From positions 96,001-160,000 of the forward strand of contig CAWAWS010000006.1 of NCBI GenBank assembly GCA_963785725.1: a stretch of 64,000 bases of DNA. The letters are read 5' to 3'. This document shows positions 1 through 64,000 of this stretch, piece after piece. The position numbers were made by a program, and so were the translations under genes. Source of the stretch: an uncultured delta proteobacterium (GTDB lineage: Bacteria; Myxococcota_A; Polyangia; Palsa-1104). Numbering within the stretch: position 1 is the stretch's first letter; each line of letters starts with the position of its first letter. The notes beneath the pieces are model-generated. The model saw only the letters and a list, made by a program, of their open reading frames with translations, had not been told where the DNA came from and did no database searches.

Positions 1-1551
1 CTCGCCGCCGCCGGCTTCGTCGACGGCGACGCCGACAGCTTACGCGGCCTGCATCGCATTCGTCGCATCGGCGCGCGGCTCTATGTCCTCGAGCTCGGCG
101 ACGGCCCCGAATACGTGCAGGACGTGTGGCCCGAGACCGACGCGCTGCTGGCGCTGCTCGACGGCGCGCTGCCCGGCCGGCTGGCCGACGTCGGCACCGG
201 CTCGGGCGTCATCGCCATCGAAGCGGCGGCGCGCGGTCACGACGTCGTGGCGACCGACCTGTTCGACTCGGCGCTGGCGCTGGCGCGCTTCAATGCCGCC
301 CTCAACGGCGTCGCGCTCGCGCTCCATCGCGGCCATCTGTTCGCGCCGCTCGCCGATCGTCAGTTCGATCTCGTGCTGACGGCGCCGCACTACGGTCACG
401 AGTTCGACCAGCTGCGGCTCGAGGTCCTGCGCGACGGACCGGCGCACGTCGCGCCCGGCGGCACGCTGGCGTTGGCGACGGCGCTCGAGTGGGAGAACGA
501 CGGCCCGCTGGCGATCGCGCCGATTTTGCGGCGATTGAGCGGCTTTTCGGCGCGCGTCACGCCCATCGACAGCGACAACAAGCGCCACTGGTTCGCGCGC
601 GCCGTCGGCGATGTGGCGCGTGTGCCGTCGCGGGCGCGCTTCGTCGTGACGTTGGCGCGCGAGCGCGAGCCGCGGCCGCTGACGGTGCAGCTGCCGCGCG
701 ACATGCCGAGCACGACGATCGACCGTCCGCATGTCGCGCTGGCGCGGCTGCAGACGCGGCCGTTCGCCAAAGCCGCCGCCTGGGTCGTGTCGACCGCCGA
801 CGACGTGGCCGCGCTGACGTCGCTGCTCGCGCAATTGGCCGCGCCCGAGCTGACGCTCGATGTGCCGTTGCCGGCGCTGCTCTACGATGCCTGCCGCTAT
901 GGCGCGCGCCCGTGCGTGGCGCCGCGCGGGCAAGCCGCGGGCGCGATCCTCGACGGCGACGGCGGCGTGCGACCGTGCGCGCACGGCGAGCCGCTGGCGC
1001 GCGCCGAGGATTCGCTGGCCGCGCTCGTCGACCGACAGCGCGCCGCCGCCGTGGCCGCCGCCGCGCGCCGCGACTGCGCCGGCTGCAGCGCGCGTGACGT
1101 CTGCAGCCGCTGCCTCTTTCCCGCCGGCTTCGTCGACGATCGCGCCTATTGCGACTTCATTCGAGCCCAGCGCAACGGCTTGCCGCGTCTGCGCCGCCTC
1201 GTCGAGACCTTGGCGCGGCTCGATCGCGCCGGCATCGCGGCGCCGCTGACGATTCGGCGCTGGCCACGCCGCGCCTGGTCGGCGCCGGAGGCCGCCGGCG
1301 CGCTCGCAGACGATGTGGCCAGCGCGTGGAATCAGTCGGAATGCTGGCTCCTGACGCATGCTGGTGGTCATCACTTGTCGTGGCTGCGCGCGGATGAATT
1401 GTGGGATACGGCCATCGACGACGACGCCGCACGCGTCGGTGCCGCCGTCGCCGACGACACGCTGACGACCCATGACGACGCCCCCAACGCGCTGCCCCGC
1501 GCGACCATCGATCGGGCCTTGCGACGACTGGCGGCACTGCTGCTCGTCTAA
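1..1551 (+). CDS. 5'-truncated class I SAM-dependent methyltransferase (PrmC/HemK-like) fused to a C-terminal SPASM-like Cys-rich domain
   Basis: Frame is open from base 1 (LAAAGFVDG...PEYVQDVWPETD). SAM motif DVGTGSG; FDLVLTAPHY at the NPPY position. C-terminal DGDGGVRPC...CAGCSARDVCSRC...YC. Confidence 0.75.
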   Translation, partial: LAAAGFVDGDADSLRGLHRIRRIGARLYVLELGDGPEYVQDVWPETDALLALLDGALPGRLADVGTGSGVIAIEAAARGHDVVATDLFDSALALARFNAALNGVALALHRGHLFAPLADRQFDLVLTAPHYGHEFDQLRLEVLRDGPAHVAPGGTLALATALEWENDGPLAIAPILRRLSGFSARVTPIDSDNKRHWFARAVGDVARVPSRARFVVTLAREREPRPLTVQLPRDMPSTTIDRPHVALARLQTRPFAKAAAWVVSTADDVAALTSLLAQLAAPELTLDVPLPALLYDACRYGARPCVAPRGQAAGAILDGDGGVRPCAHGEPLARAEDSLAALVDRQRAAAVAAAARRDCAGCSARDVCSRCLFPAGFVDDRAYCDFIRAQRNGLPRLRRLVETLARLDRAGIAAPLTIRRWPRRAWSAPEAAGALADDVASAWNQSECWLLTHAGGHHLSWLRADELWDTAIDDDAARVGAAVADDTLTTHDDAPNALPRATIDRALRRLAALLLV

Positions 1552-1704
1552 TCCGCTATCCAGACGTAGCCGGACATGGCACGCGTAGATTCTGCTCTGC
1601 AATCATTTGCCTGCGACGAAATGCCGCATCTGCGCGTGACTCCGATACTTGTTAGGCCGTTTGCTTTGCTGATACTGTCGATTGGCGGGAGGTGGATTTT
1701 TAGC

Positions 1705-2295
1705 GTGCTGGACATGGTGGACGTCTCGCTGATCAGGGGCGCCGCGGATGGCGACAGAGACTGCCTCGCCGGGCTCTACGATCGCTATTCGCCCGCACTC
1801 TTGGCGATCGGTCGGCGCATTCTCGGCGATCGCCGCGAGGCTGAAGATCTGCTGCACGACGTCTTCCTCGAGGTCTGGCGGCAGGCGAGCGATTACGACG
1901 AGACGCGGGGCTCGGTGCGTGCCTGGCTCCTCATGCGCATGCGCAGCCGCGCGCTCGATCGTCGCAAGGCGGCCGTCTTCTCGCGCCGCGCCGATCTGCC
2001 GCCGGGCGACAGCGTGGCCGAGCCGCCGTCGAGCGAAGATCCGGCGCTGGGTGCCGATCGCGACGCCGTTCGTCGCGCGCTGGCGTCGCTGCCCAGCGAC
2101 CAGCGCCTCGTGCTCGAATTGGGCTACTTCGAAGGGCTGTCGTCGTCGGAGATCGCCGAGCGGGTCAGCGCGCCCATCGGCACGGTCAAGTCGCGGGTCG
2201 CGGCGGCGCTGTCGAAGCTGCGCGCGGGCATCGTCGGCGAGCCGCCACGTGCGCTCGCCGAGAAGGGCAGCGGTGCCGTGAGGGCACGGGAATGA
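1705..2295 (+). CDS. ECF sigma-70 factor
   Basis: LYDRY...AEDLLHDVFLEVWR (region 2) and YFEGLSSSEIA...PIGTVKSRV (region 4). GGAGG at 1688-1692 favours GTG 1705; ATG 1714 is the alternative. Confidence 0.92.
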   Translation: MLDMVDVSLIRGAADGDRDCLAGLYDRYSPALLAIGRRILGDRREAEDLLHDVFLEVWRQASDYDETRGSVRAWLLMRMRSRALDRRKAAVFSRRADLPPGDSVAEPPSSEDPALGADRDAVRRALASLPSDQRLVLELGYFEGLSSSEIAERVSAPIGTVKSRVAAALSKLRAGIVGEPPRALAEKGSGAVRARE

Positions 2296-3023
2296 CGGGG
2301 CATATCGACGCCCAACTCGCGGAGCTGCTGTTCGGAGATGTCAGCGCTGAGGACCGCCGGACGCTCGAGAAGCATGCGGCCGAATGTGCGCGCTGCGGAC
2401 AGGCGCTCACCGACGCGCTCGAAGACTTCAGCGCGCTCGCGTTGGCGCTCGATCCCGAGCCACCGCCGCCGGGCTTGCGCGCGCGAATTCTGGCGGCGGC
2501 CAAGCCACGGCCGCGCCAGCTCCTGCTCGACAAAGTGGCGCAGATCTTCGACCTGACGCGCGACAAGGCGCGGGCGCTCTTGGCCAAGCTCGACGATCCC
2601 GAGGCGTGGCAAGGCGGACCGGTCGAGCAGTCGTGGATGATGTTCGTCGACGAGGCGGGCCCGCTGCTCGACGGCGCCTTCTGCTCATTCGTGAAGCTCG
2701 ACCCCGACGTGCGCTGGCCGCCGCATCGCCACCTCGGCCAAGAGCAGATGCTGGTGCTCGAAGGCGGCTTTCGCGAGGACGACGGTCACGAAGTCCATCC
2801 GGGCGAGCTGCGCGTCATGGCGGCGGGCACCGAGCACGGCTTCACGAGCTTCGTCCACGAGGGCTGCCTGAGCGCGGCGATCGTCTACGGCGGCGTCGAG
2901 TTCCTGCAGCTCATCGACGCCGACGAGGCGCCGGCGCCGGGCGGCGCGACCAGCGAAAACGTGTCCGATGTCTCATCCGACGCGTCGGCCGATGCCGCGA
3001 TCGATGACGCCGCCAAACGGTGA
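2292..3023 (+). CDS. anti-sigma factor with zinc finger (HxxxCxxC) and ChrR-like cupin domain
   Basis: HAAECARC near the N-terminus; PPHRHLGQEQMLVLEGGF cupin motif; ATGA overlap with the ECF gene. Confidence 0.85.
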   Translation: MTGHIDAQLAELLFGDVSAEDRRTLEKHAAECARCGQALTDALEDFSALALALDPEPPPPGLRARILAAAKPRPRQLLLDKVAQIFDLTRDKARALLAKLDDPEAWQGGPVEQSWMMFVDEAGPLLDGAFCSFVKLDPDVRWPPHRHLGQEQMLVLEGGFREDDGHEVHPGELRVMAAGTEHGFTSFVHEGCLSAAIVYGGVEFLQLIDADEAPAPGGATSENVSDVSSDASADAAIDDAAKR

Positions 3024-3035
3024 TATCATCCGCGC

Positions 3036-4766
3036 GTGATCGAGGTTGGCGCGACGGTTGGTAACTATCGGGTTCTGCAAAAGATCGGCGCCGGCGCCAT
3101 GGGCAACGTCTTTCTCGCCGAGCATCCCGTCATCGGCAAGCGCGTCGCGCTCAAGGTCATTCATCCCGAGCTGGCGTCGAACGAGGAGATGATCGCGCGC
3201 TTCTTCAACGAGGCCCGCGCGGTCACGCAGATCGGCCACGAGAACATCGTCGACGTGCAGGATTTCGGGCAGACGCCCGACGGCGACAGCTTCATCGTCA
3301 TGGAGCTGCTCGAAGGCTCCAGCCTCGGCGACAAGCTGAAAGCGGAAGGCACGCTGTCGATTCCGCGCGCCGTGCACGTGGCGATTCAGCTGGCCGACGG
3401 GCTGTCGGCGGCGCACGCGCGCGGCATCATTCATCGCGATCTCAAGCCCGACAACATCTTCCTCATTCAGCGCGGCGGCGATCCCGACTTCGTCAAGCTG
3501 CTCGACTTCGGCTTGGCGAAGCTGACCGGGCCGTCGCAGGCGATGAATCACCAGACCAAGACCGGCTCGCTCTTGGGAACGCCGCACTACATGGCGCCCG
3601 AGCAGGCCGAGAACATCAAGAAGGTCGACAATCGCGCCGACGTCTATTCGCTCGGCTGCATTCTGTTTCAGGTTCTGACGGGGCGGGTGCCGTTCCCGGG
3701 CGAAGGTTTCGGCGAGGTGCTCGTGCGCCACGTGCGCGAGCCGCCGCCCTTGCCGTCGCGGCTGAATCCGCAGGTGCCGCCGGCGCTGGAGAAGATCGTC
3801 CTGCACGCGCTGGCGAAGAAGCCGGAGTTTCGCTTCGCGTCGATGGACGAGTTCCGCGCGGCGCTGCGCGACCCGGAGCGCTTTGCGCAGTCGCTCGACG
3901 GCCAAGGCGGGATTCACATGACGCCCGATCAGCCGATGGCGGCCGTCGCGCCGCCGCCGGCGTTGGGCGGCAACTTTGCCGTCGGGGCGCCGCCGCCGGT
4001 GGGAAATTACGGGCCGCCGTCGACCGGTGTGCCGGGCGTGCCGGGGCCGCGCGTCAGCCACGAGGCCAAGACGATGCTGGCGCAGCCGGCGCCCGATTTG
4101 GCGGCGATTCAGAAGGCGGCGGCGGCGCAAAATGGCGCGGCGGCGGCGCAGCGACGGCCCGATCCGCAGCGCATCGTGCAGCCGAAGCCGGAGAAGTCGA
4201 CGGTGGCGCAGCCGATTCGCCCGCGCGCGCAGAAGTCGTCGCGCATGGGCTTGGCGGTGGCCGTCGGGCTCGCCATCGTCGCCGCCGGCGGCATCACCGG
4301 CTATGTGCTGCTCGGTCGCGGCGGCAAGGTCGCGGTCACGATCGTGACGACGCCGTCAGGCGCCGCCGTGCTCGACGGCGAGACGGCGCTCGGCGAGACC
4401 CCGCTCGTGGCGTCGCTCGAACGGAGCAGCGAGCCGCATATCTTGACGTTCAAGAAGGACGGATTCTTGAGCGCGCAGCGAAAAGTGACGCCGCAGGCGA
4501 ACACCAAGCTCGACGTCAAGCTGCTGGCCAAGCCGGCGCCCGAAGCCGACGACGCGCCGGCCGAGGTCGCGCCGGCGCCGACGCCGGTCACGCCGGTCGC
4601 CAAAGCGGCGCCGCCGGTCGCCAAAGCCGCGCCGCCGGTCGCGAAAAGCGCGCCCAAAACGGCGGTGGCCGACGACGCGACGGCGGAGAAAGCGGCGCCC
4701 AAGAAGCATCACACGCCGCCCAAGCTGCGTAAGGAAGACACGCTGATTCTCACGCCCAGCTTCTGA
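3036..4766 (+). CDS. Ser/Thr protein kinase with TM helix and PEGA-like C-terminal domain
   Basis: GAGAMG, VALK, HRDLKPDN, DFG and GTPHYMAPE motifs; TM LAVAVGLAIVAAGGITGYVLL; TTPSGAAVLDG..LGETP PEGA-like motif. Confidence 0.95.
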   Translation: MIEVGATVGNYRVLQKIGAGAMGNVFLAEHPVIGKRVALKVIHPELASNEEMIARFFNEARAVTQIGHENIVDVQDFGQTPDGDSFIVMELLEGSSLGDKLKAEGTLSIPRAVHVAIQLADGLSAAHARGIIHRDLKPDNIFLIQRGGDPDFVKLLDFGLAKLTGPSQAMNHQTKTGSLLGTPHYMAPEQAENIKKVDNRADVYSLGCILFQVLTGRVPFPGEGFGEVLVRHVREPPPLPSRLNPQVPPALEKIVLHALAKKPEFRFASMDEFRAALRDPERFAQSLDGQGGIHMTPDQPMAAVAPPPALGGNFAVGAPPPVGNYGPPSTGVPGVPGPRVSHEAKTMLAQPAPDLAAIQKAAAAQNGAAAAQRRPDPQRIVQPKPEKSTVAQPIRPRAQKSSRMGLAVAVGLAIVAAGGITGYVLLGRGGKVAVTIVTTPSGAAVLDGETALGETPLVASLERSSEPHILTFKKDGFLSAQRKVTPQANTKLDVKLLAKPAPEADDAPAEVAPAPTPVTPVAKAAPPVAKAAPPVAKSAPKTAVADDATAEKAAPKKHHTPPKLRKEDTLILTPSF

Positions 4767-4805
4767 TCCTGTGTCAAAGTACGCGCCGTGTCGATGGCCG
4801 TACCC

Positions 4806-7800
4806 ATGCAAAATCAGCTCGAATTAGGCATCCCTGGGTTCACTTACGCGGACCTGTATTCACCGCCGCGGCTGCGCGCGCTGTTCGAGCGCTGGCACGA
4901 AGGGCTGCACGCGACGAGCCCGGCGTTGGCCGCGCGCTACGACGCGCTGCGCGCCACGCAGGGCGACAACCTGACGCCGGTCGAGCTGTCGGAGCTGCTC
5001 GTCGAGCTGGCGCCGTCGGTGTCGCGCTTTGTCGTGCGGCTGTTCGGACCCGACGTCGAAGTCGCCTGGAACGAGCAGCGGGCGCGGGCCGAGTCCGAGC
5101 TGCAGGTCATGCGGTTCAAGGACGAGTTCGTCAAGCGCCGCGCGCTCAAGCGCAAAGCCGACGACTGTTCGCGCAGCGACGGCGACCGCGTCCTGCACGC
5201 GCTCGGCGTCGTCGGCGAGCGCGCGGACGACGAGCGCCACGTGGCGCTGGCGGTCCTGTCGCTGCTCGATCGCGAAGCGGAGCTGAAGAAGCGGCCCGTC
5301 GACGATCCCGAGCTGCTGGCGGTGCGCAACGATCTGACGGCGCTCGAGCAGTGGGTCGTGTCGCGCAAGCCCGAGCTCGGCAAGAAGTGGCTGTCGTTCA
5401 AGTTCGCGCCGCCGACGCCAGACGCGCTCAACCTCGTCGAGCTGCGCCGTCCGTCGCAGGAGTTGCGCGAGATGATCGTCGGGCCGAGCGAGCATCGCCG
5501 CGCCCGCGACGGCTTTCGGCTGACCGATCGGCGCATGACGCCGTCGCAAGTGCTGGCCGAGGTCGACTACTGCCTCTATTGCCACGATCGCGACAAAGAC
5601 TCGTGCTCGAAGGGCCTCAAAGACGCGAAGACCGGCGCCATCAAGCCCAACGCGCTCGGCATCGAGCTCAACGGCTGCCCGCTCGACGAGAAGATCTCGG
5701 AGATGCACATGCTGCGTCGTCAAGGCGACTCGGTGGGCGCGCTGGCGCTCGTGTGCATCGACAATCCGATGTGCCCCGGCACCGGCCACCGCATCTGCAA
5801 TGACTGCATGAAGGCGTGCATCTACCAGAAGCAAAAGCCGGTCGACATTCCGCAGATCGAGACCGGCATGCTGACGGACGTGCTGTCGCTGCCGTATGGC
5901 CTGGAGATTTACGGCCTGTTGACGCGCTGGAATCCGCTCGACGTCGCGCGGCCCTATGCGCTGCCCTATCGCGGCCAGGACGTGCTCGTCGTCGGGCTCG
6001 GGCCGGCCGGCTATACGCTCGCGCATCACCTGTTGAACGAAGGCTTCGGCGTCGTCGGCATCGATGGGCTGAAGCTCGAGCCGCTGCCGGTCGAGCTCGT
6101 CGGCGATTGGGAGCGCGGCCTGTTGCCGAAGCCGGTGCGCTCGTTCCAGTACGAAGAGCTCGACGAGCGCGTGCTCCTCGGCTTCGGCGGCGTGTCGGAG
6201 TACGGAATTACCGTCCGCTGGGACAAGAACTTCTTGGGCCTCATTTACGCGACGCTGCTGCGGCGCGACAAGTTCCGCGCTTACGGCGGCACGCGACTCG
6301 GCGGCACGCTGACGCTCGACGACGCCTGGCGGCTCGGCTTCGCGCACGTCGCCATCGCCGTCGGCGCCGGCAAGCCGACCATCATCGACATCGAGAACAA
6401 CCTCATTCGCGGCGTGCGCAAGGCGTCCGATTTCCTGATGGCGCTGCAGCTCACCGGCGCCTACAAGCGTTCGTCATTGGCGAATTTGCAGGTGCGCTTG
6501 CCGGCGATCGTCATCGGCGGTGGCTTGACCGGCATCGACACGGCGACCGAGCTGCTCGCCTATTACGTCGTGCAGGTCGAGAAGGTGCGCGAGCGTTACG
6601 ACGCGCTCGTGACGGCGTTCGGCGAGACGCGCGTGCGCTCCTCGTTCGACGGCGAAGAGATCGAGACGCTCGACGAGTTCGTGGCCCACGGTCGCGCCAT
6701 CGCCGCCGAGCGCGAGCAGGCCGCGGCCGCGTCGCGCGCGCCCAATTTCCAGCCGCTGCTCGACAAATGGGGCGGCGTGTCGCTCTGCTATCGCAAGAAG
6801 CTGACCGACTCGCCCGCTTATCGCCTCAACCACGAAGAGGTCGAAAAGTGTCTGGAAGAGGGGGTGCGCTTCATCGAAGGCTTGTCGCCGCTGGCGGCAA
6901 TTCCCGACGAGCGCGGCGCCGTGCGCGCCATGCGGTTCAAGAGCGCGGCCGGCGTGACGCTGGAGCTGCCGGCGCGCACCGTGTGCGTGGCCGCGGGAAC
7001 GTCGCCCAACACGATCTACGAGAAAGAGTTTCCCGGTACGTTTCAAATCGATCAGCGCGGGTTCTTCTCGCCGCATAAAGCGGTGCGCGACGGCGACCAA
7101 GTCGAGCTCGTCGCCGATCCCAACGGCTTTTTCACGTCGTATCTGCAAGACGGTCATACCGTCAGCTATTACGGCGACAATCATCCGCGTTATGCCGGCA
7201 GCGTCGTCAAAGCGATGGCGTCGGCCAAGCATGGCTACCGCTACGTGGCCGCGCTGTTCGGCGAAGCGCCCATCGCGACGGCGGCCGAGCAGGCGACGCG
7301 CGAGACGCACTGGAAGCAGCTCGCCGGCGCGCTCGACGACGGCATCCGCGCCACGGTCGTCGCCGTGAACCGGCTGACGCCGACGATCATCGAGGTCGTC
7401 GTGCGCGCGCCGTTCGCCGCCAGCCGCTTCAACCCCGGGCAGTTCTACCGCTTGCAGAACTTCGAGGCCAACAGCCCGCTCGTCGAAGGCACGCGCTTGG
7501 CGATGGAGGGCCTGGCGCTCACCGGCGCCTGGACCGATCCCGAGCGCGGCCTTCTGTCGCTCATCGTGCTCGAGATGGGCTCGTCGTCGCGGCTGTGCGC
7601 GGCGTTGAAGGTCGGCGAGCCCGTCGTCATCATGGGACCGACCGGCACGCCGACCGAGATTCCGACGGGCGAGACGGTCGTGCTCGCCGGCGGCGGCCTC
7701 GGCAACGCCGTCCTCTTCTCGATCGGAAAAGCGTTACGCGCCGCCGGCTGCCGCGTCGTCTATTTCGCCGCCTATCGCAGCCCGAGCGACGTCTTCAAAA

Positions 7801-8318
7801 TGGACGACATCGAAGCCGCCGGCGACGTCATCGTCTGGTCGACCGACTCGGCGCCGTCGGTGACGCCGCGGCGGCCGCAGGATCGCGCCTTCGTCGGCAA
7901 CGTCGTGCAAGCGATGATCGCCTACGCCGACGATCAGCTCGGCGGTCAGCCGGTGCCGTTCGGCGACGGCCAGCGCATCATCGCCATCGGCTCCGACCGC
8001 ATGATGCGCGCGGTCAAGGAGGCGCGTTACGGCGCGCTCGCCGGTCGTCTGCAGCCGGACCATCACGCCGTCGCCAGCATCAACTCGCCGATGCAGTGCA
8101 TGATGAAAGAGGTGTGCGCGCAGTGCTTGCAGAAGCACGTCGATCCGCGCACCGGCAAAGAGACGATCGTGTTCAGCTGCTTCAATCAGGATCAGCCGAT
8201 GGATCACGTCGACTTCACCAACCTGGCGCAGCGACTGCGGGCGAACACGGTGCAGGAGAAGCTGACGAACTTGTGGCTCGACAAGCTGCTCGCGCACGGC
8301 GATCTGCCGCGCATCTGA
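4806..8318 (+). CDS. large Fe-S flavoprotein: GltD/NfnB-like domain fused to PyrK/NfnA-like FNR domain
   Basis: CLYCH..C..GCPL..C..C Fe-S region; VVGLGPAG and IGGGLTGID dinucleotide motifs; PGQFYRL, GPTG, GGGLG; C-terminal SPMQCMMKEVCAQC..C. Alternative start GTG 4788. Confidence 0.85.
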   Translation: MQNQLELGIPGFTYADLYSPPRLRALFERWHEGLHATSPALAARYDALRATQGDNLTPVELSELLVELAPSVSRFVVRLFGPDVEVAWNEQRARAESELQVMRFKDEFVKRRALKRKADDCSRSDGDRVLHALGVVGERADDERHVALAVLSLLDREAELKKRPVDDPELLAVRNDLTALEQWVVSRKPELGKKWLSFKFAPPTPDALNLVELRRPSQELREMIVGPSEHRRARDGFRLTDRRMTPSQVLAEVDYCLYCHDRDKDSCSKGLKDAKTGAIKPNALGIELNGCPLDEKISEMHMLRRQGDSVGALALVCIDNPMCPGTGHRICNDCMKACIYQKQKPVDIPQIETGMLTDVLSLPYGLEIYGLLTRWNPLDVARPYALPYRGQDVLVVGLGPAGYTLAHHLLNEGFGVVGIDGLKLEPLPVELVGDWERGLLPKPVRSFQYEELDERVLLGFGGVSEYGITVRWDKNFLGLIYATLLRRDKFRAYGGTRLGGTLTLDDAWRLGFAHVAIAVGAGKPTIIDIENNLIRGVRKASDFLMALQLTGAYKRSSLANLQVRLPAIVIGGGLTGIDTATELLAYYVVQVEKVRERYDALVTAFGETRVRSSFDGEEIETLDEFVAHGRAIAAEREQAAAASRAPNFQPLLDKWGGVSLCYRKKLTDSPAYRLNHEEVEKCLEEGVRFIEGLSPLAAIPDERGAVRAMRFKSAAGVTLELPARTVCVAAGTSPNTIYEKEFPGTFQIDQRGFFSPHKAVRDGDQVELVADPNGFFTSYLQDGHTVSYYGDNHPRYAGSVVKAMASAKHGYRYVAALFGEAPIATAAEQATRETHWKQLAGALDDGIRATVVAVNRLTPTIIEVVVRAPFAASRFNPGQFYRLQNFEANSPLVEGTRLAMEGLALTGAWTDPERGLLSLIVLEMGSSSRLCAALKVGEPVVIMGPTGTPTEIPTGETVVLAGGGLGNAVLFSIGKALRAAGCRVVYFAAYRSPSDVFKMDDIEAAGDVIVWSTDSAPSVTPRRPQDRAFVGNVVQAMIAYADDQLGGQPVPFGDGQRIIAIGSDRMMRAVKEARYGALAGRLQPDHHAVASINSPMQCMMKEVCAQCLQKHVDPRTGKETIVFSCFNQDQPMDHVDFTNLAQRLRANTVQEKLTNLWLDKLLAHGDLPRI

Positions 8319-8331
8319 CGCTCGTATCGCG

Positions 8332-8412
8332 GAGCCGTGGGGGCAGATCGTCTCCGAGGTCCGCGACGGCAACGGCTTCCTCGTCGAGATCTGCTCGCCC
8401 GTCGCGCACTGA
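8332..8412 (+). pseudogene. C-terminal remnant of a VOC/glyoxalase-family gene
   Basis: Translates as EPWGQIVSEVRDGNGFLVEICSPVAH*, matching the PWG...RDxxGxxxE C-terminal VOC pattern. No N-terminal part or start codon is present. Confidence 0.65.
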
Positions 8413-8413
8413 C

Positions 8414-8472
8414 AATGCTGAAGTAACTGCTTCAGTATTAGCCGCGTAATTGCTGAAGTGACTGCTTCAGTG
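8414..8472. repeat. tandem pair of palindromes TGCTGAAG-T(A/G)ACTG-CTTCAGT between convergent genes (possible bidirectional terminator or operator)
   Basis: aatgctgaag-taactg-cttcagtatt (8414-8439) and tgctgaag-tgactg-cttcagtg (8451-8472). Confidence 0.7.
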
Positions 8473-9137
8473 TCTCCGGCAGCCGCTTCGTCGCTTCGCG
8501 GAACGTGAGGCCGCTCATGCGCGCGTGATGCTTGCGCACGAAGCGCGCCACCAGCTCCGGCCGCTTCTTCGACACGTCGCGCAGCACCCAGCCGATGGCC
8601 TTGCGGATGAAGAACTCTTTCTCCTCCAGCATCGGCGCGGCCAGCTCGGCGAAGAGCGCGAAGTCGCCGCCACCGGCGCGCATGACGTCGAGCTGCGCCA
8701 AGAGCGACGTGCGCCGCACCCAGAAGTCGGCGTCGGCGGCCCACTTGCGCAGCAGCGACGACGGATCGGCGGGCAGCGCGGCGGGGAAGATCTTCGTCGC
8801 CAGCCAGTCGACGTGCGCCCAGCAGGCCGACGTGCGAATGAGCCCGATGAGCCAGGTGGCGTCCTTCGGGCTCACGGAGATCGAGGTGGCGCTCGAGGAT
8901 TCCGACGGCCGCCGAGTGCAGGTCGAAGTTGCGCGTGGCGTAGAGCGCGTCGACGGCGCGGCGCAGCTCGGCGTGGGTCGTCAGCGTGGCGGCGAAGTCG
9001 CGGCTGGCGGCGCGCACGATGGCGGCGGTGACGCCGTGAAAGTCGAGCGCGCTCTTCATGTAGGCTTTGCTGGCGATGGCGCCGTCGGCGTCGCCTTCGG
9101 CCGTGAAGCGGCGGGTGAAGAATTCGACGGGGTTCAC
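8438..9137 (-). CDS. DNA alkylation repair protein (AlkD-like HEAT-repeat glycosylase), split by an apparent +1 frameshift near 8876
   Basis: N-part (V)NPVEFF..KAYMKSALDFHGV; C-part WAHVDWLA..W..DFWVRR..EFFIRKAIGWVLR..SGLTFREA. Removing one base at 8875-8877 joins the frames. Confidence 0.8.
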
Positions 9138-9383
9138 GCGCGCATCGTACGACATTGGCCCCCGCCGTCGATCGCGAGGCCCAGCCGACCCATCGCGCAG
9201 CGCACTGCAAACAAGAGGTCGCACTCGTAGCCTTAGAGCCCCGTGGCATTCGGCATCGGCGATAGGGGAGACGTGCCCCGCGGCGCGATGTTTCGCGCGC
9301 GCTACATTCGCGTCATCCGCGGCGATCGCCCGGTTCGACCAGTCGGATCGCGAGTTGCTATGTGCGGTCGCGGAGGTGGGTCG

Positions 9384-10442
9384 ATGCGGCGTGCAGCGCT
9401 GGTCTTCGTCATGGGTATCTTGGGCGCGTGCGGATCGTCCGGCAGCTCGGGCGGCGTCGGCGGTAATGGCGGCGCCGGCGGAACGGGCACGGCCGGCGGC
9501 ACCGGCACAGCCGGCGGCACCGGCACGGCCGGCGGAACGGGCACGGCCGGCGGCACCGGCACGGCTGGCGGAACCGGCACGGCTGGCGGCGGCGGAACGG
9601 CCGGCGGCGGCGGCACGACGCCCGGCGGCACCTCGCCCAACCCGATCTACCTCCCGAAGCCGACCGGTACCTGCCCCGACTTCGTCAACGGCAGCGTCAC
9701 CTTCTCGCCCGCCGGCATCGCCGCCCGCAGCGCGCAGATCTGGATGTCGAGCAACGCCTCGACGATGCACGGCCCGCTCGTCTTCTATTGGTACGCCACG
9801 ACCAGCTCGACGCTCGAGGTCCTTTACGGCCTCGGACAAGACATCGTCGACGACATCGAAGCCAAAGGCGGCATGGTCATCGCGCCCGTCGAAGACGAGC
9901 CCAACGGCGTGAAGAACACCTTCCCGTGGTACCTCGTCACCAGCAACCGCATGGACGACATCCAAGTCGCCGACGAGATCGTCGCCTGCGCCATCCAAAA
10001 AGTGGGCATCGACACGAGCCGCATCTACTCGATGGGCATGAGCGCCGGCGCGCTGCAGACGACGCGCATGAGCTTCTTGCGCTCGGGCTATCTCGCCAGC
10101 GTCGCCACCTATTCGGGCGGCATCGAGCCCGGCGTCAGCGACGCCTTCCAGGACGCGACGAACAAGTATCCGGCGATGATCTTCGACGGCGGACCGACCG
10201 ACGACATCGACGGTCTCGACTTCCAGATGGCGAGCCAGACGTTTCAGACGACGCTACAAGGCGACGGCCACTTCGCGTTCATCTGCGATCACACGGCGGT
10301 CGCGCCCGGCCATCAGATTCCGCCGGCGCCGGCGCCGGCGAGCGTGTGGCAGTTCTTCCAGGATCATCCGTTCGGCACCAATCCGTCGCCGTACGCGGGC
10401 GGCTTCCCGAGCGGCTTCCTCTCGTACTGCGCGCTGCCGTAA
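9384..10442 (+). CDS. lipoprotein alpha/beta hydrolase (esterase/depolymerase-like) with Gly/Thr linker
   Basis: Lipobox LGAC; GIDTSRIYSMGMSAGA nucleophile elbow; later D and GH candidates for the catalytic triad. Confidence 0.75.
   Translation: MRRAALVFVMGILGACGSSGSSGGVGGNGGAGGTGTAGGTGTAGGTGTAGGTGTAGGTGTAGGTGTAGGGGTAGGGGTTPGGTSPNPIYLPKPTGTCPDFVNGSVTFSPAGIAARSAQIWMSSNASTMHGPLVFYWYATTSSTLEVLYGLGQDIVDDIEAKGGMVIAPVEDEPNGVKNTFPWYLVTSNRMDDIQVADEIVACAIQKVGIDTSRIYSMGMSAGALQTTRMSFLRSGYLASVATYSGGIEPGVSDAFQDATNKYPAMIFDGGPTDDIDGLDFQMASQTFQTTLQGDGHFAFICDHTAVAPGHQIPPAPAPASVWQFFQDHPFGTNPSPYAGGFPSGFLSYCALP
9477..9620 (+). repeat. 18-bp coding tandem repeat (GGTGTA x6 plus GGGGT(A/T) x2)
   Basis: Eight consecutive ggcggcaccggcacggcc-like units within the hydrolase gene. 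Confidence 0.9.
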
Positions 10443-10448
10443 CGCCGT

Positions 10449-11399
10449 TCACCGCCGGCGCGTGCTGACGGCCGCTTGCCCGATCCTCTGGTCAGTCGCT
10501 CGGCCAATCATAGGATTGTGCAAGCCGCAGTCGCTCGGGCGGATGCCGAAAAAACGACGGAATTCACGGCTGAACTGCGACTCGCTCTCGTAGCCGACGT
10601 CGCGCGCGGCGTGCTTCGCGGAGCTGCCGGCCTGCAGGAGCTGCTTGGCCCGCGTCAGCCGGATCCCTTTGACGTACTGCAGCGGCGACGTCGACGTCAT
10701 GGCCTTGAAGTGCTGATGGAACGTGGGCACGCTCATGTGCGCCAGCTTCGCCAGCGCCTCGATCGGCAGCCGCTCCGCGTAGCGCTCGGCGATGTGGCGC
10801 ATGACCCGCGTCAGCTGGCTCGTCGGCCCTTGCGACTGCGCCAGGCTGCGCAGCGCGCCGCCATGCGGTCCCTCGAGGACGTGAAAGAGGATCTCGCGCA
10901 GCGTCTGGCGCCCGAGCGCGCGCGTCGTGCGCTCGTCGCGCAGGCACGACATGAAGCGCAGCACCGTGCTCTCGAGCGCGCCGTCGAGCTTGGCGCGGAA
11001 CGCGCCGCGCACCGCCTTGGCCGTCGCCACGTAAGCATCGGGCTCGACGTCGGCGAGCAGCTCGCGCAAGAGCGTGAGGTCGATCTCGACGGCGAACGTG
11101 AGGACGGGCGACGCCGGCTGTGCGATCGTCTCGCACAGCATCGGCAAGGGCGAGAGCACCACGAGGTAATGCTGCGGGTCGTACACGATCGTCTCGTCGC
11201 CGAGGAAGCCGCGCTTCTCGCCTTGACCGACGAAGATCACGCAGGCGGGATAGAGCATCGGCGTCGGCTTCTCCGACTGGCTGAGCCGCCAGAGGAGAGC
11301 CCCGGGATAGCGCGCCTGATTCGGGCCCTCGTGCGGCGCCAGCGCGGCGATGGCGCCGGCGAGCGAGCTCGATTTCGGCGACCGGCGCGTGCGGCTCAT
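10449..11399 (-). CDS. AraC-family transcriptional regulator (AraC_N/YqhC type)
   Basis: LYPACVIFVGQGEK N-domain; MSVPTFHQHFKAMTSTSPLQYVK..RL and VGYESESQFSREFRRFFG HTH. Confidence 0.93.
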   Translation of the reverse strand: MSRTRRSPKSSSLAGAIAALAPHEGPNQARYPGALLWRLSQSEKPTPMLYPACVIFVGQGEKRGFLGDETIVYDPQHYLVVLSPLPMLCETIAQPASPVLTFAVEIDLTLLRELLADVEPDAYVATAKAVRGAFRAKLDGALESTVLRFMSCLRDERTTRALGRQTLREILFHVLEGPHGGALRSLAQSQGPTSQLTRVMRHIAERYAERLPIEALAKLAHMSVPTFHQHFKAMTSTSPLQYVKGIRLTRAKQLLQAGSSAKHAARDVGYESESQFSREFRRFFGIRPSDCGLHNPMIGRATDQRIGQAAVSTRRR

Positions 11400-11433
11400 T
11401 CGTTCATGATAGCACGGAGATCTAGTCGCTCAT

Positions 11434-11446
11434 AGGATTAGGCAAG
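11434..11446 (+). promoter_or_regulatory. putative AraC operator AGGATTAGGCAAG upstream of the SDR gene
   Basis: Lies in the divergent araC/SDR interval. Similar copies at 10512-10524 (+) and 10474-10487 (-). Confidence 0.5.
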
Positions 11447-11515
11447 TCATCGAGAGAAGCGTGTATTCCCCGCCGCCGGCTCGGCAATTAGATTGGCTCT
11501 CGAAAGGAAACGAAC

Positions 11516-12289
11516 ATGTCGAACAAGAGCCAAGGGTCACTCGCCGGTCGCGTCGCGGTCATCTCGGGCGCCTCGAGCGGAATCGGCGCGGCGACGGCGC
11601 GCGCGCTGTCGGAAGCTGGAGCGCGGGTCGCGCTGCTCGCGCGGCGCAAGGGCAAGCTCGAGGCGCTCGCCGGCGCCATTCGCGACAAAGGCGGCGTGGC
11701 CGACGTCTACGAGGTCGACGTCACCAATCGCGCGGCGGTGGCGACGGCCGCCGCCAGCATCAAGCAGCGCGCCGGTCGCATCGACATCGTCGTCAACAAC
11801 GCCGGCGTCATGCTGCCGAACCCGATCGAAGCCCAGCGCTTCGATCAGTGGCAGCAGCAAGTCGACCTCAACATCAGCGGGCTCTTGAACGTGATCGGCG
11901 CCTTCACGCCGGCGCTGGTCGAGGCGGCGGCCGGCAAAGGACCAGCCGATCTCGTCAACATCTCGTCGATCGCCAGCAAGAACATCTTCCCGTACTTCGC
12001 CGTCTACAGCGGCACCAAGGCGTTCGTGAGCCACCTGTCGATCACGCTGCGCGCCGAGCTCGGCGGCAAAGGCGTGCGCGTCAGCGCCATCGAGCCGGGC
12101 ATCGTCGGCACCGAGCTGCAGGGCCACGTCGACTTCAAGGGCGCGCAGGATTGGCTGGCCGGCGCCAAGACGCAGATGGAGTTTCTCGAGCCGGAAGACG
12201 TGGCGGCGACGATCGCATTCACCGTCGGCGCGCCGAGACGCGTGAACCTGTCGCAGGTGACGATTATGCCGACCGGACAGGCGAGCTAA
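11516..12289 (+). CDS. short-chain dehydrogenase/reductase
   Basis: SGASSGIG, NNAG and YSGTK motifs; SD aagga upstream. Confidence 0.95.
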   Translation: MSNKSQGSLAGRVAVISGASSGIGAATARALSEAGARVALLARRKGKLEALAGAIRDKGGVADVYEVDVTNRAAVATAAASIKQRAGRIDIVVNNAGVMLPNPIEAQRFDQWQQQVDLNISGLLNVIGAFTPALVEAAAGKGPADLVNISSIASKNIFPYFAVYSGTKAFVSHLSITLRAELGGKGVRVSAIEPGIVGTELQGHVDFKGAQDWLAGAKTQMEFLEPEDVAATIAFTVGAPRRVNLSQVTIMPTGQAS

Positions 12290-12298
12290 ACTTAGGCG

Positions 12299-13171
12299 TC
12301 AGGCGCGCAGCTGCACCGACTCGAACTCGGGCAGCGCGCGCCGCAGCTTCGCCTTCAGCCGATCCTCCAGCTGGCGCACGCGCTCGCGCGACAGGTTCAG
12401 GTGACGACCGATCTCGGCCAGCGTATCGGCCTCGTCGCACAAGAGACGGCGCGCCAAGATGTAGCGCTCGCGCTGGGTCAGACCGCGCGCCAGACCGTCG
12501 ATGCGCAGCCGCACCAGCTCGTCGCGCTGCATGCGCTCGAAGCGATCTTCCTGGCCTTCGGCGTGATCGTCGGCGAGCAGCTCGAGCTGTGTCGCGGCGC
12601 CGTCGCGGAAGGCGGCCGCGTCGAGCGACATGTCCTTCGACTCGAGCCGGCCGGTCATGTCGCGGATGCGCTCGGGCGAGGTGTTGAACTTGCGCGCCAG
12701 TCGCTCTTCGACGGCGGTTTCGCTGCCGGCCGGGCCGAGCGCGGCCGTGATCTTGGCGCGCTCGCGCGACATGCGGAAGAACAGCTTCGACTGCAGCGGC
12801 CCCGTGCCGACGCCGACCATCGACCACTGCTTGAGCACGTGCGCCAAGATGAGCGCGCGAATCCAATAGGCCGCGTAGGTCATGAAGCGCAGGTTGCGCG
12901 CCGGCTCGAAGCGCTTGACCGCCTCGCACAGCCCGATGTTGCCCTCTTCGACCAGATCGGCGACGCGAAAGCCGTAACCGCGATACTGCATGGCGATCTT
13001 GACCACGAAGCGCAGGTTGGCGCGCACCAGCCGATGCGCCGCGTCTTGGTCGCCGTGGCGACGCCAGCGACGGGCGAGCCGCAGCTCCTCGTCGCGCTCG
13101 AGCGGCTCGTATTCCGAGATGGCGGAGAGATAGGCGGAAAAGCTGGCGTCCTCCTGGAGCGGCCGGCCCAT
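12299..13171 (-). CDS. rpoH: sigma-32 (RpoH)-family RNA polymerase sigma factor
   Basis: NLRFVVKIA..YRGYG..DLVEEGNIGL..AVKRFEP..RFMTYAAYWIRA; RpoH-box-like QSKLFF; SRERVRQLE. May be one of several paralogues. Confidence 0.8.
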   Translation of the reverse strand: MGRPLQEDASFSAYLSAISEYEPLERDEELRLARRWRRHGDQDAAHRLVRANLRFVVKIAMQYRGYGFRVADLVEEGNIGLCEAVKRFEPARNLRFMTYAAYWIRALILAHVLKQWSMVGVGTGPLQSKLFFRMSRERAKITAALGPAGSETAVEERLARKFNTSPERIRDMTGRLESKDMSLDAAAFRDGAATQLELLADDHAEGQEDRFERMQRDELVRLRIDGLARGLTQRERYILARRLLCDEADTLAEIGRHLNLSRERVRQLEDRLKAKLRRALPEFESVQLRA

Positions 13172-13327
13172 GGCATGTTCTCCTTCCGCCGATTGGATGA
13201 ACCCGCTACCGCGTTGGTTTCAGCCCCGTAGGAAAATTGCGCGCTGGCGGTGATCGTCCGGGTGTCGCAGGTTCTGCGACGGTGGCGCCATGGCTCCTTG
13301 CCAAAAGCGAGCGCGGATCGCAAGCTG

Positions 13328-14872
13328 GTGATCGTGCTCCTCTATATATTGCCGGCGGCGATCTTGTGCGCCTGTGCGTTCGCGCTGGCGCGGCGTCACC
13401 GGCTGACCGAGACGCGCCTCGCCGCCGAGGCGCTGACCGCGGAAGTCCAAGCGATTGCAGCGATTGCGCGCGCCGAAGCGGCGGCGGCGGTGCAGTCGGC
13501 GTCGGCGTCGGCGCGCGAGCAGGCGCTCGAGGCGCGCCGCCTGGCGCACGAGGAGTCGGTCAAGTCCGAGCGTGAGCTGCACGCGCGCGAAGACGAGCTG
13601 ATGCGCAAGCTGTCGACGCTGAACACGAGCGAGCAGCGCATCACCGCCCGGGCCACGGCGCTGCAAGAGCGCGAGCAGGGCCTGAAGCAGCTCGAGCAGA
13701 AGAAGCGCGAGCTCGACGAGCAGCGCAAGCAGGCCGACGAGGCGCGCGGCAAGCTCTTGGAGGAGCAAGCGGGCGAGACGCGGCGCGAGCTGCGCGACCG
13801 CCTCGTCGCCGAGTGGGTGCAAGAGGCCAAGGCGCGCGCGGCCGACGAGCTGCGCCACATCGAGCAGGGCCTGGCCGATGCCGAGCACGGTCGCGAAGCC
13901 AAGCGCGTCATGGGCATCGCGATCCAGCGTTATCACGGGCACTATTTGACCGAGCGGCTCTTGTCGAACCTGCCGCTGTTGCCGGGCTTGGGCGCCAAGC
14001 TCTTGCCCGATATTCCCGCGGTCGAAGAGGTGGCGAACGTCAAGATTACGCTCGCCGACGATCAGACGAGCGTGCGCTTGGAAGGGCAGGACTCGTTCGG
14101 CCGTGAGATCGCCCGTCGCGCCATTCGCAAGCTGGAGAAGAGCGGCTGGAAAGGCGAGGCCAAGGCGTCGGTCGAAAAGATCAAAGAGGAGCTGGAGCGC
14201 GAGGTCGTCGAGCTGGGGCGGCGCGCGTTCAAAGAGCTGGAGATCCCGCGGGCGCATCCCGACATCGTCAAGCTCGTCGGTCGCCTCAACTGGCGGACGT
14301 CGTACACGCAGAATCAGTGGAAGCACGCGGTCGAGGCCGCGTTCTTGTGCGGCATGATGGCCAACGAGCTCGGCCTCGACGTCAAGATCGCGCGGCGCGC
14401 GGCGTTGATGCATGACATCGGCAAGTCGCTGACGCACGCCATCGACGGCTCGCACGCCGTCATCGGCGCCGATTACGCGCGGCGGCTCGGCGAGTCGGAG
14501 CTGGTGGCGAACGCCATCGGCGCGCATCACGCCGACGAGCCGTGCAACTCCGTCTACGCGTCGCTGGTCGCGGCCGCCGACGCGATGTCGGGCGCGCGGC
14601 CGGGCGCGCGCCGCGAGCAGACCGACAATTACGTGCAGAAGCTGGAAGATCTCGAGCGCATCGGCGGCAGCTTCAACGGCGTCGAGCGCGCGTTCGCCGT
14701 GCAAGGCGGCCGTGAAGTGCGCATCTACGTGCAGGAGAACCGCGTCAACGACGAGCGCGCCGTCGAGCTGTCGAGCGAGATCGCGCGCCGCATCTCCGAC
14801 GAAATGACGTTCCCCGGGCAGATCAAGGTGACCGTCATCCGCGAGCTGCGCGCCATCGAAGTCGCCGGCTGA
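13328..14872 (+). CDS. rny: ribonuclease Y
   Basis: N-terminal TM and coiled coil; RTSYTQN..H, LMHDIGK HD motif; AADAMSGARPGAR, AVQGGREVR, FPGQIKVTVIRE. Start codon uncertain. Confidence 0.93.
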   Translation: MIVLLYILPAAILCACAFALARRHRLTETRLAAEALTAEVQAIAAIARAEAAAAVQSASASAREQALEARRLAHEESVKSERELHAREDELMRKLSTLNTSEQRITARATALQEREQGLKQLEQKKRELDEQRKQADEARGKLLEEQAGETRRELRDRLVAEWVQEAKARAADELRHIEQGLADAEHGREAKRVMGIAIQRYHGHYLTERLLSNLPLLPGLGAKLLPDIPAVEEVANVKITLADDQTSVRLEGQDSFGREIARRAIRKLEKSGWKGEAKASVEKIKEELEREVVELGRRAFKELEIPRAHPDIVKLVGRLNWRTSYTQNQWKHAVEAAFLCGMMANELGLDVKIARRAALMHDIGKSLTHAIDGSHAVIGADYARRLGESELVANAIGAHHADEPCNSVYASLVAAADAMSGARPGARREQTDNYVQKLEDLERIGGSFNGVERAFAVQGGREVRIYVQENRVNDERAVELSSEIARRISDEMTFPGQIKVTVIRELRAIEVAG

Positions 14873-15651
14873 TGTCGCGCCACGTGCTCGCCGTCGTCGC
14901 CGTGCTCGCGCTCGGCGGCTGCGGCAAGTCGACGGCCAAACCGCACGACGGCGGCGTCGACTTGGCGGCCGGCGACGGCGCGGCCGCGACGGGGCTGCCG
15001 CCCGAGTGCGACGTGCTCACCGATACCGGCTGTCCGGCGGGCGAGCGCTGCACCATCGGCACCGACAACGGCCAGCCGCGCGATCTCTGCTTCGCCACCG
15101 TCGCCAACCCGCTCGGCGAAGACTTCGTGTGCGCGCCCGTCACCGCCGGTACGCGAACCGGCGACGATTGCGCGCCCGGCCTCGTGTGCATGCCGCTGGC
15201 CGGCGACTACGCGACCTGCCGTCGCCCCTGTTATCAGCGCGCCGACTGCGCCGCCGGCCAAGGCTGCGTCGTGCCGACGTCGACGTCGACCTTGCGCAAC
15301 GACGACGGCGGCACCTTCGTCCTGCGCGGCTGCAGCAACAACATCGGCTGCGATCCGATCGCGCAGAACGTCTGCACGCCCGGCACCGGCTGCTATTTGT
15401 CGACGTTCGACGACGTCGGCCGCGTCAGCGAATGCTTACTGCCCGGCAGCGGCCAAGCCGGCTCGTTGTGCACCAACATCACCGACTGCGCGCCCGGCTT
15501 CCGCTGCGACAACGGCACCTTCTGCCGTCGCTACTGCTACTTCGACGGCGCGCCCGACGGCGGCGCGCTCGGCGGCTGCCCGGCCGACGAAGGCGTCTGC
15601 GATCTCTTCGTCGACTCGGGCGGCGTCTACGGCATCTGCGGCTCCGAATAG
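14872..15651 (+). CDS. Cys-rich lipoprotein
   Basis: Lipobox LGGC; more than 20 Cys in CDPxxQ..C and CAPG..C repeats; TGATG coupling to rny. Confidence 0.75.
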   Translation: MSRHVLAVVAVLALGGCGKSTAKPHDGGVDLAAGDGAAATGLPPECDVLTDTGCPAGERCTIGTDNGQPRDLCFATVANPLGEDFVCAPVTAGTRTGDDCAPGLVCMPLAGDYATCRRPCYQRADCAAGQGCVVPTSTSTLRNDDGGTFVLRGCSNNIGCDPIAQNVCTPGTGCYLSTFDDVGRVSECLLPGSGQAGSLCTNITDCAPGFRCDNGTFCRRYCYFDGAPDGGALGGCPADEGVCDLFVDSGGVYGICGSE

Positions 15652-15677
15652 TCCCGCCCAACCTAGGAACGACGCAC

Positions 15678-16706
15678 ATGAAAGCGATGACGCTCAGGTC
15701 GCATGGCGGCCCCGAAGTCCTGACGCTCGAAGAGCTGCCGACGCCGTCGACGCCGCCCGGTCACGTGCGCGTTCGCGTCGGCGCCGTGGCGATGAACCAC
15801 CTCGACTTGTGGGTGCGGCGCGGGCTGCCGCATCTGAAGCTCGCCTATCCGTTCCTGCTCGGCGCCGACGTCGCCGGCACCGTCGACGAGGTGGGCGAGG
15901 GCGTCGTCGACGTGCGCGCCGGCGACGAGATCGTCGTCAACCCCGGCTGGTCGTGCGGCCGCTGCCGCGAGTGTCTGAGCGGCCGTGACAACCTCTGCCG
16001 CCACTATCAGCTCATGGGCGAAGATCGCTCCGGCGGTTATGCCGAGCTCATCGTCGTCCCGGCGCAGAATGTGGTCGGCAAGCCGAAGTCGCTGTCGATG
16101 GCCGAAGCCGCCGCGCTGCCGACGACGTTCTTGACCGCCTGGCAGATGCTGACGCGCAAGGCGCCGGTGTCGCCCGGCGACGACGTGCTCGTCATGGCCG
16201 CCGGCTCCGGCGTCGGCGTCGCCGCCATCCAGATCGCCAAGCTGCGCGGCGCGCGGGTCATCGCCACCGCGTCGAGCGACGACAAGCTCGCCCGCGCCCG
16301 CGCGCTCGGCGCCGACGAGACCATCAACCACGCGTCGCAAGATCTGGTCGCCGAAGTGAAGCGGCTGACCGGCAAGCGCGGCGTCGACATCGTCTTCGAG
16401 CACGTCGGCGCCGCCGTTTGGGAGAAGGTGATCTTGGCGACCCGGCGCGGCGGTCGCATCGTCACCTGCGGCGCCACCTCCGGCTTCGACGCGCGCACCG
16501 ACCTGCGTCACGTCTTCTTCCGGCAGCTCGAGATCTTGGGCTCGACGATGGGCGCCAAAGGCGATCTGTTCGACATTTTACAGCTCGTCGGCGCCGGCAA
16601 GCTGAAGCCGATCGTCGACCGCACGATGCCCTTGGCCGAGGCGCGAGCGGCCCATCAGCTGCTGGAGAGCCGTGCCGCCTTTGGCAAGATCGTACTCATT
16701 CCATAG
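15678..16706 (+). CDS. zinc-binding alcohol dehydrogenase/quinone reductase family protein
   Basis: MKAMTLRSHGGPEVL; structural Zn CGRCREC..C; AAGSGVG; FGKIVL. Confidence 0.93.
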   Translation: MKAMTLRSHGGPEVLTLEELPTPSTPPGHVRVRVGAVAMNHLDLWVRRGLPHLKLAYPFLLGADVAGTVDEVGEGVVDVRAGDEIVVNPGWSCGRCRECLSGRDNLCRHYQLMGEDRSGGYAELIVVPAQNVVGKPKSLSMAEAAALPTTFLTAWQMLTRKAPVSPGDDVLVMAAGSGVGVAAIQIAKLRGARVIATASSDDKLARARALGADETINHASQDLVAEVKRLTGKRGVDIVFEHVGAAVWEKVILATRRGGRIVTCGATSGFDARTDLRHVFFRQLEILGSTMGAKGDLFDILQLVGAGKLKPIVDRTMPLAEARAAHQLLESRAAFGKIVLIP

Positions 16707-16715
16707 CGTTACCAG

Positions 16716-16797
16716 ACTCTAACCTTCACGTGAGAATGAGGGTATTGACAGCTTTTGCGTGCTACACTAAATAGGACTCGCACGTAAGGGTAAGAGT
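16716..16797 (+). promoter_or_regulatory. promoter region of the merR-isc operon with two inverted 22-bp boxes
   Basis: TTGACA at 16745-16750 (the -10 box is ambiguous). actctaaccttcacgtgagaat (16716-16737) and the reverse complement of 16776-16797 match at 17/22 positions. Confidence 0.6.
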
Positions 16798-17303
16798 TGG
16801 GACCTCACGAACACATAGCCACGTTGGAAAAGCCACTGCGCGTCGGCGAGCTCGCCAAGCGGAGCGGCAAGACCGTGCGTGCGCTGCATTTGTACGAGGA
16901 GCTCGGGCTGCTCCACCCGGTGCATCGCTCGAAGGGCGGCTTTCGTCTCTACTCGCCGTCGGCGGTGCAGCGCGTCGAGTGGATCTCGAAGCTGCAAGAC
17001 GCCGGCTTTTCGCTGCACGACTTGCAGGATCTGCTCAACGGCGTGAGCGAGCAGGGCAACGTGGCGTCGATGGCGATGGAGCGCGTCCGCGGTGTGTTCG
17101 CGGATCGTTTGCGCGAGACGCGCGAGCAGCTCAAGAAGCTGACGCAGCTGGAGCAGGATTTGACGGCGAGCCTGGCCTATCTCGAAGGCTGCCGCTCGTG
17201 TCGCCCCAGCGAGCATCAGATCGAAGAGTGCCCGAGCTGCAATCACAACGGACACGAAGCCGGCGCGCAACCGATTCTCGTCGCCGGCATCCATAGAGGG
17301 TGA
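16797..17303 (+). CDS. MerR-family transcriptional regulator with C-terminal CxxC-x9-CxxC
   Basis: [38 protein letters not shown]; coiled coil; CRSC..CPSC. Stop overlaps the iscS start. TTG start uncertain. Confidence 0.9.
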
Positions 17304-18534
17304 TGATGGCCGTAAAAGTACCGATCTTCATGGACAACCACTCGACGACGCCGGTCGATCCGCGCGTCCTCGACGCCATGCTGCCCTATTTCCGCGAGGA
17401 CTTCGGCAACGCGGCGTCGCGCAACCACGTCTTTGGCTGGAAAGCGGAGAAGGCGGTCGAGCTGGCGCGCGAGCAAGTGGCGGCGCTGATCGGCGCGTCG
17501 GCCAAAGAGATCGTCTGGACCTCGGGCGCGACCGAGTCGATCAACCTGGCGTTCAAGGGCGCGGCCGAGTTCTACGCCGAGAAGGGCAACCACTTCATCA
17601 CCGGGCAGACCGAGCACAAGGCGACGCTCGATACCTGCAAGCGGCTCGAGAAGCAGGGCTGCGAAGTGACCTATCTGCCCGTCGACAAAGAGGGGCTGAT
17701 TTCGCCGGAGCAGGTCGTGGCGGCGATGAAGCCGAACACGGTCATGGTCTCGTTGATGCTGGCGAACAACGAGATCGGCTCGGTGCATCCGATCAGCGCC
17801 ATCGGCGCGGCGATCAAGGCGCACAAGAAGGACGTGCTGTTTCTCGTCGACGCCGTGCAGGGCGCGGGCAAGATTCCGTTCGACGTCAACGAGGCCAAGG
17901 TCGACTTGGCGGCGCTGTCGGGCCACAAGATTTACGGGCCGAAGGGCGTGGGCGCGCTCTACGTTCGCCGCAAGCCGCGCGTGCGCGTCGTCGAGCAGAT
18001 CGACGGCGGCGGTCACGAGCGCGGCATGCGCTCGGGCACGCTGAACGTGCCGGCGATCGTCGGCTTCGGCAAGGCGGCCGAGCTGTGCCGGCTCGAGATG
18101 GCGGAAGAGTCGCGGCGCATGATTGGCCTGCGCGATCGGCTCCTGAGCGTATCTGCAGGCGAACTTGAAGGAGACGTACATCAACGGCTCCTGGGAGCAT
18201 CGTCTGCCCGGCAACTTGAATGTCAGCTTCGCGTATGTCGAGGGCGAAGGCCTGATGATGGCGTTGAAGGACGTGGCCGTGTCGTCGGGCTCGGCCTGCA
18301 CGTCGGCGTCGCTCGAGCCGTCGTATGTGTTGCGCGCGCTCGGCGTCGGCGAGGAGATGGCGCACACGTCGATCCGCTTCGGGCTCGGGCGCTTCAACAC
18401 CGAAGAAGAGGTCGACTACGTCGGTCGTCACGTCGTCGAGGCGGTCACCCGGCTGCGCGAAATGTCGCCGCTGTGGGAGATGGTGCAAGAAGGCATCGAC
18501 CTGAAGAGCATTTCAGTGGGCAGCGGAGCACTAG
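17303..18534 (+). CDS. iscS: cysteine desulfurase IscS (two apparent +1 insertions near 18146 and 18511-18513)
   Basis: [35 protein letters not shown] and, in the second frame, [17 protein letters not shown]. Removing the two extra bases gives ...[16 protein letters not shown]... and ...IDLKSIQWAAEH*. Confidence 0.93.
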
Positions 18535-18543
18535 AGGAAAATC

Positions 18544-18930
18544 ATGGCGTACTCTGAAAAAGTCATCGACCACTACGAGAACCCGCGCAACGTCGGGTCG
18601 CTCGACAAGAACGCCGACGACGTCGGCACCGGCCTCGTCGGCGCGCCCGCGTGCGGCGACGTGATGAAGCTGCAGATCAAGGTCGAGGACGGCATCATCA
18701 CCGATGCCAAGTTCAAGACGTTCGGCTGCGGCTCGGCCATCGCGTCGTCGTCGCTGGTGACCGAGTGGGTCAAGGGCATGACGATCGACAAGGCGATGGA
18801 GCTGAAGAACTCGCAGATCGCCGAGGAGCTCAACCTGCCGCCGGTCAAGATCCACTGCTCGGTGTTGGCCGAGGACGCGATCAAGGCGGCCATCGCCGAC
18901 TACAAGAAGAAGCAGACGAAAGGCGCTTAG
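18544..18930 (+). CDS. iscU: Fe-S scaffold IscU
   Basis: [43 protein letters not shown]. Confidence 0.98.
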
Positions 18931-18932
18931 TC

Positions 18933-19340
18933 ATGGACCACGTCGGGATCGAGCCGGCGGCGCCGGTGGCGCGTAACGAAGGCGACGGAGAGTTCACGGT
19001 GACGCCGGCGGCGGCGGCGCAGATCGTGCGTCAAGTGACCAAGCGCCAGGCCGAGAACAAAGCGACCGAGGCGATCCGCATCGGCTTGCGCGGCGGCGGC
19101 TGTGACGGCTTTTCGTACGTGTTCGAGTGGGCCGACAAGCCGGCGGGCAAGCACGACCACGTGCTCACGTTCTCCGACGGCAACGGCGGTAACGTCCGGC
19201 TCTTCATCGACAAGAAGAGCATGTTGTATTTGAAGGGCACGACGCTCAACTTCGTCAGCGGCTTGATGGGCCACGGGTTCAAGTTCGAGAACCCGAACGT
19301 CAAGGGCGCCTGCGGTTGCGGCGAGAGCGTGCAGTTCTAA
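18933..19340 (+). CDS. iscA: A-type Fe-S carrier IscA
   Basis: GGGCDGFSY and NPNVKGACGCGES motifs; position in the operon. Confidence 0.95.
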   Translation: MDHVGIEPAAPVARNEGDGEFTVTPAAAAQIVRQVTKRQAENKATEAIRIGLRGGGCDGFSYVFEWADKPAGKHDHVLTFSDGNGGNVRLFIDKKSMLYLKGTTLNFVSGLMGHGFKFENPNVKGACGCGESVQF

Positions 19341-19362
19341 GCTCCAGCTTTCCGAGAAGATC

Positions 19363-19911
19363 ATGGCCCGCGATTACTTCGAAGTTTTCGGCCTGCCGCG
19401 CGCGTACCACCTGAGCGCGGCGGAGCTGGAGACGCGCTATCTGGCGCTGCAAATGCAAACGCACCCCGACCGCTTCGCCAAGGCCATGCCGCGCGAGCGG
19501 CTGGAGGCGATCGTGCGCAACACCGAGCTCAACGACGCGTACAAGGTCCTGAAAAACGACATTCGACGCGCCGAATACATATTGAAATTGGAAGGCATCG
19601 ATATCGGCGACGAGAAGCCGCAGGCGACGACGGGCGCCACCAAGCAGCTCGTCGTCGATCCGCGCTTGCTGATGGAAGTGATGGAGCTGCGCGAGGCGTT
19701 GTCGGACGCGCGCAGCGACGGCAAAGACGCGGAGGTCGCGGCCTTGGCGCGCGACGTCGAGGCGCGGCAGAAGACGGCGATGACGATCGTCGACGAAGGT
19801 TACAGCGCGTACGAAGCGGGCGACAAAGGGCGGCTCGATGGCATTGCCCGTGCGCTGGTTTCGTTACGTTATTATCAGCGTTTCATGGACGAAGTAACGG
19901 GTAAGGAGTAG
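19363..19911 (+). CDS. hscB: co-chaperone HscB
   Basis: [14 protein letters not shown]-domain; [15 protein letters not shown]; operon context. Confidence 0.95.
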
Positions 19912-19913
19912 CG

Positions 19914-21824
19914 ATGGCCGAGGCGTTGTACGACATCGCCGAGCCGGGAGCGTCGAAGCCGAAGGAGGCGTGTGCCGGGCGCGCGATCGGCATCGACCTC
20001 GGCACGACGAACTCTCTGGTGGCCGTCGTGCGCGACGCCAATCCGGTCGCGCTCGCCGACGCCGCGGGGCGCAAGCTCCTGCCGTCGGCGGTGCGTTATC
20101 GCGACGGCGAGGCGCCGATCGTGGGCCCGGACGCGCTGCGCGACGCGGCGCAGTTTCCGCGCGATACCATCGTGTCGGCCAAGCGCTTCATGGGTCGCGG
20201 CGCCAAGGACGCGGAGACGACGCGGCGCTTTACGCCCTATCAGTTCGCGAGCGGCGACGGCACCGTCGTGCGCTTCGAGGTCACCGGCGGACGCGCGGTG
20301 ACGCCGATCGAAGTCTCGGCGGAGATCTTGCGAGCGCTGAAGCTGCGCGCCGAGGCCGAGCTCGGTGGCGCGCTCGACGGCGCCGTCATCACCGTGCCGG
20401 CCTACTTCGACGACGCGCAGCGCCAGGCGACGAAGGACGCGGGCCGCATCGCCGGCCTCGAGGTCTTGCGTCTGCTCAACGAGCCGACGGCGGCGGCGCT
20501 GGCGTACGGCCTCGACAAGAAGTCCGAAGGGACGTTCGCCGTCTACGATCTGGGCGGCGGCACGTTCGACATCTCGATTCTGAAGCTCACGGGCGGCGTG
20601 TTCGAGGTGAAGTCGACGGGCGGCGACACGGCGCTCGGCGGCGACGATTTCGATCGCGCGCTGGCCGAAGTCATCCTCGCCAAGACCGGCGCTGACGCGG
20701 CGTTGGATGCGTCGGCGCAGCGCGCGTTGCTCGATCGCGCGCGGGCGGTCAAGCATCGGCTGACGACGGAGACGGCGGTCGCGCTCGACGGCGGCGCCAG
20801 CGTGACGCGCGCCGAGTTCGACGCGGCCATCGAGCCGATTATCGCGCGGACGAAGGCCACCTGTCTGCGCGCGCTCAAGGACGCGGGCGCCGACGCGGCG
20901 CAGCTCGACGGCGTCATACTCGTCGGCGGCGCGACGCGCGTGCCGGCGGTGCGCGCGTTCGTGCGCGAGCTGTTCGGTCGCGAGCCGCTGGCGGACATCG
21001 ATCCCGACGAGGTCGTCGCGCTCGGCGCCGCGGTGCAGGCCGATCTGCTCGCCGGCGCCGGTCCGCGGCAGGACGTGCTGCTCCTCGACGTCATTCCGCT
21101 GTCGCTCGGGCTCGAGCTCATGGGCGGCGTGGTCGAGAAGATCATCCCGCGCAACTCGACGATTCCGACGGGCGCCAAGCAAACGTTTACGACGTACGCC
21201 GATCAGCAGACCGGGTTCGACTTGCATGTCGTGCAGGGCGAGCGCGAGACCGTCGCCGAGTGCCGCTCGCTGGCGCGTTTTCAGCTGACCGGGATTCCGC
21301 CGATGGGCGCCGGCCTGGCGCGGCTCGAGGTCACGTTCATCGTCGACGCCGACGGGATTTTGCGCGTCATGGCCAAAGAGGAGACGACCGGCAAGGAGTC
21401 CTCCGTCGAGGTCAAGCCGACGTACGGGCTGTCGGAGGAGCAGATCGAGAAGATGCTCTTCGACTCCTATGAATATGCCGAGGAGGATTTGAAGGCGCGC
21501 TTGCTGGCCGAGGCGCGCGTCGAGTCCGATCGCATCTTGTCGGCGTTGGAGCGGGCGCTGGCGGTCGACGGGCGGCTGCTCTCACCGGCGGAGCGCGCCG
21601 ACATCGACGCGCAGGTCGCCGGCTTGCGGCAGGCGGCGCAGGGCGAGGATCACCGCGCGATTCGCGAGCGCACCGAGAAGCTCGACTTGGCGACGAAGCC
21701 GTTCGCCGAGCGGCGCATGAACGAGGGAATTCGGCGCGCCATCGGCGGTCAGCAGGTGGGCGCCATCGAGAAGCAGGTCGAGCACGCCAAAGGCACGGCC
21801 GCGCACGAAGGGATACGGGACTGA
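19914..21824 (+). CDS. hscA: Hsp70 chaperone HscA
   Basis: [51 protein letters not shown]; operon context. Confidence 0.95.
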
Positions 21825-22192
21825 TGCCGAAGGTGACGTTCATGCCCGATGGAATCTCGATCGAGGTCGAGCCGGGCACATCGATTTTGAAGGCGGCGAA
21901 GTCGGCGCATGCGCCGGTCGGGTACGCGTGCGGCGGCGTGTGCGCGTGCTCGACGTGCCACGTGTACGTCAAGCAGGGCGGCGACTCGTTGAGCGAGCAG
22001 GAAGAGAGCGAGGAGGACATCCTCGACAAGGCGTTCGACGTGAAGTCGAGCTCGCGGCTCAGCTGTCAGTCGAAGGTGGGCGACGCCGATGTCGTCGTCG
22101 AGATTACGCGCGAGTCGCGGCAGGCTTGGCTCGACGAGCATCCCGAGGAGCGCGCGAAGGCCAAGCAGGCCGGCAGCAGCGTCGCCGGGTAG
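21824..22192 (+). CDS. fdx: ISC-type [2Fe-2S] ferredoxin
   Basis: ACGGVCACSTCHV..SRLSCQ; TGATG coupling to hscA. Confidence 0.96.
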   Translation: MPKVTFMPDGISIEVEPGTSILKAAKSAHAPVGYACGGVCACSTCHVYVKQGGDSLSEQEESEEDILDKAFDVKSSSRLSCQSKVGDADVVVEITRESRQAWLDEHPEERAKAKQAGSSVAG

Positions 22193-22267
22193 CGTCGGCG
22201 GCGATTTCCTGCGCGGCGATTCGCGGCGGTCCCTACGCAGAGCACGCTCCGATGATTGTATTCGACA

Positions 22268-22403
22268 GTCAACTTGCTTGACTAAAAGGTAAACCGAATT
22301 GACTAATCGCTGACGGCGCGCCTGGCCGGGCCATCGCGGCTCGCGACCCCTACGCACCAGTCGCTTGGTCAAGTCGGTTTACTACTTGGTAAGGCTACTT
22401 GAC
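22268..22403. repeat. four GTCAA-N5-TTGAC-type palindromes in two pairs
   Basis: 22268-22282, 22289-22303, 22368-22382 and 22389-22403; 6-nt spacers within each pair. Confidence 0.8.
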
Positions 22404-22616
22404 GAATTCGGCTTGCGCGTCGGACGCTTCGGCGACGGTGTCGATATGCGCGAGCGGCAGTCGCACGCGCCGCGCACCGACGGCGAAGACGGCGAAGTCG
22501 GTCTCGAACGCCGTCAGTCGGCCGCACAGATAGTGGAACGTCGTCGTGCCGATGATGAGCTTGTGTCCCAAGAGGCCGGCCAGGCGCGCGCGCCCGTCGC
22601 CGGTCGGCGCCGTCAT
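22395..22616 (-). CDS. small hypothetical protein (possible Sm-like beta fold)
   Basis: 73-aa ORF translationally coupled (TGATG) to the enoyl-CoA hydratase gene; GC3-rich codons. Confidence 0.6.
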   Translation of the reverse strand: MTAPTGDGRARLAGLLGHKLIIGTTTFHYLCGRLTAFETDFAVFAVGARRVRLPLAHIDTVAEASDAQAEFVK

Positions 22617-23401
22617 CAGCGGCCCTTGAATACCGGCGTCCGCTTGTCGACGTAGGCGGCGATGCCCTCTTTGGCGTCGTCGCTGACGAACAGCTGTTGC
22701 TGCAGCTCGCGCTCGAGCGTCAGGCCGGACGCGAAGTCCATCTCCAAGCCGCTCACGACCGCGCGCTTGATGTATCCGACCGCCTTCGACGCCTTGTTCG
22801 GCGGCACGAAGCGACGCGCGTATTCGGCCACGGCCGCGTCGAATCCGCTGTCGTCGACGATCGCGTTGACGAGCCCGAGCGTCTGCGCCTCCTCGACGGA
22901 CAGGTTGGTGCCGAACGCCATGAGCTCGATTGCCTTGCTGCGCCCGACGAGCCGTGCCAGCCGCTGTGTGCCGCCGGTGCCGGGCAGCACGCCCAGCGCG
23001 ACTTCGGGCAGGCCGATCTTGGCCTTTCCGCGGCGCGCGATCCGCAGATCGCAGGCCATCGCCACTTCCAGGCCGCCGCCGACACAGTGACCGTTGATGG
23101 CCGCGATCACGAGCTTGGGCGTTTGCTCGAGGCGGCTGAGCGTCTCGTTGGCGTGCAGGCAGAAGTTGTATTTGAACGTCGGTGTCGCCGAGGCCAGCAT
23201 GCGAATGTCGGCACCGGCGCAGAAGAACTTGTCGCCCTCGCCGCGCACGACGAGGACGTGCGCGCTCTCGTCCATTCGCGCGCGCAGGATGGCGGCGTCG
23301 AGCTCCTGCATCATTTCGTAGCTGTAGGTGTTGGCCGGCGGATCGCGCAACGTCAGCGTGGCCACGCCGCCGTCGACGGAATAGAGGACTTTTTCGCCCA
23401 T
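22616..23401 (-). CDS. enoyl-CoA hydratase/isomerase family protein
   Basis: FFCAGADI, AINGHCVGGGLEVAMACDLR and GLPEVALGVLPGTGGTQRL motifs. Confidence 0.95.
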   Translation of the reverse strand: MGEKVLYSVDGGVATLTLRDPPANTYSYEMMQELDAAILRARMDESAHVLVVRGEGDKFFCAGADIRMLASATPTFKYNFCLHANETLSRLEQTPKLVIAAINGHCVGGGLEVAMACDLRIARRGKAKIGLPEVALGVLPGTGGTQRLARLVGRSKAIELMAFGTNLSVEEAQTLGLVNAIVDDSGFDAAVAEYARRFVPPNKASKAVGYIKRAVVSGLEMDFASGLTLERELQQQLFVSDDAKEGIAAYVDKRTPVFKGR

Positions 23402-23422
23402 GATGCGGGCGATAGTACGGGC

Positions 23423-23635
23423 TTAGACGGCTTTGGCCAAGCGGATGCGGACCGTCGCCTCGTCACTGCGCGCGAGCTTGGCGCCGGCGCGACCGACGAC
23501 GAGGCCGCCGTCCCAGGTCAAGATCATGTCGCGAGAGCAGAGCTCGCACGGAATGCGGAAGCGCCACGACGCGCTGTCCGACCCGAGCACCTGATGCTCG
23601 CAGCCGCACCACGGACACTGGAAGTCGAGCTTCAT
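23423..23635 (-). CDS. small zinc-ribbon-like protein (70 aa)
   Basis: MKLDFQCPWCGCEH..IPCELC. The longer upstream extension in the ORF track runs through the repeat array and is not accepted. Confidence 0.6.
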   Translation of the reverse strand: MKLDFQCPWCGCEHQVLGSDSASWRFRIPCELCSRDMILTWDGGLVVGRAGAKLARSDEATVRIRLAKAV

Positions 23636-23806
23636 CCTTGGATGGTCGCGGCCTCCGTCCACGATCGCAAATTTTTTGCCGATCCTTTGCCGCACCGCGC
23701 TGTCTCGCGAATGCGACGCTCGCGACGAATCGGCGACGCGCGCGCCGCAATCCTGCGCTATTCGGCGCGAGCTGCCGAGAATCCGCGGGTGAATACGCGG
23801 CAATTC

Positions 23807-23911
23807 GTCAGGCAAGCTGACTATGTCGTCAAGCAAGTTGACGAATTCGAGTTGGTCAACTTGCTTGATTAAATAGTCAATCAGGTTGACGAAATGGTCA
23901 GGCAGGTTGAC
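23807..23911. repeat. five GTCA(A/G)-N5-(T/C)TGA(C/T) palindromes, mostly on a 21-bp period
   Basis: 23807-23821, 23828-23842, 23855-23869, 23876-23890 and 23897-23911. Confidence 0.85.
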
Positions 23912-24036
23912 GAAGTGCAATGACTCGAAGGTCACGACAGGCGTCGTTGGCCTGGTGAAGCTGCTGGGTGAGTGCGGCGTCGATGGGGCGATTCATCTGT
24001 CGCCGCGAAGAATGGGTCGGGCGATTCGTCGGGTCG

Positions 24037-24477
24037 TCAGGGCGCGGGCGGCTCCGGCTTCGGCGCCGACAGTCGGACTGCCGCGACGGCCGCGCCGAGC
24101 AGCGCAATGTCGCGCAAGACGGTCCAGGCGGTGACCGGTCCCGAGCCGCCGCCGAAGCAGCCGCAGTCGATGTTGATGCCTCGGGCGACCACTTGCCCAA
24201 CGGCCGCCGTGAACACGGCGAGCATGCCGGCCATCGCCAGCGCCGCCGCCCGTCGCCACTGCACCGGTGCCGCCACCAACGCCACGCCGAGCGCGATCTC
24301 GATCGCCGGCAGCGTCGCCGCCAAATACGGCGCCAGCTCGGGCAAAAAGCGATAGTTCACGATCTCGGTCGCGAACGCGGTCGGCTGCGCCAGCTTGAGC
24401 ACGCCGGCGAGCACGAACAGCCCGCCGAGGCCGAGCCGCAGCGACCATCCGAGCGCCAGTCGCAGCGGCGCGCTCAA
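24037..24477 (-). CDS. DoxX/MauE-family membrane protein
   Basis: LRLGLGGLFVLAGVLKL..P..F, EIALG, GINIDCGCFG and RD motifs. TTG start overlaps the rhodanese stop. Confidence 0.88.
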   Translation of the reverse strand: MSAPLRLALGWSLRLGLGGLFVLAGVLKLAQPTAFATEIVNYRFLPELAPYLAATLPAIEIALGVALVAAPVQWRRAAALAMAGMLAVFTAAVGQVVARGINIDCGCFGGGSGPVTAWTVLRDIALLGAAVAAVRLSAPKPEPPAP

Positions 24478-25322
24478 CGGACGCCGCCGCCCGGCGCGGC
24501 AGTCGCGCCACTGCCGTTCTGCGCGCCGCTGCCCGGCGCGGCAGTTGCGCCATTGCCGTTCTGCGCGCCGCCGCTCGGCGCGGCAGTCGCGCCAGCCTGC
24601 GCGCCGCCGCTCGGCGCGGCAGTCGCGCCAGTCTGCGCGCCGCCGCTCGGCGCGGCAGTCGCGCCAGCCTGCGCGCCGCCGCTCGGCGCGGCAGTCGCGC
24701 CAGTCTGCGCGCCGCCGCTCGGCGCGGCAGTCGCGCCACTCTGCGCGCCGACTGCAGGCGCGACCGTCGCGCCGCCGCTCTGCCCGACGCCGCTCTGCGC
24801 AGCGGCGGCGCCCGCCGCGCCCGTCTTGCACTCGTCACACGGCCCCGACGCGCACGCCAATCCCGCGCTCGACCACGCCCCGAACCCACCCGCCAACACC
24901 TGCACGCGCGCGTTCGGATGTCGTCGCCGCAAGCTGTCCGCCACCGGCCGCGCGTCCTCGCTCGTCGCCCCATACACGACGATGCGCTGCGCCCGCTCGA
25001 AATGCGCCAACGCCTCGCCGGCCGCGCCCCCGGCGTCACACGGCAAATGCACCGCGCCCGCGACGTGACCCTCGGCAAACGCGCTCGCCGCTCGCGCATC
25101 GGCGACGACCACCCCCGGCTGCCCGCACAACCCAGCCGCGTCCGCCGGCGCCAAATCCTCGGCGCCCGCCGCGGCCTTGCCGTCATGCGGCCCCGTGCAC
25201 TCCGTCGGCGGCGCGAACGACGCCAGCGCCACGCCGCCCGGTCGCACGGCGTTCGTCACCAACCCCACCGCCGCCGCGCCGACCACCAGCGTCAGCGCGC
25301 GCACCCAAATGGCCGACGTCAT
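24474..25322 (-). CDS. membrane-anchored rhodanese-like protein with repetitive C-terminal tail
   Basis: N-terminal TM..N..RP.G; DAR...FAEGHVAGAVHLP; VLAGGFGAW. IVVYG has Gly at the usual active-site Cys position. Confidence 0.8.
   Translation of the reverse strand: MTSAIWVRALTLVVGAAAVGLVTNAVRPGGVALASFAPPTECTGPHDGKAAAGAEDLAPADAAGLCGQPGVVVADARAASAFAEGHVAGAVHLPCDAGGAAGEALAHFERAQRIVVYGATSEDARPVADSLRRRHPNARVQVLAGGFGAWSSAGLACASGPCDECKTGAAGAAAAQSGVGQSGGATVAPAVGAQSGATAAPSGGAQTGATAAPSGGAQAGATAAPSGGAQTGATAAPSGGAQAGATAAPSGGAQNGNGATAAPGSGAQNGSGATAAPGGGVR
24484..24780 (-). repeat. 36/42-bp coding tandem repeat (GATAAPSGGAQx)
   Basis: About seven units of gcgccgccgctcggcgcggcagtcgcgcca(g)..., alternating A/T variants. 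Confidence 0.9.
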
Positions 25323-25328
25323 GCCCGA

Positions 25329-26216
25329 TCAACAGATCCGATCGCGCAGCTCTTCCAGCACGCGCGATTCTCGCAATTGCCCCAAGGCCTCGCCCAGTTG
25401 CGCCGCCAGCTGCTCCCGCCGCGCCATCTCCGCGCGCAACAGCGCCAGCGCGCCCGGCTGCCCCGCGCCATCGGCGCGCACGACGAACTTCTCGACGAGC
25501 GGCAGGTGCACGTCGGTGTCATGCAGCGCGCCCAGCGTCTCCTGCAGCGCCGACAGCTTGTCGAGCAGCGCCGCCAGCGGCTCGGGAAACGCCGGCGCCG
25601 CCAGCTCCGCGACATAGCGCAGCTTCTTGACCGCGATGCGCAGCCGATGCGCCGTCGTCGGGTCGGGCGACTCGAGCGTCCGCTTGGCCAGCTTGCGCAC
25701 CGTCTGCAGCCGCTCGTCGAGCCGCTCGCGCAGGCAGCGACCGCCGAGTCGACCGTGCTGCTCGAGGCCGGCGATCGCCTGCGCCACCGCGTCGGCCTCG
25801 TCGCGCCAGGCCGCGATCGCCTCGTGCACCGCTTCGATGCGCCAGGGCAGCTTCTTCTCGCGCGTCTGCTTCAGCGCCACGATGCCCGAGTGATCGGCCT
25901 CCCGTCCGGCGCGCGCCGCCTCGTCGAGCCACGAAAGCTGCACCTGCAGCTCGCGCAGCCCGCCGAGCGCGTCGCCCAGCCGCTTGACCGCCTGGTGCGC
26001 GGTTTCGAGCTGCTTTTTACGGTCGAACAGCTGCAGCGCCGCGCGCATTCGCCGCGACGCGACGCGCATGTCGTGCACATCGTCGGGCTCGGCGTCGGTC
26101 GTCAACCGGTCCTCGTATTGACGCAGCTCACCCAAGCGGGCGGTCAGCGTCTTCTTGGCTGCGTCTTCCAGCGGGCTGTCGGCATCGATGCCTTCGATGG
26201 TCGCGGGCTTGGCCAT
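25329..26216 (-). CDS. CHAD-domain (polyphosphate-binding) protein
   Basis: VHDMRVASRRMRA, LGGLRELQV, HRLRIAVKKLRY and LQETLGALHD motifs. Confidence 0.92.
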   Translation of the reverse strand: MAKPATIEGIDADSPLEDAAKKTLTARLGELRQYEDRLTTDAEPDDVHDMRVASRRMRAALQLFDRKKQLETAHQAVKRLGDALGGLRELQVQLSWLDEAARAGREADHSGIVALKQTREKKLPWRIEAVHEAIAAWRDEADAVAQAIAGLEQHGRLGGRCLRERLDERLQTVRKLAKRTLESPDPTTAHRLRIAVKKLRYVAELAAPAFPEPLAALLDKLSALQETLGALHDTDVHLPLVEKFVVRADGAGQPGALALLRAEMARREQLAAQLGEALGQLRESRVLEELRDRIC

Positions 26217-26224
26217 GGCGATGC

Positions 26225-26232
26225 ATTATACT
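26225..26232. promoter_or_regulatory. overlapping divergent -10 boxes (TATAAT on -, TATACT on +)
   Basis: attatact lies in the 25-bp gap between the CHAD and helicase start codons, 8 and 9 nt from the two ATGs. Confidence 0.6.
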
Positions 26233-26241
26233 CAGACCTTC

Positions 26242-28716
26242 ATGCGCAAGCTGCTCCCTCCCGATTCTTCGTCCAGGGTCCTCGTCGATGAGGAGCTGGC
26301 GCAGCTGAGCCGCGTGCACGCCCTCGTCGCCAAAGGCGGCGAACCGAACGCCGCCAGCGACGCCCGCGACTTCGAGCGCGACCTCATCGCCCTGCGCGAC
26401 CAGATCGCCGACGAGAAAGCCGAAGACTTGCCGTCGCTGGTGGAGCAGATGACGCGTGTCTCGGCGCTGGCGCAGGGTCGGCGCAACAAGTCGACGGTGC
26501 CGATCGACGCCGCGTCGCCCTATTTCGCGCACATGCGCCTGCAGTCCGAAGGCAAGCCCGGCCACAAGCAGGACGTCACCGACGTGCTCATTGGCCGCCG
26601 CAGCCTCATCGATCGCGCCGCCGGCGTGCAGATCGTCGACTGGCGCGACGCACCCGTCTCGCAGGTCTACTACCGCTACGACGAAGGCGACGACTACGAC
26701 GAGGAGGTCGCCGGCGGCACCTTGCGCGGCGTCGTCCTCGCGCGCCGCAACGTCAGCATCGCCATGGGCAAGCTGCGCCGCATCGGCTGCCCGCAAGGCA
26801 CGTTCGTCAGCTCCGGCGAGGGCGAATGGTTCGAGGTCGGCGGCGAAGAGATCGCCCTCTTGGCCGGCGGACAAGGCACGGCCGCGCGTCCGCCGCGCCC
26901 CGGTCCGCCGCAGCCGCGCGGCACCAAGCGACGCATGGAGACGGCGCGCTCGCAGCACGACGCCAACAAGGCGCTGCCCGAGATCGCCGCGCTCATCGAT
27001 CGCGCGCAGTTCGACCTCATCACCGAGCCGGGCGCCGGCCTCATCGTCATCCAAGGCGGCGCCGGCTCGGGCAAGACGACGGTGGCGCTGCATCGCATCG
27101 CCTATCTCATCTTCAACGATCCGCAGAAGTTCAAGCCGTCGCGCTGCCTGTTCGTCGTGCCGTCGGAGGCGCTGGCGCGTTATGTCGCCGGCGTCTTGCC
27201 GGCGCTCGGCGTGCAAGGCGTGCCGGTGACGACGTTCCGCAGCTGGGCGCGCAACCTGCGCAAGCGGCTGGTGCCGTCGGCGCCCGACAAGTACGCCGAG
27301 GACACGCCGGCGGGGGTCGCGCGGCTCAAGAAGCACCCGGCGCTCCTCCAGCTCGTCGAAAAGGCGGTCGAGGTCGAGCTGACGGCGGCGCGCGCCTATT
27401 TGACCGAGCGGCTCGGCGACGCGCCCGGCGCCGGCTGGGTGCTCGAGATGTGGGACAAGCACGCCAAGCGCTCGCCGCTCGGTCGCGCCCGCGCCACGCG
27501 TCGCTCGGTGGAAAAGCAGATGCAAGCGCGCGCCGGCGAGCCGACCGCCGAATCCGCCGACCTCGCGGCGCCGACGGCGCACACGGCCGAGCAGGCGCTG
27601 AAGAAGGTCGAACGGCGCATCGGCGACGTGCGCCGCATCCTGTTCGAGCTCTTGACCGATCGCGGCCGTTTGGAGGCCTTGCGCGCGCCCGAGGTCCTCG
27701 AGCCGGCGTTGGCGCGCGAGATCGAAGAGCTGGTGCGGCGCTCGACGGCGCAGGTGGAAGAGCGCCTGCCCGAAGAGTACGAAGGCGTCGACGAAGATCG
27801 CTTAAAGCCCATCGACGGCCTGCCCCTCGAAGACTCCAGCGACGACGGTCAAGCGCGCGGCCGCCTCGACGAAGAGGACGACGCGTTGTTGCTGCGGCTG
27901 TATCAGCTGGTCCACGGTCAGCTGACCCGTGTCGATGGTGAGCCGCTCGTCTACGACCACATCGCGCTCGACGAAGCCCAAGATCTGTCGGCCGCCGAGG
28001 TCAAGCTGCTCTACTTCGCCACCGACGAGCAGCACTCGGTGACGATCGCCGGCGACGTCGCGCAGCGGGTCATCTTCGACAACGCCTTTCGCGGCTGGGA
28101 GTCGCTGCTCTCCGACATCGGCGTCGACGCGGCGGTGCGCATTCGTCCGCTCAAGCTCGCTTATCGCTCGACGGCGCCGGTCATGCGCTTCGCGCAGCGC
28201 GTGCTCGGCCCGCTGCTCCCCGCCGACGCCGCCGAGATCGAAGCGCGCCCCGGCGCCGAGGTGTCGCTGCACCCGTTCGAAGGCATGGGCGAGGCCGTCG
28301 GCTTCGTCGCCGACGCGCTGCGCTCGCTCATCGGCCGCGAGTCGGCGGCGTCGGTGGCGCTGCTGACGCGTCACGCCGGCCAAGCCGACGCCTGGTACGC
28401 CGCGCTCGCCCGCGCCGAGGTGCCGCAGCTGCGCCGCGTCCGTCGCCAGGACTTCGCGTTCGCGCCCGGCGTCGACGTGACCGAGGTCGGCCAAGTCAAA
28501 GGCCTCGAGTTCGACTACGTGATCTTGTTGGATGTGAACGATTCGAGCTATCCCGACTCGATCGAAGCGCGCCATCTCTTGCACATCGGAGCGACGCGCG
28601 CGACGCATCAGCTGTGGCTGGTGTCGACGGGCAAGCTGTCGCCGCTGGTCGCGGCCGCCGTCGCCGAAGAGGCCGCGGCTACAGCTTCAGACCAATCGAT
28701 TTCGCCTGCTTCTTGA
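26242..28716 (+). CDS. HelD/UvrD-like SF1 helicase/ATPase
   Basis: SPYFAHM, IVDWRDAPVS..YY, QGGAGSGKTTVALHRIAYL, DEAQD, GDVAQ, YRST, KGLEFD and ATRA motifs. Confidence 0.9.
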   Translation: MRKLLPPDSSSRVLVDEELAQLSRVHALVAKGGEPNAASDARDFERDLIALRDQIADEKAEDLPSLVEQMTRVSALAQGRRNKSTVPIDAASPYFAHMRLQSEGKPGHKQDVTDVLIGRRSLIDRAAGVQIVDWRDAPVSQVYYRYDEGDDYDEEVAGGTLRGVVLARRNVSIAMGKLRRIGCPQGTFVSSGEGEWFEVGGEEIALLAGGQGTAARPPRPGPPQPRGTKRRMETARSQHDANKALPEIAALIDRAQFDLITEPGAGLIVIQGGAGSGKTTVALHRIAYLIFNDPQKFKPSRCLFVVPSEALARYVAGVLPALGVQGVPVTTFRSWARNLRKRLVPSAPDKYAEDTPAGVARLKKHPALLQLVEKAVEVELTAARAYLTERLGDAPGAGWVLEMWDKHAKRSPLGRARATRRSVEKQMQARAGEPTAESADLAAPTAHTAEQALKKVERRIGDVRRILFELLTDRGRLEALRAPEVLEPALAREIEELVRRSTAQVEERLPEEYEGVDEDRLKPIDGLPLEDSSDDGQARGRLDEEDDALLLRLYQLVHGQLTRVDGEPLVYDHIALDEAQDLSAAEVKLLYFATDEQHSVTIAGDVAQRVIFDNAFRGWESLLSDIGVDAAVRIRPLKLAYRSTAPVMRFAQRVLGPLLPADAAEIEARPGAEVSLHPFEGMGEAVGFVADALRSLIGRESAASVALLTRHAGQADAWYAALARAEVPQLRRVRRQDFAFAPGVDVTEVGQVKGLEFDYVILLDVNDSSYPDSIEARHLLHIGATRATHQLWLVSTGKLSPLVAAAVAEEAAATASDQSISPAS

Positions 28717-29893
28717 GCGTGCCTTCGACTTTGGCGTCGAACGAATCGGGCTTGTCGGCGACATTCTTCCGCAGCCAGCCGTTGCGCTCTTTGGCGATGG
28801 CGTTGATCTCCGCCTGCACTTTGGTCCGCTCTTCCAGCTTGCCTTTGACGTAGGCCTCACGCGCCGGCGCGTCCATCTTCTGCATCGGCTCCGGCAGCGA
28901 CGCCGTCGGCACCGACGCCACGCTCACCTTGCCCGACGCCATGCCCTCGACGAGGTCGTCGTCCTTGCCGCCCGACAATCCGCCGATGGCGCCACCGCCG
29001 CGCGCGCCGTAAAAGCTGGCGCGATCGGCCGCCGCCGCCGGCGCCATGGTCTTCGCGGCCGTCGCCTTGTGGTGGAACGCCGCGCGCACGCCGCTCAAGC
29101 CGTAGCCGATGCCGGTGTCGACGAGCTTGGCGTTGAGCTCGGCCAGCTTCGTGTCATACGGCGTCGCCGCCACCTGCACGCCGCCCGACTGATCGATCGA
29201 CGCATACTCGCCCGCCGACTCCGACGCGATGCGATTCCACACCACCTCGGTCTCGCGGTCGCTGCCGCAACGAATGGTGTTGATGTGGATCCCGAGATCG
29301 TGCGCCTTCTTCGCCGCTTTGTTGTAGTCGTAGCCGTCGTTGTAATCGGTGTGCGGCGGCGCGTCGCCGACGAGGTAGATCTGCTTCAGCGTCGACTGAT
29401 CTTTGCTCCACGACGTCTTCATCACCGCTTCGGTCAACGCCTTCGAGACGTGCTCGGGCGTATCGCCGCCGCCGCCCGCTTCGAACGACGACAAATTCGC
29501 GAAGACCTCGTCGAGGTCGTCCGATAGATCGTAGAAGCGCGTCACGTATGCGTCACCGATGTCGCGATAGGCGACGAGACCGATGCGCACGTCCGGCTTC
29601 GGCTGCCCGTTGGCGATGAACTGCGCGATCGACCAGATCTTGCGCTTGGCGCCGTCGATGAGCCCGCCCATCGAGCCCGTCGTATCGAGCGCGAACACCA
29701 GCTCGACCCGCGGCGCCGCATGCGGGATCTGCACGACCGGCGTCAGCTGCGGCTGGTGCTGCGTGTCCAGCGTCAGCTTGTCGTCGGTCGGGAGCACCAC
29801 CGGGCGACGATGCGGCATCGCCGACGCGGCCCACGCCGCCAACACCAACACGCCACCGAGAAGGCCGTACGTCAACCAGCGTCGTTCATTCAT
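28679..29893 (-). CDS. secreted/anchored von Willebrand factor A domain protein
   Basis: DTTGSM MIDAS; GLVAYRD, GGGDTPE, LVGDAPPH; N-terminal hydrophobic segment. Confidence 0.9.
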   Translation of the reverse strand: MNERRWLTYGLLGGVLVLAAWAASAMPHRRPVVLPTDDKLTLDTQHQPQLTPVVQIPHAAPRVELVFALDTTGSMGGLIDGAKRKIWSIAQFIANGQPKPDVRIGLVAYRDIGDAYVTRFYDLSDDLDEVFANLSSFEAGGGGDTPEHVSKALTEAVMKTSWSKDQSTLKQIYLVGDAPPHTDYNDGYDYNKAAKKAHDLGIHINTIRCGSDRETEVVWNRIASESAGEYASIDQSGGVQVAATPYDTKLAELNAKLVDTGIGYGLSGVRAAFHHKATAAKTMAPAAAADRASFYGARGGGAIGGLSGGKDDDLVEGMASGKVSVASVPTASLPEPMQKMDAPAREAYVKGKLEERTKVQAEINAIAKERNGWLRKNVADKPDSFDAKVEGTLKKQAKSIGLKL

Positions 29894-29951
29894 GACCGTT
29901 CCTCCGCTCGCTGTAAACGCGGCGAACGGCGAAAAGATCTACGTCACGATT

Positions 29952-30197
29952 TCAGTCGCTGGTGGCGCCGCAGGTGAAGCGGAGGGCGCATAAAAAGCCG
30001 GGCGGACAGATGCCGTCGTCGTTGTAGGCGGGCGCGCAGTCGGACGGGCGAATGCAGAGGGTGTCGCACTCTTCGTAGACCGAGGCGTCGCGGTCGGGCT
30101 GGCCGCCGACGATGGGCTTGCCGCCACCCGACAGGTGACAGCCTGCGCCGCCGCACAGCAGCGCGACGGCAAACGCGCCTCCTCGCCAACTCAGCAT
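29952..30197 (-). CDS. small Cys-rich lipoprotein
   Basis: Signal peptide ending GAGC plus six further Cys; TGt-TAAACT box 6 nt upstream of the ATG. Confidence 0.6.
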   Translation of the reverse strand: MLSWRGGAFAVALLCGGAGCHLSGGGKPIVGGQPDRDASVYEECDTLCIRPSDCAPAYNDDGICPPGFLCALRFTCGATSD

Positions 30198-30281
30198 AAT
30201 TTTAGTTTAACAGGATCGGGAGCGAGCCCGACGACCCGCGAAGTCGGGCACGCGTCGGCGAGGAGGGCGTAGCGACCGCCT

Positions 30282-30650
30282 TTAACGGCGGCTGCCTTTT
30301 TTCTTCGGAGCCGCTTTCTTGGCGGCCGCTTTCTTGGCCGGCTTCTTCGCCGGAGCCGCTTTCTTGCCCGCCGCGGCCTTCTTGGCCGGCTTCTTGGCCG
30401 CGCCCGCCTTGGCCTTGCGCTTCTGGCCACCGACGGCCCGCTTGGCGCGAGAGACATCGCCCGACGAGTCGAGGAAGTAGAGGTACCCTTCCTGGCGGCT
30501 GAAGTTTCCGGCCGCTACTTTCTCGGCCTTGTTTGCTGCCGAGGGACCGCCCGCACGCTTCATCGGGGTCTTCCAGACGTCGGACCCGCGAAGGAAGTAC
30601 AAGTACCCGGGCTCGCGCTTCACACCAACTTTTGCAACTTTCTCAGCCAT
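30282..30650 (-). CDS. basic histone-like/nucleoid-associated candidate with duplicated GYLYFL module and AKKPAKK tail
   Basis: Two AEKVA..G..R..GYLYFL...DV repeats; Lys/Ala/Pro-rich tail; SD AAGGAGG. Confidence 0.8.
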   Translation of the reverse strand: MAEKVAKVGVKREPGYLYFLRGSDVWKTPMKRAGGPSAANKAEKVAAGNFSRQEGYLYFLDSSGDVSRAKRAVGGQKRKAKAGAAKKPAKKAAAGKKAAPAKKPAKKAAAKKAAPKKKGSRR

Positions 30651-30683
30651 CCCGATCCTCCTTGAGGGAGTTGCTTGCCGTCG

Positions 30684-30712
30684 ACAATAGAAACCGCAAA
30701 AAGCCTTGTCAA
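30684..30712 (-). promoter_or_regulatory. sigma70-type promoter TTGACA-N17-TATTGT
   Basis: On the minus strand, -35 at 30712-30707 and -10 at 30689-30684, upstream of the histone-like gene. Confidence 0.7.
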
Positions 30713-31566
30713 TTCTTTTTCCGTCGAGAAAGTGATTTTTCTCGTCGAGAACGACACAAAATCGCCTGCTCTTCGCTCTCCGGCAGCAGCTCCGCGCCGA
30801 GGAATCCGCCATGGTGCGCAGCGACGGTAAAATCGTTGTAATGGAGCAGCGCCTGCAGCTCGAGCGGGAAGAACTGGCGATGAACCAAACGGACGATTCG
30901 CTCGCGGCCTCCACTTTCGGGCGCGTAGTAGATACGCATGAACGCGATCTGCAGCGCCGCGTCGTAGGTGACGCTGGTCGAGTAGACCATCGCCTTGCCC
31001 GTCTTCGGATGGCGGAACTTCGTGCGCGCCCAGCGACGGTGCGGATCGCGCGCCAGCCAGCCGAGATGTGGGTTGAGCACGTCGAACGCGAAGAGCCCGC
31101 CCGGCGCCAAATGCGCGTGCACGACCGCCAAGAAGCGCTCGACGTCCTCGCGTTGATACAGGTGCATGAAGGCGTTGAAGGGGCAGATCACGAGCTGGAA
31201 ACGTTCGCGTAGATCGATCGCGCGGAAGTCGCCTTCGTGCAGCTCGACGCGCGCCGCCACCGCTTTTCCCGCTTTTTCCACGCGTTCACGGCAGCGCGCC
31301 AGCATCTTGGGCGCGGCGTCGACGCCGACGACGCGATAGCCGTCGCGCGCCAGCGGCAGCAACATGCGCCCCGAGCCGCAGCCGAGCTCGAGGATCGACT
31401 GCGGCTTCTTCACGCTGGGCGCGCCCAATTCGTCGGCGGCGAGCTTCTGATACCAGCGGATGTCGTCGCGGCGGCGCTTGTATTCGTGGTCGTAGAGGAC
31501 GGCGTCTTCGTAGTGCTCGCGCGTGCCGGCGGCCAGCGCCTGCGCGAGCTTGTCGGCAAAGGTCAT
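30709..31566 (-). CDS. class I SAM-dependent methyltransferase
   Basis: [40 protein letters not shown]. Confidence 0.9.
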
Positions 31567-31603
31567 AGGACTCCTTCGGAGCACCGAGTATATTCCGCGG
31601 CGC

Positions 31604-32302
31604 ATGAAAAAAGCGGTGGTGCTCCTCTCGGGCGGGCTCGATTCGGCGACGGTGCTGGCGATGGCGCGCGCGCAAGGTTTCGAGTGCTATGCGCTCTCTT
31701 TTCGCTACGGCCAGCGCCATGTCGTCGAGCTCAAAGCGGCCGAGCGCGTCGCGGCGGCGCTGGGCGCGATCGTGCAAAAGACGGCGACTGTAGATCTCGG
31801 CTGGATCGGCGGCTCGGCGCTGACGTCGCACACCATCGACGTGCCCAAAGATCGCCCGATCGATCACATGGCGAGCGAGATCCCGGTCACGTACGTGCCG
31901 GCGCGCAACGCGCTCTTCCTCTGTCACGCGCTCGCGTGGGCCGAAGTCGTCGGCGCCAAGGATCTCTTCGCCGGCATGAACGCGCTCGACTACAGCGGCT
32001 ATCCCGACTGCCGGCCCGAGTTCTTGCGCGCGTTCGAGACGATGGCGCGGCTCGGCACCAAAGCCGGCGCCGAAGGTGCCGACTGGCAAGTGCGCGCGCC
32101 GCTCATCGCCATGTCGAAGGCCGAGATCATCAAGGCCGGTGTCGCGCTCGGGGTCGACTACGGCCTGACGCACTCCTGCTACGACCCCATCGTCAAGGGC
32201 GACGGCGACGACGACGTGCGCGCCTGCGGCCGCTGCGACTCCTGTTTATTGCGCAAAAAGGGGTTCGCCGAAGCCGGCGTGCCCGACCCGACGCGCTATT
32301 GA
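31604..32302 (+). CDS. queC: 7-cyano-7-deazaguanine synthase
   Basis: [31 protein letters not shown] and THSCY..CGRCDSC motifs. Confidence 0.97.
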
Positions 32303-32492
32303 GCCACACGTCGCGCTGAACGCGCCTGGCGCGCCGCCCGCCGTTCGCGCTGGGCCGAGCAGGGCGGCCACGCCGGCGCGCCGTACGCGCGGCGCCACGA
32401 GGCTGCCAGCGCGTGTCAGCCGGCCAGGCCAGGCGGCCGGCGAAACGATCCGATGTAGTTGGGTGAAGGTGAGAGGGTAGCGCGCGAAGGCG

Positions 32493-33938
<1,446 letters not shown>

Positions 33939-33977
33939 ATCGTCGCGACACGGGCAAACGGGCTACAATGGGACGGG

Positions 33978-35696
33978 ATGCCGGGTCCAACGCTCGGTCG
34001 CTATCGGCTGTCGGAGCGTCTCGCTGAGGGCGAGTCGTGGGAGCTGTGGCGCGGTGACGATGTCGGGCTCGGCGGTCTGGCACGGCCGGTCGCCGTCGAG
34101 CGGCTCGCCCCGTCGCTGACGAGCGATCGCGCGCTGGCCCTCGAGGTGAGCCGCGCCTTCGTCGTCAGCCACCCGAACCTGGTCGCGGTGCGCGATGCCG
34201 GCGAGCTCGATGGCCGGCTGTTCGTGGCTTGGGAGTGGGTGGATGGCGCGACCCTGCAGCGGCTGATCGAGCGGCTGCAGGCGGCGCATCGGCCGTTTCC
34301 GCTGCGGTTTGCCTGCCTGGTGACGATCGACGCCGCGCGCGGGCTCGACGAGGCCCATCGCGCGCGCGACGCGGCCGGCAAGCCGAGCGACGGCGGCGTC
34401 GGGCTCGTGCACGGCGACGTCGGCCCCGAACGGCTGTGGATTTCGCTCGCGGGCGAGGTGAAGCTGGCCGGCCTCGGTCTCGGCCGCGCACGCCTGATCG
34501 ACGGCAGCCGCGGCACGCTCGCGCCCGAGCAGGCGCGCGGCGAGCCGGCGATCGACGGCCGCGCCGACGTGTTCGCGCTCGGCGCGCTCTTATACGAGCT
34601 GGCCAGCGGGCAGAATCCCTTCGGCGCGCCTCACGAAGACGCCGCTGAACGCCTCGGGCGGCTGCGCGTCGGCGCCTGTCCGTCGCTGCGAACGCTGCAG
34701 CCGGCGTTGCCGCAGGGCTTGGAGGCGATCGTCGCCCGCGCCATGGCGCCGTCGCCCGACGATCGCTATCCCTCGTGCGGGCAGCTGCGCGAAGACTTGG
34801 AGGCGCTGGCTCGTCGCGAGGGCTATGCGTTGGCGCAGGCGGATTTCGCGCTCTTCGTCCGCGAGCTGATGGCGACGCCGGCGGAAGCGGCGGCCCCGGC
34901 CAAGCGGCTGTCGGGCTCGCGCGCCGTGGCGACGCCGCGCGCCTTCAATGCCGCGCTCGGCGGCGCGCTGGCGCTGCTCGACGGCGGCGATGACGCGGAT
35001 GAAGCAAACGGCGGCGCACCTCGTATCAACGGCGATGCTGCGGGTGCCGCCACCGCCGGGCCGACGACCGCGCCGCCGCCGCGAACGCTGGCGATGCCGA
35101 AGCTGCACGCCGCGATCGCCCCGCCGACTCCCGCGATCGAGCCGCCGCGCGCGTCGCCGAATTCGGACATGACGGAGCTGATCCCGCGCGATGGCGGCTT
35201 CGGCGCGTTGTGGATGTCGCTCGGCGCCGTCGCCTTGACGCTCGTGGGCGGCGTGGCGCTGCTGGTTTTACGGCCGTTTCGTTCGAACGACGCGTGGTCG
35301 CAGCGCGCGCCCGTCGCCGCGCAGCCGCCGGTCGCACGGAAGCCGAGCGCGCCGGTCGCGGCGCCGCCGAGCGCGTCCGCGCCGCAGTCGGCCGCGCCAA
35401 CGCCGCAGTCGGCTGCGCCGGCGCCGCCGCCGCCGCAGGTCGTCGAGCGCGAGCATCATGCGCGCGCGGCGCGGCCCGCCGGCGCGCACCTGACGATCAC
35501 GGCCGATGTCGCCGCCGACGCCTTTGTCGACGGCAATTACGTGCGGCCGACGCCGATCGTCGACCTCGAGCTGCCGCCGGGGCGCCATGTCGTGCGCGTG
35601 GAGTCGACGGCGCCGGGGCTGCGGCTGATTCCGCGGCAAGAGACGGTCGAGCTGCATCCGGGCGAGCTGAGAGAGCTACAAATGGTGCTGCAATGA
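33978..35696 (+). CDS. Ser/Thr kinase-like (pseudokinase) membrane protein with PEGA-like domain
   Basis: Kinase fold (HPNLV, LVHGDV, LAPEQ, DVFALG), but VAVER replaces VAxK and AGLG replaces DFG; TM and PEGA-like end. Confidence 0.85.
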   Translation: MPGPTLGRYRLSERLAEGESWELWRGDDVGLGGLARPVAVERLAPSLTSDRALALEVSRAFVVSHPNLVAVRDAGELDGRLFVAWEWVDGATLQRLIERLQAAHRPFPLRFACLVTIDAARGLDEAHRARDAAGKPSDGGVGLVHGDVGPERLWISLAGEVKLAGLGLGRARLIDGSRGTLAPEQARGEPAIDGRADVFALGALLYELASGQNPFGAPHEDAAERLGRLRVGACPSLRTLQPALPQGLEAIVARAMAPSPDDRYPSCGQLREDLEALARREGYALAQADFALFVRELMATPAEAAAPAKRLSGSRAVATPRAFNAALGGALALLDGGDDADEANGGAPRINGDAAGAATAGPTTAPPPRTLAMPKLHAAIAPPTPAIEPPRASPNSDMTELIPRDGGFGALWMSLGAVALTLVGGVALLVLRPFRSNDAWSQRAPVAAQPPVARKPSAPVAAPPSASAPQSAAPTPQSAAPAPPPPQVVEREHHARAARPAGAHLTITADVAADAFVDGNYVRPTPIVDLELPPGRHVVRVESTAPGLRLIPRQETVELHPGELRELQMVLQ

Positions 35697-37099
35697 GCTC
35701 CGAGAACGAGGGCAACGCACGAGACCCGAAGACGCGGGCGCTGTCGGCGAGCGATCGGCCGCTCGTGCGCCATGCCGAGCGCTTTCGGCTGACGGTGACG
35801 GCCGGCGGCGGCGTGCGCGTGGGCGAGACCATCGAAGCGGCGGGAAATATCCTGCGCGTCGGGTCGAAAGAGGGCAATTCGCTGCGCCTCGCCAACGAAA
35901 CGGTGTCGCGTTACCACTTCGAGATCGAGCCGACGCCGCTCGGCTTCGTGCTGCGCGACTTGGGCTCGACCAACGGCACCTTCGTGGACGGCTACCGCGT
36001 GCGCGAGATCTACCTGCCGCAAGGGCGGACGGCGCAGCTCAAGGCGGGCGAGGTGGCGCTCAGCTTCGAGGCGCTCGGCGAAGCGGTGCCGATCGCGCTG
36101 TCGGGCGAAGATCGCTTCGGCGACGCGCTCGGGCGTTCGCCGGCGATGCGCGAGCTGTTCGGCGTGCTCGAGCGCGTGGCGCAAAAGGATCTGACGATCC
36201 TCGTCGAAGGCGAGAGCGGCACCGGCAAAGAGCGGCTGGCCGAGGCGATCCACCTGCGTTCGCCGCGCGCGCACAAGCGCTTCGTCGTGTTCGATTGCGC
36301 GGCGGTGCCGGCGTCGCTGATGGAGTCGGAGCTGCTCGGCCACGAGCGCGGCGCCTTCACCGGCGCCGACAGCCGGCGCATCGGCCGCTTCGAGGAGGCG
36401 CAAGGCGGCACGCTCTTCATCGACGAGATCGGCGAATTGCCGCTCGAGCTGCAGCCGAAGCTCTTGCGCGCCCTCGAGAAGCGGGAGATTCGCCGCATCG
36501 GCGGCTCGACGGTCATTCCGGTCGACGTGCGCGTCGTCGCGGCGACCAATCGCGACTTGGTGCGCGAGGTGAATCGCAACACCTTCCGCGAGGATCTGTA
36601 TTATCGGCTGGCCGTCGTTCGCTTGCGCGTGCCGCCGTTGCGCGAGCGCGAAGGCGACGTGCCGCTGCTCGTCGAGCACTTCGTGAAGGAGGCGCTCGAC
36701 GGCGACGAAGCGGCGACGCGCGAGGCGCTGGCCAGCATCACCGACGAGAATTGGCGGCGTTTGGCGTCGCATCCGTGGCCGGGCAATGTCCGCGAGCTGC
36801 GCAACTTCATCGAGCGCACGCTGGCGTTGACCGGTGGCGTCGACGCCAATGACGCGCCCGTCTCGGCGCGCGCGACCGCGGCCGGCGACGTGCCCGCCGG
36901 CCGCGACGCCGCGCTCGATCTGTCGCGGCCGTTCATCGAGGCGCGCCAGGAGCTGCTGGCGGCGTTCGAGAAGAGCTACTTGGAGGCGCAGCTGTCGCGG
37001 CACGGCGGCAACATTTCGCGGGCGGCGCGCGCGGCGGGGCTCGATCGCATGCACTTCAAGCGGCTGCTCGCGCGCCATCAGCCGCCCGAGCCGAGCTGA
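35693..37099 (+). CDS. FHA-domain sigma54-dependent transcriptional activator
   Basis: VSRYH..DLGSTNGTF (FHA); GESGTGKE, GAFTGA, DEIGE, WPGNVREL; C-terminal HTH; ATGA overlap with the kinase-like gene. Confidence 0.93.
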   Translation: MSSENEGNARDPKTRALSASDRPLVRHAERFRLTVTAGGGVRVGETIEAAGNILRVGSKEGNSLRLANETVSRYHFEIEPTPLGFVLRDLGSTNGTFVDGYRVREIYLPQGRTAQLKAGEVALSFEALGEAVPIALSGEDRFGDALGRSPAMRELFGVLERVAQKDLTILVEGESGTGKERLAEAIHLRSPRAHKRFVVFDCAAVPASLMESELLGHERGAFTGADSRRIGRFEEAQGGTLFIDEIGELPLELQPKLLRALEKREIRRIGGSTVIPVDVRVVAATNRDLVREVNRNTFREDLYYRLAVVRLRVPPLREREGDVPLLVEHFVKEALDGDEAATREALASITDENWRRLASHPWPGNVRELRNFIERTLALTGGVDANDAPVSARATAAGDVPAGRDAALDLSRPFIEARQELLAAFEKSYLEAQLSRHGGNISRAARAAGLDRMHFKRLLARHQPPEPS

Positions 37100-37140
37100 C
37101 CAAAGCTGACAGGCTGCGACTTCGCGCTTATTCTCCGCCC

Positions 37141-38529
37141 GTGCCGCGTCTCGACAGTCGCTTCGCCGATGATTCTACCGCCGTCTTCGCGCGTGCTGCG
37201 CTGCTGGTCGCGGCGGCGGCGGCGCTGGCCGTGTCCGCGCTCGGCTGCCCGCCGGCGGCGACCTTGCCCGCCGGCTGCAGCAAAGACGTCGACTGCAAGG
37301 GCGCGCGCATCTGCGTCGCGCACGCCTGCGTCGATCCGCCGGCCCCGCCGAAAGCGGTCGACCTCGGTGCCGTCGACGGTGGCGCCATCGCTGATGGTGG
37401 CGCGGCCGATCTATTGGCGGCCCTAGGCGATGGCGGTGCCGTCGCGCCGCCGCCGCCGCTCGGCGCGTCGCCGACGTTTCACGGCGACGCGCAACACAGC
37501 GGCCGCAGCCGTTTTCGCGCGCCGGTGAACGCGCCCACCGAAGTCGCGCACGTCGCCACCGGCGGCGTCGTCTTCGGCTCGCCCGCCATCACCGACGACG
37601 GCGTCGTCATCTTCGGCTCGCACGACAAGTCGATCTACGCCGTCGACAGCAGCGGCAAGATCTTGTGGCGCCGCCCGACCAACGACCTCGTGTGGAGCTC
37701 GCCCACGATCGGCCCCGGCGGCGTCGTCTACGTCGGCAGCGACGACGATCATGTGTACGCGCTCGATCTGAAGGACGGCAGTGTGCGCTGGACGTTCCAG
37801 GCCGGCCCCTGTCGCGTCAACACCGGCGTCGGCCCCGAAGGCGCGCGCTGCGACGTCGACGGCGTCAGCGTCGCCGCCGACGGCACGATCTACGCCGCCG
37901 CCGACGGCCTGTACGCGCTGTCGCCCGACGGCAAGCTGAAGTGGAAGTTCTCGCCCGGCGTCACCCACTGCGCCGCGCCGCCCGCCATCGGCCTCGACGG
38001 CACCGTCTACATCGGCTGCCACGACGACGCGCTCTACGCCATCGGCCCCGACGGCAAGAAGAAGTGGGACTTCCGCGCCGGCGACGACGTCGACTCGGCG
38101 CCCGCCATCGGACCGGATGGCCTCGTCTACGTCGGCAGCGACGACCACAAGCTGTATGCGCTGGCGCCCGGCGGCAGCATCCGCTGGGCCGTCACCACCG
38201 GCGGCCCCGTGCGCAGCTCGCCCGCGCTCGCCGCCGACGGCACCGTCTACGTCGGCAGCTTCGACGGCTCGCTCTACGCCGTCAAGCCGGGCGGCGTCGT
38301 CGCCTGGAGCTTCCGCTCGGCCAATCGCATCGCCTCGTCGCCGCTCGTCGACGCCGCCGGCAACATCCTCATCGGCTCCGAAGACGACCGCCTGTACGCG
38401 CTCGCGCCCGACGGCAAGCTCATGTGGAGCGTGCTGCTCGACGGTGACGTCGACTCGACGCCGGCGCTCGCCGCCGACGGCACCATCTGGGTCGGCTGCG
38501 ACGATCGCGCGCTCCATTCGTTGCGTTAG
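37141..38529 (+). CDS. PQQ-like beta-propeller repeat protein, probably a lipoprotein
   Basis: Repeated SSPAIxxDGTVYVGSxDxxLYAL..G..W blades; N-terminal signal with LGC. Confidence 0.88.
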   Translation: MPRLDSRFADDSTAVFARAALLVAAAAALAVSALGCPPAATLPAGCSKDVDCKGARICVAHACVDPPAPPKAVDLGAVDGGAIADGGAADLLAALGDGGAVAPPPPLGASPTFHGDAQHSGRSRFRAPVNAPTEVAHVATGGVVFGSPAITDDGVVIFGSHDKSIYAVDSSGKILWRRPTNDLVWSSPTIGPGGVVYVGSDDDHVYALDLKDGSVRWTFQAGPCRVNTGVGPEGARCDVDGVSVAADGTIYAAADGLYALSPDGKLKWKFSPGVTHCAAPPAIGLDGTVYIGCHDDALYAIGPDGKKKWDFRAGDDVDSAPAIGPDGLVYVGSDDHKLYALAPGGSIRWAVTTGGPVRSSPALAADGTVYVGSFDGSLYAVKPGGVVAWSFRSANRIASSPLVDAAGNILIGSEDDRLYALAPDGKLMWSVLLDGDVDSTPALAADGTIWVGCDDRALHSLR

Positions 38530-38588
38530 CCCTTGCGCTGATAAGTATCCGGCCCCACGTTGTTGCCTGTATCCTTTCCCCCAAAATA

Positions 38589-40919
38589 ATGAATATCGAT
38601 AAAGAGAACGTATTGAAGGCGCTTCGTGGCGCCGATTCCGAAGGTCTGCGCGCGCACGAATTGGCCGGAACCATGGGCGCCGACGTCAAAGCGCGCCACC
38701 GCTTACGCACGCTGCTGGCGACGCTCATCGACGAGAACGCGATCGAGAAGGCGCCCGGCAACCGCTATCGCCTCGTCGGCCTCGAGAAGGTCGCGCCGCC
38801 GCCGAGCAAAGACACCGCCAAAGGTTGGATCGCCGGCTCCTTGCGCGTCCATCCGGCCGGCTACGGCTTCGTCGTGCGCGACGACGGCGAGGACGACGCC
38901 TACGTCGGCGCGCGCAACCGCGGCTCGGCGCTCGACGGCGACCGCGTCATGTTGTCGACGTGGACCGGCTACAAAGGCACCGAAGGCAAAGTCGAGAAGA
39001 TCCTCGAGCGCGGCCGCGCCAAGTTGACGGGCACGCTGCGCAAGAGCGGTCGGGCGACCTATGTCGAGCCCGACGATCCGCGCATCGCCGCCACCGGCGG
39101 CCACGTCATGCTCGACGGCGGCGCCAACGGCGCCAAGGATGGTCAAGCGGTCGTCGTCGAGATCGTGCGCTATCCGACGCAGCCCGATGAGCCGCTCGTC
39201 GCCAAGGTCATCCACATCCTCGGCGATCCCGAAGATCCGCGCACCGAGATCGAGAAGATCCTCATCACGGCGGATATTCCGACCGAGTTTCCCGAGGACG
39301 TGCTGCACGCCGCCGAGCGCGCGCCCGTCGAAGTGCGCGTCGAGGACAAGGTCGACCGCGTCGATCTGCGCGATCGCAACTTCATGACCATCGATCCGGA
39401 GACGGCGCGCGACTTCGACGACGCCGTCTGCGTCGAGCCGAGCCCGCGCGGTCCCGACTGGCATCGCTTGTGGGTCGCGGTCGCCGACGTCAGCCACTAC
39501 GTGCGGCCAGGCTCGGCGCTCGATCGCGAGGCGCGCGTGCGCGGCTGCTCGGTCTACCTGCCCGATCGCGCGATTCCCATGTTGCCGAAGCAGCTGTCGT
39601 CGGGTATCTGCTCGCTCAACCCCGAAGTCGACCGCTTGGCGATGGTCGCGCGCATGGAGGTCGACCCCAAAGGCGACGTCCACGACGAATACTTCTGCGC
39701 CGCCGTCATCAACTCGCACGCGCGGCTCGACTATCCGGGCGTGGCCGCGGCGCTGTCGGGCGATCTGCGCGGCGCGCGGGCGCGTTATCGCGAATTTCTG
39801 CCCGATCTCGAGCGCATGGCGTCGCTGGCGAAGAAGATGCGCGGCCGTCGCATCGAGCGCGGCGCGCTCGACTTCGACCTGCCGGAAGCCAAGGTCATCC
39901 TCGATCAGGACGATCCGACGCGCGTCCGTGACGTCGTGCAGTCGCGCGGCGATGCCTCGGTCAAGGGCGCCTATCAGCTCGTCGAGGACTTCATGTTGGC
40001 GGCGAACGAGGCGGTGGCGCGCCATTTCCGCCTGCGCAACCTCGACACCGTCTGGCGCATCCACGACATCCCGTCCGACGAGCGCTTGCAGGCGTTCGCG
40101 GATCTGGCGCAAGCGTTCGGCCTGAATTTTCAGCCGGAAGATGGTCGCGTGCCGCGTAAATTGCGCGACCTCCTGAATTCGCTGAAGGGTCGTCCGATGG
40201 AGCGGCCGCTCAACTTCATGCTGTTGCGCACGCTGAAGCAGGCCGTCTACGACACGGTCAACGTGGGCCACTTCGGCTTGGCGGCGCCCGATTATTTGCA
40301 CTTCACGTCGCCGATTCGCCGCTATCCCGACCTCATCGTGCATCGCCTGCTGAAGCATTCGCTGCAGTCGGACGGCCTGCCCGCGGGTGGTCCGCCGCCG
40401 GTGAAGCCGGCGCGCGAGACGCTGCAGCAGATGGCGTCCGACTCGTCGAAGTCGGAGCGGCGCGCGATGGAGGCCGAGCGCGACGTGATCGACCTGTATC
40501 GCGCCGTGCTCATGCGCGACAAAGTGGGCGAGGAGTACGACGGCACGGTGTCGGGCCTGGCCAACTTCGGCCTGTTCATTCAGATCGAGGTGCCGTTCGT
40601 CGAAGGATTGGTTCGTGTCGCGAACATCAACGACGACCAGTACGAGGTCGACGCGGAGACGCAGCGGCTCGTCGGACGCCGCACCGGCCGCCAGTTCGCG
40701 CTCGGCGACGCCGTCAAAGTGCGCATCGAGAACGTGTCGGTGCCGCGGCGTAAGATCGATCTGGCGCTGGTGGCGCATACGGCGACGCACGCGGACGAAG
40801 TCATCGTCAAGAAGAAGAAGCCGGCGTTCGAGCCGCGCAAGCCGTTGAAGCCGTCGCCGGCGCGCGGCGGCGAGAAGCGCGAACGGCACCGCCGCGGCGC
40901 GCCCAAACGCCGCCGTTAA
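38589..40919 (+). CDS. rnr: ribonuclease R
   Basis: HPAGYGF, TIDPETARDFDDA, VADVSHYV, CSLNP, HFTSPIRRYPDL, S1 domain and basic tail. Confidence 0.96.
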   Translation: MNIDKENVLKALRGADSEGLRAHELAGTMGADVKARHRLRTLLATLIDENAIEKAPGNRYRLVGLEKVAPPPSKDTAKGWIAGSLRVHPAGYGFVVRDDGEDDAYVGARNRGSALDGDRVMLSTWTGYKGTEGKVEKILERGRAKLTGTLRKSGRATYVEPDDPRIAATGGHVMLDGGANGAKDGQAVVVEIVRYPTQPDEPLVAKVIHILGDPEDPRTEIEKILITADIPTEFPEDVLHAAERAPVEVRVEDKVDRVDLRDRNFMTIDPETARDFDDAVCVEPSPRGPDWHRLWVAVADVSHYVRPGSALDREARVRGCSVYLPDRAIPMLPKQLSSGICSLNPEVDRLAMVARMEVDPKGDVHDEYFCAAVINSHARLDYPGVAAALSGDLRGARARYREFLPDLERMASLAKKMRGRRIERGALDFDLPEAKVILDQDDPTRVRDVVQSRGDASVKGAYQLVEDFMLAANEAVARHFRLRNLDTVWRIHDIPSDERLQAFADLAQAFGLNFQPEDGRVPRKLRDLLNSLKGRPMERPLNFMLLRTLKQAVYDTVNVGHFGLAAPDYLHFTSPIRRYPDLIVHRLLKHSLQSDGLPAGGPPPVKPARETLQQMASDSSKSERRAMEAERDVIDLYRAVLMRDKVGEEYDGTVSGLANFGLFIQIEVPFVEGLVRVANINDDQYEVDAETQRLVGRRTGRQFALGDAVKVRIENVSVPRRKIDLALVAHTATHADEVIVKKKKPAFEPRKPLKPSPARGGEKRERHRRGAPKRRR

Positions 40920-41007
40920 TCGGCGATCGGCGACGTCACCGGCGATTTTTCGCGCATTTGTGACGCTCACCGCGCAACTTTTCCCGCCGCGCTACGATAA
41001 GATCAGC

Positions 41008-42063
41008 ATGAACATGCAAAGCATCCGCGAGCGTCTCGAAGAGGACGAGCGACGTACGTTGTCGCCGTTCGCGCAGCTCTCGTCGCAGTCCAAAGGTCGC
41101 GCCAAGGAAGAAGCGCCCGACGGAATGCGGCCGGCTTATCAGCTCGATCGCGACCGCGTGATTCATTCGAAGGCGTTTCGGCGCCTGGCGGGCAAGACGC
41201 AGGTGTTCTTGGCGCCCGAGGGCGATCATTACCGCACGCGCATCACGCACACGCTGGAAGTGGCGCAGTTCGCGCGCTCGGTGACGAAGTTCCTCGGGCT
41301 CAACGAGATGCTGACCGAGGCCATCGTCATGGGTCACGACCTCGGGCACACGCCGTTCGGCCACGCGGGCGAGAAGGTGCTGGCGAAGCTGATGCCGGAC
41401 GGCTTTCACCACGTCAAGCAGTCGCTGCGCGTCGTCGACAAGCTGGAGCACGACGGCGCGGGGCTGAACCTGACGTCGGAAGTGCGCGACGGCATCCTCA
41501 AGCACTCCAAGGGCAAAGGCGCGATCTTCAGCGACAACCCGAACCTGACGGCGATGACGCTCGAAGGACAGATCGTGCGCATCGCCGACATCGCGGCCTA
41601 CGTCAACCACGACTACGACGACGCGGCACGCGGCGGGCTCGTCAGCGACAGCGACTTGCCCGAGGTCGTGGCCAAGGAGCTCGGCCGCACGCACGGCGCG
41701 CGCATCCACACGCTGGTCTCGGACATCGTCGAGAGCTCGAAGCTGGAAGAGAAGCGCATGATTCGCATGTCGGAGCCGCGGCTGCAGGCGCTCTATCAGC
41801 TGCGCGACTTCTTGTACGAGCGCGTGTACGAGTCCAAAGGCGTGCGCGAAGAGTTCGCCAAGGCGCAGCGCATCCTGGAAGAGCTGTGGAACTATTTTCA
41901 CGAGCACAGCGACGAGTTCCGCGAGCGCCATTGGCTGAAGGCGACGCCGGAAGCGGACGGGCTCGACCGCGCCATCGGCGACTTCTTGTGCGGCATGACC
42001 GATCGCTACGCCATGCGGCTGTATCAGGAGAAGGTGCTGCCCAAGCCGTGGACGGTCTACTGA
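41008..42063 (+). CDS. dgt: deoxyguanosinetriphosphate triphosphohydrolase (dGTPase, HD family)
   Basis: DRDRVIHSKAFRRL..KTQVF, RTRITHTLEV, HDLGHTPFGHAGE, ADIAAY..HD and GMTDRYA motifs. Confidence 0.92.
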   Translation: MNMQSIRERLEEDERRTLSPFAQLSSQSKGRAKEEAPDGMRPAYQLDRDRVIHSKAFRRLAGKTQVFLAPEGDHYRTRITHTLEVAQFARSVTKFLGLNEMLTEAIVMGHDLGHTPFGHAGEKVLAKLMPDGFHHVKQSLRVVDKLEHDGAGLNLTSEVRDGILKHSKGKGAIFSDNPNLTAMTLEGQIVRIADIAAYVNHDYDDAARGGLVSDSDLPEVVAKELGRTHGARIHTLVSDIVESSKLEEKRMIRMSEPRLQALYQLRDFLYERVYESKGVREEFAKAQRILEELWNYFHEHSDEFRERHWLKATPEADGLDRAIGDFLCGMTDRYAMRLYQEKVLPKPWTVY

Positions 42064-42116
42064 GCGCGGCTTGCCCGACTGATGGCGCGCGCTAGCTTCT
42101 CCGACGAGGAGGCCAC

Positions 42117-42374
42117 ATGAAGCGCGAGGATGTCGATCGGCACACGGCCAACCCGTCGGGCGCGCCGGAAGCGGGCGGCGCGACGACGACCGGCTCGCGC
42201 TTCGGCGGTCGCTCGCTCGTGGCGCACGCGCTGCGGTTCCTGGCGCGCGTGGCGCGCGACCTCGAGGCGACGGCCTATCGCCGGCTGCGCGACATGGAAA
42301 TACAGGCCAAACGCCGGGGCGAAGGCGGCGAGCCGGGCGCGCCCAATCGCGTCCGCGAAGTCCGCATTCACTGA
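42117..42374 (+). CDS. hypothetical protein (85 aa)
   Basis: ATG with strong SD GAGGAGG; fills the intergenic gap; no recognisable motif. Confidence 0.55.
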   Translation: MKREDVDRHTANPSGAPEAGGATTTGSRFGGRSLVAHALRFLARVARDLEATAYRRLRDMEIQAKRRGEGGEPGAPNRVREVRIH

Positions 42375-42455
42375 CCTAAGCTCGTAGGGACAGTAAGCGT
42401 TCGCGGCGCACGGATCCGCTCGACCGATGCGGCGGTTCGACGGTAGGCTGCCGCC

Positions 42456-43163
42456 ATGCTCGACTTGACCGGCCGCCAGAAGCTCTACATGTACCTCTGC
42501 GGCATCTTCCTCACGGCGCTGCTCATCGGCGACACCATCGGCTCCAAGCTCTTCATCCTGCCCATCCCGCTCGGCTTCACGACGCTGCACGCGACGCTCT
42601 CGGTCGGCGTCATCTGGTTCCCGATCACGTTCCTCTTGACCGACGTCATCAACGAGTTCTACGGCTCGAAAGGCGCGCGCTTCGTCACTTATCTCGGCTT
42701 TTGGATGGCGCTCATCGCCTTCTTCATCATCTATTGCGCGCGCAAGATCCCGGCCGCCGACTTCTCGCCCGTGCCGCAAGCGGCGTTCGACAACGTGCTC
42801 GGCAACGCCAACACGATCTTCTTCGCGTCGCTGGTGGCCTATTTGGCGGGGCAGATCGTCGACATCTCGGTCTTTCAGCTGGCCAAGCGGCTCACACAGT
42901 CGCGGCACATCTGGCTGCGCTCGACCGGCTCGACGCTCATCTCGCAGCTCATCGACACGGTGCTCGTCACGATGATCGCGTTCTCGTCGAAGCTGACGGC
43001 GGCGCAGCTGCGCCACACGCTCATCTCGCAATACCTCGTGAAGGTGCTGTTCGCGGTCGCGCTGACGCCGATCATCTACGCGTTCCATGGCGTTCTGCAT
43101 CGCCGCCTGCACATGGAAGAGCACCCGGCCGACAGCGCGCGCGTGCACGAGCCGATGCTGTAG
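42456..43163 (+). CDS. queuosine precursor transporter (YhhQ/VUT family)
   Basis: FPITFLLTDVINEFYG..AR, ASLVAYLAGQIVDI and WLRSTGSTLISQLIDT motifs; multiple TM helices. Confidence 0.9.
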   Translation: MLDLTGRQKLYMYLCGIFLTALLIGDTIGSKLFILPIPLGFTTLHATLSVGVIWFPITFLLTDVINEFYGSKGARFVTYLGFWMALIAFFIIYCARKIPAADFSPVPQAAFDNVLGNANTIFFASLVAYLAGQIVDISVFQLAKRLTQSRHIWLRSTGSTLISQLIDTVLVTMIAFSSKLTAAQLRHTLISQYLVKVLFAVALTPIIYAFHGVLHRRLHMEEHPADSARVHEPML

Positions 43164-43222
43164 CTCGCCGGCGCCCGCGCGCTCGTCGCCGCACGCGCGT
43201 CGCTGAAGGGGCGAGCGAGCGG

Positions 43223-43534
43223 CTACTTGGCGGCGTACTTCGCGGGGTTCTTGGCGAACGTCGGCTGGCAGTCGGCGCAGCAGAAGGCGTAGCGCTTCTT
43301 GTCGTAGGTCACCTGGATGGTCGAGCCGGTGACCGTGAACTCCTCGCCGGTGACGGCGCACTTGGCCTTGGTGCCGGCGGCCAAGCGCGGCACGGTCGGG
43401 TCGTCGCCGACCACGGAAGCGGCGGCGGCGCCGGCGGCAGGCGCGGTCAGCGTGGCCGGCTGCGTCGCGGCCGACGACTTCTCACATGCACACAGAGGTA
43501 GGCCGAGCAGAATCGCGAGCGCGAGCTTCGTCAT
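43223..43534 (-). CDS. YHS/TRASH-domain lipoprotein
   Basis: Lipobox LCAC; CAVTGE..YDKKRYAFCCADC..F..NPAKY. Confidence 0.85.
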   Translation of the reverse strand: MTKLALAILLGLPLCACEKSSAATQPATLTAPAAGAAAASVVGDDPTVPRLAAGTKAKCAVTGEEFTVTGSTIQVTYDKKRYAFCCADCQPTFAKNPAKYAAK

Positions 43535-43665
43535 GCGGGCGAAGCGTAGCAGGCGCGCAGCCCCGCCTCAACCCGCATACCAAAGCGCCTCACGAGCCGC
43601 GTCGAATATCGCGAAACTCGATTGAATAAAACCGAAAACAAGCGGGTTTCGCGCGTTTGTAAAGC

Positions 43666-43681
43666 TGGCATCAGCGCTGCA
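43666..43681 (+). promoter_or_regulatory. putative sigma54 promoter
   Basis: TGGCATCAGCGCTGCA is GG-N10-GC with a TGGCA -24 box, upstream of the small-protein pair. Confidence 0.6.
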
Positions 43682-43737
43682 AATGCGTCCTCACGAAGCG
43701 CACGCAAGACGGCGCTCACAAACGATAAACCAGGAGA

Positions 43738-43992
43738 ATGAATATGAATCGCATGATGACTGCTCTCGCGCTTTCCGGTCTCTTCATCGCCGCGCCCGCG
43801 TTCGCCAAGACGGCGACGAAGCCGGTTGTCGCCGGCGCCAGTGACAAGGCGGTCGCCGGCTCCGACGCCAAGCCCGACGCGGCGCCCGCCGACGCGTCGG
43901 CGAAGCCGGCCAAGAAGACGAAGAAGAGCAAGAAGGCGACGACCGAGACGAAGACCGAGACGCCGGCTCCGTCGGACGCGCCGGCCAAGTAA
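43738..43992 (+). CDS. small secreted Lys/Ala/Thr-rich protein, paralogue 1
   Basis: SD AGGAG; signal peptide ending APAFA; KPAKKTKKSKKATTETKT. Confidence 0.8.
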   Translation: MNMNRMMTALALSGLFIAAPAFAKTATKPVVAGASDKAVAGSDAKPDAAPADASAKPAKKTKKSKKATTETKTETPAPSDAPAK

Positions 43993-44029
43993 CGAACGCC
44001 GTAAACGAAAACAACCGAGGAGAATGCCT

Positions 44030-44293
44030 ATGAACCGTATCGTGAGTGCTGTGATGTTGTCGGGTCTGCTCGTCGCTGCGCCGGCCTTCGCCAAGACCGT
44101 TGCGCACAAGAGCGTGGCGACGGCGGGCGACAAGGCCGCGGGTTCGACCGACGCCAAGAGCGACGTGAAGACGGACGCGGCGGCGCCGGCGGACGCGTCG
44201 GCCAAGCCGGTCAAGAAGACGAAGAAGAGCAAGAAGGCCACGACCGAGACGAAGACGGATGCGCCGGCGCCGGCGGACGCTCCCGCCAAGTAG
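44030..44293 (+). CDS. small secreted Lys/Ala/Thr-rich protein, paralogue 2
   Basis: SD GAGGAG; signal peptide ending APAFA; KPVKKTKKSKKATTETKT. ATG 44024 is an alternative start. Confidence 0.8.
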   Translation: MNRIVSAVMLSGLLVAAPAFAKTVAHKSVATAGDKAAGSTDAKSDVKTDAAAPADASAKPVKKTKKSKKATTETKTDAPAPADAPAK

Positions 44294-44315
44294 TCGGGGC
44301 GAAAGCAGCGAATGG

Positions 44316-44357
44316 GGCCGGGCGGCGCGCGACGAATTCGCGGCCGCCCGGTCTTTT
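44316..44357 (+). terminator. intrinsic terminator
   Basis: ggccgggcggc...gccgcccggtc stem followed by tttt. Confidence 0.7.
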
Positions 44358-44415
44358 GCGTACGTCGGAAGGGTCGGAAGCGAGCATTCGCGCGTGGCAG
44401 AAGGCGCGCGATGGG

Positions 44416-44560
44416 ATCTGCGTGCACGGACGGCTGACGACGTTGCGTCCAGCGACGGCAATCGACGTCGACCGTCTGGTCGCGTGGCACGCGGATTCGG
44501 AGGTCGCGCGCTATCGGGACAACGCGCGTTTCACGCGTGCAGAGTTGGATCGGCGGCCGT
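44416..44560 (+). pseudogene. N-terminal remnant of a RimJ/RimL-type GNAT acetyltransferase
   Basis: ICVHGRLTTLRPATAIDVDRLVAWHADSEVARY matches the LRP...D...L..W..D.EV.RY GNAT N-terminal pattern. The rest is missing; the frame runs into the convergent gene. Confidence 0.5.
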
Positions 44561-44908
44561 TCACGCCGCCGCGAGCAGCCGCCGCGACCACGCGCACTGT
44601 CGCGTCGACGGATCGAGGTCGACGATGATGCCGTGCGCGCCGACCTGACACACCACCGTGACGACTTCGATCTGCGCGTCCCCGACGATCCGCGTCGCCG
44701 TCGCGCGCGCGCCCACGCCGAGCGTGGCGATGGCGCGCTCCGCTTTGTCCTCCGACGTGAACGCGAGCAGGTAATTCGAGCCCCAGGCTTCGGCCTGCAG
44801 GTACGTCAGCTCGTCGTACATCCCGGGTTGCCGCGTCTGAATGAGCCAGAGGCGCGCGGCCAGCGAGAAGCCGTCGAAAGCGGATACGGAGTTCGGTTGA
44901 AGTTCCAC
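44561..44908 (-). CDS. hypothetical protein
   Basis: Protein-like composition (LLAFTSEDKAE..GIIVDLDP); start uncertain (GTG 44908 or TTG 44920). Confidence 0.6.
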   Translation of the reverse strand: MELQPNSVSAFDGFSLAARLWLIQTRQPGMYDELTYLQAEAWGSNYLLAFTSEDKAERAIATLGVGARATATRIVGDAQIEVVTVVCQVGAHGIIVDLDPSTRQCAWSRRLLAAA

Positions 44909-45018
44909 GAGCAATAGCAATGCAAGAGCAACGCCCGGCTCGTCGGTCGGAACGCTCGCTCGTTGCTGGCTATGTCGAATTGTGACGAAAGGGGCCGCAG
45001 CCCGGAGTCATGCTGGTG

Positions 45019-45573
45019 CTAGTAGTCGTCGTTGCCGTCCCAGCGCCACTTGCCGCGCTCGCGGTCTTCCTCTTTGGGACGACCTTCGCCCGGACGCTTC
45101 TTGGCGTCGGCGCGCTTTTCGGGACGAGCCGCGCGGCGGCGTCCCTCTTCCTTGTCGACCGTCGCCGACGCGACCGGATAGCGCGGACCACCGCGGAAGC
45201 CGCCCGGCGCGCCACCGAAGCCGCCCGGACGCGGACCACCCGGGCCACGCGGCGGACCGCTGCCCGGCGGACCGCCGAAGCCACCCGGACGCGGACGCGG
45301 CGCCGGCCGCGGGTCGCCCGGCTTACGCTCCTGCGCCTTCTCGACGAAGACGTTGCGTCCCGAGAGCATCACGCCGTTCCACTGTTTGATCGCCGAGTCG
45401 GCGTCAGCATCAGTCGCGACTTCGATGAACGCGAAGCCACGCGGCCGCTGCGTCTCCCGATCGAGCGCGATGCGAACGCTCTGAACCGTTCGCCCTTCCT
45501 GACTGAATGCCTCGCGAAGCTCCAGCTCCGTGATCGCGTACGACAGATTCCCCACGAACAACTTGGTACCCAC
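45019..45573 (-). CDS. RRM-domain RNA-binding protein with Gly/Pro/Arg-rich tail
   Basis: RNP2 KLFVGNL and RNP1 RGFAFIE; SD AAGGAG before the GTG. Confidence 0.92.
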   Translation of the reverse strand: MGTKLFVGNLSYAITELELREAFSQEGRTVQSVRIALDRETQRPRGFAFIEVATDADADSAIKQWNGVMLSGRNVFVEKAQERKPGDPRPAPRPRPGGFGGPPGSGPPRGPGGPRPGGFGGAPGGFRGGPRYPVASATVDKEEGRRRAARPEKRADAKKRPGEGRPKEEDRERGKWRWDGNDDY

Positions 45574-45774
45574 GGTCCGATCGCGCTCCTTTTTTGCTGC
45601 TACCGTTCCAATGATCACAACGCGTGACCAATGTTCCCACAGTAAGGGCTCGCGCAAACAGTAGCAAGCGCGAAACAGCACAATTCACTACTGAATAAGT
45701 CTAAGCTGGAACTCGTATCATGTACAGGGAACGCAGGCGTCCACCGTCCGATGCGCTGCGTTAGGAGCACACTC

Positions 45775-47166
45775 ATGAGCCGCTCGTTGTCGACGATCCT
45801 GGTCAGCGTCTTCGGCCTCGTCGCTGCGCCTGCGTGGGCCCAGCAGCCGATGGCGCCGCAGTCGCCGCAGCCGATCGTCCCGCAGCCACAACAATACGCC
45901 CAGCCGACGAGCCCGCAACCGTCGGTGCAGCCGATTCCGCCCTACGATGTCCCGCAATACAGCCCGCCGCCGTCTCAGCTGCAGCCGGGCGAGTACGGCG
46001 ACGATGACGAGGAAGAGGAAGGCTACGACGTCACCTACGACGTCATGCAGCCGGACGCGCAGCAGCAGGATTACGACGACGGTTACGATCCCGAGGCCTA
46101 CCAGCAGTTCGAGTCGCAGCTGTCGCCCTACGGCACGTGGGAAGACAGCGGCACCTACGGTCGCGTTTGGGTGCCGTCGCCGGGTGTCGTCGGCGGCGAC
46201 TTCCAGCCCTACGACACCGACGGTTACTTCGCCAACACCGACTACGGCTGGACCTGGGTCAGCAACTACAACTGGGGCTGGGCGCCGTTTCATTACGGTC
46301 GCTGGATGGTCTTGAGCGGTCGCGGCTGGTGTTGGATGCCGGGCACGCAGTGGGGCCCGGCGTGGGTCAACTGGCGCTTCGGCGGCGGCTATGCCGGCTG
46401 GTCGCCGATGGCGCCGCGCGGAGTCAGCATCGGCGCGCCGCGCGGCACGCGGGGGCCGTGGCGCTTCACGACGGCGGGGCAGCTGGGCGCGGTGCATCCG
46501 GCGTATCTCCCGTCGCGCGTGATGCCGTCGGTGTGGGGACGCACGCAGGCGATCAACAACGTGTCCAACGTGCGCGTCGGCGGCGTCGGCGTGCGCATCA
46601 ACGCCGGGCCGTCGCCGGCGATGGTGGCGTCGGCGACGGGCCGCGTGGTCGCGCCGGTGCCGCTGCACACGCTGGCGCCGATGGCGCTGCCGCGCGCGAC
46701 GGTCGTCGCGCACGCGGGCACGCCGATGGCGTCGCGGCCGTGGATGCAGTCGCGGCCGATCGGCGGCAGCTTCGCGCGGCCGGCGAACAACGCGCGCTGG
46801 CTGGGCGCGGCGAGCGCGTCGCACGCGATGCCGACGATGGGCAGCAACTATCGTGGCTACACGCCGCAGCCGGCCTATCGCGCGCCGATGCAGCAGCCGT
46901 ATCGCGGCACGCCCATGCAGCCGGTGCGCTATTCGCAGCCGGTGTATCGCGCGCCGATGCCCGCGCAGCAGTATCACTACGCGCAGCCGGTCTATCGCTC
47001 GACGTACAGCGCGCCGTCGTTCCACGTGAGCGCGCCGACGTACAACGCGCCCAGCGCCCCCACGTACAGCGCGCCCGCGCCCGTTTCGCACGGCGGCTTC
47101 AGCGGCGGCGTGTCGGGCGGCGGCTTTCACGGCGGCGGCGGCGGTCACTCGGGCGGGCATCGCTGA
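45775..47166 (+). CDS. secreted Trp/Pro-rich protein (DUF6600-like)
   Basis: Signal peptide; F...LSPYGTW..YGRVWVP, YGWTWVS..WGWAPFHYGRW..WCWMPG..WGPAWV. Confidence 0.85.
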   Translation: MSRSLSTILVSVFGLVAAPAWAQQPMAPQSPQPIVPQPQQYAQPTSPQPSVQPIPPYDVPQYSPPPSQLQPGEYGDDDEEEEGYDVTYDVMQPDAQQQDYDDGYDPEAYQQFESQLSPYGTWEDSGTYGRVWVPSPGVVGGDFQPYDTDGYFANTDYGWTWVSNYNWGWAPFHYGRWMVLSGRGWCWMPGTQWGPAWVNWRFGGGYAGWSPMAPRGVSIGAPRGTRGPWRFTTAGQLGAVHPAYLPSRVMPSVWGRTQAINNVSNVRVGGVGVRINAGPSPAMVASATGRVVAPVPLHTLAPMALPRATVVAHAGTPMASRPWMQSRPIGGSFARPANNARWLGAASASHAMPTMGSNYRGYTPQPAYRAPMQQPYRGTPMQPVRYSQPVYRAPMPAQQYHYAQPVYRSTYSAPSFHVSAPTYNAPSAPTYSAPAPVSHGGFSGGVSGGGFHGGGGGHSGGHR

Positions 47167-47295
47167 CACACCGCGCGTCCGTTCGTCCTTCTTTGCGCCG
47201 CTAAGGCCACGGCCGGAGCGGCTCGGTCATTCGAGCGAGCGTTCGTCCGCGGAGCAACGGTTGCAGCCATCCGTCCGCGACCCCACAACCCAACT

Positions 47296-48771
<1,476 letters not shown>

Positions 48772-48855
48772 AACCGCTTTGCCTACTTTGGGCGTCACAC
48801 ACGTGTTTTCGCCGCTCGTCCCGCCCGATCCGCGACGCCGCCGCCGAAAGTAAGT

Positions 48856-48871
48856 TGGCCCGCGATTAGCA
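48856..48871 (+). promoter_or_regulatory. putative sigma54 promoter
   Basis: TGGCCCGCGATTAGCA (GG-N10-GC), just upstream of AGGAGG and ATG 48900. Confidence 0.55.
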
Positions 48872-48899
48872 ATGTGTCGGCGCAGGAGGCGGGGACAAC

Positions 48900-49067
48900 A
48901 TGAAAAACTTCGAGCCCGGTACGATCATTCAGCATTACGGCGTCTATCGCTGCTCCTGCGGCGATCACGAGTTCTTCGGCGTTTCAGGTCGTCTCTTTCC
49001 GCGCGTCCACTGCCCGTCGGGAAATTGGGAGATGAAGCATCGTTCGCGCGAGGAGAAGTTCTTTTAG
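48900..49067 (+). CDS. 55-aa zinc-ribbon-like small protein (YjzC-like pattern), not in the ORF track
   Basis: MKNFEPGTIIQHYGVYRCSCGDHEFFGVSGRLFPRVHCPSGNWEMKHRSREEKFF*; SD-like AGGAGG/GGGGA upstream; stop 2 nt before the next ATG. Confidence 0.7.
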   Translation: MKNFEPGTIIQHYGVYRCSCGDHEFFGVSGRLFPRVHCPSGNWEMKHRSREEKFF

Positions 49068-49069
49068 TC

Positions 49070-50206
49070 ATGACGACGCTGCGACGATTGGCGATCACGC
49101 TGTCGGGCGCGGGCGACGGCGCGGCCTTGGACGCGGCGTTGGCGTTGGCCGAGCGCGCGCCGGTGTCGTTGGCGCTCGATTGCGAGACGCTGATGGCGGT
49201 GGCGCGCACGCAGCCCGAGCGACTGGCGGCCTTGCGCGCGGCGTTCGAGTCGGGGCAGCTCCGGCCGCTCTTGACGACGGCGCACCGCGCGTCACCGGCG
49301 CTGCTCGACGCGGCCGAGCTGGCCGACGAGCTGCGCCTCGACGAGGAGCTCGTGCAGTCGCTCTTCGGCGTGACGCTGTCGCCGCGCGGCTTCGCCGGCG
49401 TCGCGGACGTCGCCGCGCTGGAGCAAGCGGGCGTCGACTATGTCCTCGCCAACCCCGATGTCGAGCCGCAGCGCGTGGGCGAGCGGCTGATCGCGCTGCC
49501 GGCCTTGCGTTGGTCCTTGTCGACGTTGGATTTGGTGGTGGCGCTGGAGACGATCGATCGGCTGCGCGCCGAAGGGTTCACGCTCGTCGGCGCCGACGAG
49601 CTGGCGGCGTCGTTGACGGCGCCGTGGCTTCCGCGCGGCGCGGCCGAGACCGAGGCGGTGCCGGCGAGCTTGCGCGCGCTGGCGGCGCTCACCGGCTGGT
49701 GCTTGGACGCGTTCGGGCTGCCGCGCGTACCGGGCGTGGCGGCGGCGTCGCTGGCCGAAGAAGGCTGGCGGCTCGAGCGCTTCTCGGCGCGGGCGCGGCT
49801 GCCGTTGACGCGTCGGCGCGGCTTGGCGGCCGAGCGGCGCGCGTTCGTGGCGGCCTATGAAGTGTGCGACGTGCTCGCCGTCGAGACGCGCGTGCCGGGA
49901 ACGCGGATTCACGCGGCTGGCGCGCTCGACGCCGGCGTGATGCCGCTCATGACGGCGCTCGCGGACGAGCATGGCGCAGGCGATCCGATGGCGCGGGCGG
50001 GCGCGGCGTACGACGAGCTGGTCGCGTTCGGCTTCTTGGGGGCGACGCGCTGGCGGGCGCTCTTGTCGGGGCTGCGGGATGCGTTCGCGCTGCTGGCGTC
50101 GCGGCGTGCGGTCGACTGGTCGGTCGTGGCGGAGGCGGAGGCGGACGTCGAGCAGTGGACGCAGCCGCTGTATGCGAGCGAGACGAGCGGCTCGGCCGTG
50201 AATTAG
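49070..50206 (+). CDS. hypothetical protein resembling a degenerate GH57/deacetylase-type barrel
   Basis: PVSLALDCETL..P..LAALR..SGQL..LTTAHR..ALL..LFG..PRGF..LEQAGVDY parallels the GH57 N-domain layout, but the usual HxHQP and catalytic xxPE motifs are not seen. Confidence 0.55.
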   Translation: MTTLRRLAITLSGAGDGAALDAALALAERAPVSLALDCETLMAVARTQPERLAALRAAFESGQLRPLLTTAHRASPALLDAAELADELRLDEELVQSLFGVTLSPRGFAGVADVAALEQAGVDYVLANPDVEPQRVGERLIALPALRWSLSTLDLVVALETIDRLRAEGFTLVGADELAASLTAPWLPRGAAETEAVPASLRALAALTGWCLDAFGLPRVPGVAAASLAEEGWRLERFSARARLPLTRRRGLAAERRAFVAAYEVCDVLAVETRVPGTRIHAAGALDAGVMPLMTALADEHGAGDPMARAGAAYDELVAFGFLGATRWRALLSGLRDAFALLASRRAVDWSVVAEAEADVEQWTQPLYASETSGSAVN

Positions 50207-50307
50207 CGCGCGGCGGCTGCCGCGGCGAGCGGCGGAATGCGCGACTGGCGCGGCGGGCGGCGGATGACGCGGCTGGCCGCGCGGTCGGATGAGCGGTTTA
50301 CGGCTTG

Positions 50308-50384
50308 GCTGCGGCGCGCGGGATTCCGGTGGAATCGCGCGCCGCAGCTCCGTCGTGCCGGCCATCGGTGGATCGCGCACGACG
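50308..50384. terminator. two GC-rich hairpins between convergent genes
   Basis: gctgcggcgcgcg..gattcc-ggt-ggaatc-gcgcgccgcagc (50308-50348) and cgtcgtgc...gcacgacg (50351-50384). Confidence 0.5.
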
Positions 50385-50486
50385 ATCGCGAGGCTTATCG
50401 CGGGCTCGGTCTCGCAGCGCCGACGTTCGCCCCCAAGCGCAACGCTTACGGCGAGCACACGTTCGCGCGTCGCAGCTCCGGACGCG

Positions 50487-50951
50487 TCAGCGGGCGAACG
50501 ACATCTGCAGTATGCGATCCATCGCCGCGTGATACGGGAATCCGCCGGCGCGATGCCGTTCGGCGCCGGCGGCGGCGCGGTAGTAGAGCGCCAGCGCCCG
50601 CGCGTGATCTTGGTCGCGCAGGCGTTCCGCGAGCTCGAACTCGACGGGCTCGACGGCGCCCGGGACGTCGTGCTCGACGGCGCGCTCGAGGCGTCGGCGC
50701 GCGCCCTCGGCGTCGCCGAGCGCGTCGCAGGCGTGGGCGGCGCCGACGAGCGCGTCGAGCCGGTCGGCGTCGGTCGCGTCCTTGCGCGCGGCGGCGGCGT
50801 CATAGCGGCGCAAGGCGTCGCCGGCGCGGCCCGCCTGCGCGGCACCGGCGGCGCGCGCGATCGCTTGGCGCGGCGTGCCGGCGCAGCCCGTCGCGGCGAC
50901 GGCGAGCGCGCCCAGCAGCAGCACTGTCGGAGCGGTGCGCGCGCGTGGCAT
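50487..50951 (-). CDS. helical-repeat (TPR-like) lipoprotein
   Basis: Signal VLLLGALAVAATGC; Ala-rich helical repeats. Confidence 0.65.
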   Translation of the reverse strand: MPRARTAPTVLLLGALAVAATGCAGTPRQAIARAAGAAQAGRAGDALRRYDAAAARKDATDADRLDALVGAAHACDALGDAEGARRRLERAVEHDVPGAVEPVEFELAERLRDQDHARALALYYRAAAGAERHRAGGFPYHAAMDRILQMSFAR

Positions 50952-50961
50952 ATTCGTTAGC

Positions 50962-51486
50962 ATGTCGAAGATCGACCTCGCGCTCAAGGAGACGTTCCGC
51001 CACGCCCGCAACGCCATCGAATCCTACGGCGTTCGCGTCTACATCGGCGACGTCCAGGATCCCAACACCGGCATCTTCGACGGCGCCGAAATCGGCATCG
51101 ATTACGCCAACGATCTCGAAATGTCGCTGTTCGTGCTCGTGCACCTCTTCGGCCACACGGTGCAGTGGAATACGGTGCCGGCCTATCGCACGATCGATCA
51201 GCGGGCCAAGCCGGGCGCGCCGCCGGACGTGATCGAAGAGGCGCGCGTCTACGAGCAGAACGCCTCGCGCTACGGCCTGCAGCTGCTGCACGAGGCCAAG
51301 GTCCTCGATCGCGATCAGTGGATCAGCGACTGGTGGGCATCCGACTGGAAGTATCTATCGACGTTCTACCGGACGGGAAAGCTGCCGGCTTGGAGCGACT
51401 GTCGCTCGACCGGCCACGGCCTCATCACGCCGCTGGCCATCCCCGAGTTCGTCGCCCACCGCTATTACACGCGCTACGCCTTCTAG
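50962..51486 (+). CDS. hypothetical protein with zincin-like HxxxH motif (HLFGH)
   Basis: LFVLVHLFGHTVQW...YEQNASRYG; strong GC3 codon bias. Confidence 0.75.
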   Translation: MSKIDLALKETFRHARNAIESYGVRVYIGDVQDPNTGIFDGAEIGIDYANDLEMSLFVLVHLFGHTVQWNTVPAYRTIDQRAKPGAPPDVIEEARVYEQNASRYGLQLLHEAKVLDRDQWISDWWASDWKYLSTFYRTGKLPAWSDCRSTGHGLITPLAIPEFVAHRYYTRYAF

Positions 51487-51530
51487 CCGCGCCTCTCGAT
51501 AGTTCTCGTCGCGAACCAATATGGTTCGCG

Positions 51531-52289
51531 TCACGAACGATCGGTGCCCCACACTTCGCGGACGCGCGCTTCCAGCCGCTGGAAAATGAGCACTTCGGTC
51601 ACCAGGCCGAGCGCGACGATCGCCACCATCACCGCCATGACGCGTGCCATGTCGCCGAGCTCGCGTCCCGTCGCCAGCAGCTGCCCGAGCCCGCCCGACA
51701 CGAAGAGCAGCTCGCCGGCCATCAGCGAGCGCCAGGCGAACGTCCAGCCGAGCCGCATGCCGCTGATGATCGACGGCAGCGCCGCCGGCAAGATCACGCG
51801 CAAGTAGAGCGTCATGCCTTTGGCGCCCATCGTGCGCGCGGCGCGCAGGTAGAGCGGCGGCACGTTGCGCACGCCCGCTTCCGTGGCCACCGTGACCGAG
51901 AGCAGCGAGCCGGCGATGACGACGAACAAGATCGCCGACTCCGACAGCCCGAACCACAAGAGCGCCAGCGGCAGCCAGCAGATCGACGGCAGCGCCTGCA
52001 GCCCGGTCACGATCGTGCCTATCGATTCGCGCAGCGTCCGCGAGCGCGCCAGCATGAGGCCGAGCGTGATGCCGGCGACGAGCGAGATGAAGTAGCCGAT
52101 GAGCAGGCGCCGCATCGACACGGCGATTCCCCATGGGATGCTGCCGTCGACGATGCCGCTATAGAAGCTGCGCGCGATGGCCAGCGGCGATGGGAAAACC
52201 CACGGCTTCCACAGCCCGAGCCTAGATGCCCCCTCCCATGCCACCAGCAGGATCAGGAGGAACAGCGCCCGGCGTAGGCTGCCACGCAT
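51531..52289 (-). CDS. ABC transporter permease (SsuC/TauC/NitT family)
   Basis: FPSP, LQALPSICWLPLALLWFG, AARTMGA, LPSIISGMR and WRSLMAGE motifs. Confidence 0.93.
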   Translation of the reverse strand: MRGSLRRALFLLILLVAWEGASRLGLWKPWVFPSPLAIARSFYSGIVDGSIPWGIAVSMRRLLIGYFISLVAGITLGLMLARSRTLRESIGTIVTGLQALPSICWLPLALLWFGLSESAILFVVIAGSLLSVTVATEAGVRNVPPLYLRAARTMGAKGMTLYLRVILPAALPSIISGMRLGWTFAWRSLMAGELLFVSGGLGQLLATGRELGDMARVMAVMVAIVALGLVTEVLIFQRLEARVREVWGTDRS

Positions 52290-53058
52290 CGTCGATCTCC
52301 TCACGCATGACCTTTTCGACTTCGGTTCGCAGCTCGCGCATGATGCGCCCGACGTAATGCGCGACGTCGCTCTCGCCGTTGCGCGGTCGCGCCAACGCGA
52401 TCGGCTCGTCGAGCTTGATGCGCCCGGGCCGCGTGGCCATGAGGACCACGCGATCGCCCAGGCGCACCGCCTCGCGGACGTTGTGCGTGACGAAGACCAC
52501 CGTCTTCTTCGTCGCGCGCCAAATGTCGGTCAATTCGCCGTGCAAGACGTCGCGCGTCTGCGCGTCGAGCGCGGCGAAGGGCTCGTCCATGAGCAGCACT
52601 TGCGGATCGGGCGCCAGCGCGCGCGCCAAGGCTGCGCGCTGCCGCATGCCGCCCGACAGCTCGTGCACATAGGCGTCGGCGAAGCGCCACAAGTGCACCT
52701 TCTTCAAGAACGTCTCGACGCGCTGGGCGCGCTCGGCCTTGTCGGCGTAACCGGCGAGCTCGAGCCCGAAGTCGACGTTCTTGCGCACGCTCAGCCACGG
52801 GAACAGCGCCGAATCCTGAAACATGACGCTGCGCTCGGGACCCGGCCCTTCGATCGGCTTGCCGTCGAGCGTGACCGTGCCGGCGTCGGCGCGCTCGAGC
52901 CCGGCGATGAGGTTGAGCAGCGTCGACTTGCCGCAGCCCGATGGACCGACGAGGCAGACGAACTGGCCGTCCTCGATCGTCAAGTCGACCTCGGCCAGCG
53001 CGTGGTGCGAGCCGCGCCGCGTGGCGAACCGCTTCGAGACCTGGTGCAGCGCGATCAT
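52222..53058 (-). CDS. ABC transporter ATP-binding protein (SsuB/TauB family)
   Basis: GPSGCGKST, FQDSALFPW, LSGGMRQR, DEPFAALD and VTHN motifs. Confidence 0.95.
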   Translation of the reverse strand: MIALHQVSKRFATRRGSHHALAEVDLTIEDGQFVCLVGPSGCGKSTLLNLIAGLERADAGTVTLDGKPIEGPGPERSVMFQDSALFPWLSVRKNVDFGLELAGYADKAERAQRVETFLKKVHLWRFADAYVHELSGGMRQRAALARALAPDPQVLLMDEPFAALDAQTRDVLHGELTDIWRATKKTVVFVTHNVREAVRLGDRVVLMATRPGRIKLDEPIALARPRNGESDVAHYVGRIMRELRTEVEKVMREEIDDAWQPTPGAVPPDPAGGMGGGI

Positions 53059-54077
53059 GGCGGCGGCGCAGTCGTCGTCGGGGCGAAGCGCCGGTCGAGG
53101 ATGCCGGTCATGTCGCCGGCGGGCAGGAAGTCGAGCGCGCGCCCGTCGGCCAGCTGCTTCTGCAACGCCGCGTCGGAGATCACGCTCGTCAGCTCCACGC
53201 GCCGCCACGCATCGGCGAACACCTGCGGCGGCAACCGCTTCTTCGCCCACTTGAACAGGCCATCGTCGACGGCCATGCGCGCTTCGGCGTCGTGCGCGTG
53301 GATCCAATCGATCGTCTGCTGGTTGGCGTGCACGAGCTTCTGCACGACCTCGGGATGCTCGTCAGCCAGCTTCTTCGTCACCACCAGCACCGTGATCGGG
53401 AACTTGTGCTCGGGCCAGCGGTCGCGCTCGTCCAAAAACAGCTGGCCATTGGCCTCGTCGATGAGCCGCGACAGCCACGGCTCGGGAACCCAGGCGCCGT
53501 CGATCTCTTTGCGCTTCATCAGCGTCAGGATGTCGGCGTTGGCGATGGGCATGACCTGCACGTCGCCGCCGCGATCCTTCGTCTTCATCCCGAGCGCGCC
53601 CAAATAGGTGCGCAAGGCGATGTCTTGCGTATTGCCGAGCTGCGGCGACGCCAGCTTCTTGCCGTGCAGGTCTTTGGGCTTGGCGATGCCGGCGTCTTTG
53701 CGCACGACGAGCCCGGCGCCATTGTCGGCCGCACCGGCGACGATGACGAGCCCCTCGCCGTGTGAGCGCAAGTAGCCGCTGATGGCGGGCGCGGGGCCGA
53801 CGTAGCAGGCGTCGAGCGCGCCGGCGAAGAGCGCCTCCATCGCTTCGGGCCCGGCGTTGAACGGCTTGCCGTCGATGGCGACCGGGTCGAGCGCGTGCGC
53901 GAAATCGCCATGAACGAGGCCGACAATCGGCACCGCGTGGGTCAAATTGGGGAAAAAGCCGAGCCGCAGCGTGCGCAGCGGCGGCGGCGCCGATTTATGC
54001 TCGACCTTGCCGCGACAACCGAGCAGCGCCATCGTCAACGTCACGAGGGCAATGCGAGTTTTGTCGGGGCGCGTCAT
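53055..54077 (-). CDS. ABC transporter substrate-binding lipoprotein (SsuA-like, sulfonate/nitrate family)
   Basis: Lipobox LLGC; LGFFPNLTHA, FNAGP..EAL, PQLGNTQD and WVPEPW motifs. Confidence 0.92.
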   Translation of the reverse strand: MTRPDKTRIALVTLTMALLGCRGKVEHKSAPPPLRTLRLGFFPNLTHAVPIVGLVHGDFAHALDPVAIDGKPFNAGPEAMEALFAGALDACYVGPAPAISGYLRSHGEGLVIVAGAADNGAGLVVRKDAGIAKPKDLHGKKLASPQLGNTQDIALRTYLGALGMKTKDRGGDVQVMPIANADILTLMKRKEIDGAWVPEPWLSRLIDEANGQLFLDERDRWPEHKFPITVLVVTKKLADEHPEVVQKLVHANQQTIDWIHAHDAEARMAVDDGLFKWAKKRLPPQVFADAWRRVELTSVISDAALQKQLADGRALDFLPAGDMTGILDRRFAPTTTAPPP

Positions 54078-54176
54078 GGGCCGTATCGTCGTCAGCGGCG
54101 GCAGTCGGTGCAAGCGGAAACGAATGTTTCGTGCCGCGGAAACATCCACGAAATGCGCCTCCCGCATAATCCAATC

Positions 54177-55541
54177 ATGAGGAGCCGCGCGCCAGATCGA
54201 CAGCTGCCACGACGTCGACGGGAAGTCGTCCCGACGGTTCATGGGCGCGGCGAACCGCGGCTGGACGCCATGCTGGAGCTCGCGGAAGAGGCCTCGAAGC
54301 CGGCGCCGCTGTCGTCGGTGCTGTCGTCGCTGTGTGCGCGTATCGCGGCGGTCTTGCGCGTCGACGTGTGCAGCATCTATCTGCGCGAGATCGACGGCGC
54401 TTCGGGGCCGCGGCGAACTCACGGCGACCTCGTCCTGCGCGCCAACTGGGGTTACTCGCCGGCCGCCGTCGGTCAAGTGCGCATGGGTGTCGGCGAAGGC
54501 TTGACCGGCTTTGCCGTCGAGTGTTTGCGGCCGGTGTCGGTCGCGCGCGCCTCGACCGACGCCCGCAACAAGTCGTTCGATTTCATGGACGAGGAGCGCT
54601 TTCCGTCGCTGTGCGCGGTGCCGCTCGTCGATGGCGGGCGCGCCGTCGGTGCGCTCGTCGTGCAGCGGCGCTTGCCGCGCGCGTTCGGGCAGCGCGAGAT
54701 CGTGCTCGTCGCGTCGACGGCGCCGCCGGTGCTGTTCGCGATCGAGCGGGCGCGGCTGCGTGAGCGCGAGCAGCTGGCCGCGGCGCAGCCGACGACGCCG
54801 GTCGCGCCGTCGCGCGTGCACGAGGTCGTCTTGCGCGGGCAGATCGCGGCCCCCGGTCACGCGCTCGGGACGATCGCCGTGCGCCGGCATCATCACGCGG
54901 CCCCGGCGCGCCAGCTGGGCACGGTGGCCGACGAGCAGGCGCGCCTGTCGGCCGCGCTCGCCGAAGCGGCCGAGGAGATGACCGCGCTCGAGCAGTGGGC
55001 GCTGACGAACGCGCCGCTCGATCGCGCGACGATGTTGTCGTTGGTCTCGCCGGCGCGCTTCGTGCTCGACGACGCGCGGCTGCGCGGTCGCATGCGCAAG
55101 CAAGTGGACGCGGGCGTCGCCGCCGAGGCGGCCGTCGAGCGCGTCATGCGCGAATACACGCGCGTGTTGTCGACGGCGGGCGAGCGCCTCTTGGCCGATC
55201 GCGCGCTGGAAGTGGAAGCCTTGTGTCTGCGCGTCCTCAACCGCCTGACCGCGCCGGCGTCGAAGCTGCCGGCGGGCGCCGTGTTGGCGGCGGCGCGACT
55301 GACGGTGTGCGACGCCATCGAGCTGCGCGCCGGTCACGCCGCGGGCGCCGTCCTCTCGGCGCCGGCCGCGTCGTCACCCGGCCTCGCCATCGCCGTCGCG
55401 CTCGGGTTGCCCGTCGTCGCCGGCCTGGGCGAGCTGTTCCGTTGGGTGTCCGACGGCGATCGCATCCTCGTCGACGGCGACGTCGGCGTCGCCACCGTCA
55501 ACCCGTCGCGCGTCGACGTCGCCGCGCATCGCCGCCGCTAG
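54177..55541 (+). CDS. GAF plus truncated PTS enzyme I-like (PtsP N-half) protein
   Basis: VCSIYL..LVLRA..G..VGQVRMGVGEGLTG..EERF.S..VPL (PtsP-type GAF); EI helical and swivel domains (ALGLPVVAG..DGDRILVDGD.G..VNP); ends before the PEP-binding barrel. Confidence 0.8.
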   Translation: MRSRAPDRQLPRRRREVVPTVHGRGEPRLDAMLELAEEASKPAPLSSVLSSLCARIAAVLRVDVCSIYLREIDGASGPRRTHGDLVLRANWGYSPAAVGQVRMGVGEGLTGFAVECLRPVSVARASTDARNKSFDFMDEERFPSLCAVPLVDGGRAVGALVVQRRLPRAFGQREIVLVASTAPPVLFAIERARLREREQLAAAQPTTPVAPSRVHEVVLRGQIAAPGHALGTIAVRRHHHAAPARQLGTVADEQARLSAALAEAAEEMTALEQWALTNAPLDRATMLSLVSPARFVLDDARLRGRMRKQVDAGVAAEAAVERVMREYTRVLSTAGERLLADRALEVEALCLRVLNRLTAPASKLPAGAVLAAARLTVCDAIELRAGHAAGAVLSAPAASSPGLAIAVALGLPVVAGLGELFRWVSDGDRILVDGDVGVATVNPSRVDVAAHRRR

Positions 55542-55560
55542 TCTCCGCCCGAATCCGCGC

Positions 55561-56457
55561 TCAGCGAACGAGGAGGGTGAGCACGAGGGCGTTGCGCACG
55601 CCGCGGATTGCCACGCCGTCGTCGTCGGGGGTGCCGAGCGGCTCTTGCCACGTGACCGCCAGGCTGATCTGACCGGCGAGCCGCGGCGTGAACCACCACG
55701 TCGCGCCCACGCTGCCGCCGGCGAACGCGTAGCGGTCGGGCGAGTCGACGTACGCGTGCGCGCCGCCGCTGACGCCGACGCCCAAGCCGAGGCGGCGGCC
55801 GAGCCACCAGGTGGCGCCGAGGTGGCCTTCGGCGCCGGCTTCGGCCAGCTGCGCGAAGGCGTCGAGCTCGAGGTGGCGATGGACGACGGCGTAGACCTCG
55901 GCGAACGCGCCGCCGTAATAGCGCACCTGCGAGCGGCGCGTGCCGACGGCGAAGGACGTGCCGCCCCAGCCGGCCGACACCCGCAAATCGCCGAAGCGTA
56001 AGCCGACGGCGGCGGAGAAGTGCTCGAGCTGCTCGCTGAGCTGCGAGTCCTCGAAGCGCCAGGTGTCGTAATCCCACTCGAACGAAGCGGCGATGTAAAA
56101 GCGGCGCAGTAGATAGCCCTCGGCGTCGGCGTCGATCCAGCCTTGCGCCAGCGGCGACGACCCGCCGTAGTCGGGGAGTTGGCGATCGGCGTAGCCGCCG
56201 CCGCCGCCGACATGCAGCCGCGTCGCGTATTGCAGATAGGGTTGCAGCGACGGTGGCGAGTCGTCGTCGTGGATGCCGCGATCGAAGAGCGTGAAGCCGG
56301 CCGAGCCGAAGCCACCGAGCTCGCGGCCACCGCCCGACACGCCATCGATCCAGGTCGGGCGATAGTCGAAGCCGGTGTTGAGGTCGAGCAGGAGCTCGGT
56401 GGTGTCGCCGGTCGGCGGCAGCGCGAGCGTGATTCCGAGGAGCAGCGTCGTAAGCAC
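55561..56457 (-). CDS. putative outer-membrane beta-barrel protein
   Basis: Short signal peptide; alternating aromatic/Gly amphipathic strands; no specific family recognised. Confidence 0.6.
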   Translation of the reverse strand: MLTTLLLGITLALPPTGDTTELLLDLNTGFDYRPTWIDGVSGGGRELGGFGSAGFTLFDRGIHDDDSPPSLQPYLQYATRLHVGGGGGYADRQLPDYGGSSPLAQGWIDADAEGYLLRRFYIAASFEWDYDTWRFEDSQLSEQLEHFSAAVGLRFGDLRVSAGWGGTSFAVGTRRSQVRYYGGAFAEVYAVVHRHLELDAFAQLAEAGAEGHLGATWWLGRRLGLGVGVSGGAHAYVDSPDRYAFAGGSVGATWWFTPRLAGQISLAVTWQEPLGTPDDDGVAIRGVRNALVLTLLVR

Positions 56458-56514
56458 AGGGCAGCTTGGCGCAGTCGGTGGTCGGGAGCGGTGAGCGCCG
56501 TCACCGCCGCGGCG

Positions 56515-56946
56515 TTACAAGCCGGAGTCGTCGGTCGGGAGCAGGTCCGAGCTGCCCAGATCGACGCCGCCGACGATCGACATGTCGTCGGGCGCGGGCA
56601 GCTGATCGAGGACGACTTTGACGGTCGAACGCTCGCCTTTACTGGCGCTGCCCGTGCCGACGCCGCTGGCGAGGACGCGATAGTCGACGTCGAACGCGGT
56701 GACGGTGACGGTGATGGCGGCGTCGAAGCGCTTGGCGACGAGCATGCCGAACGACGTCGGCAACGTGATCGGCGGCGAGCCAATCTGAATCGTCGTGTCA
56801 CCGTAAGGCGAGGTCAGCTCGACGCCGAGGTGATCGATGGGCGCGGTCAAGCTGAGCGTCGTGGACACGTCGACGACGACGAGGCCGTCGGCCTTGTGGC
56901 AGCCGACGGCCGACAACGCCAGCGCCGCCAGCAGCCAGGCTTTCAC
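56515..56946 (-). CDS. hypothetical lipoprotein
   Basis: (M)KAWLLAALALSAVGC lipobox; GTGA overlap with the TPR gene. Confidence 0.7.
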   Translation of the reverse strand: MKAWLLAALALSAVGCHKADGLVVVDVSTTLSLTAPIDHLGVELTSPYGDTTIQIGSPPITLPTSFGMLVAKRFDAAITVTVTAFDVDYRVLASGVGTGSASKGERSTVKVVLDQLPAPDDMSIVGGVDLGSSDLLPTDDSGL

Positions 56947-57488
56947 TGGAACCTCGTCGTGCCGAGCGCCGTCGACGCCGTCGGTGTGGCGTTGTAGCGG
57001 GCGACGCCGACGCCGATGCCGACCGCGAGCCCGAGGACGACCACGCCGCCGACGGCCGTCCACGCCCACCACTTTTTGTAGATCGGCGTCGGCTCGGGCA
57101 CGTCGGGAGTCGCCGTCAGCGTCGGCGCGACGGCGACCGGCGCCACCGGCTTCGTCTGCGCCGCCAACGCCGCGTCGTCCATTTGCGCGGCCAGCTTGTC
57201 GGCCTCGTCGCGATTGGGCGCATCGGGTGGCGCTTGCGCGAGGTAGTCGCGATAGCTCTTGGCCGCCGTCTCGAAGCTGCCCAGCTGGCGCTCGCACTCG
57301 GCGATGCTGAACAGCAGCGCCGGCTGCGGGCTCTCGCGATAGGCGCGCTGAAACATGACCAACGCCTGCGTGAACTGCTTCTGGCTGTAGGCGTTGGCGC
57401 CGCGGTCGGAGAAGGTCTTGGCCGCGGCGTCATCGGCCGCGGCGACGCGAGCGACGGCGAGGACGAGGAAGAGGACGAAGGTCTTCAC
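56943..57488 (-). CDS. TPR-domain membrane protein
   Basis: Signal peptide; G..AY...F..AL..FQRAY..P.PALLFSIA TPR pattern; PIYKKWW.W plus C-terminal TM. Confidence 0.85.
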   Translation of the reverse strand: MKTFVLFLVLAVARVAAADDAAAKTFSDRGANAYSQKQFTQALVMFQRAYRESPQPALLFSIAECERQLGSFETAAKSYRDYLAQAPPDAPNRDEADKLAAQMDDAALAAQTKPVAPVAVAPTLTATPDVPEPTPIYKKWWAWTAVGGVVVLGLAVGIGVGVARYNATPTASTALGTTRFQ

Positions 57489-57671
57489 GTTCCGGACAGG
57501 AGCTTTTCGCGCGGCGAATTGCAAGCGCGACGTGCATGCGCGGCTGCGAAAAGCGCAGCGCCGGCATCGGCGGTCCGACCTGCGAGCCGCCGGCGCGGGT
57601 TTCGTCGTCTAACGGAAACGTCGTTGGCGCCTTCCGGCTGGTAGTCCGGCGGACATCGCCGTTCGACGCGG

Positions 57672-60248
<2,577 letters not shown>

Positions 60249-60483
60249 AGCGTATCTGCGACCCGAAGCGAATCCCGATCGCCGACGAGAGAGGGCTCGT
60301 TCGAGCTCCCAGCGGCGATCGAGCCGCCCGCCCGCGCATCGGCGCCGCGATCGCGACCGCGCGCCGACGGAGCCTCGCAGGGCGAATCACCGGTCGACTG
60401 CTCGCGCTCGCCAAGACGCGACTGTGCGGCAGATGCGCGTGGCCGATCGGTCACTATGTTGCTGGTGTTCGAAGGAGGTTGCA

Positions 60484-60777
60484 ATGTCTGACACATTGAA
60501 GGACGTGAGCGTGGTGGTCCCGTCTGACTTCACGTGTGGCGAATTCGAGGTCTCGGGCGCCGTCATCCTGGAGTGCCAGGACCTGCTCGCCAGCGGCTGT
60601 CCCGGCATTCCGCCGTACGAGGAGGAGGCGGTGCTGTATTTCGCCTCCCTGGCCGACCACGCCGAGCTCCTGGCGATGCGTTCGGCCTGGCTGCGACGCC
60701 ACGCGGACGCTGACGACGACGAAGAAGATTCATCCTCGATGAGCGAATTCGAAGACGAACCGGCTGCAGTGCACTGA
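60484..60777 (+). CDS. small acidic hypothetical protein (97 aa)
   Basis: Strong SD AAGGAGGT; GC3-rich codons; acidic tail. Confidence 0.65.
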   Translation: MSDTLKDVSVVVPSDFTCGEFEVSGAVILECQDLLASGCPGIPPYEEEAVLYFASLADHAELLAMRSAWLRRHADADDDEEDSSSMSEFEDEPAAVH

Positions 60778-60831
60778 GCCGTCCGCACGACCCACGGGCA
60801 GTGTCTCGATCGCGGGTTGGCCGAGGGCTAC

Positions 60832-60901
60832 CCGGTGTAGTGCCGGCGCAGCGCACCTATCGGGCCGCGAGCTCGATGGCACCGACGCCGAGCTACACCG
60901 G
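60832..60901. repeat. intergenic inverted repeat with GTAG/CTAC at the stem (REP/REPIN-like)
   Basis: ccggtgtag (60832-60840) pairs with ctacaccgg (60893-60901); inner cggcg/cgccg and atcgggc/gctcgat stems. Confidence 0.45.
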
Positions 60902-60967
60902 TGCTACGAGAAGCGCGCACCGACAACGCAAGGGCCTGAAAGCGCTACAGAAGACGCTCTCTCAAAG

Positions 60968-62869
60968 CTACATGCCGTATTTGGCGAGCTTCTTGTGTAG
61001 CCCTTCGCGCGTGATGCCGAGCGTCTCCGCGGTCTTCGTCTTGTTGCCGCCGTGCTCGCGCAGCGCCTCGACGAGCAGCCAGCGCTCGACCTCTTCCATC
61101 ATGTCTTTGAGCGTGCCCTTCTTCGGCGCCACGCGTCCCAACAGGCCTTCGACTTTGCGCACCGACGGCGCCAGCAGCTCGGGCGTGATGAAGCCCTCGT
61201 TGTCGCACTGGATGACGAGCCGCTGCACTTCGTTCTCGAGCTCGCGAATATTGCCGGGCCACGAATAAGCGCTCAGTTGATCCATCGCCTCGGGCGTAAT
61301 CCCGGCGACCGGCTTATTCATCTCCGCCGTATATTTGCGCAAGAAATGATCCGCCAATAACGGAATATCCTCGCGACGCTCGCGCAACGGCGGCAAGCGC
61401 AACGGAAATACCCTCAGTCGATAAAAGAGATCGTGACGGAACGCGCCCTTTTCGACCTCTTTCTCCAACGAGCGATTCGTCGCGCAGATGATTCGCACAT
61501 CGACCGATTTATTGGCCGTGGCACCGACGGGGCGAATCTCGCCCTCTTGCAAGACGCGCAAGAGCTTCGCTTGCAGGTTGAGCGTCATTTCGCCGATTTC
61601 ATCGAGGAACAACGTCCCGCTATCGGCGATCTCGAACAGACCTTTCTTGTCGTGGTCGGCGCCGGTGAAGGCGCCTTTCTTATGTCCGAACAGCTCCGAT
61701 TCGAGCAGGTTTTCCGGCATCGCCGCGCAGTTTTGCGCCACGAATAATTTATCGCGCCGTTTACCTTGATAATGAATCGCCGAGGCAATGACCTCTTTGC
61801 CGGTGCCGGTTTCGCCTTCGATACACACCGTCGCGCGCGTATCGATGACCTTCTCCAGCTGCCGGAAGATCTCTTTCATCGCCGACGAATCGCCGATGAT
61901 GTCGGAGAAGCGCCGCTTTTCTTCGCGGCCCTTCAAATACTTCACTTCGCCGCGCAGCTTCTCTTCGGCGAGCTTCAAGCGCTGCATGAGCCGCGCGTTC
62001 TCGATCGCGAGCGTCGCCAAGCCCGCGACCGCCGTCACCATGTCGAGATCCTGCTCGAACAAGATGCCGGAGCCGCGATTGTCGCACTGCAAGACGCCGC
62101 GAATGGTGTCGCCGTCCCACAAAGGCGCGCCGATCGACGACACGATGTCGGCGCGCATGACCGATTCGGTGCCGATCTCCGCTTTGGCGTTGGTGACGAG
62201 GACGGCGGCTTTGTCGCGCGTCACCCGGCGAACGACGGCGCGCGAGATCGGAAAGCGCTCGTTGGGCGCGTTGCGGGCGCGCGCGAACACGGTGTTCAGG
62301 CGGCCGTCCGGATCGTCGGCGAGGTCGATGGCGACGTGGGTGATCTTGGGCGCCAGCTCGAAGATCGCCTCGCCCACGCCTTCGAAGACGGCCGTCAAAT
62401 CGAGCCCGCGCCGGCCCAGCTTCTTGGCGACGTTGTAGAGCGCCGCGGCGCGCGCCGGATCGCGCTCGATCTTGCCCTGCACGTCGGGCAGCTCGCTCAA
62501 GTCGCGCTTGGCGATGATCTCCTGCTTCACGCGGCCGTCATCTTCGATGCGGACGCGACACTTGATCATCACCGGCTGCGTCGGATCGCCGAGCAGCAGC
62601 TGATCGCCGTCGCTCAAGATCGTCTCCATGTTGCCGCTGTCGAGCGTGATCGTCGCGTCGCCGCGCTGCACGCGCGAGCCGTTCGTCGACTTCAGATCGC
62701 GGAAAATATAGCGATCGTCCTCGCGGAAGATCTGCCCGTGCTCGCCGGACAAATGATAATCGCCGAGCACCACCTGGTTGGTGGGCCCGCGGCCGATGGT
62801 GAGCACCGGCAGGTCGAGCTCGAACGTGGCGCCGGCGTTCTCCCCGGCCAGGACTTCGAGAGTAATCAT
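60968..62869 (-). CDS. FHA-GAF-sigma54 activator with Fis-type HTH
   Basis: IGRG..SGEH..DLKSTNGS (FHA); GAF; GETGTGKE, GAFTGA, WPGNIREL; GNKTKTAETLGI. Confidence 0.95.
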   Translation of the reverse strand: MITLEVLAGENAGATFELDLPVLTIGRGPTNQVVLGDYHLSGEHGQIFREDDRYIFRDLKSTNGSRVQRGDATITLDSGNMETILSDGDQLLLGDPTQPVMIKCRVRIEDDGRVKQEIIAKRDLSELPDVQGKIERDPARAAALYNVAKKLGRRGLDLTAVFEGVGEAIFELAPKITHVAIDLADDPDGRLNTVFARARNAPNERFPISRAVVRRVTRDKAAVLVTNAKAEIGTESVMRADIVSSIGAPLWDGDTIRGVLQCDNRGSGILFEQDLDMVTAVAGLATLAIENARLMQRLKLAEEKLRGEVKYLKGREEKRRFSDIIGDSSAMKEIFRQLEKVIDTRATVCIEGETGTGKEVIASAIHYQGKRRDKLFVAQNCAAMPENLLESELFGHKKGAFTGADHDKKGLFEIADSGTLFLDEIGEMTLNLQAKLLRVLQEGEIRPVGATANKSVDVRIICATNRSLEKEVEKGAFRHDLFYRLRVFPLRLPPLRERREDIPLLADHFLRKYTAEMNKPVAGITPEAMDQLSAYSWPGNIRELENEVQRLVIQCDNEGFITPELLAPSVRKVEGLLGRVAPKKGTLKDMMEEVERWLLVEALREHGGNKTKTAETLGITREGLHKKLAKYGM

Positions 62870-62943
62870 GCGATGCGAGTTAGACGCGAAAGTATAGCCG
62901 CTTCGCCAGTGACGCCGACAAAAAAGTGTATACTCCGCCCCGC

Positions 62944-64000
62944 GTGGCGCATTTGGAATCGTTGGTGATTCTCGACGCTGCCGGACGCAGCGGCGCGGCC
63001 TTGGCCTTCGGATTCGAGCGTGCGGGATACCATGTCTACGCGACGCGCGAGCCCGATGATGCATTGGCGATGGCGCAGACGCGCGTGCCGCAGCTGGTGG
63101 TCGTTGCCGTCGACGGTGGCGAGTCGCTGTCGTTCGTCGGTCGCGTGCGTGAAGAGGCGCCGACACGCGAGCTGCCGGTCGTGGGCGTGGGCGAGCGCGA
63201 CCGGCGCGAAGAGGCCTTGCGCGCCGGCGTCGACGATTTCGTCACCCGACCCGCGTTCATCCGCGATGTGCTGACGTTGTCGCGGCTGGCGGTCGCCGTG
63301 CGCCAAGACGGCGATGACGGCGGCGTCGTCGGTCTGCTCGAAGACTACGGCCTCTACTTTTTGGTGCGCGCGCTCGCCGTCGCCGGCCGTTCGGGCGTGC
63401 TCGAGCTCGAGCGCGGGCGGCGCAGCGGCGAGGTGCGCTTCGCCCACGGCGCGGTCGTCGGCGCGCGCGTCGGCAAGATGAGCGGCGTGCAGGCCTTCAA
63501 CCATCTGCTGTTGTGGGGCGAGGCGTCGATGTCGCTGCGCTTCGAGTCGCCGGCAATGGAGCGGCGCATCGCCGTGCCCGTCGACGACCTGTTGGCGGCG
63601 GGCGCCGGCTTCGCGCGCGAGTTCGAGTCGCTGGCCGACCGCGTCGGCGGCGCGCAGGCGCTCTACGCGCACGAGCCGCGCCGCGCCGCCGAGCAGCGCG
63701 CGCAAATTCCCGCCGAAGTCATGGCGCTGCTCAAGCATTACGACGGGCAAAAGCCGCTCATCGACGTCGTCGAGGACTCGCCGTTCAAGGCGTTCGACAC
63801 GATCAAGATCACCTTTCGTTTGGCCGAGCTGGGCGCGATCTCGCGGCGTGAGCAGCGTGACTCGACGCCGCTGTCGGCGCAGCTGGCGGTGCGCGATTGG
63901 CTGCTCGGCGGCGCGACCGCCACCGACGATCGCGAGCGGACGGCCGCGACGGCGCGCGGCGTGACCGAAGCGGGGCGGCTGGCGGCCGAAGTCTACGCCG
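62944..64000 (+). CDS. 3'-truncated protein with atypical receiver domain and DUF4388-like domain
   Basis: (M)AHLESLVILDAAG..FGFERAGYHV..PQLVVV..GVDDFVTRP, then GLLEDYGLYFLVRAL..GRSGVLEL..GEVRFAHG. Frame is open to the window end; absent from the ORF track because it has no stop. Confidence 0.8.
   Translation, partial: MAHLESLVILDAAGRSGAALAFGFERAGYHVYATREPDDALAMAQTRVPQLVVVAVDGGESLSFVGRVREEAPTRELPVVGVGERDRREEALRAGVDDFVTRPAFIRDVLTLSRLAVAVRQDGDDGGVVGLLEDYGLYFLVRALAVAGRSGVLELERGRRSGEVRFAHGAVVGARVGKMSGVQAFNHLLLWGEASMSLRFESPAMERRIAVPVDDLLAAGAGFAREFESLADRVGGAQALYAHEPRRAAEQRAQIPAEVMALLKHYDGQKPLIDVVEDSPFKAFDTIKITFRLAELGAISRREQRDSTPLSAQLAVRDWLLGGATATDDRERTAATARGVTEAGRLAAEVYA

Follow-up and report, generated by a model that had tools for sequence, protein, structure and literature searches.

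Which protein controls Fe-S cluster assembly at a locus where the isc operon is headed by a MerR-family gene? The question is raised by a window of 64,000 nucleotides from the genome of a soil myxobacterium (8.9 Mb, 88% complete). In the reviews consulted, the only regulators dedicated to cluster assembly are Rrf2 proteins (IscR, RisR) and SufR, and for many lineages regulation is described as unknown. Our search of the literature for a four-Cys MerR protein of Fe-S assembly found no description.

The isc operon and its first gene

The operon has the order merR-iscSUA-hscBA-fdx, with merR as the first gene (Table 1). This order agrees with an earlier note on this DNA, which had placed a MerR gene at the head of the operon, in the usual slot of IscR. 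The overlap of merR and iscS reported there was found as described, since the merR stop codon TGA (17301-17303) runs into the iscS ATG at 17303 as TGATG. The note had also seen neither iscX nor an Rrf2 gene in the window; indeed, no iscX was found anywhere in the 88% complete genome and no Rrf2 gene on the contig of the window. RNA-library contigs span merR and the isc genes of relatives, which is not a measure of transcription level or co-transcription.

In the present assembly the frame of iscS breaks near 18145-18148, and a second extra base lies near 18516. Contigs of close strains carry neither extra base (first site: one contig of run X1 and two shallow contigs of X7; second site: contigs of three runs), iscS is intact in the closest relatives checked, and sufB, which could have served as a back-up, was not found. 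For these reasons a true pseudogene is disfavoured, and the frameshift is probably an assembly error.

Table 1. Genes and predicted regulatory elements of the isc locus (positions in the window)
Feature	Position	Strand	Basis
Predicted operator 1, 22-bp imperfect palindrome directly 5' of the -35 hexamer	16716..16737		PWM 21.5, second-best in the genome
Putative sigma-70 promoter	16745..16773	+	TTGACA 16745-16750, 17 bp, weak -10 TAAATA 16768-16773
Predicted operator 2, 22-bp palindrome	16776..16797		PWM 27.0, best site in the genome
merR, MerR-family regulator, 168 aa	16797(TTG)..17303	+	ORF list, Pfam, profile search, fold
iscS, cysteine desulfurase, two frames in the present assembly	17303..18557	+	profile matches
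iscU, scaffold	18544..18930	+	TIGR01999 227.9 bits, over cut-off
iscA, A-type carrier	18933..19340	+	PF01521, TIGR00049
hscB, co-chaperone	19363..19911	+	PF07743; TIGR00714 over cut-off
hscA, chaperone	19914..21824	+	TIGR01991 over cut-off
fdx, ISC-type [2Fe-2S] ferredoxin	21824..22192	+	PF00111; TIGR02007 114.8 bits, below cut-off 132.1

Family, fold and cysteine tail of the regulator

Pfam assigned the regulator to MerR families only, with PF13411 (MerR_1), PF00376 (MerR) and PF09278 (MerR-DNA-bind) all over cut-off, and a genome-wide search with the Rrf2 profile PF02082 gave no match to the merR gene. The predicted model (mean pLDDT 88.8) shows an N-terminal winged helix-turn-helix followed by a long dimerisation helix (residues 80-122). 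Both fold searches were topped by MerR structures; in one of them SoxR was the top row (Z 12.7, rmsd 5.7, 113 aligned), with TnrA and TipA tied within 1.

The 168-aa translation ends in the four-Cys tail that had been noticed earlier (CRSC-x9-CPSC with nearby His), namely C132-x2-C135-x9-C145-x2-C148, and histidines are found at H140, H150, H153 and H166. The pLDDT of the tail was 51-63 in a first fold made from a 36-row alignment and 77-80 in a deeper one. Conservation of the four Cys had been proposed as a check, and all four are kept in 120 of 120 best homologues and in 80 of 80 GTDB loci. Among relatives, the two Cys pairs are separated by a loop of 6 to 20 residues that also tolerates longer inserts, and in 80 of 119 the stretch from helix-turn-helix to tail is free of Cys.

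SoxR (PDB 2zhg/2zhh), the [2Fe-2S] member of the family, has the same fold and likewise lacks a Cys where the dimerisation helix begins. However, its motif CIGCGCLSxxC (CX2CXCX5C; PMC11672702, available excerpt) differs from the CX2C-X7-9-CX2C found here, as the earlier note had stated. Identity to SoxR is about 25%, TIGR01950 gave 52.5 bits against a cut-off of 116.9, and here the predicted targets are Fe-S assembly genes and the operator lies mostly outside the spacer. CueR, ZntR, CadR/PbrR and MerR also share the fold, and Cys at the ends of their metal-binding loop have a counterpart in the tail (C145 aligns with CueR C120 and ZntR C124). Nevertheless, their profiles have cut-offs of 143-168 bits and gave only 48-64, the regulator lacks the Cys that divalent-metal sensors carry at the helix start, the tail holds two extra Cys, and no metal-efflux gene was seen beside the regulator in the annotated neighbourhoods. 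A classical Cu/Zn/Cd/Hg sensor was rejected because of these family cut-offs, the missing Cys and the gene neighbours.

Judged from its sequence, the regulator belongs to a conserved clade. We fetched 80 GTDB loci, 77 of them with downstream DNA, and checked the linkage to isc or suf genes expected of homologues: iscS directly follows the regulator in 72 loci, and in the other five (Eisenbacteria) sufA, an A-type carrier gene, comes first. The order sufA-sufCBD-sufS-sufU was seen in L053, the sole Eisenbacteria locus of five annotated in full. Among the 79 gene-bearing Myxococcota genomes, iscU lies within 2.5 kb of the regulator in 68; in 9 further genomes the regulator heads iscS without iscU or a hybrid iscS-iscA-sufBCD operon, and 2 have a paralogue only. 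The gene is present in 49 of 81 Eisenbacteria genomes, with sufA plus sufC behind it in 25 of 27 loci (the remaining 2 end within 120 bp). We claim two phyla only, because the 'Acidobacteriota' record L085 shares its GTDB phylum with Eisenbacteria.

The four-Cys tail is not specific to Fe-S assembly, since two other clades share it: a sister clade whose neighbours are queG and an ECF sigma factor, and a distant one that has Lon-domain and GTP cyclohydrolase genes next to it. Searching the ESM Atlas with the tail returned only unnamed clusters and one MerR-linked lead, and a plasmid search only distant MerR proteins, all below 60% identity.

Predicted operators at isc and in trans

The two predicted operators were scored with a PWM learned on 79 other loci. 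Operator 2, the sole pattern match in the genome, lies 3' of the -10, covers the likely +1 and the ribosome-binding site, and ends on the TTG start. In terms of the predicted promoter elements, the operators sit at -35 and +25 relative to the end of TTGACA; neither lies inside a 19-20-bp -35/-10 spacer, the place of the operator in canonical MerR activators. The putative promoter was not called by a consensus promoter scanner, and an extended -10 (TG-n-TACACT near 16760-16768) is an alternative; TTGAC is found 5' of the box in most relatives.

Upstream of the regulator, the palindrome was detected in 79 of 80 clade promoters, and 20 shuffles gave 0 of 80 every time; the count was obtained with a PWM trained on the same loci and among kin that are not independent. 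At the level of genomes, the pattern was present in 51 of 65 clade-positive genomes versus none of 15 clade-negative ones. Boxes also occur in trans. Nine of 17 trans sites of relatives precede Fe-S genes (five suf operons, three erpA genes and one detached hscA), and the other eight precede genes without a role in Fe-S assembly. Of 11 unlinked suf operons of clade-positive genomes, 7 scored above 22 by PWM, whereas none of 30 control suf loci exceeded 8. In the genome of the window, the other PWM matches above 13 were two operator overlaps, two sites within or between unrelated genes and one upstream of a different MerR gene, and a wider regulon there was rejected on these matches. No box precedes the second A-type carrier gene, which lies immediately beyond the window.

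Could MerR merely regulate itself, or be a passenger, while an Rrf2 protein controls isc in trans? Rrf2 control in trans is found in Myxococcus xanthus, whose isc operon contains no regulator gene of its own and is repressed by RisR from elsewhere (PMC9973013, in the part available). The present genome is only 88% complete and contains three Rrf2 genes over cut-off, on C16 and C26. However, these proteins, with 1, 5 and 2 Cys, do not reach the IscR or SUF-regulator cut-offs, and we take the five-Cys protein to be RsrR-like. The Rrf2 box GAC-N7-GTC is missing from the isc promoter of the window. In 18 isc promoters without MerR (9 with an Rrf2 gene in the slot, 9 without a regulator gene there), the best operator score was below 0 throughout, and the MerR box and Rrf2 control did not co-occur among the promoters examined. 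Furthermore, boxes stand in trans before suf, erpA and hscA, with 4 genomes among these cases whose merR-iscS promoter has no box, which argues against mere autoregulation. Control by an Rrf2 protein from elsewhere had been raised earlier as an objection; neither a box nor a fitting Rrf2 protein of the IscR or RisR type was found in this 88% complete genome, and we regard this alternative as very improbable.

The regulator heads an isc or suf operon, and the predicted palindrome lies there and on other Fe-S genes, as in dedicated Fe-S regulators. Since the palindrome occurs on its own and on trans Fe-S promoters and was not found in the 15 clade-negative genomes or the 18 isc promoters without MerR, the four-Cys MerR is very likely a dedicated regulator of Fe-S biogenesis. 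The idea of a MerR controlling cluster biogenesis, put forward from the window, is thereby supported by Cys conservation, isc/suf linkage and the lack of signs of Rrf2 control.

Proposed mode of action and its relation to known regulators

The MerR dimer very likely binds the 22-bp palindrome. Binding would probably repress transcription in the genome of the window, because the sites lie outside the -35/-10 spacer, one covering the +1 and the ribosome-binding site and the other abutting the -35. By analogy with holo-IscR, RisR and SufR, the four Cys may well hold a cluster supplied by the ISC machinery, whose loss or oxidation would lift repression. A CX2CX7CX2C motif binds [2Fe-2S] in anamorsin (PMC8251831, excerpt). 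C132 and C145 align with the SoxR cluster ligands C119 and C130. Taken together, the reading of a dedicated isc feedback repressor that acts on two palindromes and probably senses Fe-S status through a tail cluster appears somewhat better than evenly supported. Counted against it are the Eisenbacteria box inside the spacer, the 8 of 17 trans sites outside Fe-S assembly and the weak -10 of the window.

The variable loop between the Cys pairs also suits a mononuclear Zn or Fe site. With the same regulator and operator, the four Cys could bind one Zn(II) or Fe(II) or form a thiol/disulfide switch, in which case the protein would respond to free iron or to oxidative, thiol or metal (Cu/Zn) stress and not to cluster occupancy. 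The two CxxC knuckles, a His within 8 residues past the fourth Cys in 84 of 119 relatives and the same tail in clades without a link to Fe-S assembly fit such a site. The MerR family is known to include sensors of Fe, Zn, Cu and thiol stress (PMC11672702, excerpt), and Zn and Fe-S sites are indistinguishable by motif (PMC11138216, in the part available). Nevertheless, this explanation is rather unlikely: the annotated neighbourhoods show no adjoining metal-efflux gene, the helix-start Cys of divalent-ion sensors is missing, and the known dedicated isc/suf regulators IscR, RisR and SufR all carry clusters, according to the available parts of PMC8593673 and PMC9973013.

MerR proteins usually keep their operator affinity with or without ligand and activate by DNA twisting (PMC11672702, excerpt), and this ligand-independent affinity fits poorly with a release of repression. 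A SoxR-like activator would sit on the operator constantly, and oxidation of its cluster would twist the promoter and switch isc or suf on. SoxR as the top structural row (with TnrA and TipA tied within 1) agrees with this, and 24 of 108 classed boxes overlap the -35/-10 region. In most Eisenbacteria loci the box lies inside an 18-bp spacer between a T[AG]GACY-type -35 and a TA[CT/A]GAT-type -10, an activator-like geometry. On the contrary, the boxes of the window and of most Polyangia lie downstream of the -10 (58 of 108) or upstream of the -35 (26 of 108), with spacers of 16-18 bp, and from these positions they would not twist the spacer. We consider SoxR-like activation quite improbable.

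Returning to the feedback repressor, the regulator likely does the job of IscR. Like the Rrf2 protein IscR of E. coli ([2Fe-2S]), it is the first gene of iscSUA-hscBA-fdx with a palindromic operator over its own promoter, and the IscR regulon extends to erpA and suf (PMC8593673, excerpt), as does that of the MerR clade by predicted sites. IscR differs in fold (Rrf2, not MerR), in operator and in its Cys3-His ligands, compared to four Cys in two CxxC pairs. RisR, of the Rrf2 IS6 subgroup, likewise serves isc and suf in a myxococcotal species through one regulator and one palindrome; however, fold and operator are unrelated, and RisR is encoded at the head of suf and reaches isc in trans (PMC9973013, in the part available). 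The RisR and MerR solutions were never found together in the isc promoters examined. SufR of cyanobacteria and actinobacteria (DeoR-like, [4Fe-4S]) is also a four-Cys protein dedicated to an Fe-S assembly operon that it autorepresses through a palindromic site, but it has another DNA-binding fold, operator and Cys spacing (C-X12-C-X13-C-X14-C; PMC8593673, excerpt).

There is thus a fair case, if a narrow one, that this MerR-fold protein represents a third structural class of dedicated sensor for Fe-S homeostasis, next to Rrf2 and SufR. It would carry an Fe-S cluster on the two CxxC pairs of its tail and, in Myxococcota and Eisenbacteria, govern a small regulon of isc, suf, erpA and hscA. In one of these phyla it would repress from sites beyond the spacer, and in the other it might activate by twisting DNA. 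Since a precise predicted operator and trans targets are in hand, the candidate is directly testable. If true, SoxR would be joined by a second MerR of the Fe-S type, one whose ligand set differs, and unrelated folds would have been convergently recruited to the same feedback task within one phylum. The clade provides a candidate Fe-S regulator for a large part of the Myxococcota and for over half of the sampled Eisenbacteria.

The merR gene, its isc operon and the host genome

The earlier note had placed a MerR gene with a four-Cys tail at the head of the isc operon, overlapping the start of iscS. Both points hold, since the iscS ATG shares TGATG with the merR stop codon and the tail reads C132-x2-C135-x9-C145-x2-C148, with four His residues nearby. 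Confirmed as well was its observation that the window holds neither an Rrf2 gene nor iscX; three Rrf2 genes over cut-off lie on other contigs of the genome (8.9 Mb, 88% complete), in which neither iscX nor sufB was found. An Rrf2 protein of this genome (L002:1429-1914, contig C26), with E8, H12, C90 and C110 and encoded beside an NAD(P)-binding-like gene, is presumably RsrR-like by its residue pattern, not by cut-off. The label CymR-like is likewise our assumption, with no cut-off behind it. In assembly GCA_963785725.1 the window iscS is spread across two frames. Extra bases near 18145-18148 and 18516, which disrupt the gene and extend its C-terminus, are absent from close-strain contigs and are therefore probably assembly errors; consequently, further frameshifts of this genome may be errors too.

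Features around the isc operon of the window
Position	Strand	Feature	Remark
12299-13171	-	sigma-70-family sigma factor	which we take to be RpoH-like
13250-14872	+	RNase Y	
about 15675-16706		Zn-dependent alcohol dehydrogenase/quinone-reductase-like gene	next to merR, on its upstream side; same placement in roughly one related locus in four
22200-22420; 23423-23935		AT-richer stretches	repeated TTGAC-like words
22616-23401		presumably enoyl-CoA hydratase-like	not by cut-off; no match in Pfam/NCBIfam searches
24037-25322	-	MauE/DoxX-like and rhodanese-domain genes	low-complexity Ala/Pro-rich repeats

A conserved MerR subfamily linked to isc and suf genes

The four Cys singled out by the earlier note proved conserved among homologues. 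A word-indexed search gave 1535 relatives, the closest named ones being Polyangia/Myxococcota MAGs, and CxxC-x8/9-CxxC is kept in all of the best 120 of these; CxxC-x7-9-CxxC is present in all 80 GTDB loci kept (80 of 156 confirmed). Among the best 150 cluster representatives, the pattern C-x2/3-C-x6-20-C-x2/3-C is present in 119, another 26 are fragments that align only up to a point short of the tail, and five lack the pattern, three apparently through long inserts between the pairs and two through loss of one pair. The window protein reaches none of the curated MerR subfamily cut-offs. Its predicted structure, computed from a 149-row alignment with rows picked for having the tail, has a mean pLDDT of 88.8 (77-80 in the tail), and its best structural matches are MerR proteins (SoxR with Z 12.7, TnrA and TipA within 1). 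When aligned with E. coli proteins, C132 falls on SoxR C119, where the dimerisation helix ends, and C145 on SoxR C130, CueR C120 and ZntR C124. Divalent-metal sensors have a Cys at the start of this helix, which the window protein lacks. The protein is MerR by fold, and belongs neither to SoxR or the metal-sensor subfamilies nor to Rrf2.

Linkage to isc/suf was also borne out: in the 80 GTDB loci iscS directly follows merR in 72, five from Eisenbacteria have an A-type carrier (sufA-type) first, and three end too soon. The phylum sample comprised 301 genomes, with profile matches in 82 and iscU over cut-off in 92. We counted 79 genomes (78 with E < 1e-39 and the distant G004; three with only distant matches were dropped), of which 68 have iscU at most 2.5 kb downstream of merR, seven have merR-iscS-iscA-hscB(-hscA-like) and no iscU, two have the paralogue only, and one each has merR-iscS and merR-iscS-iscA-sufBCD. 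In Eisenbacteria the gene occurs in 49/81 and 98/172 genomes of two overlapping samples, followed by sufA and sufC in 25 of 27 loci examined; the order behind merR at L053 is sufA-sufC-sufB-sufD-sufS-sufU. A hybrid operon, merR-iscS-iscA-sufB-sufC-sufD-sufS-sufU-like, was seen in genome G244 (L155, contig C19). Seven remnants without iscU (L116, L118, L122, L128, L201, L203, L204) read merR-iscS-iscA-hscB, in most cases plus an hscA-like gene of reduced length, and their genomes hold a separate suf operon, possibly an ISC-to-SUF hand-over under one regulator.

On a 43-row tree with long-branched outgroups, the isc/suf-linked proteins form one group (94/95), and placed as its sister is a clade of paralogues whose genes stand ahead of an ECF sigma factor and queG. 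A second four-Cys group, more remote, adjoins Lon-domain, GTP cyclohydrolase or queuosine-salvage genes (L131-L135, L154); L154 heads iscS-iscU-fdx and lacks the predicted operator. Because both clades adjoin other genes, the tail, judged by gene neighborhood, is not exclusive to Fe-S loci. The subfamily itself is real and conserved. It is apparently undescribed, as the earlier note had suggested: excerpts of PMC8593673 name IscR and SufR as dedicated Fe-S regulators and MerR not once, the main text of PMC9973013 does not mention MerR, and its four supplementary files hold no match for MerR or three Polyangia genus names. A literature search at listing and abstract level, which took in neither regulon databases nor the supplements of preprints nor journals behind a subscription, returned no paper on a MerR heading isc or suf.

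A predicted operator at isc and suf promoters

The merR upstream regions share a 22-bp palindrome (box) with the consensus ACCCTTACGT-NN-ACGTAAGGGT. A matrix trained on 79 loci, with the window left out and one locus dropped as having no upstream DNA, gave its top two scores in the whole window genome at 16776 (27.0) and 16716 (21.5). Scores of at least 15 were obtained in 79/80 promoters and in none in each of 20 shuffles (training and test loci overlap). Two checks were independent of that training, namely the promoters of MerR-less isc operons described below and a degenerate pattern, which occurred in 51 of 65 clade-positive versus 0 of 15 negative genomes (80 hand-chosen from the sample); box counts include kin, are not independent, and are patterns rather than statistical tests. 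Among 24 loci that have iscU but no linked MerR gene, sequence was examined for 18, and all 18 promoters score below 0. An Rrf2 gene occupies the regulator slot in nine of them, and a regulator gene is absent from it in the other nine (L136-L141, L148, L151, L152). Most of these nine show, on visual inspection, a GAC-N7-GTC core resembling the RisR site, a motif taken from excerpts of PMC9973013. In family f17, with regulator-less isc and a RisR-like palindrome, sufB is absent from 6/6 genomes; therefore, its Rrf2 gene must lie elsewhere.

Box-pattern sites were also found away from merR. The 17 sites precede unlinked suf operons (5), erpA (3), a detached hscA (1), ECF sigma genes (4), an RpoH-like sigma gene (1), a Crp-family gene (1) and two others. 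Seven of 11 unlinked suf operons of clade-positive genomes score above 22 and two score 12.5 and 15.8; the two without a box are Rrf2-headed and from a paralogue-only genome, respectively. None of 30 control suf loci exceeded 8. Four genomes have the box before suf and none at the merR-iscS promoter. As side observations, the RpoH-like sigma gene of G244 (L209) has a box, and L207 and L208 have one at an ECF gene with no adjacent MerR gene seen. Paralogous four-Cys MerR genes of family f37 (L117, L119, L123, L127, L129, L202, L205) have a variant palindrome and precede an ECF sigma factor, in most with queG also behind. Outside the window, a related palindrome scoring 15.7 (G000:C39:697003) precedes the gene of a MerR protein devoid of Cys and is probably that protein's own operator.

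Promoter geometry and proposed mode of action

Box positions were classed automatically against the closest TTGAC, a few probably being tied to the wrong hexamer: 58 boxes fall on the downstream side of the -10 position, 26 precede the -35, and 24 overlap with the spacer. The putative promoter of the window, TTGACA-17-TAAATA, has a box on either side, and the second box spans the likely +1 and ribosome-binding site, hence the predicted arrangement is that of a repressor. Canonical MerR activators, in contrast, have their site within a 19-20-bp spacer (PMC11672702, excerpts). At most Eisenbacteria loci the box lies between plausible -35 and -10 hexamers (18 bp in our own register), a placement that reads as activator-like.

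That MerR regulates its isc operon is strongly supported, and we consider it quite likely that it does so as a repressor. As long as a cluster made by ISC sits on the Cys tail, a dimer would occupy both boxes and keep its own operon down; loss or oxidation of that cluster, under iron shortage or oxidative stress, would lift repression. We lean slightly toward an Fe-S cofactor held by the four Cys. A precedent for this reading is human anamorsin, which binds [2Fe-2S] through CX2CX7CX2C, a motif also described with [4Fe-4S] in yeast Dre2 (PMC8251831, excerpts). Against the mechanism stand the likeness of Zn and Fe-S motifs (PMC11138216, excerpts), the tail in non-Fe-S relatives, and the excerpted statement that MerR proteins seldom leave DNA upon ligand change (PMC11672702). 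MerR probably works like IscR/RisR, and, judging by gene context and predicted operators, control of Fe-S cluster biogenesis is very likely the role of its clade in both Myxococcota and Eisenbacteria.
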